A DNA stretch of 32,000 nt from Corynebacterium glutamicum ATCC 13032 (lineage in GTDB: Bacteria > Actinomycetota > Actinomycetes > Mycobacteriales > Mycobacteriaceae): the NCBI RefSeq assembly GCF_000011325.1, contig NC_003450.3:450001-482000 (forward strand), given 5' to 3'. A program made the translations under genes and the position numbers. The stretch's first letter is position 1; each line of letters starts with the position of its first letter. Shown one piece after another: positions 1 to 32,000 of this stretch. The notes under the pieces are model-generated. The model was given only the letters and a program-made list of their open reading frames with translations, did not search any database and was not told the DNA's origin.

Positions 1-826
1 CGTACAAAGACACCAGATAATCCGCGGTTACTGCTGCGATTCCCAGGAACAACAACACGATGCCAATGGTGGATACCACCTGCAATGGATTGCTCACGGT
101 GCCGGATTCCATGAAGCGATAAATCATGGTGGCTAAGGTTTCAAAACGCGCTGGCGATCCCAACAGAGCTGGAATGCCAAAGTCGGCGAGGTTCGCCACT
201 GTGGTAAGAGTAAACGCCGACAACAATGCAGGTTTGAGCAGTGGGAGTGTGATGGTGCGCAACACCGTAAAAGTATCCGCCCCCGCGATCCGTGCAGCTT
301 GCTCCAAATCACTAGGAAGTTGCCTCAGAGCTGCCGAAACAATGATGTACACAGTGGGATAGGAGTGCACAATCAACAAAAATGTCACACCATCAGCGCC
401 GTAAATATCCCACACTTCCGTGCCGAAAAACCGGTTGATGCCCTGGTTCTTCCCGAACAGCTGCAACCACGCAATAGCCCCAATAAACGGAGGGATCAAC
501 AGCGGGGATAACAAAAATAACCGCAACGCGGTGCGCCCGAAAACATCAGTTCGGTCCAGCGTGAGAGCCATGATCGTGCCGATAATGGTCGCGCCCACCG
601 CAGAAAGCACTGTTGTATAGGCGGAATTCCATAGGGCTTTGCCCAATCCGGAATCCCACAGAGCAGGAAACTGATTGCCTCCCAACGCCAAGCCCACCAC
701 CAGCGCCAACGGAGTGATAAACAACCCCGCGACAATCAGCCACACACCCAGACGCATGAAAGACAAAGACGTCAACGCAGAGATGTGAAAGCGCTGCGTC
801 GACGTATTTGAAGGAGATAACTGCAT
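1..826 (-). CDS. ABC transporter permease, Fe3+/polyamine type. This is the N-terminal part; the gene continues past the left edge of the window.
   Basis: Absent from the ORF track because no stop codon lies inside the window. My reverse-complement translation from the ATG at 826-824 is stop-free down to position 1: MQLSPSNTSTQRFHISALTSLSFMRLGVWLIVAGLFITPLALVVGLALGG...SAVGATIIGTIMALTLDR...LLSPLLIPPFIGAIAWLQLFG. It has several hydrophobic TM segments and an EAA-like permease loop (SDLEQAARIAGADTFTVLRTITLPLLKPAL). It starts 7 nt after the stop of the binding-protein gene on the same strand. Confidence 0.8.
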   Translation of the reverse strand, partial: MQLSPSNTSTQRFHISALTSLSFMRLGVWLIVAGLFITPLALVVGLALGGNQFPALWDSGLGKALWNSAYTTVLSAVGATIIGTIMALTLDRTDVFGRTALRLFLLSPLLIPPFIGAIAWLQLFGKNQGINRFFGTEVWDIYGADGVTFLLIVHSYPTVYIIVSAALRQLPSDLEQAARIAGADTFTVLRTITLPLLKPALLSAFTLTTVANLADFGIPALLGSPARFETLATMIYRFMESGTVSNPLQVVSTIGIVLLFLGIAAVTADYLVSLY

Positions 827-833
827 AGGAAAA

Positions 834-1913
834 CTAGTTCATTGCGTTTTGGAAGAACTCAACAGCAGCCGCCTTATCAGCGGTTACAACCTCCAGGTCA
901 GGGGTCATGAGCTCGATGTCAGCCAACTCGGGGGTGCCCTCTGGAGTTCCGACATCTTCACGCACTGGCAGGTATGCCTGCTCAACTGCGATTTCCTGGC
1001 CTTCAACAGACAGCAGGAAGTTGATGTAGCGCTCGGCTGCTTCCTTCTTTTCAGAATCAGCGAACACACCTGCAGGCTCAGTGATGTAAGGAGAACCCTC
1101 CGATGCGTAGATGGTGTCGATTGGAGATCCAGCAGCAGCCAAGTCGCGCACCAAGTAGTCCACCACGATGCCCACTGGGTGGCCACCGCCAGCGATCTCC
1201 TGGGAGGTTGGGCCGTTGGACTGAGCGATCATTGGTTGGTTTTCACCCAAGGCGGTGATCCAGGCTTCGCCAAGCGCAGGGTCGTTCTTCCACACAGAAG
1301 CATTGAAGGCTGCAGCACCAGACACAGCTGGATCCGGCATGACCAGTTGGCCTGCATACTTAGGATCAGTCAGATCAGCCCAAGACGTAGGAAGCTCAGC
1401 CTGATCAACAACTTCAGTGTTGTATGCAATCACGGTTGGGATGATGCGGGTGCCTACATAAAAGTTCTCAGCATCCAGAGCCTCTTCAATGATGTCGGAA
1501 GTCTCAACATCTTCCAGCTCTGCAAGGTCGCCCTGTGCTGCATAAGTTTCAAAGGTTGCAGCATCCGCAGCCCACAACACATCAGCCTCGATAGAACCGG
1601 ATGCCTTTTCAGCTTCAATGCGAGCAGTCAGATCGCCAGTACCAGCGCGGTACACCTCAACCTCAATATCTGGGTTGGCTTCCATGAACGCCTTGTTGAT
1701 CTCATCGACCTTTTCCTCAGGCTCAGAGGTGTAGACGGTGATGGTTACTTTTTCACCGGCTGCATCGGATGCGTTAGCGGAAGAGCTTGCAGTGGTGGTC
1801 TCTGCGGTGGAAACGTCCTCAGAAGGTTCAGAGCAAGCCACGAGGAGAGCAGCGGAAGCGCCGAGTGCAAAAACAGTAACGGCAGTGCGCTTCAAAGGGT
1901 GCTTCGAAGACAT
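834..1913 (-). CDS. ABC transporter substrate-binding lipoprotein, solute-binding family 1, Fe3+/polyamine-like
   Basis: 359-aa ORF. The N-terminus MSSKHPLKRTAVTVFALGASAALLVACSE is a signal peptide plus lipobox (LVAC), followed by a Ser/Thr/Ala-rich linker and a binding-protein-like body. The permease follows directly on the same strand. Confidence 0.85.
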   Translation of the reverse strand: MSSKHPLKRTAVTVFALGASAALLVACSEPSEDVSTAETTTASSSANASDAAGEKVTITVYTSEPEEKVDEINKAFMEANPDIEVEVYRAGTGDLTARIEAEKASGSIEADVLWAADAATFETYAAQGDLAELEDVETSDIIEEALDAENFYVGTRIIPTVIAYNTEVVDQAELPTSWADLTDPKYAGQLVMPDPAVSGAAAFNASVWKNDPALGEAWITALGENQPMIAQSNGPTSQEIAGGGHPVGIVVDYLVRDLAAAGSPIDTIYASEGSPYITEPAGVFADSEKKEAAERYINFLLSVEGQEIAVEQAYLPVREDVGTPEGTPELADIELMTPDLEVVTADKAAAVEFFQNAMN

Positions 1914-2636
1914 GAAAATAAGGCCCTTCTTGAAATTTTAAGGAGTGTTTGGGGGAGGAAATAACATCTTTACATGAATGGGCGCATTTCGCAGGACTTA
2001 TGGAAATGTCTGCACGTTTGGCGATGTTTCAGTTAGACCTTGAAGGGGAGACCTACATGAAGAGAGGTATTTCACGGATTCAATCCCTTAGATCGGGAGC
2101 CCTACAAGCAACTGCAATCTGCAGTGAACTGCCCAACAAAGGGGTGGGTTATGTGGGTAGGGAAAAGAATTATTTGTACCGCTGGCGGAACATCAAAAAG
2201 TGTTTGTGCTGAATCTGCCTGAACAGCTTGTATGGTGCATGAAAGGTGTGACCCAGGCTGCTAAAAGGGGACCTAATTAATAGGCCAAAAATGCCGTTTG
2301 GTAAAAGCAAGAATTGAAGCGGTTTTTCAAAACAGGCATGACTCAATTATCGTGTATATACCACACGGTAAACACCTGTTGAGAGGGTGGTCGGTTTTTA
2401 CGCCACCAATGTTTGAACTGGCCGTTTTCTTTGAAAATCGCGCTCGGTTTGGATGCCCTCGTAAAATAAGGTGCAAATATTGTGCGCCGACCAGTTATGT
2501 CCTCATCCGACGGCGGTCAGTGTGCTTCATTAAATTGTCGTGGACAATCCCGGATCGAAAATTTGATTCGGCTTTTTTCATGGCTGTTGATGGAGTACGT
2601 TGGTCGTTTTCGAGACAAGTACTAGAAAAGATATTG

Positions 2637-4433
2637 ATGACTATCGCCCATAAGCCCGAGATGGCTGAAACTACCGGGATCGAGACCAACCAGGTTTCCG
2701 AAACCATCGGGGTTGAATCGCTCACGCACGGAAACTTACGTCCTGTTTCATCTTTTGAGGGACAGCATGAGGGACAAACGGAAGAGTTACTTCCAGGCAA
2801 AGTCATTTTTGTTGGGGCCGGTCCCGGTAACCCTGATCTTCTTACAGTTCGTGCCCGTGAAGTTCTGGGCAACGCGGTTCGTGCGATTACTGATGAACAA
2901 GTACTAAGCGGCGTTCGAGCTTTTGTCGCCACTGAAATTCCTGTGCCGGAAGATAAGCTTCAGGCTGCGGAAGATGAGTACGAGCGCATCTGCATTGAAG
3001 CGAAGGAGAACGGTGCACGCCGTAAGCCTCCTCGTCCAGCACCACCAACCGCTGCAGAGATCACGGAAGTTTCTGAGGCGACTCCAGCTCAGATTGTTGA
3101 GCTTGTGCAGGATGCTCTTTCTTATGGTGGAGATGTTATTCGTCTTGTCACCGGCAACCCATTGAGCAGCGATGCCACACTGGCTGAGATCTCTGCAGTT
3201 TCCGAGGCTGGCCTGGAGTTCCAGGTGGTTCCAGGTATGTCTTTGCCTGCAACGGTTCCTGCATTTGCGGGAATTGCGTTGGGTTCTACCTACACCGAAA
3301 CTGATGTCAACGGTCAAAACTTGGACTGGGATCAGTTGGCTAGCGCACCTCAGCCTTTGGTGCTGCAGGCCCGCGTGGATGACCTTTCCCGTATTGCACA
3401 GGAACTAAAGGCCCGCAATATGTCTTTGGAAACTCCTGTTTCTGTCACCGCTAACGGCACCACCCGTTTGCAGCGCACCTATGACACCACTTTAGGTCTG
3501 TTGCACAAGCTTGATGCTGAACTAAGCGGACCTTTGGTTGTTACCTTGGGCAAGGGTGTGGATGATCGCTCCAAGTACTCTTGGTGGGAAAACCGCGCTC
3601 TGTACGGTTGGCGTGTGCTGGTGCCTCGCGCTCGGGAGCAAGCGGCATCCATGTCCGCACGTCTGAGCAGCCACGGCGCTATCCCGCAGGAAGTCCCTAC
3701 CATTTCTGTCGAACCACCGCGCAACCCAGCGCAAATGGAACGCGCCATCAAGGGCATCGTCGAAGGACGCTACCAGTGGGTTGTCCTCACCAGCGTCAAC
3801 GCAGTGAAGGCAGTCTGGGAGAAAATCACCGAATTCGGCCTCGATTCACGTTCCTTCGCGGGCGTCCGCATCGCCGCAGTCGGTGAAAAAACCGCCGCTG
3901 AGATCCGCGCGCTCGGCATCACGCCGGAGCTTCTGCCTGCACGTACCAGGCAAAATGCGCAAGGGCTTGTCGACGTGTTCCCCGAATATTTCGAAGAACT
4001 CGATCCAGTCGGCCGTGTCCTCTTGCCGCGCGCAGATATCGCAACCGACGTGCTTGTCGACGGCCTGACCCACCTTGGTTGGGAAGTCGAAGACGTGGTG
4101 GCTTACCGCACCGTCCGCGCAGCACCACCAAGCGCTGATATCCGAGATATGATCAAGACCGGCGGATTTGATGCAGTTGCCTTCACCTCTTCGTCGACCG
4201 TGAAGAACCTCGTTGGTATCGCGGGTAAACCACACCCACGCACCATCGTCGCGTGCATCGGACCCATGACTGCAGCGACCGCTGAAGAACTGGGACTGCG
4301 CGTTGATGTCATGCCAGAGATCGCCGAAGTACCAGAACTGATCGACGCTCTTGCGGAACACGTGGCGGATCTGCGCGCTAAGGGCGAGCTGCCGCCGCCG
4401 AGGAAGAAACGCAGGCGTCGAAAAGCGTCTTAA
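2637..4433 (+). CDS. hemD: Fusion protein: tetrapyrrole (SUMT/CobA-like) methylase domain plus uroporphyrinogen-III synthase (HemD) domain
   Basis: The track ORF 2298..4433 is in this frame. I prefer the ATG at 2637 (MTIAHKPEMAE...) because the upstream 113 codons are AT-rich and not protein-like. The N-terminal half carries a TP-methylase signature variant (GKVIFVGAGPGNPDLLT, later VVPGMSLPATVPAFAGIAL). The C-terminal half (GWRVLVPRAREQA...TSVNAVKAVW...AAVGEKTA...FTSSSTVKN) is HemD-like. The exact start is uncertain. Confidence 0.8.
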   Translation: MTIAHKPEMAETTGIETNQVSETIGVESLTHGNLRPVSSFEGQHEGQTEELLPGKVIFVGAGPGNPDLLTVRAREVLGNAVRAITDEQVLSGVRAFVATEIPVPEDKLQAAEDEYERICIEAKENGARRKPPRPAPPTAAEITEVSEATPAQIVELVQDALSYGGDVIRLVTGNPLSSDATLAEISAVSEAGLEFQVVPGMSLPATVPAFAGIALGSTYTETDVNGQNLDWDQLASAPQPLVLQARVDDLSRIAQELKARNMSLETPVSVTANGTTRLQRTYDTTLGLLHKLDAELSGPLVVTLGKGVDDRSKYSWWENRALYGWRVLVPRAREQAASMSARLSSHGAIPQEVPTISVEPPRNPAQMERAIKGIVEGRYQWVVLTSVNAVKAVWEKITEFGLDSRSFAGVRIAAVGEKTAAEIRALGITPELLPARTRQNAQGLVDVFPEYFEELDPVGRVLLPRADIATDVLVDGLTHLGWEVEDVVAYRTVRAAPPSADIRDMIKTGGFDAVAFTSSSTVKNLVGIAGKPHPRTIVACIGPMTAATAEELGLRVDVMPEIAEVPELIDALAEHVADLRAKGELPPPRKKRRRRKAS

Positions 4434-4458
4434 AAGGTTTTTCACTAGGGTGTTGTCC

Positions 4459-4878
4459 ATGGACATCCAGCAGCTAGACGCCGAAACAACAGCATGGAAA
4501 GACAGCCTCCTGCGCGCCGCACAGGAGGCTGGTTTTCATTTTGAGCCACCGAAACTCTTCGAGGATTTTGAGACCATGGTGGAGCAGTACAAGCAGGCAG
4601 CTGCGAGCGACCCGGACATTGATGTCACTGATATTCAGCAAATGTGGGGCATCGTGGTGGGGGAGTACCTGCGCGAAAAAATGGGCATGGAATGGGTCGT
4701 CATCACCGATGACTACGGCACTGACCTCGCGATTCTAGCCACGGCACCCAACGGGGACCACGTATATTCCTGCCCCATCATCGTGGTGGGCAAGCGCTTT
4801 TCACCCGACTATGAACCTGGTCAGCTGGAGTTTTTCTGCAATCAATTCATGGTGACGTCGCTCGCTCAACTGCAGTGA
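4459..4878 (+). CDS. Hypothetical acidic cytoplasmic protein, 139 aa, embedded between hemD and hemB
   Basis: In frame with track ORF 4351..4878. The ATG at 4459 (MDIQQLDAETTAWKD...) lies just after the hemD stop; the longer form would overlap the hemD 3' end. I recognise no catalytic motif. Confidence 0.6.
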   Translation: MDIQQLDAETTAWKDSLLRAAQEAGFHFEPPKLFEDFETMVEQYKQAAASDPDIDVTDIQQMWGIVVGEYLREKMGMEWVVITDDYGTDLAILATAPNGDHVYSCPIIVVGKRFSPDYEPGQLEFFCNQFMVTSLAQLQ

Positions 4879-4966
4879 AAATAGTAGCGGACGTGGTCGT
4901 GTCCACCGCTGACTCTATGATTGGACAAAGGACCTAGAAATTTCAAGAGAGCAAAGGTTACAAGCA

Positions 4967-5986
4967 ATGAGCACTTCTTCTGATTACTCCCACGCACTAA
5001 TTCGTCGTCCGCGCCGACTTCGCGCCAACCCTGCGATGCGGGAACTAGTCGCGGAAACCGCATTGCGCCCGGCGGATCTTATTCTGCCAATGTTCTTTGC
5101 GGATGGAATCACTGAGGCACGTGAGATCTCCTCCATGCCGGGCGTTTATCAGCACACTGAAGATTCGCTGCTGCGTGCCGCCCATGAGGCTTTAGATGCT
5201 GGTGTTCGTTGCGTTGATCTGTTCGGTGTTCCAGTGGATGCGGACAAGGACTTCAATGGTTCCCAGGCATGGTCTGAAACCGGTGTGTTGAACCGTGCAC
5301 TTTCATCGCTGCGTAAGGAATTCGGCGATGACCTGCTGATTATGGCCGATACTTGCCTTGATGAGTTCACGGATCATGGTCACTGCGGCGTAGTTACCGA
5401 GGACCGCCATGGAAACGCAATCGTGGACAACGATGCCACTTTGCCGCTGTACCAGCAGATGGCTGTTGCTCAGGCTCGTGCCGGTGCACATATTGTGAGC
5501 CCTTCCGGAATGATGGACGGCCAGATCGCTGCTATTCGTGCAGCGTTGGATGAGGAAGGCTACCAGGACGTCGCCATCATGGCGTATTCCGCTAAGTATG
5601 CATCAGCATTCTTCGGACCTTTCCGCGAAGCAGTGGGATCCTCCCTCCAAGGCGATCGACGTACCTACCAGCAAGATCCTGCGAACCTGCGTGAGTCTCT
5701 CCTTGAGGCAGAGCTAGATATCGCAGAAGGAGCGGACTTCATTATGGTCAAGCCTGCACTGCCATACCTTGATGTGCTGACCCGCATCGCTGATACCTCA
5801 CCTGTCCCAGTGGCTGCCTACCAAGTTTCTGGTGAGTACGCGATGATCCAAGCAGCAGGCCGCAACGGTTGGGTTGACCTTGATGCAGTGATGATGGAAT
5901 CTTTGACCTCCATCAAGCGTGCCGGTGCAAACCAAATCCTCACGTACTTTGCCGTTGACGCTGCCCGCGCACTGCGAAACGCTTAA
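4967..5986 (+). CDS. hemB: Porphobilinogen synthase (delta-aminolevulinate dehydratase)
   Basis: 339-aa ORF with typical PBGS sequence: RRPRRLR N-terminus, metal-site block [14 protein letters not shown], a Schiff-base lysine context ([10 protein letters not shown]), and [10 protein letters not shown]. Confidence 0.95.
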
Positions 5987-6015
5987 CAAGAACTAACTGA
6001 TTAGTAGGACTCCCC

Positions 6016-6600
6016 ATGAGCATGCTTCCCAATCTCACACCGAAGAAATCTGCCCCGCCTTCATCTTCTGCTTCTGCGAAAAATGCTGGAGAAAAGAAGG
6101 AAGACACCGTCAAGCTCCTGATTCAGATGTGGGCTGTGATGATCGGTTTGGAGCTGCTGCACCAGATCTTAAACGTGGTGATGAGCTTTACGGACCCGAC
6201 TGCGCTGCGGACTGTTGCCAAAGAACAAGCAGCAGCACAGGGGCTTTCCGATGGCATTGTTAACGCCACAGTCATCGCAGCAATCTTGGTCATGGGATTC
6301 TTCAACCTCATTGTGATTGCCATTTTGTCCTGGATGGTGGTGATGGTGAAAAACCGTTCCAAACGCCTACCGACGGCATTCTTGCTGCTCACCATCTTCA
6401 GTTTCTTCTTTATCCTAAGAGTCTTGATGCTGTTTTTCGCCTCACCTGGTGGGACTGATGTTCCAATGGCACTATTTGCTATCGACGGTTGTGTACAAAT
6501 CCTCGTCGGAGTGAGCGCCGGTGTGGCATATGCGCTCTCGCGCACTGAGCAGCCTGTCAAAATGCTCACCGACTACGCACCAGAAGACGCTAAACGGTAA
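6016..6600 (+). CDS. Integral membrane protein, about 4 TM, unknown function
   Basis: 194-aa ORF starting 29 nt after hemB. It has a Ser/Pro/Lys-rich N-terminus followed by four hydrophobic segments. The position matches the small TM proteins that follow hemB in other actinobacteria (from my recollection of synteny). Confidence 0.7.
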   Translation: MSMLPNLTPKKSAPPSSSASAKNAGEKKEDTVKLLIQMWAVMIGLELLHQILNVVMSFTDPTALRTVAKEQAAAQGLSDGIVNATVIAAILVMGFFNLIVIAILSWMVVMVKNRSKRLPTAFLLLTIFSFFFILRVLMLFFASPGGTDVPMALFAIDGCVQILVGVSAGVAYALSRTEQPVKMLTDYAPEDAKR

Positions 6601-6640
6601 GTACTGAAGAATTTTTAAAGACGACGGAGATTTCACCACA

Positions 6641-7153
6641 ATGCCAAGCATGTTCCCATCACCCGCAACTGGCGGAGATGACATCAACCGACGCCCCCTG
6701 AATGAACCAAACGCAGATGCAACCACCATCCCCACTGCACTAAAAGTGGTGTTCTGGATGCTGTTTGCCACTGCAGCGTTCATGATTTTTACAGGCCTGG
6801 TGATGTACACCGCCGGATACACGGGACCTGATGATGTGGATGAGAGCTACAAAGCCGTTGTGGTGAACAACCAGGAGTTCATCGGTGGCATCAATGCCTT
6901 TGCTGGCGTCGTGATTGCTGCACTTACTTCACAACTGCCAAAGGGCGGCAAGAATCCGCGCCGTCTTTTGTTGGCCATCATGTTGTTGGTATTGCTGACA
7001 GATCTGTTGTCTTTTGCCACCCGCGCTGGAGGCTTCGCACTCGCAATCATCGCAGTCTTGTTGGCTTTGGAAGCACTCTTGATGTTCCGCCCAGCAGTCA
7101 ATGATCACATTGACCGAAATCATATGGCTCGTGTAATGAATCGCGAGAAGTAG
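6641..7153 (+). CDS. Integral membrane protein, about 4 TM, unknown function
   Basis: 170-aa ORF with the RBS-like sequence acggag upstream. It has four hydrophobic segments and a layout similar to the preceding ORF. Confidence 0.7.
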   Translation: MPSMFPSPATGGDDINRRPLNEPNADATTIPTALKVVFWMLFATAAFMIFTGLVMYTAGYTGPDDVDESYKAVVVNNQEFIGGINAFAGVVIAALTSQLPKGGKNPRRLLLAIMLLVLLTDLLSFATRAGGFALAIIAVLLALEALLMFRPAVNDHIDRNHMARVMNREK

Positions 7154-7154
7154 A

Positions 7155-7175
7155 ACGGTTCGACCGTACTTTTTC
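7155..7175 (+). terminator. Weak terminator-like hairpin plus T-run after the membrane-protein gene
   Basis: acggt-tcg-accgt (5-bp stem, 3-nt loop, 7155..7167) followed by acTTTTTc. The stem is short, so confidence is low. Confidence 0.25.
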
Positions 7176-7177
7176 GC

Positions 7178-7213
7178 TACCGTGAGTCTTACCGTGAGCC
7201 TTATACTGTGAGG
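7178..7213 (+). repeat. Three tandem direct repeats of TAC(C/T)GTGAG, upstream of the ATPase-like gene
   Basis: taccgtgagtct (7178..7189), taccgtgagcct (7190..7201), then ta+tactgtgagg (7202..7213). The core 9-mer starts at 7178, 7190 and 7204, 54-89 nt before the GTG start at 7267. Confidence 0.5.
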
Positions 7214-7266
7214 ACATTAAAAGTGACACCTCTTTTTCTATCTTTTACAACCCAAGAAGGTTTATC

Positions 7267-9903
7267 GTGAGCACACCGGATTCTTCCTCGGTGGACAAGG
7301 CCGTAAACACTGCTATCTCTGACGCCAAAACAGCGGCGCTCAAGGCAGGTGTTGGATTGAACCGAGCCACCGCCTCAGAAGAAGAGGAAGATTTAAGCTC
7401 AAGCATTAAGGTTTCTTTGGCCTTTGAGCTCGAGGGGTTAAGCAATGCACCATCGTTGATGGTGGTGGAAAAAGCCCTAGAGAAGATCCCCGGTGTATCC
7501 GCGGATCTGATTTACCCTTCACAAACTGCATGGATTACAGCAACTGATCGGGTACATCCCGAAACCCTCATTGAGGTGTTTGAGCAGTTCGGCATCAAAG
7601 CACACCTTTCTAATTCATCGCTGCTGCGCAGGCATCAACAGCTCAGCGCGGAAGTAAATAGGGAAGCACGCCTTGATCGTTACCGCTCCCGAATGGATGC
7701 CAAGCGAATCTCGCCTCGTGTGCGAAGGCATAACCGACAAGAAATGGTACATGCGGTACGCGCTCGTGAAAGTGGTTGGATTAAACGCAGGAATCACACC
7801 ACCTCGCAGCATGAAGACCCAATGTCGGGCGATGTGCTGTTCACCGCCCGCGCACTGATTACACCTAAGCGTTTGTGGGTGTCGTTGCCGTTTGCGCTCA
7901 TCGTATTGGCGTTATCGTTGAATCCTTCGTGGCAGTTTGATTATTGGCAGTGGTTGTCCGCTGTGTTGGCTATTCCTGTGGTGGTGTGGGGTGCCTGGCC
8001 GTTTCACCGCGCTGCAGCAGGCGGTATTCGTCGAGGAATTTCCGCTCTTGATGCGACCAGCTCAATCGCTATTGCTGCTGCATACGCGTGGTCTATCGCC
8101 ATGCTGTTGTTTGAAACCCCAGGAGGTAAATCCTGGCGGTCATATCCGTCCTGGTTCGCTTTTGACCACGGCACGTTGACCCAAAACGAGATTTATTTTG
8201 ATGTGGCCTGCGGAATCACCGTGTTGCTTCTTGCCGGACGGCTGCTGACAAGGCGTCGAAGCCAATCCAGTTTGTTAGCGGAACTTGGTCGCCTCCAAAT
8301 CGATCCACAGCGCATTGTCACTGTGGTGCGTAAACACCGATTGAAGCGCGTAGTCCAGGAACTGAACATTCCAGTGCAGGAAGTCCGTGTCAATGACGAT
8401 GTGAAAGTTCCACCTAATACCACGATCCCTGTGGATGGCACTGTCATCGGTGGCGGTTCGCGGATCGCAGCTAGCATCATCATGGGACAAGACCAGCGTG
8501 ATGTAAAAGTAAATGACAAAGTTTTCGCCGGCAGCCTCAACCTCGAATCCGAAATCAAGGTTCGTGTTATTCGCACTGGTCACCGCACCCGCATCGCCGC
8601 GGTACATAGGTGGGTTAAAGAAGCGACGTTGAAGGAAAACCGCCACAATAGGGCAGCGATCCGTTCGGCCGGTAACCTTGTGCCCATCACGTTCACCCTT
8701 GCTGTGGTGGACTTCTGTCTGTGGGCACTGATCTCTGGAAACATCAACGCTGCATTTACCACTACCTTGGCTGTCCTTGCGTGCGTGGCTCCGGTGGCCT
8801 TAGCGTTGTCTGCTCCACTTGCCACGAGGAATTCCATCGAAGCTGCAGCACGACACGGTATTTTGGTCCGCTCTGGTGAAATTTTCCGAGTTCTCGATGA
8901 TGTGGATACTGCCGTATTTAATCGTGTGGGCACACTAACCGATGGCGAAATGACAGTGGAAACCGTCACAGCAGACAAAGGCGAGGACCCAGAACTAGTG
9001 CTGCGTGTCGCCGGGGCGTTGGCCATGGAATCCCACCACGCGATTTCCAAAGCACTGGTGAAAGCATCCCGTGAAGCTCGTGATACCGGCGCCGGTGGTG
9101 AAGATGTCCCACACTGGATTGAAGTAGGCAACGTGGAAATCACCGAAGCCGGCTCATTCCAAGCAACCATCGAGCTGCCACTGATCAAACCATCTGGCGA
9201 AAAAATCATGCGCACCACAGAAGCACTCCTGTGGCGACCACGATCCATGACAGAAGTCCGTGAGCACTTAAGCCCCCGACTAGTGGCAGCAGCAACCTCA
9301 GGTGGCGCACCACTGATCGTGCGATGGAAAGGCAAAGACCGCGGAGTTATCACTCTAAGTGACCACGTGAGATCAGATTCCTCCGATGCGATTATTGCGA
9401 TTGAAGAACAAGGCATCGAGACCATGATGCTTTCACGTGATACTTACCCGGTGGCACGTCGATACGCAGACAGCTTAGGCATCACCCACGTCTTGGCCGG
9501 CATCGCGCCGGGCAAGAAAGCCCAGGTCGTCCGTGCAGTCCACACCCGCGGATCCACTGTCGCGATGATCGGCGATGAATCAGTAATGGACTGTTTGAAA
9601 GTCGCTGACGTGGGTGTACTGATGGGCGTCGATCGTCCCTCAGATCTGCGTGATGATTCCGATGACCCGGCAGCTGACGTTGTGGTCATGCGCGAAGAGG
9701 TCATGAGCGTGCCGACGCTGTTTAAACTGGCTCGACGCTACGCCAAGTTGGTCAATGGCAATATTGCTCTGGCCTGGATCTATAACGGTGTTGCCATGGT
9801 GCTTGCAGTGTCTGGCTTGCTGCATCCAATGGCTGCGACCGTGGCTATGCTGGCGTCTTCGCTGCTTATTGAATGGCGCTCGGGCAGGGCGCGCAAGTAC
9901 TAA
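7267..9903 (+). CDS. P1B-type (CopA-like) cation-transporting ATPase homologue with all catalytic signatures substituted; candidate pseudo-enzyme
   Basis: 878-aa ORF with a GTG start and gaagg 7 nt upstream. It is collinear with heavy-metal P-type ATPases: an HMA-like N-terminus, 8 TM segments, A-domain (IPVDGTVIGG...), P/N domains (AARHGILVRSGE...), and a C-terminal YN...MLASS. At the aligned positions it reads NRVGT rather than DKTGT, MGQD rather than TGES, CVAP rather than CPC, and GDESVMD rather than GDGxND. Confidence 0.85.
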   Translation: MSTPDSSSVDKAVNTAISDAKTAALKAGVGLNRATASEEEEDLSSSIKVSLAFELEGLSNAPSLMVVEKALEKIPGVSADLIYPSQTAWITATDRVHPETLIEVFEQFGIKAHLSNSSLLRRHQQLSAEVNREARLDRYRSRMDAKRISPRVRRHNRQEMVHAVRARESGWIKRRNHTTSQHEDPMSGDVLFTARALITPKRLWVSLPFALIVLALSLNPSWQFDYWQWLSAVLAIPVVVWGAWPFHRAAAGGIRRGISALDATSSIAIAAAYAWSIAMLLFETPGGKSWRSYPSWFAFDHGTLTQNEIYFDVACGITVLLLAGRLLTRRRSQSSLLAELGRLQIDPQRIVTVVRKHRLKRVVQELNIPVQEVRVNDDVKVPPNTTIPVDGTVIGGGSRIAASIIMGQDQRDVKVNDKVFAGSLNLESEIKVRVIRTGHRTRIAAVHRWVKEATLKENRHNRAAIRSAGNLVPITFTLAVVDFCLWALISGNINAAFTTTLAVLACVAPVALALSAPLATRNSIEAAARHGILVRSGEIFRVLDDVDTAVFNRVGTLTDGEMTVETVTADKGEDPELVLRVAGALAMESHHAISKALVKASREARDTGAGGEDVPHWIEVGNVEITEAGSFQATIELPLIKPSGEKIMRTTEALLWRPRSMTEVREHLSPRLVAAATSGGAPLIVRWKGKDRGVITLSDHVRSDSSDAIIAIEEQGIETMMLSRDTYPVARRYADSLGITHVLAGIAPGKKAQVVRAVHTRGSTVAMIGDESVMDCLKVADVGVLMGVDRPSDLRDDSDDPAADVVVMREEVMSVPTLFKLARRYAKLVNGNIALAWIYNGVAMVLAVSGLLHPMAATVAMLASSLLIEWRSGRARKY

Positions 9904-10019
9904 CCAGCAATTCCCAAGCCCAAAAACCCCTCCCATATAGTTCTTTTTACTGATGCATTGTCCTCAATTAGGTGTGGCTTCTTTTCCTAAATTGGGATAA
10001 ATGGGGCAAGATTGAGCGC

Positions 10020-11096
10020 ATGTCTGCTCTTACTATTCCAGCTGCGCGTCGCACGCTAAATAACGCGCCCATTATTGATGCCGCTAATGGCAAGACCCCG
10101 ACTCGCACTCCGGTGTGGTTTATGCGCCAGGCGGGTAGGTCGTTGCCTGAGTACAAGAAGGTCCGTGAGGGAATCAGCATGTTGGATTCCTGTTTCATGC
10201 CGGAGTTGTTGGCGGAGATTACTTTGCAGCCGGTTCGTCGTCATGATGTGGATGCTGCGATTTTGTTCTCTGACATTGTGGTGCCGTTGCGTGCTGCGGG
10301 TGTTGGTGTGGAAATCGTGGCGGGTCGTGGACCTGTGTTGGATGCGCCGGTGCGGAGCCGTGGGGATGTGTTGAATCTTCCTATTTTGGAGGGCAACGTT
10401 CCGGAGGTGGAGCAGGGTATTGGCATCATTTTGGATGAGTTGTCTGATTCTCAGGCGTTGATTGGTTTTGCTGGTGCGCCGTTTACGTTGGCGAGTTACT
10501 TGGTTGAGGGTGGTCCTTCCAAGAATCATGAGAAGACCAAAGCAATGATGCATGGTGATCCTGAGACGTGGCATGCGTTGATGGCTCGTTTGGTGCCGAC
10601 GATTGTGAATTCTTTGAAGTCGCAGATCGATGCGGGTATCGATGCGGTGCAGTTGTTTGATTCGTGGGCTGGGTTCCTCACTGAGCGTGATTACACCGAG
10701 TTCGTGTTGCCGTATTCCACTGAGATTTTGGAGGAAGTGGGCAAGTACCAGCTGCCTCGTATTCACTTTGGTGTGGGTACTGGTGAGTTGCTTGGTGCGA
10801 TGAGCAAGGCTGGCTCAGAGGTCATGGGTGTGGATTGGCGGGTGCCGTTGGATAAGGCTGCGGAGCGTATTGCTGCGGTATCAGGTCCTAAGGTGTTGCA
10901 GGGTAACCTCGATCCTGCGTTGTTGTTTGCGGGTCGCGCACCTTTGACTAAGGAAATTGAGCGCATCAAGGCAGAGGCTCAGACTGCTGTTGATGCAGGT
11001 CATGCAACGGGCCATATCTTTAACCTTGGTCATGGTGTGCTTCCTAATACGGTGGCGGAAGATATTACTGAAGCCGTCTCCATCATTCATTCTTAA
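10020..11096 (+). CDS. hemE: Uroporphyrinogen decarboxylase
   Basis: In frame with track ORF 9972..11096. The ATG at 10020 gives MSALTIPAARRTLNNAPIIDAANGKTPTRTPVWFMRQAGRSLPEY, the classic HemE N-terminal PVWxMRQAGR motif at the usual distance from the start. Confidence 0.9.
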   Translation: MSALTIPAARRTLNNAPIIDAANGKTPTRTPVWFMRQAGRSLPEYKKVREGISMLDSCFMPELLAEITLQPVRRHDVDAAILFSDIVVPLRAAGVGVEIVAGRGPVLDAPVRSRGDVLNLPILEGNVPEVEQGIGIILDELSDSQALIGFAGAPFTLASYLVEGGPSKNHEKTKAMMHGDPETWHALMARLVPTIVNSLKSQIDAGIDAVQLFDSWAGFLTERDYTEFVLPYSTEILEEVGKYQLPRIHFGVGTGELLGAMSKAGSEVMGVDWRVPLDKAAERIAAVSGPKVLQGNLDPALLFAGRAPLTKEIERIKAEAQTAVDAGHATGHIFNLGHGVLPNTVAEDITEAVSIIHS

Positions 11097-11111
11097 ACTA
11101 AGAGGAGTTTC

Positions 11112-12458
11112 ATGCGTTTTGCCATCATCGGTGCAGGCCTTGCGGGTCTGACTGCTGCATATGAGATCCATAAAGCTGATCCCACTGCCCAAATCGATGT
11201 GTTGGAAGCAGGCGAACGCATTGGCGGCAAGCTTTTTACGGTGCCGTTTGCTTCCGGACCTACCGATATTGGAGCGGAGGCGTTTTTAGCTGCGCGTTCC
11301 GATGCGGTGGAGTTTTTTACTGAGCTTGGGTTGGCTGATTCTTTGGTCAGCCCGTCTGCTGCGAAGTCTCAGTATTTCGCGGGCGGTGCGCTGCATGCGT
11401 TCCCCGCAGGTGGAGTGATGGGTATTCCAAGCAATCCACCAGCAGGCGCGCAAGACACCGCTTTTGATTGGACTCCTGGCCAAGACATTTCTGTTGGCGC
11501 CTTAGTGCGCCGTCAGTATGGCGATGAGATCGTCGATACTGTGGTGTCTTCGCTGCTTGGTGGCGTTTATTCCTCCACCGCTGATGATCTGGGTGTGCGC
11601 GCTTCCGTGCCGGCACTTGCTGCAGCCCTTGATCAGCTGGCTGAGGCCGGCGAGCCGGTGACTCTGTCAGCTGCGGTCAAGGCCGTGGAAGCTCAGCGGG
11701 AAGCCGCAAAAACAACTTCAGAAACCCGCCCCGTTTTCCAGACCTTCAAGGGCGGATACGCGGAGCTGTACGAAGCGTTGGCAGAGCAATGCGGTGCAGA
11801 TATTCACTTGGATAGTTTCGTTTCCGCCATCACCAAAGATGGTGAAGGTTTTGCCATCAAGGGCGGTGGCGAAGGCACCTACGACAAGGTGATTTTGGCG
11901 GTTCCCGCTCCAACCGCCGCTGTGCTGCTCCGCGACTTGGCACCGGCCGCAGCGCCACATTTGCGCGCAATTAAGTTGGCTTCTTCAGCAGTCGTCGGCA
12001 TGCGTTTCGATTCCAGCGAGGGCCTGCCCGACAACTCCGGCGTCCTGGTCGCTGTTAATGAGCCGGGCATCACGGCGAAGGCCTTCACGTTCTCCTCAAA
12101 GAAGTGGCCTCACCTGGAGGCTCGCGGGGGCGCGCTCGTGCGCGCGTCGTTCGGCAGGCTAGGCGATGAGGCGTCGGCACGCATGGACGAGGATTTGCTT
12201 GTCGACGCCGCCCTCGACGATCTCCTCACCATAACCGGGTTCGACGGCCGGGCTGCCGGACTGGGTGAAATTTTCGTGCAGCGCTGGTTCGGTGGGCTCC
12301 CAGCCTATGGAGTTGATCACATTGCTACCGTTTCGGCTGCGCGTGCAGAGATCGCAGCCGTGCCTGGCGTGGAAGCAATTGGCGCGTGGGCTGGGGGAGT
12401 GGGAGTTCCCGCAGTTATCGCAGATGCCCAGGCAGCAGTACACAGGTTGCTGGGATAA
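11112..12458 (+). CDS. hemY: FAD-dependent protoporphyrinogen/coproporphyrinogen III oxidase, HemY (CgoX) type
   Basis: 448-aa ORF with the RBS agaggag 5 nt upstream. It has an N-terminal dinucleotide fold (MRFAIIGAGLAGLTAAYE...LEAGERIGGK) and sits directly after hemE. Confidence 0.85.
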   Translation: MRFAIIGAGLAGLTAAYEIHKADPTAQIDVLEAGERIGGKLFTVPFASGPTDIGAEAFLAARSDAVEFFTELGLADSLVSPSAAKSQYFAGGALHAFPAGGVMGIPSNPPAGAQDTAFDWTPGQDISVGALVRRQYGDEIVDTVVSSLLGGVYSSTADDLGVRASVPALAAALDQLAEAGEPVTLSAAVKAVEAQREAAKTTSETRPVFQTFKGGYAELYEALAEQCGADIHLDSFVSAITKDGEGFAIKGGGEGTYDKVILAVPAPTAAVLLRDLAPAAAPHLRAIKLASSAVVGMRFDSSEGLPDNSGVLVAVNEPGITAKAFTFSSKKWPHLEARGGALVRASFGRLGDEASARMDEDLLVDAALDDLLTITGFDGRAAGLGEIFVQRWFGGLPAYGVDHIATVSAARAEIAAVPGVEAIGAWAGGVGVPAVIADAQAAVHRLLG

Positions 12459-12556
12459 GCACCCAAAAACACTATTGACCACCCCAATCGCTGTTGAGAG
12501 TTTGTAAAGTTCGACTGTCAACGAGCTGGATTGGCTTCACAGATTGAATTAATACA

Positions 12557-13870
12557 ATGACGCACATGACATCGTCCAATACGGCTCGATCCGCAGAGTG
12601 GTTTGAAAAGGCTCAGAAGCTCACCCCTGGTGGTGTGAATTCTCCTGTTCGCGCTTTCGGTTCAGTTGGCGGACAAGCCCGTTTCATCGAAAAAGCTCAC
12701 GGTTCAACGCTGATCGATGTGGACGGAAATGAATACGTTGACCTGGTCTGTTCTTGGGGCCCCATGCTGATGGGTCACGCTCACCCAGCAGTGGTCGAGG
12801 CTGTGCAGAAGGCCGTCGTGGATGGTCTTTCTTTCGGCGCTCCCACCATCGGTGAGGTTGAGTTGGCCCAAGATATCGTCAAGCGCACTTCTGTGGAGGA
12901 AGTCCGCCTGGTCAACTCCGGCACTGAGGCCACCATGTCGGCGGTTCGTCTGGCGCGCGGTTACACTCAGCGTTCCAAGATTTTGAAGTTTGAGGGCTGC
13001 TACCACGGCCACGTCGATGCGCTGCTCGCATCTGCTGGTTCTGGTGTCGCAACTTTCGCTCTGCCTGATTCCCCAGGCATCACCGGCGCTCAGACTTCTG
13101 ACACTATTGTTGTTCCTTACAACGACATTGAAGCCGTGCGCAACGCTTTTGCGGAGTACCCAGGCGAGATCGCCTGCATCATCGCAGAGGCAGCCGGTGG
13201 CAACATGGGCACCGTCGCTCCAAAGGACAACTTTAACGACAAGCTTCTCGCGATCGCTCACGCTGACGGCGCGCTGCTGATCCTCGATGAAGTCATGACC
13301 GGCTTCCGCACCTCTTACCGTGGCTGGTTCGGCGTAGACAAGGTTGCCGCTGACCTGGTCACCTTCGGCAAGGTCGTCTCCGGCGGCCTACCTGCCGCAG
13401 CGTTTGGCGGCAAGGCTGAAATCATGAACATGCTGGCCCCACAGGGCCCCGTCTACCAAGCAGGCACACTGTCCGGCAACCCGGTTGCGGTCGCAGCTGG
13501 TCGGGCATCGCTTAAGCTTGCCGACGAATCCCTCTACACAACCATCAACGCCAACGCAGATCGTCTCCACGGTTTGATCTCTGATGCCTTAACCCACGAA
13601 GGCGTAGCCCACCACATTCAGCGTGCCTCAAACATGCTGTCTATCCGTTTTGCAGAAGGTGAGGGCCACAACTTCTCTGATATGAAGGCAGCCGACATCT
13701 TCCGCTTCGCACCGTTCTTCCACACTTTGCTGGACAACGGCGTCTACGCACCACCAAGCGTTTTCGAAACCTGGTTTGTGTCTTCCGCTCTCACGGACGA
13801 TGATTTCTCCAAGATCGAGCAGGCACTCAAGCCCGCCGCACGTGCAGCAGCAGAAGCGAAGGCATCATGA
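12557..13870 (+). CDS. hemL: Glutamate-1-semialdehyde 2,1-aminomutase
   Basis: 437-aa ORF with class-III aminotransferase features ([31 protein letters not shown] with the PLP lysine). An alternative ATG lies at 12566. Confidence 0.95.
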
Positions 13871-14475
13871 CGCAAACCATTGTCCATCTAGTTCGCCACG
13901 GCGAAGTCCACAACCCAGAGAAAATCCTGTACGGACGCATGCCCGGATACAGGTTGTCTTCCCGTGGACGCAGCCAAGCCGCCCGCACTGCAGCTTCTTT
14001 TGAAGGCCACGATGTCACCTACATTGCGGCCTCCCCATTGCAGCGTGTGCAGGAAACCTCCGAACCGTTCATCAAGGTCACAGGCCTAGAACTGATCACC
14101 GACGAGGATCTTCTGGAAGCAGGCAACCGTTTCGAAGGCCTGCGCACCAAAGGTTGGCGTTCCCAGTTGTGGAACCCCGTGCGTTGGCCTTTGATGTACA
14201 ACCCCACGCTTCCCAGCTGGGGCGAACACTACACCGACATTTTGGAAAGAATGATGGCGGCTGTGGAACGAGCTCGGGTGGCAGCGGAAGGACACGAAGC
14301 AATCCTGGTGACCCACCAGTTGCCGATCGTGTGCGTGCAACGCCACGCCCGCGGACAAAGCCTGTCCCATAACCCAGCGACCAGGCAATGCGACCTCGCC
14401 TCAGTGACATCCTTGGTGTTCCAAGACGATCAAATTGTCGGCGTGCATTACAACGAACCAGCTCAGGAGATTTGA
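13867..14475 (+). CDS. Histidine phosphatase family protein (phosphoglycerate-mutase-like)
   Basis: 202-aa ORF whose ATG overlaps the hemL stop (ATGA at 13867..13870). It has the RHG catalytic motif (LVRHGEVHN) and a second His context (ILVTHQLPI). Confidence 0.85.
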
Positions 14476-14481
14476 TCACTC

Positions 14482-15105
14482 GTGCGTTTGACCAAACTAG
14501 CAGCAACAATCGGCTGCGTGACACTCAGCGGACTTGCGCTAGTAGCCTGCAGCAGTGACAGTACCGCTGGTACTGACGCTGTTGCTGTCGGCGGAACCTT
14601 CCAATTCCACTCCCCGGATGGAAAGATGGAAATTTTCTACGACGAGGCTGACCGTCAACAACTCCCCGACATTGGTGGAGATTCCCTCATGGAAGAGGGC
14701 ACACAGATCAACCTGTCTGATTTCGAAAACCAAGTTGTCATCCTCAATGCGTGGGGGCAGTGGTGTGCACCGTGCCGCTCCGAATCCGATGATCTCCAGA
14801 TTATCCATGAGGAACTCCAAGCTGCCGGAAACGGCGACACCCCTGGTGGCACCGTGTTGGGTATCAATGTGCGTGATTACTCCCGCGACATCGCCCAAGA
14901 CTTTGTCACCGACAACGGCCTTGATTACCCAAGCATTTACGATCCACCATTTATGACAGCAGCATCCCTCGGTGGTGTTCCCGCATCGGTGATCCCAACC
15001 ACCATCGTGCTGGATAAACAGCACCGCCCCGCAGCAGTGTTCTTGCGCGAAGTCACCTCCAAAGATGTGTTGGATGTTGCGTTGCCATTGGTAGATGAGG
15101 CCTAA
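14482..15105 (+). CDS. Thiol:disulfide oxidoreductase lipoprotein, TlpA/ResA/CcsX family (cytochrome c maturation)
   Basis: 207-aa ORF with a GTG start 6 nt after the preceding stop. It has a signal peptide plus lipobox (LSGLALVACSS) and the thioredoxin active site WCAPC (14761..14775). Confidence 0.85.
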   Translation: MRLTKLAATIGCVTLSGLALVACSSDSTAGTDAVAVGGTFQFHSPDGKMEIFYDEADRQQLPDIGGDSLMEEGTQINLSDFENQVVILNAWGQWCAPCRSESDDLQIIHEELQAAGNGDTPGGTVLGINVRDYSRDIAQDFVTDNGLDYPSIYDPPFMTAASLGGVPASVIPTTIVLDKQHRPAAVFLREVTSKDVLDVALPLVDEA

Positions 15106-15912
15106 ATGTCTGAGATTGTGGTAGCCCAAAGCATCGGCCAGCAGTTTGCTGACGTCGCAGCTTCCGGGCCACTGTTCCTTGGCATCCTTGCCGCAGCGCT
15201 CGCAGGTCTGGTGTCTTTTGCCAGCCCGTGTGTTGTGCCGTTGGTGCCAGGATATATTTCCTACCTCGCCGGCGTGGTCGGTGGGGAAGTGGAATACAGC
15301 GCGCAGGGCACCAAGGTGAAAACCAAGCGTTTCGCCGTGGGTGGCGCAGCCATGCTGTTCATCCTGGGATTCACCGTGGTGTTCGTGCTGGCTACGGTCA
15401 GTGTGTTTGGTGCCATCAGCGTGCTCACCCTAAACGCCGACACCCTCATGCGTATCGGCGGCGTGGTGACCATCATCATGGGTATCGTGTTCATGGGCTT
15501 CATTCCAGGCCTGCAGCGCGATACCCGCATGGCACCAAAGCGTTGGACCACCTGGTTGGGTGCGCCCCTTCTTGGCGGAGTGTTCGCTCTCGGTTGGACC
15601 CCTTGTTTGGGCCCCACCCTGGCTGCGATCATCTCCATTTCTGCAGGTACTGAAGGCATGACCGCTGCGCGTGGCGTGATCTTAATTGTGGGTTACTGCC
15701 TCGGACTGGGGCTGCCGTTCCTGCTGATCGCGTTGGGCTCCAGCAAGGCACTCACCGGAGTCGAGTGGTTGCGCAAGCATTCCCGCACCCTGCAAATTAT
15801 CGGCGGTGTGTTTTTGATCTTGGTCGGAGTAGCGTTGCTCTCTGGCTCATGGGCAATTTTTATCAACTGGGTCCGTCAGTGGACCGTTGAATACGGCGCA
15901 ACACTGCTCTAG
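15106..15912 (+). CDS. ccdA: Cytochrome c biogenesis thiol-reductant transporter CcdA (DsbD family)
   Basis: 268-aa ORF whose ATG follows the upstream TAA directly. It is a polytopic membrane protein with the two conserved Cys contexts (FASPCVVPLVPGY and GWTPCLGPTL). Confidence 0.9.
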   Translation: MSEIVVAQSIGQQFADVAASGPLFLGILAAALAGLVSFASPCVVPLVPGYISYLAGVVGGEVEYSAQGTKVKTKRFAVGGAAMLFILGFTVVFVLATVSVFGAISVLTLNADTLMRIGGVVTIIMGIVFMGFIPGLQRDTRMAPKRWTTWLGAPLLGGVFALGWTPCLGPTLAAIISISAGTEGMTAARGVILIVGYCLGLGLPFLLIALGSSKALTGVEWLRKHSRTLQIIGGVFLILVGVALLSGSWAIFINWVRQWTVEYGATLL

Positions 15913-15948
15913 AAAAAGACTTTTAGTAGGAAGAGAATCGGCACGACA

Positions 15949-17574
15949 ATGCTCAAAACAGTCAAGCTGTATGCACGGAAAGCGTGGAACTGGCTCACCA
16001 GCATGCGCACAGCACTGGCGTTGCTGTTTCTTCTGGCGATCGCTGCCATCCCTGGCGCATTGCTCCCGCAGCGTTCCCTCAATGAATCAAACGTCATTGA
16101 ATACATTGAGAACAATGGAAAGCTCGCTGAGTTCTACGACAAGATTCAGCTTTTCGACGTCTTCTCCTCCACGTGGTTTACCGCCATCTATGTGCTGCTC
16201 CTGATCTCTTTGGTCGGCTGTATTCTCCCTCGAAGCTGGGAACACTACAAAGCCATGCGCGCACCTGTGGTGCGGGCGCCAAGGAACCTCGAACGTTTGG
16301 CTCACAACGGCGAGGGGCTCGTCGAAAAGCGTGAAGAAGAGGTAGAAAAAGACGCCCGTAAACTCCTCAAAGGCTGGAAAATCACCGAATATTCCGCCGA
16401 GGAAGACCGCGCGGGAGTGCGCTCCATTGCCGCTGAAAAGGGCTACACGCGCGAACTCTTCAACCTGATTTTCCACCTGGGCATCGTGGGCATGATTGTG
16501 ACCGCAGGCCTGGGACGACTGTTTTACTACGAAGGCCACGTCATCGTCGTGACCGACGGCGAGCAAAACCAACAGAACTCCGTGTTCTGCAACACTGCCA
16601 CCGCCAACTACGACTCCTTCCGCGCCGGCGCCAACTTCGACGGCACCGGGCTGACCACCTTCTGCTTTGAAGCGCACGATTTCTCCGCCGACTACCTCGC
16701 CAACGGCCAGGCCGAGATGTTCCGCTCGAATATTTCCTACGCAGTCGGCGACGACATCCAAAACGACCCAGAAACCTGGGAAGACTACGAACTTCGCGTC
16801 AACCACCCACTGCGCATCGAAGGCGACCGCGTCTACCTTCAGGGCCACGGCTTCGCCCCAACATTCACCGTGACCTGGCCAAATGGCGAGACCCGCACCC
16901 AGACCGTGCAGTGGCGCCCAGACGACCCGACCTTCTTCCTGTCCTCAGGCGTGGTCCGTTTCGATCCACCCGCCGGCATGTACCCAGACCTTTACGAGCG
17001 CCGCCAAAACCAGTTGGCCATCCAGGGACTTTTCGCACCGACCGCGGAATGGGAAGGCGACAACAACGAACTGCTGACCTCCTCCTACCCGGCGATGCGT
17101 GACCCAGCCGTGGCGATCGATATTTACCGCGGCGACAATGGCCTCGATACCGGCATCGGACAGTCATTGTTCAGCCTGGACTCTAGTCTCATGCACAGCG
17201 GCGTGCTGCAAAAAATTGAGCGCGTCAACCTCCAAATCGGCGACACCGTCACCCTGGATGATGGCACCACCGTCTCCTTCGACGGCGCGTCAGAATTTGC
17301 CAACTACCAGATCAGCCGCGACCCCACACAAAACTGGGTGCTGGTCACCACCGTGATTTCGCTGGTCTCCCTGGTTGGATCCCTGATGATCCGACGCCGC
17401 CGCATTTGGGTGCGTTTCTATCCACAAGAAAACGGAACCACCCGCGTGGAAACCGGCGGACTTGCCCGCACCGACCGCGCAGGCTGGGGTGGCGAATACG
17501 AGAAATTCCACCGCGAACTGCTGGGTCTGAAGGAGGAAGATGAAGACGAAGAGTACTTCGACCACGACGACTAA
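15949..17574 (+). CDS. resB: Cytochrome c biogenesis protein ResB/Ccs1 (System II)
   Basis: 541-aa ORF with ResB-type architecture: N-terminal TM segments (WNWLTSMRTALALLFLLAIAAIPGALLPQR), a large extracytoplasmic domain and a C-terminal TM. It lies between ccdA and the WWD-motif protein. Confidence 0.9.
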   Translation: MLKTVKLYARKAWNWLTSMRTALALLFLLAIAAIPGALLPQRSLNESNVIEYIENNGKLAEFYDKIQLFDVFSSTWFTAIYVLLLISLVGCILPRSWEHYKAMRAPVVRAPRNLERLAHNGEGLVEKREEEVEKDARKLLKGWKITEYSAEEDRAGVRSIAAEKGYTRELFNLIFHLGIVGMIVTAGLGRLFYYEGHVIVVTDGEQNQQNSVFCNTATANYDSFRAGANFDGTGLTTFCFEAHDFSADYLANGQAEMFRSNISYAVGDDIQNDPETWEDYELRVNHPLRIEGDRVYLQGHGFAPTFTVTWPNGETRTQTVQWRPDDPTFFLSSGVVRFDPPAGMYPDLYERRQNQLAIQGLFAPTAEWEGDNNELLTSSYPAMRDPAVAIDIYRGDNGLDTGIGQSLFSLDSSLMHSGVLQKIERVNLQIGDTVTLDDGTTVSFDGASEFANYQISRDPTQNWVLVTTVISLVSLVGSLMIRRRRIWVRFYPQENGTTRVETGGLARTDRAGWGGEYEKFHRELLGLKEEDEDEEYFDHDD

Positions 17575-17647
17575 CACCGCAATTTAAAGGCTTTTCAAGC
17601 CTGCCCCACATCGAAGCAGTTTTCACAAAGAATAAGGTTGGAAAATT

Positions 17648-18661
17648 ATGTTGCCCGTCAACCAAACGTATGCGCAGTTCTCAGACACTGCCTTCGTATC
17701 GGCATACATCATCTACGTTCTGGCACTCATCCTCTCCCTCGTCTACTACGTAAAACAACAAGGCATTATCGACGCCCGCCGCGAGCAAACCCGCGTCAGC
17801 GAACTCGTTGGTGCAGGCGGCAGCGCTGATGTTGATACTGACCTGCCTGATGACATCGCCGACGGTGTCCTCGCCGACGAAGACCTTGCAAAACGCGAAG
17901 AAACCGCACGCAAACTAGCCAACATGACCCAATCTCTCATGTGGCTCGGCGTCATGGTGCACCTCGTATCCGTCGTGATGCGCGCGCTGTCTGCCAGCCG
18001 ATTCCCCTTCGGCAACCTGTATGAATACATCCTCATGGTCACCCTCTTCGCCATGATCGGAGCCGTACTCATCCTGCAGCGCCCACAATTCCGCGTGGTA
18101 TGGCCATGGATCCTCACCCCAATGCTGGCACTGCTCTTCTACGGTGGCACCCAGCTGTACTCCGACGCAGCACCAGTCGTTCCAGCACTGCAGTCCTTCT
18201 GGTTCCCGATCCACGTTTCCTCCGTCTCCATCGGCGCATCCATCGGTATCGTCTCCGGTATTGCATCCCTGCTGTACCTACTGCGCATGTGGCAACCAAA
18301 GGGTAAAGAAAAGGGCTTCTTCGGCGCAGTAGCAAAACCACTCCCATCCGGAAAAACCCTGGATAACCTGGCATACAAGACCGCGATCTGGACTGTCCCA
18401 ATCTTCGGCCTGGGCATCATCTTGGGTGCCATCTGGGCAGAAGCAGCCTGGGGTCGTTTCTGGGGATGGGATCCTAAGGAAACAGTCTCCTTCATCACCT
18501 GGGTTCTCTACGCTGGTTACCTCCACGCACGTGCAACTGCTGGTTGGCGCAACACCAACGCTGCATGGATCAACATCCTGGCGCTGGTCACGATGATTTT
18601 TAATCTGTTCTTCATCAACATGGTCGTATCTGGTCTGCACTCTTACGCCGGACTGAACTAA
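17648..18661 (+). CDS. ccsB: Cytochrome c biogenesis heme-handling protein, ResC/CcsA family (labelled CcsB in some annotations)
   Basis: 337-aa polytopic membrane ORF with the Trp-rich WWD heme-binding motif WGRFWGWDPKE (18449..18481) and conserved His contexts. Confidence 0.9.
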   Translation: MLPVNQTYAQFSDTAFVSAYIIYVLALILSLVYYVKQQGIIDARREQTRVSELVGAGGSADVDTDLPDDIADGVLADEDLAKREETARKLANMTQSLMWLGVMVHLVSVVMRALSASRFPFGNLYEYILMVTLFAMIGAVLILQRPQFRVVWPWILTPMLALLFYGGTQLYSDAAPVVPALQSFWFPIHVSSVSIGASIGIVSGIASLLYLLRMWQPKGKEKGFFGAVAKPLPSGKTLDNLAYKTAIWTVPIFGLGIILGAIWAEAAWGRFWGWDPKETVSFITWVLYAGYLHARATAGWRNTNAAWINILALVTMIFNLFFINMVVSGLHSYAGLN

Positions 18662-18688
18662 GCACTTTTGGTTGGCGGGGTTAGTGAG

Positions 18689-18734
18689 ACCCGCCCTCGT
18701 TCTTCATTGAGCGAGGGCGGGTTTGTTGTTTTTT
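18689..18734 (+). terminator. Rho-independent terminator closing the hemL-to-ccsB transcription unit
   Basis: Perfect 11-bp GC-rich stem, acccgccctcg (18689..18699) with cgagggcgggt (18712..18722), a 12-nt loop, then ttgttgtttttt. It begins 28 nt after the ccsB stop. Confidence 0.85.
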
Positions 18735-18880
18735 GGGGGCGCTCATGGATTTAGGGGCATTGTGTGCTTGCCTAGTCGATTATTTGTCATCCCTTTGGCT
18801 TTCCATCAGTCCTTGAAGCAGTCATAGGGGGAATGTCTTAGTCCACGAAAGTACAGGTACTTCCCGGAATCTCATTTAAA

Positions 18881-18948
18881 GGCGATCTAAGGGGGCGGGT
18901 TTTTCGAATGGGTGTGTGTCTGGGTTGGGTGGGGCTAGGCCCTTAAAA
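18881..18948. repeat. Degenerate, truncated third copy of the intergenic repeat family
   Basis: ggcgatctaagggggcgggtttttcgaatgggtgtgtgtctgggttgggtgggg resembles the 5' part of the extended repeat units (agcgattctgggagggcaagtttttcgaggttggggtgg and ggcgatttaaggggtcgagtttttcgaggttggggtgg). Aligned by eye only. Confidence 0.4.
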
Positions 18949-18965
18949 GCGATTCTGGGAGGGCA

Positions 18966-19065
18966 AGTTTTTCGAGGTTGGGGTGGCTTTTCGGGTGGCG
19001 TGTACGTATTAAACCAAGGAGCTTGTTTGAGGGGGAGCGCTTGGTTTGATTCGACAGTTTTCGGG
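18966..19065. repeat. 100-bp direct repeat, copy 1
   Basis: agtttttcgaggttggggtggcttttcgggtggcgtgtacgtattaaaccaaggagcttgtttgagggggagcgcttggtttgattcgacagttttcggg. It is identical to 19268..19367 except for one base (C at 19005 against T at 19307). It contains an internal 8-bp hairpin, aaaccaag (19011..19018) with cttggttt (19040..19047). Confidence 0.95.
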
Positions 19066-19267
19066 AGTTGAAAGTGAAGAATTAGGCCAGAGGGGGCTCG
19101 AAAATCCGTCTCCTTGGTTCCAATCGCACGCTTTACTCTTTCTCGTGCCCCACATTGTCTTTGACTTTCGTTGGATCGTGGCTTTCACCCGCTCATACGT
19201 GCACGCCATTTAGCCAACGGATAGGAAGGGTTTTTAGGGAGGCCCTCTCTGGCGATTTAAGGGGTCG

Positions 19268-19367
19268 AGTTTTTCGAGGTTGGGGTGGCTTTTCGGGTGG
19301 CGTGTATGTATTAAACCAAGGAGCTTGTTTGAGGGGGAGCGCTTGGTTTGATTCGACAGTTTTCGGG
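19268..19367. repeat. 100-bp direct repeat, copy 2, offset +302 bp
   Basis: 99/100 identical to 18966..19065. It ends 2 nt before the TTG that opens the M24-like ORF, and it supplies the in-frame TGA (19349..19351) that bounds that ORF upstream. Confidence 0.95.
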
Positions 19368-19369
19368 CA

Positions 19370-20173
19370 TTGAGCCTGACGGAAGGGGAGATCATTCCCA
19401 TCCAAACAAAGCTCGGCCACTGGCGTGACGTGCGGGATTCCGAAGATCTGCCATTCCAAGTAATCGCATCGCGCACCAGCGTGACCATTATGGAAAACAC
19501 CCTGGAATGGACCAACAGCCGCCTTGAGCGTGGCGAAGAGTTCACCGAGCTCGACATTTATGCTCACTACTTGGAAGAGTTGGAAGATTACGCCCTCCAA
19601 TTCACCTTCGATGTCGAGCCCTACTTCACCAACCTGCACTCCTCCAACAGAATGCTCTTCCCTGGACCTCCTGTGGATTTCCCGATCAACGCAGAAACCC
19701 GATGCATTCAGCTCGACGCCGGTGTTGCAGTAAAGAAGGACGGCGTGGTGCTGGGTACCTCAGATATGGCGAGGTCCCTGCCTCGAACCGCCGCTGGCCA
19801 AGAAGCCTATGAGTACTTCTTCAAGGTGGTTCGTGAAGGCATCATCGGGCAGCTGCGCCCGGGCGTGATCTGCGCTGACGTGCACGAAGCAACCCTTGAT
19901 TACCTAAGCCCGCAGCTACCTCGCATGATTGACATCGGAATGCTGGGTGCCGACACCGATTTCAACACCATCTACCGCAAGCGCAATGTTGGCCACCTCA
20001 TGGGCAAGCAGGAATCCTTTGCCAATGAGCTTCGCCCTGGATACAAGCACATTCTTCACCACGGCTCCTATGGTGCCGCGGAGATCCCTTGGCGCTACAA
20101 CGGTGTAGCCATTGGTACCGAGGATCTGTGGTACATCGGCGCAGACAAGACCTACATTTTGAGCCAGCGCTAA
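19370..20173 (+). CDS. M24 (pita-bread fold, Xaa-Pro peptidase/creatinase-like) family protein; catalytic-domain-only ORF
   Basis: 267-aa ORF with M24-like blocks (QLDAGVAVKKDGVVLGTSDMARS, NVGHLMGKQESF, AAEIPWRYNGVAIGTEDLWYI). The only in-frame start after the upstream stop is a TTG at 19370 with no obvious RBS, so the start and the intactness of the gene are uncertain. Confidence 0.65.
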   Translation: MSLTEGEIIPIQTKLGHWRDVRDSEDLPFQVIASRTSVTIMENTLEWTNSRLERGEEFTELDIYAHYLEELEDYALQFTFDVEPYFTNLHSSNRMLFPGPPVDFPINAETRCIQLDAGVAVKKDGVVLGTSDMARSLPRTAAGQEAYEYFFKVVREGIIGQLRPGVICADVHEATLDYLSPQLPRMIDIGMLGADTDFNTIYRKRNVGHLMGKQESFANELRPGYKHILHHGSYGAAEIPWRYNGVAIGTEDLWYIGADKTYILSQR

Positions 20174-20183
20174 GGAGAACCCA

Positions 20184-20657
20184 GTGACAGAAATTGCAGA
20201 AAACCTTCAGCGCTTGGGTATTGAATTACCTGATCTACCAGCACCGCAGTATTCCTACGTACCGTTCAACCGCCAAGGAAACACCCTCTATGTATCGGGG
20301 CAGATTTCACGAACCGCAGCGGGAGACATCCTCGCCGGACGAGTTGGCGAAGACGCAACATTAGAAGAAGGAATCCACGCCGCAGAGGTAGCCACCATCA
20401 ATCTGCTGGCCAGAATCCACCAATCCATCGGTTTAGACAATGTGGCCCAAATTCTGAAACTGAATGTGTGGGTCAATAGCTCCGATGACTTTATTCAGCA
20501 GCCTCAAGTGGCCGACGGTGCATCCCAGCTCCTTGAGGCAGTGTTGGGTGAGGCCGGAAAACATGCACGCACAGCACTACCCACAAATACTCTCCCCCAG
20601 GGAGCACTAGTGGAATTGGATGCTGTCGTTGCGGTCACCGAGGCCGCCGAAGTTTAG
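20184..20657 (+). CDS. RidA/YjgF/TdcF family protein (reactive-intermediate deaminase-like)
   Basis: 157-aa ORF with a GTG start and a strong RBS (aaggag) 6 nt upstream. It has YjgF-family blocks (NTLYVSGQISR, ARTALPTNTLPQGALVELDAVV). Confidence 0.85.
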   Translation: MTEIAENLQRLGIELPDLPAPQYSYVPFNRQGNTLYVSGQISRTAAGDILAGRVGEDATLEEGIHAAEVATINLLARIHQSIGLDNVAQILKLNVWVNSSDDFIQQPQVADGASQLLEAVLGEAGKHARTALPTNTLPQGALVELDAVVAVTEAAEV

Positions 20658-21013
20658 GACGCGTGGGCGAAAATTTCAGCAACCGTATCAATATGAGCGG
20701 AATTAATGCTGAAATACGCCCACTTTCCGCATTGTTCACGGTTGACCAAATTAGCTGCGATGAGCTTTTTCATATGGTGGGTCACCGTGGGGGCGGAAAT
20801 ATTGAGTGTGTGTGCCAGGGCATTCGCGCTCACCCGCGAGCTTTTTGTAGTGAAAATCAGGTACAAGATTTCTAGGCGGGTGGTGTCACCGAGTGCCTTG
20901 TAGAAATCGCTGGCCTCTTCGGCGATGTCCGTGATCCTGCTGGGTACGGATTTTAGCGGCGCGAAGCGCTGCTCTGTGGCACTGTCTGCGCTGGATGGGA
21001 TAACGGAGGTCAT
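20654..21013 (-). CDS. ArsR/SmtB family transcriptional regulator
   Basis: 119-aa ORF with the winged-HTH signature ALGDTTRLEILYLIF...ANALAHTLNISAPTVTHHMKKLIAANLV. Its 3' end overlaps the RidA gene's 3' end by 4 bp (convergent). By position it may correspond to the C. glutamicum ArsR-type regulator GlyR; that is from memory and unverified. Confidence 0.85.
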   Translation of the reverse strand: MTSVIPSSADSATEQRFAPLKSVPSRITDIAEEASDFYKALGDTTRLEILYLIFTTKSSRVSANALAHTLNISAPTVTHHMKKLIAANLVNREQCGKWAYFSINSAHIDTVAEIFAHAS

Positions 21014-21061
21014 TCACTCAATATATAGGTATGGCAAGCCTAAGTGAATTGATTGAGTGAA
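21013..21061 (-). promoter_or_regulatory. Candidate leaderless promoter and operator of the ArsR gene
   Basis: Perfect 10-bp inverted repeat, ttcactcaat (21013..21022) with attgagtgaa (21052..21061). On the minus strand a TATATT hexamer (21025..21020) sits 6 nt before the A of the ATG, which is the geometry of a leaderless transcript. There are also tandem gtgaattga 9-mers at 21043..21051 and 21056..21064. Confidence 0.35.
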
Positions 21062-21117
21062 TTGAATGCATCACACCCGATTACAGGGGTATTGAAAATC
21101 TTTTTAAAGAAGCCCTT

Positions 21118-21420
21118 TTAAGAATCCTCAGTGGGCTTCTCTGGACCTTCTTCTGAGCTTTCAGGCTTTGCGTAGCGTTCCCTGGCCCGTTTGAGACGTT
21201 CTTCCTCTTCTAATTGGGCAGCCTCGTCGGCGCGACGCTGTTTGAAGCGATTCTTTTCAATATTCCACAAGAATTCTTCATCATCGTCGGGGCCTTTCAC
21301 TGCACGAGGTGCCTGGCCCTGATTGATCTCCGCGTTACGCTTCCATGTAGATGGCTTGAAGGCCTTCCACAGCAAGACGATTGCGACGATAACCAAAATA
21401 ATCAGCAAAAGCCTACCCAC
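21118..21420 (-). CDS. Small membrane-anchored protein with a highly charged C-terminal tail
   Basis: 100-aa ORF with a GTG start and AAGGAG 8 nt upstream. It has one N-terminal TM (LLLIILVIVAIVLLW) followed by a Lys/Glu/Arg/Asp-rich predicted helical tail. Confidence 0.6.
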   Translation of the reverse strand: MGRLLLIILVIVAIVLLWKAFKPSTWKRNAEINQGQAPRAVKGPDDDEEFLWNIEKNRFKQRRADEAAQLEEEERLKRARERYAKPESSEEGPEKPTEDS

Positions 21421-21496
21421 TTGAACCTCTCCTTAAATATTTGCTTCAACCTCCCACAATACGGAACTTTGAGGCATTCTTGGGTATCGGTATGTA

Positions 21497-21850
21497 TTGA
21501 GTAGGGTTGAATATGTGAGTGAGTCCAATACCCCCAATCTCCAGACACACCAAGCGCCGGAATTAAACCCGGAACTACAAAAAGCTGCCCGGAAAAACGT
21601 GCTGATTTACGGTCTGGCACGTTTGCTTCTGTTCGTCGTGCTGACCTTGATTATTCATAGCCTGGCTCTGCTGATTAGTGCGCCTGTGCCACTCGTTATG
21701 TCTGCGATGCTGGCTCTGATTGTGGCGTTCCCATTGTCCATGCTGGTGTTCAGCAAACTGCGCATGAATGCCACCCAGGCTGTTTCCCAGTGGGATGCAC
21801 AGCGCAAGGCCCACAAGGAATGGGTTCGAAGCGAGCTGGCGGACCGCTAA
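21497..21850 (+). CDS. Small two-TM membrane protein, DUF4229-like
   Basis: 117-aa ORF with two hydrophobic helices (LIYGLARLLLFVVLTLIIH; PLVMSAMLALIVAFPLSMLVF). The start is ambiguous: TTG at 21497 or in-frame GTG at 21515. A protein of this type commonly sits next to menA in actinobacteria (from memory). Confidence 0.6.
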   Translation: MSRVEYVSESNTPNLQTHQAPELNPELQKAARKNVLIYGLARLLLFVVLTLIIHSLALLISAPVPLVMSAMLALIVAFPLSMLVFSKLRMNATQAVSQWDAQRKAHKEWVRSELADR

Positions 21851-21883
21851 AAAATTCCCCTCGTTCTTTGCGGAAGCGAGAGG
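21850..21883 (-). terminator. Terminator-like hairpin downstream of menA, possibly bidirectional
   Basis: Imperfect stem between cccctcgttc (21857..21866) and gaagcgagagg (21873..21883), with about 9 bp, one bulge and one mismatch. On the minus-strand RNA it is followed by aaUUUUUU (the complement of aaaaaatt at 21849..21856). Confidence 0.45.
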
Positions 21884-21911
21884 AAAGGGGAGGGGAGCGT
21901 CGAAAAGCGTT

Positions 21912-22808
21912 TTAGCTAAACGCTAATGCCAGGCCCGTGAGCACGGCCCACAACGCCATGGCGCGCCCTGTTGAGCCGATGACGGGGATGAGATCCTTGC
22001 CGGTGGCGTTGTTGCGGATCGGCCCTGCGGCTTTCAGTGCCAGCGGGAAAACGATGATCGCGATCAGCGCTGGCCAGGCGACAAACGCCAGGCAGATGGA
22101 CATGATGAACGGCGTGGAAATCAGCGCGAGGAACAGCTTACGAGCACCCGCATCGCCCAGGCGGACCGCGAGGGTAATTTTTCCGGTCTTGCTATCGGTT
22201 GGAATATCGCGAATATTGTTGGCCAAGTTCACGCCAGCAGACATCGACCCCACGCCAACTGCGGCGGCCAAACCGGCCCAGCTGACGGAACCGGTTTGGG
22301 TGAACTGCGTTCCCATGACCGCGACGAGGCCGAAGAAGATGAACACAGCAATCTCGCCGAGCCCGCGGTAACCATAAGGATTTTTACCGCCGGTGTAGAA
22401 CCACGCGCCCAGCACACACAGGATGCCGATGAGGATCAGCCACCACGCGCTCAACAGGCTCAGCGCGGTGCCGGCGACACCTGCGATACCGAAAGAAATA
22501 AACGCCGCAGCTTTCACTTTCTTCGGCTCAGCCAACCCAGAACCAGTGAGTCGCAGAGGACCGGTGCGGTCTTCATCGGTGCCACGAATGCCATCAGAGT
22601 AATCATTGGCGTAATTCACACCGATGATCAAAGCCCACGCCACGACAAGCGCCAGCAAGGCCTTCCACCACACAAAACCATCATGAAAAGCGGCGACACC
22701 TGAACCGGCAATGACAGGCGCGAACGCATTTGCCCAGGTACGCGGGCGTGCGCCTTGAATCCAATCGGACAAAGTTACAGAATTCGGCTGGGGTTCCGTG
22801 TGAGACAT
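21912..22808 (-). CDS. menA: 1,4-dihydroxy-2-naphthoate polyprenyltransferase
   Basis: 298-aa polytopic ORF of the UbiA family, with the Asp-rich motif NYANDYSDGIRGTDEDR and a second motif (NNIRDIPTD). Confidence 0.9.
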   Translation of the reverse strand: MSHTEPQPNSVTLSDWIQGARPRTWANAFAPVIAGSGVAAFHDGFVWWKALLALVVAWALIIGVNYANDYSDGIRGTDEDRTGPLRLTGSGLAEPKKVKAAAFISFGIAGVAGTALSLLSAWWLILIGILCVLGAWFYTGGKNPYGYRGLGEIAVFIFFGLVAVMGTQFTQTGSVSWAGLAAAVGVGSMSAGVNLANNIRDIPTDSKTGKITLAVRLGDAGARKLFLALISTPFIMSICLAFVAWPALIAIIVFPLALKAAGPIRNNATGKDLIPVIGSTGRAMALWAVLTGLALAFS

Positions 22809-22947
22809 AACCTCTATCTTTCCCCATCACATACTCGATCGCGCAATTGCTTGAAATACGTTCGGCAGGCTATGGGGGAGTGTGAAACGCTATTGTGAAA
22901 TGAATAGATAGGTTCCATAGTCGATCGAGGAGGAGTCGCAGAAGTTT

Positions 22948-23814
22948 ATGTGGGTTGGTTATGCGGTTCGACAGATCGCCAGTGTTTTTCTTACTCTTTT
23001 GCGCATGCTGCCACTAGCAGCGCGAAATCGAGTTGCCAGGGGACGCATCCCGGAAACCGGCGATGTGGTGATCTCATTGACCACCCATGGGAAGCGAATT
23101 AACTACGTTCACTTCACCATCGAATCGATCGCACGCGGCCATGTGAAAGCACCAATTGTGCTGTGGTTGGACAAACCAGACTTTGATGCGCCGTGGCCTG
23201 CCACCATTAAGCGACTTGTCGCCCGCGGTCTGCAAGTACGGTGCAGCGACGGCTTCTACGGCCCCCACACCAAATACTGGAACCAATTCCGAGAAATCCA
23301 CGGCACCGGCGTGCGTGTCGCCACCGTCGACGATGACATGATCTACCCCGAGTGGTTCCTGCAGCGCTTGCTTTTTATTGGCGACCTGCGCATGGATGCG
23401 GTTGTCGCCTACCGGGCGCACAGAATTGAGCTTCGCGACGACCGAATGCTCCCGTACGTTAAATGGAGTGCCGCAGACACCTCAAAAGCGTCATTCCTGC
23501 ACTTTGCCACGGGAGTGTCAGGCGTTTTGTACCCCGTGACCTTCATTGATTATGTGGTCTCCCAGGGCGATGTATTCCTTGAGAACTGCAAGCGCGCCGA
23601 TGACGTATGGCTGCATGCCTGCGCACTGCGCTCTGATCACCCTATTCGCCAGGTCTACGCTCAGCCCCGACACTTCGCTGTCGTGCCCACCACCCAAGTG
23701 GGAGCACTAGTTGTTGGCAACACCCTCATGGGTGGAAATGATGAGCAGATCGCCAAAGTGTACACCGATGAAGATGTGGCAAAACTAGTTGCAGCCAGCA
23801 AGAATGAAGACTAA
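22948..23814 (+). CDS. Putative glycosyltransferase
   Basis: 288-aa ORF with a GT-A-like N-terminus (VVISLTTHGKRINYV) and a DxD-like motif (ATVDDDMIYP). An alternative ATG lies at 23005. Its stop overlaps the menE stop (convergent, 4 bp). Confidence 0.6.
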   Translation: MWVGYAVRQIASVFLTLLRMLPLAARNRVARGRIPETGDVVISLTTHGKRINYVHFTIESIARGHVKAPIVLWLDKPDFDAPWPATIKRLVARGLQVRCSDGFYGPHTKYWNQFREIHGTGVRVATVDDDMIYPEWFLQRLLFIGDLRMDAVVAYRAHRIELRDDRMLPYVKWSAADTSKASFLHFATGVSGVLYPVTFIDYVVSQGDVFLENCKRADDVWLHACALRSDHPIRQVYAQPRHFAVVPTTQVGALVVGNTLMGGNDEQIAKVYTDEDVAKLVAASKNED

Positions 23815-24941
23815 AACAGCTTCGCGATAGCACGTCGATCAGCTTTTCCAGGACCAATGCTGGGCAAAGATTCCAGATGCTTCAGCCGTTTGGGAAGCTG
23901 CCAACGAGGTAGATCGTCGAGGCCTTCAATAACTTCAGACGGACTGATCGATCCGGAGTACGCGGCCACAATTGCTTGGCCTAATCGGGGATCGGGAATA
24001 CCCACAACACACGCCGCGGTGACACCTTTAATATCTGCGATGGCACGTTCCAGTACCTCTGGGTGCAACTTCAATCCACCGGAATCAATGACGGTATCCA
24101 CGCGACCAGTCACGGTGAGAATCCCGTCGTGGAGTTCACCTGAATCAGAGGTGGTAAACCAACCCTCGTTGGCGAAATCCGGATGTTCAGGTGCATTTCT
24201 GTAGCCCTGCGCAATCATCGGGCCACCCAACTCAATGCGCTCATCCGAAATACGGACTTTCGCGCCGGGAATGGGCTTGCCATCATAAACGCAGCCACCT
24301 GAAGTCTCTGAGGAGCCGTAGGTGGTGACAATGTTGATGTCTAGCTGCTCCGCAGAAATTCGGGCCTGCTTAGACAATGCAGCACCGCCAACAAGAATGA
24401 CATCAAAAAGTTTCAGGGCTTCAATGCCTTGCAAGGAGTCCATTGCTTTAAGTAACTGCATTGGAGTCAAGGATGTATAGACGCGGTCGCCGGTATTTTT
24501 CAGTTCTGCCGCGGCGCCTGCGAAAGCGTCAATGTGAAAACCTGTGCTGAGATCAATAGCTAGTGGCTCAACTCCAGCAATGAGGCTTCGAAGAAGCACC
24601 TGCATGCCTGCAATGTGGTGTGCTGGCATGGCAAGCAACCACTGGCCTTCGCCACCTAAAAACTGATGCGTAGCATCGGCGGAACTCACCAAATTCAACG
24701 GAGTGAGCTGAGCGCCCTTCGGGGTACCTGTAGAACCAGAAGTGGCCATCACCAAAGCGATCGAAGGATCGATGGCGAGGCCAACTCGTTGAGAATCGCG
24801 CAGCAACTGTGCACGGGTTTTATCTTGTACAGGGATGGGGAGGAAAGTTTTCTTCCCAGAGATTGCGTCCTCGAGATCTCCCAGAATTGCGGTGGGATCT
24901 GCAAGATCAACAGGTAGTGCTTCGAGGACGCGAGTATTCAT
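23811..24941 (-). CDS. menE: O-succinylbenzoate-CoA ligase (adenylate-forming enzyme)
   Basis: In frame with track ORF 23811..25136. I prefer the ATG at 24941 (MNTRVLEALPVDLADP...) because the longer form would overlap the DoxX gene. It has AMP-binding motifs (ATSGSTGTPKGAQLT; TYGSSETSGG). Confidence 0.85.
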   Translation of the reverse strand: MNTRVLEALPVDLADPTAILGDLEDAISGKKTFLPIPVQDKTRAQLLRDSQRVGLAIDPSIALVMATSGSTGTPKGAQLTPLNLVSSADATHQFLGGEGQWLLAMPAHHIAGMQVLLRSLIAGVEPLAIDLSTGFHIDAFAGAAAELKNTGDRVYTSLTPMQLLKAMDSLQGIEALKLFDVILVGGAALSKQARISAEQLDINIVTTYGSSETSGGCVYDGKPIPGAKVRISDERIELGGPMIAQGYRNAPEHPDFANEGWFTTSDSGELHDGILTVTGRVDTVIDSGGLKLHPEVLERAIADIKGVTAACVVGIPDPRLGQAIVAAYSGSISPSEVIEGLDDLPRWQLPKRLKHLESLPSIGPGKADRRAIAKLF

Positions 24942-24993
24942 ATTCCGAGATTCTAGTGCCGATGGTTCAGAATTCGGAGTTGTGGCGCTAGAT

Positions 24994-25407
24994 TTAGGCC
25001 TTGCGTTTTGCCAGAACCCCGTCGATGCTCCATGCACCTGCGCCAACTGCGATGAGAAGCAGCGCGCCAGCGCCGATTGCGCCGGTGAGTTCCCAACCAT
25101 TGTTGGTGACAAAGATGCCGGAGGAGACGTGCGCAAACAGTGCTGCGAAGAGCATGTCTATGGCAACGAAGGCGGCAACGATGCGGGTAAATACTCCTAG
25201 GATGATAAGGATTCCTCCTAGGAGCTCGACGACTGCAGCAGCTATTGCGGCGATGCCGGCTGCTGGGATGCCGAGTGAATCGAAGAAGCCGGTGACGCCT
25301 TCAAGTCCTGTGATGGCGAACTTGTCCCAGCCGTGGGCGATGAGGATGACGCCCAAGAGGATACGTGCGATGAGGAATGCAATTTCCCTGGTAGTTGACA
25401 TGGTCAC
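24994..25407 (-). CDS. DoxX family membrane protein
   Basis: 137-aa ORF with four hydrophobic helices and a DoxX-like N-terminus (ARILLGVILIAHGWDKF). Confidence 0.8.
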   Translation of the reverse strand: MTMSTTREIAFLIARILLGVILIAHGWDKFAITGLEGVTGFFDSLGIPAAGIAAIAAAVVELLGGILIILGVFTRIVAAFVAIDMLFAALFAHVSSGIFVTNNGWELTGAIGAGALLLIAVGAGAWSIDGVLAKRKA

Positions 25408-25485
25408 TAAAGCTAGAATGAATTAGTTTCCGTGTCAACTATTGGGGTTTCGTCGGAGCTTTCTGGCAAATGTAAAGACCAGCTA

Positions 25486-27048
25486 TTAACGGTCTATTTC
25501 CCGAGGTACAGCCCATTTATTCGCCTCAGAAACTGGATCTGGAAGCAGCTCAGCCGGGAAAGTTTGATAAGAAACCGGGCGCATAAATCTCTCGATTGCC
25601 AGGGTTCCAACACTTGTCGACTGCGCATTTGAGGTCGCCGGATAAGGGCCTCCATGGATAACCGTGTGCCCAACTTCCACACCCGTTGGCCAGCCGCCGT
25701 AAAGAACACGGCCCGCGAGATCCTCCAAGAGGGGGATAAGTTTCGAGACTTCCTGGAAATCATCCTGGGATGCGTGGATCGTGGCTGTTAATTGTCCCTC
25801 GAGTGAATTGGCTACTTGGTGGAGTTGATCCGGGGAATCATAACGCACCACCAGCGATGCCGCACCGAAGATTTCTTCCTGCAACACCACATTATTTAGC
25901 AACGCCTGCACATCACTTTCAAACACCACCGGGCCCGGCGCGTTCTCTCCATCTCCGGGGGTGCCTTGGGCGAGGATTTTTACACTTGGCTGTGCTGCAA
26001 GGTTGTCGACTCCGCGCTGCCATGCCTGAGCGATGCCTTGCGTGAGCATCGTTTGACCCGTGGTTTCTTTAAATTTGGCTGCTACGAGCGCCACAAAAGC
26101 ATCACCAACAACACCGCGCGGGATGAAAACGAGGCCAGGCTTGGTGCACAATTGCCCGGAACTGCCGGTGACGGAAGCGGTAAACGCCTCAGCCAAGGAA
26201 CTCGATGCATCCAAATCCGCCAGCGCGCCGGGGAAGACGAACACAGGGTTGGTGGCACTCATTTCTGCAAAGACTGGAACGGGAACTGGGCGGCTAAACG
26301 CAGTCTGTGACAGTGCCAAACCACCCTGGCGTGAACCGGTAAAACCGATTGCCGTGATATTCGGATCCGCAGCCAGCTCCTGGCCAATTTCCACGCCACG
26401 GCCGTAGACAAGGTTAAACACACCAGCATCAAACTCATGCTTTTCGACGGCTCCCCGCACCGCTTGCCCGACGAGCTCAGCTGTTCCAGGGTGCGCATTA
26501 TGCGCCTTAAAAACCACAGGGCAGCCTGCAGCCAACGCTGATGCTGTATCGCCACCAGCAGTAGAGAAAGCGACGGGGAAGTTGCTTGCCCCGAATACCG
26601 CGACTGGTCCCAACGGAACCTGACGCTGGCGAAGATCAATCCGCGGTCCTCGTTCAATGCGTACTCGGTGGAACTGTCCGCTTCTCACGGTTTCTGCAAA
26701 CAGGCGGAGCTGGTTGCTGGTGCGGGCTACTTCGCCTGTGAGTCGGGTAGTTCCCAAACCTGTCTCCAGGCTCGCCCGTTGCACGATCTCGCCGGATAGC
26801 GCATCGATGTTGTCAGCGATGGAATCCAGGAAATCTGCTCTAACCTCTGGAGTAGTGAGTCGGTAGCTTTCAAAAGCTCGCTTCGCCGATGTTGTGGCGG
26901 CGCGCAGCTGTGCGCTGTTTGCTAAAGAGTAGGAAGGGTTCAGACTCGCATTGGTGCGCGGATCGAATCCTGTAATCTCACCATTTTTTCCAGCGACCCA
27001 CTCGCCATCAATCAGTGAACACCCATGCAGTGCGGTTGCGGTGATCAT
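25486..27048 (-). CDS. NAD(P)+-dependent aldehyde dehydrogenase, probably 2,5-dioxovalerate (alpha-ketoglutarate semialdehyde) dehydrogenase
   Basis: 520-aa ORF with ALDH blocks (FTGSRQGG, a catalytic Cys context SSGQLCTKPG, and EMSATNP at the general-base position). Its ATG overlaps the stop of the KdgD-like gene (ATGA at 27045..27048). Confidence 0.85.
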   Translation of the reverse strand: MITATALHGCSLIDGEWVAGKNGEITGFDPRTNASLNPSYSLANSAQLRAATTSAKRAFESYRLTTPEVRADFLDSIADNIDALSGEIVQRASLETGLGTTRLTGEVARTSNQLRLFAETVRSGQFHRVRIERGPRIDLRQRQVPLGPVAVFGASNFPVAFSTAGGDTASALAAGCPVVFKAHNAHPGTAELVGQAVRGAVEKHEFDAGVFNLVYGRGVEIGQELAADPNITAIGFTGSRQGGLALSQTAFSRPVPVPVFAEMSATNPVFVFPGALADLDASSSLAEAFTASVTGSSGQLCTKPGLVFIPRGVVGDAFVALVAAKFKETTGQTMLTQGIAQAWQRGVDNLAAQPSVKILAQGTPGDGENAPGPVVFESDVQALLNNVVLQEEIFGAASLVVRYDSPDQLHQVANSLEGQLTATIHASQDDFQEVSKLIPLLEDLAGRVLYGGWPTGVEVGHTVIHGGPYPATSNAQSTSVGTLAIERFMRPVSYQTFPAELLPDPVSEANKWAVPREIDR

Positions 27049-27995
27049 GCTTTCACCTCAACTGGAAGGCGGTAGGAACCTGCGCCAGAGGTGGCAAGCA
27101 AATCCGACAGGTCCGCGATATCTTGCTCGGAAAGGTTACGCAGTGGTGGGCGAACGCCGCCAGCGTTGCGGCCAACAGCCTTGAGTCCGCCCTTAACAAT
27201 GGAGACACCGTAGCCTTGTGCGCGATCGCGGATATCCAAGTAGGGGAGCACAAAATCGCTCAGCTTCTGCTTTACTGCTGCGCTGTCCTGCGCACGAACA
27301 TCGGCGTAGAAGCTCAGTGCGAAATCTGGAATGAAGTTGAACATTGCAGAGGAGTAGGTGCTCATGCCCATCTGAAGCAGTGGTAGTGCAAAGGTCTCAG
27401 CGGTGGGAAGTCCACCGAGGTAGAACAGGCGATCTCCGCATAGCGTGGTGATCTTTGCTAGGTGCTCGATGTTTCCGGTGCCATCTTTAAATCCAATGAA
27501 GTTGGGGTAGCGCTCAGAGAGTCGAGCGATAACCTCTGGGGAGTAGATGGCATTGGCACGGTTGTACACGATGACACCAAGAGAAGTGGATTCACAGACT
27601 GCGGCTGCATGGTTGTACAGGCCTTCTGCGTCGCATTCGGTGAGGTAGGGAGGAAGCAGGAGGACACCTTCAGCGCCTGCTGCCTCTGCGCCCTGTGCGT
27701 TTGCGATGGCAGACTTAGTTGAGCCAGTAGCAGACCCCAACACGGGAACTTCCGGGCTGGACGCCTGAACTGCAAGTTGAGTGACACGGTGGTTTTCCTC
27801 AACGGTAAGGCTGAATCCTTCGCCAGTACCGCCAGCTGCGAAGAGGCCGGCGACTGGGTAGCTGGACTGCCATTCAATGTGCTCGACATAAGCAGCTTCA
27901 TCTACTTCGAGGTCATCTTGGAAAGCGGTGGCCGGGAAAGAGAGCAGTCCATCCTTGAGGTGGTCTGCGAGATCTTGTGGTGAAAAGCGTGCCAT
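27045..27995 (-). CDS. kdgD: 5-dehydro-4-deoxyglucarate dehydratase-like enzyme (DapA/NAL superfamily)
   Basis: 316-aa ORF with an N-terminus typical of KdgD (DGLLSFPATAFQDD...GLFAAGGTGEGFSL) and the RBS aaggag 5 nt upstream. A 2-keto-3-deoxy-pentonate dehydratase function cannot be excluded from the sequence alone. Confidence 0.8.
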   Translation of the reverse strand: MARFSPQDLADHLKDGLLSFPATAFQDDLEVDEAAYVEHIEWQSSYPVAGLFAAGGTGEGFSLTVEENHRVTQLAVQASSPEVPVLGSATGSTKSAIANAQGAEAAGAEGVLLLPPYLTECDAEGLYNHAAAVCESTSLGVIVYNRANAIYSPEVIARLSERYPNFIGFKDGTGNIEHLAKITTLCGDRLFYLGGLPTAETFALPLLQMGMSTYSSAMFNFIPDFALSFYADVRAQDSAAVKQKLSDFVLPYLDIRDRAQGYGVSIVKGGLKAVGRNAGGVRPPLRNLSEQDIADLSDLLATSGAGSYRLPVEVKA

Positions 27996-28088
27996 GAGGG
28001 CTCCTTGGGTGAGTGTTTTCTAAGACACTTTGGAGTCTAAGAGGAGCCAGTGATACCTGTCCAAGATTAGTTTGGCATGTTGAAATGC

Positions 28089-28973
28089 TTAAAAGGTATC
28101 GTCAATGTTTTTGATGAATTTCCGCACCGCAGGATTATCATTCGAGGTGGAATAAATAGCCTGCAGCTCCGCTAAACCAACAGGTAGATCATAAAAATGG
28201 CGATACTCAACACCGCTGTAATTGAGTTTTTTCGCAGACTCCGGAACCAGCGCAACACCCAGTCCAGAGGCCACCAGACTAACCATCGTGGTGATCTGGC
28301 TCAGCGTATGTTGCACCTGCGCATCATTGATCGTGAAGTTTCTAACAACGATGTCGTAGAGGTACTTCGCCTTGGTGGGAGAGTGCTGCAGAAAAGGAAC
28401 CCCAGTCAGATGCTTCCGCAACAGTGGTCGATTCTGATCAAGAAGTGGATGCCCCTTCGGAGCTGCAAGAACCAAGGAATCTGCCTGGAGACGTCGAGTT
28501 TGAAGACCCTCAACTGGCGAGCTCAATCGGCCAATGCCAAGATCCAGTAGCCCAGATTCCAAGGCGGCGATCTGCTCGGTGGAGACCATCTCAAAAAGAT
28601 CGACACTGACCCCCGGCATCTTCTCATGCAACTGATTCAACGTCGGGCCCAGAATGGAAAAACCCGCTGCAGCGGTGTATCCAATATTGAGCTGTCCCCA
28701 CATGCCAGAGCTAGCCAATCGTGCGCGCTCAGCCGCCTTCTCGGTGGAATTGAGAATGAGGCGAGCATCCTTCAAAAATGCGAAACCCGCAGTGGTCAGT
28801 TCCACCTTGCGGTTGTCACGATCAAGCAGGGTTGCACCGACGATCTTCTCCAGCTTTTGAATCTGACGACTCAACGGCGGCTGCGTCATGGATAGCTCTG
28901 CAGCAGCTTTTCCGAAATGAAGATGATTGGCGACGGCGACAAAACACCGCAACTGTTCAAGAGTGAACAACAA
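28089..28973 (-). CDS. LysR family transcriptional regulator
   Basis: 294-aa ORF with the N-terminal HTH LEQLRCFVAVANHLHFGKAAAELSMTQPPLSRQIQKLE. The start is TTG at 28973 or TTG at 28970. Confidence 0.9.
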   Translation of the reverse strand: MLFTLEQLRCFVAVANHLHFGKAAAELSMTQPPLSRQIQKLEKIVGATLLDRDNRKVELTTAGFAFLKDARLILNSTEKAAERARLASSGMWGQLNIGYTAAAGFSILGPTLNQLHEKMPGVSVDLFEMVSTEQIAALESGLLDLGIGRLSSPVEGLQTRRLQADSLVLAAPKGHPLLDQNRPLLRKHLTGVPFLQHSPTKAKYLYDIVVRNFTINDAQVQHTLSQITTMVSLVASGLGVALVPESAKKLNYSGVEYRHFYDLPVGLAELQAIYSTSNDNPAVRKFIKNIDDTF

Positions 28974-28985
28974 AACTCCAATTAA

Positions 28986-29303
28986 TTAATTGCGGGTGGG
29001 GAAGCCCTCAGCCTGCAGCTTTTTCTGAATTCGATCGATGTCTTCATCCTCAGGTGGCTGACTGTGAACATGCGTGATCAGCTTGCCGATTTTTTCACGC
29101 GTAATGGGATTATCGTGCAGCCCATTGTTCTCACCTTCCGCGATGAGAAGCTCTGCGAGCTCATTGAGATCTTCCTCAGTAAGTTCGCGCTCCAAAACGT
29201 AAAACAGAGCGAAAGTATCGTGCCGCGGAACACCGGTTGGATAACCTTGGCGGAGCCAATTGAGCGCTCGGCGAGCAAAGTTTGGGCTGTCGTTGTGGCT
29301 CAT
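28986..29303 (-). CDS. DUF3349-like small protein
   Basis: 105-aa ORF. LNWLRQGYPTGVPRHDTFALFYVL matches my recollection of the actinobacterial DUF3349 family. Its stop lies 12 nt before the LysR start. Confidence 0.7.
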   Translation of the reverse strand: MSHNDSPNFARRALNWLRQGYPTGVPRHDTFALFYVLERELTEEDLNELAELLIAEGENNGLHDNPITREKIGKLITHVHSQPPEDEDIDRIQKKLQAEGFPTRN

Positions 29304-29397
29304 GATTTAAGTTTAGGCCTGTGGGAAAAGAAAATCATTGAATTTCACTATTGATTAATCCGTGGGCTTTGGGGTTACTACAACTCACGACATAGCA

Positions 29398-29434
29398 ATG
29401 TCCCTCCCGCTTAACTTAAAAGCGGGAGAGACAT
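29398..29434 (-). terminator. Long hairpin immediately downstream of the amidohydrolase gene
   Basis: 15-bp inverted repeat with one mismatch, atgtccctcccgctt (29398..29412) with aagcgggagagacat (29420..29434), and a 7-nt loop. It lies 14 nt after the stop at 29449. There is no clear U-tract on the minus-strand RNA. Confidence 0.45.
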
Positions 29435-29448
29435 TTCGGGTCTTAAAA

Positions 29449-30201
29449 CTACTGGTCTCCGAGGTAGAACGCTGCAGCGTTGTTCCAGAAGACGTTGTCG
29501 ACATGATCTTCGCCAACCGTTTCAGCGATCAAATCTAGGTCAGCGTCTTCGAAAGGTCGCTTAGTGCGGGTGGATGGAAGATCAGTTCCGATCATCAAAG
29601 CAGTGGGATCGACAGCCATGATTGCCTGGATGACTTCAGTTGGATCTAGTTCTACCCGTCCGAATCCGGTTGCTTTGACTTTAATGCCATTTTCTACCAA
29701 GCGAAGAAGTGCGGGAAGTCCATCGCGGTGGAGCCCTAAGTGATCAATGCTGACAGCAGGGAGGGAGGCCAAGGTTGATTCCAACTCGTCTAGTTCGCGA
29801 GCATCCACATAGAGTTCGGTGTGCCAACCGGCTAGGTCGTGGACTCGGCGTGCCAAGGTCTCGAGATCGTCAAGACCTGCCGAACCACCGCGCTTCAAGT
29901 TTAAACGCACAGCCTTCACGCCAGCTTTGTCCAGATCAAGAATCTCCTGATCAGAGGTATCTGCGGGGATCTGAGTGACACCGACATAGCCTGGGCCAAG
30001 CACTGCGAGAGCATCTTTGAGGTAGCCCTGGTCGAAAGCCTGGAAAGAACCGGAAACAATCGCTCCGCCAGCAACTTCGAGGCCTTCAACACGCGCAGTG
30101 TAATCCTCCACGGTGAAAGGCTCGGGGAGGTAGCCGTTGTTTTCGATCAGTGGGTGCTGGGGATCGATGATATGGAAATGGGAATCAAACAACTTGGCCA
30201 T
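29449..30201 (-). CDS. Amidohydrolase-2 family TIM-barrel metal-dependent hydrolase (lactonase/LigI-like)
   Basis: 250-aa ORF with the N-terminal metal motif FDSHFHIID and a family-typical body. It starts 3 nt after the thioesterase stop. Confidence 0.8.
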   Translation of the reverse strand: MAKLFDSHFHIIDPQHPLIENNGYLPEPFTVEDYTARVEGLEVAGGAIVSGSFQAFDQGYLKDALAVLGPGYVGVTQIPADTSDQEILDLDKAGVKAVRLNLKRGGSAGLDDLETLARRVHDLAGWHTELYVDARELDELESTLASLPAVSIDHLGLHRDGLPALLRLVENGIKVKATGFGRVELDPTEVIQAIMAVDPTALMIGTDLPSTRTKRPFEDADLDLIAETVGEDHVDNVFWNNAAAFYLGDQ

Positions 30202-30204
30202 GAT

Positions 30205-30624
30205 TTAGTTTTCCTTAGGTGCTTCAGGCAGACGGGAGACAAACTTCTCACGGTTAACCACACCGCGCTGGTGGGTGCCGGTGCTGATGGTGGCGAACTC
30301 ATCAGCTGCAGTGATGTTGAAGGTAACTGCACGACGGTTGATCTCTGTCACCTCAACATCGATGGTGACCGTGGATCCAGGAACCGTTGGAGCTGCGTGG
30401 GAGAAGTTCACATGAGTGCCCAGCGAGATTTCACCGTCGTCCAAATGGGGACGCAGAAGTTCCATGCAGGCCCACTCGATGATGCCGACCATATATCCAG
30501 TGGCCAGGACATCTGGCATGGTTTCAAATTCTGCTGCTTCGGGAAGCAGATGCGGAACTGTGCGGTTTGCTGGCACTATGTAGGTCATTTGGTGGGTTAA
30601 ACCGGTGGTCAGTGTCTCTTTCAT
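30205..30624 (-). CDS. Hotdog-fold thioesterase, fluoroacetyl-CoA-thioesterase-like subfamily
   Basis: 139-aa ORF. The stretch TYIVPANRTVPHLLPEAAEFETMPDVLATGYMVGIIEWACMELL resembles the FlK-like thioesterase family (from memory). Confidence 0.7.
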   Translation of the reverse strand: MKETLTTGLTHQMTYIVPANRTVPHLLPEAAEFETMPDVLATGYMVGIIEWACMELLRPHLDDGEISLGTHVNFSHAAPTVPGSTVTIDVEVTEINRRAVTFNITAADEFATISTGTHQRGVVNREKFVSRLPEAPKEN

Positions 30625-31001
30625 GAGGACTCTCCTGAAGCGTTGCGTCGGATGTTAATAATTTCTGTTGCTGTTTGTTTTGCGTCCACGATGCCAGTGA
30701 TCTCGCCGGTGGTGATGGCACGGACGCTGGCGCCGTCGATAAGCAATGAAAAGAATGACCCGCACTTTGCTGGGTTCGCCAGGCCATCTTGAGCGGAAAG
30801 CTCGGTGAGCGTGTGGCGAATCCAGGTATTCGGTGATGTCCCATTTTCTGGTATCACTACGGCGTTAAAGAACTGCGGCGACCAGGCCGGATTCAGCCAC
30901 GACCCGGTCGACTCAGATCGCGCAGAGTCCTTCGGCGTAGAACAGCCGAGTGGCTTCGGAGAGGATTTTCTCTCCGCTTGTCGAGTACACGCCATCACCA
31001 T
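30621..31001 (-). pseudogene. Decayed TetR-family regulator remnant; the 126-aa track ORF is probably a composite reading
   Basis: A different minus-strand frame starting at the GTG at 30990 reads VYSTSGEKILSEATRLFYAEGLCAI-TGA-VDRVVAESGLVAAVL-TAA. This is a TetR HTH-like N-terminus interrupted by in-frame stops at 30915..30913 and 30864..30862. The C-terminal part of the track ORF (SFFSLLIDGASVRAITTGEITGIVDAKQTATEIINI) resembles a TetR C-terminal end. The whole locus is about 370-380 nt, too short for a TetR protein. Confidence 0.5.
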
Positions 31002-31061
31002 AACTTACAGGTCAGTAAAGCATCTTGCTTTTGGAAAAACTTCTCATATAGGTCTCTGGAA

Positions 31062-31097
31062 TGACAAAAACCAGGCCCCTTTGAAGAGACCTGGTTT
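31062..31097 (-). terminator. Rho-independent terminator after the small membrane-protein gene
   Basis: On the minus-strand RNA, aaaccaggucuc-uucaaa-ggggccugguuu forms a 12-bp stem (including two G.U pairs) followed by UUUUUG. It lies 30 nt downstream of the stop at 31128. Confidence 0.6.
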
Positions 31098-31127
31098 GGA
31101 GAAAGTTGTTATTCGCAGCTGGTGCTT

Positions 31128-31391
31128 TTAGCCTTCAGTGCCGAAAATGTCGAAACCAGAGTACTGGTAGATCGTTGCTTTGGTGACCCAGAGAATGCCA
31201 GCGATGATAGCAACCGCAATGATGGCAAAGCAGATGGTTGAAGCAATTTTTCCAAGAGCGTTGGTGCCGTTGGAAGAAGGGCTGTGAGCAAAGCGGATTC
31301 CTAATGCAAAAAGGGCTGGAAGGCCTGCGCCGAGCAAAATGCCCACGAGGGTGACCTCAAAGATGCTTCCGAAAATAGTAGCGAAGTTCAT
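31128..31391 (-). CDS. Small membrane protein (2-3 TM) downstream of pitA
   Basis: 87-aa hydrophobic ORF. Its ATG (31391..31389) overlaps the pitA stop TAA (31393..31391) by 1 nt. Confidence 0.65.
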   Translation of the reverse strand: MNFATIFGSIFEVTLVGILLGAGLPALFALGIRFAHSPSSNGTNALGKIASTICFAIIAVAIIAGILWVTKATIYQYSGFDIFGTEG

Positions 31392-32000
31392 TACTTGGTT
31401 ACCTCATTCTCGTTGTTGAGATCTTGAACGGCTTGAGCGGCTGGAGCGGCAGGAGCTTCTGTAATCTCAGAAGCAGCCGGGGCGGAAGGTGTTGCAGGTT
31501 CCACGCTGTTTGATTCTTCATTCCAGTCAGCGTTGACGTTGCTTGGATCAACAGGCACGCGACGGGAACGGGCGTAAATGTAGCCAGACAGAATGACCAG
31601 AATGGCGAATGCAACGAGGACTCCGAGGAGGTCTGAGCTGATAAGACCAATTCCGTGAGCTACCCACCAGCAGAAAACGCCAACGATCGCGGAGGCAGGG
31701 AGGGTGATAACCCAGGCCATTGCCATGCGTCCTGCGACGGACCAACGAACCTTCGCCCCTTTACGTCCAATGCCGGTACCCATGATGGAGCCAGTAGCAA
31801 CGTGAGTGGTGGACAGTGCCATACCGAAGTGGGAAGAAGTCAAAATGATTGCTGCAGAAGAAGTTTCTGCTGCCATGCCCTGAGGGGAATCAATCTCAAC
31901 CAAGCCTTTGCCCAGTGTGCGGATAACGCGCCAACCACCCAAGTAGGTACCGATTGCGATTGCCAATGCACATGTAGCCTTGACCCAGAATGGGATGTCA
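31391..32000 (-). CDS. pitA: Inorganic phosphate transporter, PiT/PHO4 family. This is the C-terminal part; the gene continues past the right edge of the window.
   Basis: The frame is open to the window edge. PiT-type sequence is present (STTHVATGSIMGTGIGRKGAKVRWSVAGRMAMAWVITLPASAIVG), followed by an Ala/Pro/Glu-rich C-terminal tail. Confidence 0.85.
   Translation of the reverse strand, partial: DIPFWVKATCALAIAIGTYLGGWRVIRTLGKGLVEIDSPQGMAAETSSAAIILTSSHFGMALSTTHVATGSIMGTGIGRKGAKVRWSVAGRMAMAWVITLPASAIVGVFCWWVAHGIGLISSDLLGVLVAFAILVILSGYIYARSRRVPVDPSNVNADWNEESNSVEPATPSAPAASEITEAPAAPAAQAVQDLNNENEVTK

Follow-up and report, generated by a model that had tools for sequence, protein, structure and literature searches.

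The window analysed here is a stretch of 32,000 nucleotides from the genome of Corynebacterium glutamicum ATCC 13032 (NC_003450.3, positions 450,001 to 482,000). Within it lies cg0515, a full-length open reading frame found exactly where it had been predicted, between hemB and hemE and upstream of the cytochrome c maturation genes ccdA, resB and resC. This placement is correct and, as described below, conserved. The features of the gene, and of the two small genes that precede it, are listed in Table 1; its promoter and transcription start site (TSS) were located by matching a published supplementary table (PMC3890552) onto the window sequence. That RNA-seq study of the C. glutamicum primary transcriptome maps a private TSS to cg0515 and also includes the gene in a 14-gene primary operon, cg0510–cg0524 (PMC3890552). 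No Rfam family and no tRNA was found in the window. Antisense open reading frames inside cg0515 (e.g., 8580..9425, minus strand) were judged spurious because their position and length vary among relatives. Horizontal acquisition was likewise rejected, since the GC and GC3 contents of cg0515 match those of adjoining genes.

Table 1. Features of cg0515 and its upstream neighbors, in window coordinates.
Feature	Position	Strand	Remarks
cg0513	6016..6600	+	small multi-helix membrane protein
cg0514	6641..7153	+	small multi-helix membrane protein
cg0515 promoter	7180..7207	+	-35 CCGTGA 7180..7185; -10 TATACT 7202..7207 (PMC3890552)
cg0515 TSS and 53-nt 5' UTR	7214..7266	+	7214 is genome position 457213 (PMC3890552)
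cg0515 ribosome-binding site AGAAG	7255..7259	+	read from the sequence
cg0515 CDS (pseudo-P1B-ATPase)	7267..9903	+	GTG start, 878 aa
HMA-like ferredoxin-fold domain	7408..7608	+	residues 48-114; beta-alpha-beta-beta-alpha-beta in the AF2 model, pLDDT about 90
G57-L-S-N-A-P-S	7435..7455	+	at the GMTCASC place of the HMA-like domain, by alignment
Arg-rich helical linker	7612..7851	+	residues 116-195; canonical relatives do not align; R121 invariant
Helices MA, MB, M1, M2	7852..8262	+	platform motif WPFHRA kept; L261 at copper entry Met
M2 signature D312-V-A-C315-G	8200..8214	+	family-specific
A domain	8302..8586	+	ex-TGES loop M406-G-Q-D at 8482..8493
Helices M3-M4	8590..8853	+	C506-V-A508-P509-V510 (8782..8796) at CPC copper site; P509 invariant
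Ex-phosphorylation motif F551-N552-R553-V554-G555-T556	8917..8934	+	F, N, R and G invariant in alignment A1
N domain	8992..9372	+	best-conserved region across the family
S589-H-H591-A	9031..9042	+	in N domain; H591 invariant
S723-R724-D725	9433..9441	+	at TGD column; R724 invariant
K751	9517..9519	+	HAD motif III lysine, retained; K 84/84
G769-D-E-S-V-M-D	9571..9591	+	at GDGxND hinge, by alignment
Helices M5-M6	9706..9897	+	Y839-N840 9781..9786; M861-L-A-S-S865 9847..9861; family-specific E869

The product had been described as collinear with P1B heavy-metal ATPases, and profile searches together with alignment to solved relatives uphold this description. Pfam E1-E2_ATPase matches residues 350–530 (E 2.4e-28) and Hydrolase/HAD residues 548–771 (E 6.7e-13); HMA leaves a sub-threshold trace (residues 66–109, E 0.11). 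The protein exceeds the cut-off of TIGR01494 (122.9 bits against 62.3) and falls short of those of TIGR01525, the NCBIfam model for heavy-metal P1B pumps (309.6 against 346.25), and of TIGR01511 (249.3 against 397). Legionella CopA (3rfu) is the top match among solved structures, collinear over residues 199–859 (E 7.9e-53). Alignment of most canonical matches also begins at about residue 199; ahead of it, residues 170–188 of the linker are predicted to be disordered. Databases name proteins of this family heavy-metal-translocating or copper-exporting ATPases.

The AlphaFold2 (AF2) model (pLDDT 86.1, pTM 0.72) contains the A, P and N domains and the membrane helical core of a P-type ATPase, and Foldseek gives its matches to pumps of the copper, zinc and Kdp types a probability of 1.00. 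No part of the P-type architecture is missing from cg0515, which has an HMA-like domain, eight membrane helices and A, P and N domains. Superposed over its whole body, the model resembles E1-state copper pumps (7r0g, AfCopA, TM 0.85, rmsd 4.7; 7xun, TM 0.78), whereas E2P and E2.Pi structures reach a TM of just 0.44–0.51; as evidence for the conformation of the protein this E1-like form is weak.

Motif columns were assigned by HMMER alignment to 3rfu and by a MAFFT alignment that included 10 canonical CopA sequences from actinobacteria (the references below). According to the original prediction every catalytic signature has been replaced at its aligned position, and the alignments place all of these substitutions in the catalytic columns. 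The strings DKTGT, TGES and CPC occur nowhere in the protein, nor does an intact motif set lie elsewhere. At the phosphorylation site the motif is N552-R-V-G-T: Asn and Arg are each present in 84/84 family members, against Asp and Lys in 10/10 references. Only the predicted extent of this motif needs correction – 8917..8940, assigned to VFNRVGTLT, encodes FNRVGTLT, with V550 starting at 8914. The loop M-G-Q-D, located to the nucleotide, occupies the TGES column, which across the family varies in both residues and length (T-G-E in 10/10 references). CVAP also has its exact coordinates (8782..8793), but the position of its Cys relative to the copper site had been misjudged: C506 lies two residues before the CPC column, which reads A508-P509-V510. 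The first CPC Cys column holds Ala in 65, Gly in 14 and Cys in 3 of the 84 sequences, and the second Val in 79; both are Cys in 10/10 references.

The remaining predicted columns follow the same pattern. S-R-D replaces TGD; the family column is S/T-R-D, and R724 is present in 84/84 members where all 10 references have Gly. GDESVMD sits at the GDGxND hinge precisely as predicted, the family consensus being G-D-x-S-V-x: the first Asp is kept in 72/84, the Asn column is Ser or Asp, and the column of the second Asp is Val in 74/84. S-H-H-A does occupy the SEHP column, yet only the C. glutamicum group has it; for the family as a whole the consensus is S-D-H-P, with an invariant His. The two signatures said to be retained are indeed present (Y839 in 84/84, N840 in 77/84, M861 in 74/84 and S865 in 65/84).

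Further changes extend the list. The CxxC of the HMA domain is gone, with SNAPS in its place; at its two columns (60 and 63) Cys is outside the five commonest family residues, against Cys in 10/10 references. Neither residue of the copper entry survives, L261 standing for Legionella M148 and I465 for D337; the entry Met column is Leu in 84/84 family members (Met in 10/10 references) and the D337-equivalent column is Thr, Ile or Val. The N domain preserves only some of its nucleotide contacts: Ala, Val or Met stands at the AfCopA E457 column, and a single Gly is left in the GxG region. There is also a gain. In M2, where canonical relatives read E-(A/V)-A-A-G, D312 is found in 84/84 and C315 in 83/84 sequences, the latter a single turn of the helix away from the exit-site carboxylate, which is kept. 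cg0515 lacks the phosphorylatable Asp, the TGES loop, the second Asp of GDGxND, and the Cu(I) sulfur ligands (CxxC, entry Met and CPC). Because these motifs are lost, established P-type chemistry leaves no ATP-driven E1/E2 copper-pumping cycle; the motif alignment backs the prediction that the protein cannot pump, and extends it to the whole orthologue family.

All 83 Corynebacterium orthologue clusters (42–99% identity, 810–1023 aa) lack DKTGT, TGES, CPx and GDGxND, whereas all 37 next-best matches are canonical pumps that each possess all four. Named Corynebacterium species in these clusters number at least about 35, and each cluster found has a full-length gene. In an exhaustive profile search of 1.84 billion representatives 12 core sequences scored at least 955 bits, the C. 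otitidis protein 580, and canonical pumps no more than 489. These scores set the cg0515 family apart as a separate clade. C. otitidis, whose orthologue is the most divergent, carries the D-V-A-C-G motif of M2, with Arg at the K751 column and L-D-R-S-G-A at the phosphorylation column; since this includes an Asp, Asn is not universal in the family. The profile matches also include five sporadic degenerate P1B homologues (P0304, P0339, P0383, P0388 and P0400). Like cg0515 these are CopA-like with DKTGT, TGES or CPC broken; unlike it, they are isolated among canonical matches, each with a pattern of its own and none with FNRxG, SRD or DVACG. They appear to be independent losses.

Loss of its catalytic motifs is what would be expected of a pseudogene at the start of neutral decay whose frame has stayed open in C. 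glutamicum by chance, and cg0515 does evolve faster than neighboring enzymes (the C. glutamicum and C. jeikeium proteins are about 45% identical, compared with 70% for hemB). The pattern of substitution is nevertheless that of a maintained gene. Against three relatives dN/dS (NG86) is 0.036–0.082, values that are approximate because dS is saturated (1–2.8); those of hemB, hemE and hemY are 0.02–0.07. Every domain with finite dS has dN/dS below 0.2 in all three comparisons. Strains of C. glutamicum differ by just 4–7 synonymous and 2–5 non-synonymous changes, too few for a within-species estimate. Alignment A1 contains 69 invariant columns, including F551, N552, R553, G555, H591, R724, D725, K751, P509 and Y839. 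The replacement residues N552, R553, R724 and L261 are fixed (84/84) while their codons vary synonymously: AAC/AAT for N552, CGT/CGC/CGA/AGG for R553 and four Arg codons for R724. The frame is intact in 20/20 loci examined across the genus, in addition to the 83 full-length clusters.

Published transcriptomes add to this. Besides the mapped promoter and operon of cg0515, DIP0405 – its positional counterpart and presumed orthologue in C. diphtheriae – is robustly transcribed, at 2,800–3,750 reads per sample, a level like that of hemB. No protein-level evidence of cg0515 was found. The original prediction had left maintenance and early decay side by side; low dN/dS, intact orthologues, fixed residues and the TSS settle the matter for maintenance, and decay is effectively refuted. 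cg0515 shows the marks of a pseudoenzyme: homology with the catalytic residues missing, purifying selection with long-term retention, and expression, the last at the RNA level.

Because the residues needed for pumping are lost, yet the gene is transcribed and intact across the genus, a new job is probable. Our preferred reading, to which we give a probability of roughly 0.55, is that cg0515 is a maintained, transcribed but catalytically dead protein, descended from an actinobacterial P1B-1 (CopA/CtpA-B-type) copper ATPase and present genus-wide, whose old pocket has been reused as a sensor or scaffold. The invariant replacements (F-N-R-x-G, S/T-R-D, K751 and D725), the N-domain His and D-V-A-C-G point to reuse of both the pocket and the membrane core. 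With Asn in place of Asp, and Arg in place of both Lys and Gly, the pocket would gain basic character and no longer depend on Mg2+. Its likeliest use would then be to bind a nucleotide or phospho-anion without hydrolysis, or to hold the headpiece fixed in a single E1-like state; residue chemistry and a single AF2 model are what suggest these alternatives. In either case the protein would act as a static membrane sensor or scaffold and not as a transporter.

The membrane core bears on a different reading, in which cg0515 is a transporter or channel for a non-copper substrate, passive or nucleotide-gated through polar residues of M2, M4, M5 and M6, and dispensing with a phosphoenzyme. Few parts of the protein are as constrained as this core (M3-M4 dN is 0.046–0.086, among the two lowest regional values in each comparison); P509, Y839, N840, M861, S865 and D312 are kept, and C. 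otitidis has an Asp at the phosphorylation column. Set against this, the cytoplasmic entry residues have given way to Leu and to Thr, Ile or Val, the A-domain loop that couples headpiece to gate is not conserved at all, and the Mg2+ site is lost. No P-type fold is known to us to transport anything without a phosphoenzyme, and we consider such activity quite unlikely.

A clue as to function comes from the locus. The position hemD-hemB-(cg0513-cg0514)-cg0515-(hemE-hemY)-hemL-...-ccdA-resB-resC is conserved in 16/16 Corynebacterium loci, gathered by a single-sequence query and drawn from outside the C. diphtheriae group, and in C. otitidis, where the cg0515 orthologue overlaps hemE by 17 nt. cg0513 and cg0514 lie upstream of the gene in most of the Corynebacterium loci examined, though C. 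diphtheriae apparently lacks them; homologues of cg0514 came from Corynebacterium only, and none is annotated. Since cg0515 is co-transcribed with genes for heme synthesis and cytochrome c maturation, these processes are its most plausible clients. The role in cofactor or metal delivery that had been proposed remains putative, an idea to which only synteny and co-transcription lend support.

A more specific version of the preferred reading follows from the same arrangement: cg0515 would be a biogenesis factor for heme, cytochromes or copper centers in which, for example, a putative outward-facing site (D312/C315/M861/Y839/N840) holds or hands off copper or heme and the headpiece is a structural plug. 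Beyond locus position, the shared operon and the overlap with hemE, it is favored by the gained invariant Cys near the exit-site carboxylate and by retention of YN and M-x-x-x-S. Gene order is, however, the sole link, and corynebacterial genomes are highly syntenic in general. Nor do published regulons provide another: cg0515 is absent from the HrrA regulon supplementary tables available in text form, DIP0405 (taken to be orthologous) did not respond to deletion of dtxR whereas hemE did, and co-regulation with heme genes was seen for neither gene in the HrrA or the DtxR set. In the jeikeium group, moreover, the gene stays at the locus though hemE and hemY have moved elsewhere. We regard a biogenesis factor as possible, and tentative.

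The protein might instead be a non-catalytic partner of active P-type ATPases, regulating or stabilizing copper pumps within mixed oligomers or platforms. Pseudoenzymes often regulate active paralogues, and scaffolds of the PacL type, which serve metal pumps in mycobacteria, offer an analogous idea; the WPFHRA platform helix motif is retained, and in C. diphtheriae at least an annotated cation-transporting ATPase adjoins a heavy-metal-associated protein (DIP0061/DIP0062). Neither the window nor the related loci associate an active pump or copper regulon gene with cg0515. We consider partnership very improbable.

Taken to its fullest extent, the sensor or scaffold reading suggests that a P-type fold was turned, at the root of the genus, into a non-hydrolysing membrane device through which the assembly of heme and cytochromes would respond to the energy or metabolite status of the cell. 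The pocket (N-R-x-G-T/S-R-D/K) would sense a nucleotide or phospho-metabolite and the outward M2 site (D312/C315, M861, Y839-N840) would handle copper or heme. In this complete form the proposal is speculative and, on balance, unlikely. The proposed link to heme and cytochromes is directly testable, because C. glutamicum is open to genetic manipulation and much is known of its respiratory chain.

An aspartyl-phosphate cycle is the defining feature of P-type ATPases. A literature search by locus tag and accession (cg0515, DIP0405, Q8NT76 and synonyms) returned nothing, and keyword searches within the literature, the TCDB/FUPA survey lying outside their scope, gave no precedent for a pseudo- or inactive P-type ATPase. 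As far as we could find, a naturally fixed, genus-wide, expressed bacterial homologue that has lost the whole cycle and kept the fold has not been described. Such a protein would reveal what the P-type scaffold can be used for in the absence of catalysis, and it gives structural studies access to a D-to-N state that arose in nature. The pump names it now bears almost certainly give a wrong function in inventories of C. glutamicum metal homeostasis, and likewise in those of C. diphtheriae if DIP0405 is orthologous.

The nearest known systems are the P1B-1 Cu(I) ATPases (CopA of Legionella and Archaeoglobus, actinobacterial CtpA/CtpB/CtpV-type pumps and human ATP7A/B). cg0515 has their domain order and eight-helix topology, shares the actinobacterial motifs QF-x-YWQW and WPFHRA, and retains the Pro of CPC, YN, M-x-x-x-S, the N-domain His, the Asp of TGD and the P-domain Lys. 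It differs in lacking the phosphorylatable Asp, TGES, the CPC Cys residues, CxxC, the entry Met and Asp and the second hinge Asp, and in having Arg for the Gly of TGD, an additional Arg-rich stretch of some 80 residues behind the HMA-like domain, and the gained D-V-A-C-G. Folds kept under selection in non-catalytic roles after loss of the catalytic Asp are known, for example, from the degenerate P4-ATPase-like domain of apicomplexan guanylate cyclases and the HAD-fold pseudophosphatase Tim50; those proteins come from eukaryotes and from other subfamilies and are joined to or built into known machines, whereas cg0515 is a free-standing bacterial P1B homologue. Mutation of D351 to Asn or Ala in SERCA abolishes turnover and raises nucleotide affinity, a precedent on which we propose that the natural Asn pocket may bind without hydrolysis. 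The SERCA variants were made in the laboratory from a Ca2+ pump whose remaining motifs are undisturbed; in cg0515 the Lys, Thr, Gly and hinge Asp have changed too.

Collinearity of the 878-residue cg0515 product with P1B ATPases, the starting point of the original prediction, is supported by profile and structural comparisons. Pfam places E1-E2_ATPase at residues 350-530 (E 2.4e-28) and a HAD hydrolase at 548-771 (E 6.7e-13), with only a sub-threshold trace of HMA (E 0.11); of the NCBIfam models, the generic P-type TIGR01494 is passed, and TIGR01525, for heavy-metal P1B ATPases, reaches 309.6 bits, under its cut-off of 346.25. Among solved structures the best match is Legionella CopA (3rfu, E 7.9e-53), collinear across residues 199-859. 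Motif columns were defined by alignment to this protein and, with MAFFT, to ten canonical CopA proteins of actinobacteria. As had been claimed, each catalytic signature is replaced at its aligned column, and a scan of the whole protein found no DKTGT, TGES or CPC string anywhere. The positions first assigned to the motifs were correct save for a three-base offset at the first, and the YN and Met/Ser membrane signatures are indeed retained (Y839-N840 and M861-x-x-x-S865). The HMA-like domain has S-N-A-P-S in place of CxxC. At the copper entry on the cytoplasmic side, Leu replaces Met (M148 in Legionella) in 84 of 84 family sequences, and Thr, Ile or Val replaces Asp (D337 in Legionella).

Features of the hem locus and replaced motif columns of cg0515
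Feature	Position	Strand	Detail
hemD/cobA fusion (cg0510)	2298..4433		
hemB	4967..5986		
cg0513	6016..6600		small membrane protein, no Pfam match
cg0514	6641..7153		small membrane protein, no Pfam match
cg0515 CDS	7267..9903	+	GTG start, 878 aa
Genes 3' of cg0515, in order			hemE, hemY, hemL, histidine phosphatase, redoxin, ccdA, resB, resC
DKTGT column			N552-R-V-G-T
TGES column			M406-G-Q-D
C-P-C column			A508-P-V510
SEHP column			S-H-H591-A
TGD column			S-R724-D
GDGxND column			G769-D-E-S-V-M-D

cg0515 keeps the P-type fold and is without the nucleophile, the dephosphorylation (TGES) loop, the Mg2+-binding hinge Asp and the copper thiolates. Under established P-type chemistry these losses leave no aspartyl-phosphate cycle and hence no ATP-driven copper pumping, so the prediction that the protein cannot work as a pump stands.

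Searching 5.8 billion proteins yielded 83 family clusters (42-99% identity, 810-1023 aa), after which there is an abrupt drop to canonical copper pumps at 30-34% identity. All 83 clusters are without DKTGT, TGES, CPx and GDGxND, and all 37 next-best matches carry the four; the losses are shared by orthologues across Corynebacterium. Named clusters (among them C. efficiens, callunae, deserti, xerosis, urealyticum, jeikeium, auris, canis and vitaeruminis) all belong to this genus, bar one record labelled Staphylococcus chromogenes in NCBI (P0044, 48% identity), whose assembly is probably contaminated or mis-assigned. When 1.84 billion representatives were searched exhaustively with a profile, twelve core members scored at least 955 bits, each with F-N-R-x-G-(T/A) and (S/T)-R-D, followed by one outlier at 580 bits and then by canonical pumps at no more than 489. 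The outlier lies in the same hem locus of C. otitidis (P0288, at 8001..10367 of locus L085) and is without TGES, CPC and the hinge; it keeps S-R-D, has Arg in place of K751, and reads L-D-R-S-G-A, with Asp at the phosphorylation column, which may have been kept from the ancestor or restored by reversion. At 36% identity and 788 aa it is the most divergent orthologue. The family retains the actinobacterial QF-x-YWQW and WPFHRA motifs and its closest full-length canonical match is a CtpB-like pump of Sanguibacter; it therefore descends from a CtpA/B-type copper pump. Separately, several CopA-like representatives (P0304, P0339, P0383, P0388 and P0400; also P0363, P0365 and P0407) have their DKTGT/TGES/CPC columns broken in differing patterns, which suggests independent degenerate P1B homologues elsewhere.

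Loss of every signature might also mark a gene in early decay, the other option originally offered. Selection, however, is evident. Mean column identity is 44% in the 79-sequence family alignment, with 69 columns invariant, including F551, N552, R553, G555, H591, R724, D725, K751, P509 and Y839. The replacement residues are fixed as firmly as the retained ones: N552, R553, R724 and L261 each occur in 84 of 84 sequences. Across 20 loci R553 is encoded by CGT, CGC, CGA and AGG, R724 by CGT, CGA, CGC and CGG, and L261 by CTT, CTG and CTC, a pattern that marks selection on the amino acid. Residues have also been gained. In M2, D312-V-A-C315-G stands against E-(A/V)-A-A-G in canonical relatives (D 84/84, C 83/84) and occurs even in C. 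otitidis; E869, where M6 ends, is a second example. The loop that once carried TGES varies without restraint in both sequence and length; it is no longer required.

In pairwise comparisons (NG86) with three relatives of 82-88% identity, cg0515 has a dN/dS of 0.036-0.082, compared with 0.023-0.034 for hemB, 0.043-0.065 for hemE and 0.061-0.063 for hemY. All domains with finite dS fall below 0.2 in the three comparisons, the M3-M4 and P1 segments being most constrained. Although dS is saturated at 1-2.8, a dN of at most 0.13 excludes neutrality; within-species comparisons hold too few changes to be informative. Rebuilt pocket, N domain and membrane core are all strongly constrained. Low dN/dS, full-length clusters and fixed replacements with synonymous turnover together indicate a maintained protein rather than early decay, and we hold, with a probability of about 0.9, that cg0515 is a maintained dead pump.

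In strain MB001 an identical protein is recorded as AGT04441.1; the ATCC 13032 entry BAB97827.1 differs only in its shorter start. The name cg0515 follows from published transcriptome tables and from counting genes back along the locus from hemE (cg0516). The order hemD-hemB-(cg0513)-(cg0514)-cg0515-(hemE-hemY)-hemL-...-ccdA-resB-resC holds in 16 of 16 recovered Corynebacterium loci, in C. otitidis and in closer relatives. The jeikeium/falsenii/kalidii group has neither hemE nor hemY at the hem locus, yet the pseudo-ATPase remains there; hemL lies directly 3' of it in loci L003-L011, L014 and L032 (C. jeikeium, falsenii, kalidii, evansiae and related MAGs). The C. otitidis gene and hemE have 17 nt in common. 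In GC and GC3 cg0515 resembles its neighbours, antisense ORFs in it are not conserved, and the window holds no Rfam families or tRNAs. That the protein serves heme or cytochrome biogenesis specifically is plausible, though less likely than not.

cg0513 and cg0514, each with several hydrophobic segments, evolve fast (dN/dS 0.06-0.14) and have homologues found only in Corynebacterium, which some sources name 'tellurium resistance protein'. In most loci the pair sits 5' of the pseudo-ATPase; in C. diphtheriae there is only a 480-nt gap at that place. The 711-aa TTG ORF of cg0510 probably begins too far upstream: the annotated length in relatives is 598-687 aa, and the published TSS (genome 452359) with its 277-nt leader implies a start near 2637. 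cg0511 (DUF3806, 4351..4878) has a leaderless TSS at 4459 (genome 454458). The mechanical hemE ORF is 9972..11096, with GTG at 9972; the published TSS (genome 460019) falls on an ATG at 10020, so the mRNA is leaderless from that point. Relatives' hemE begins with the same MSA.../MTT... residues, and a peak of the regulator HrrA lies 17 bp from this TSS.

Expression is documented in a published transcriptome: the primary-transcriptome study of C. glutamicum (PMC3890552 supplement) maps the cg0515 TSS to 7214 (genome 457213), with a -10 TATACT, a -35 CCGTGA, a 53-nt leader and the ribosome-binding site AGAAG, and places the gene in the 14-gene primary operon cg0510-cg0524. Promoter, leader and GTG start agree with the window sequence and with the ORF used here. 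Immediately behind the cg0514 stop, and a little way ahead of this promoter, lies a short terminator-like hairpin (7155..7167, ACGGTTCGACCGT, then a T-rich run), despite which RNA-seq reports read-through within the operon. In C. diphtheriae, DIP0405 ('putative cation transport protein', 2,526 nt, between hemB and hemE) collects 2,800-3,750 reads per sample (six samples), per kilobase comparable to hemB, and does not respond to dtxR deletion, which shifts hemE and hemG about four- to five-fold (PMC5784534 supplement); from position, size and annotation we infer that it is the orthologue. In the HrrA study (PMC7337898), the supplementary tables searchable as text do not list cg0515.

A literature search on cg0515 or its clade, which covered neither the P-type superfamily census nor TCDB, found no paper. 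cg0515 is a pseudoenzyme derived from P1B ATPases, and the present evidence contradicts the database names of the family, heavy-metal or copper-exporting ATPases. With Asn, two new Arg and the old Lys, its pocket would be more basic and would not need Mg2+. In SERCA a neutralised Asp gives higher nucleotide affinity; by analogy, the pocket may bind nucleotide or a phospho-anion without turnover. Alternatively, R724 may fill the phosphate site, freezing one state. Any exact mechanism for the pocket is less probable still than a biogenesis role. In the membrane core the exit-side carboxylate, YN and Met/Ser are kept and a Cys is added, which makes an outward-facing ligand site possible.

AlphaFold2 on the 79-sequence alignment (pLDDT 86.1, pTM 0.72) predicts a ferredoxin-like N-terminal domain, eight membrane helices and A, P and N domains. 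Foldseek against the PDB superposes the whole body on E1-state copper pumps (AfCopA 7r0g, TM 0.85, rmsd 4.7 Å; ATP7B 7xun, TM 0.78), compared with 0.44-0.51 for E2P and E2.Pi structures; we give the predicted E1-like conformation little weight. The model differs from canonical pumps in a long Arg-rich helical linker, which they lack.
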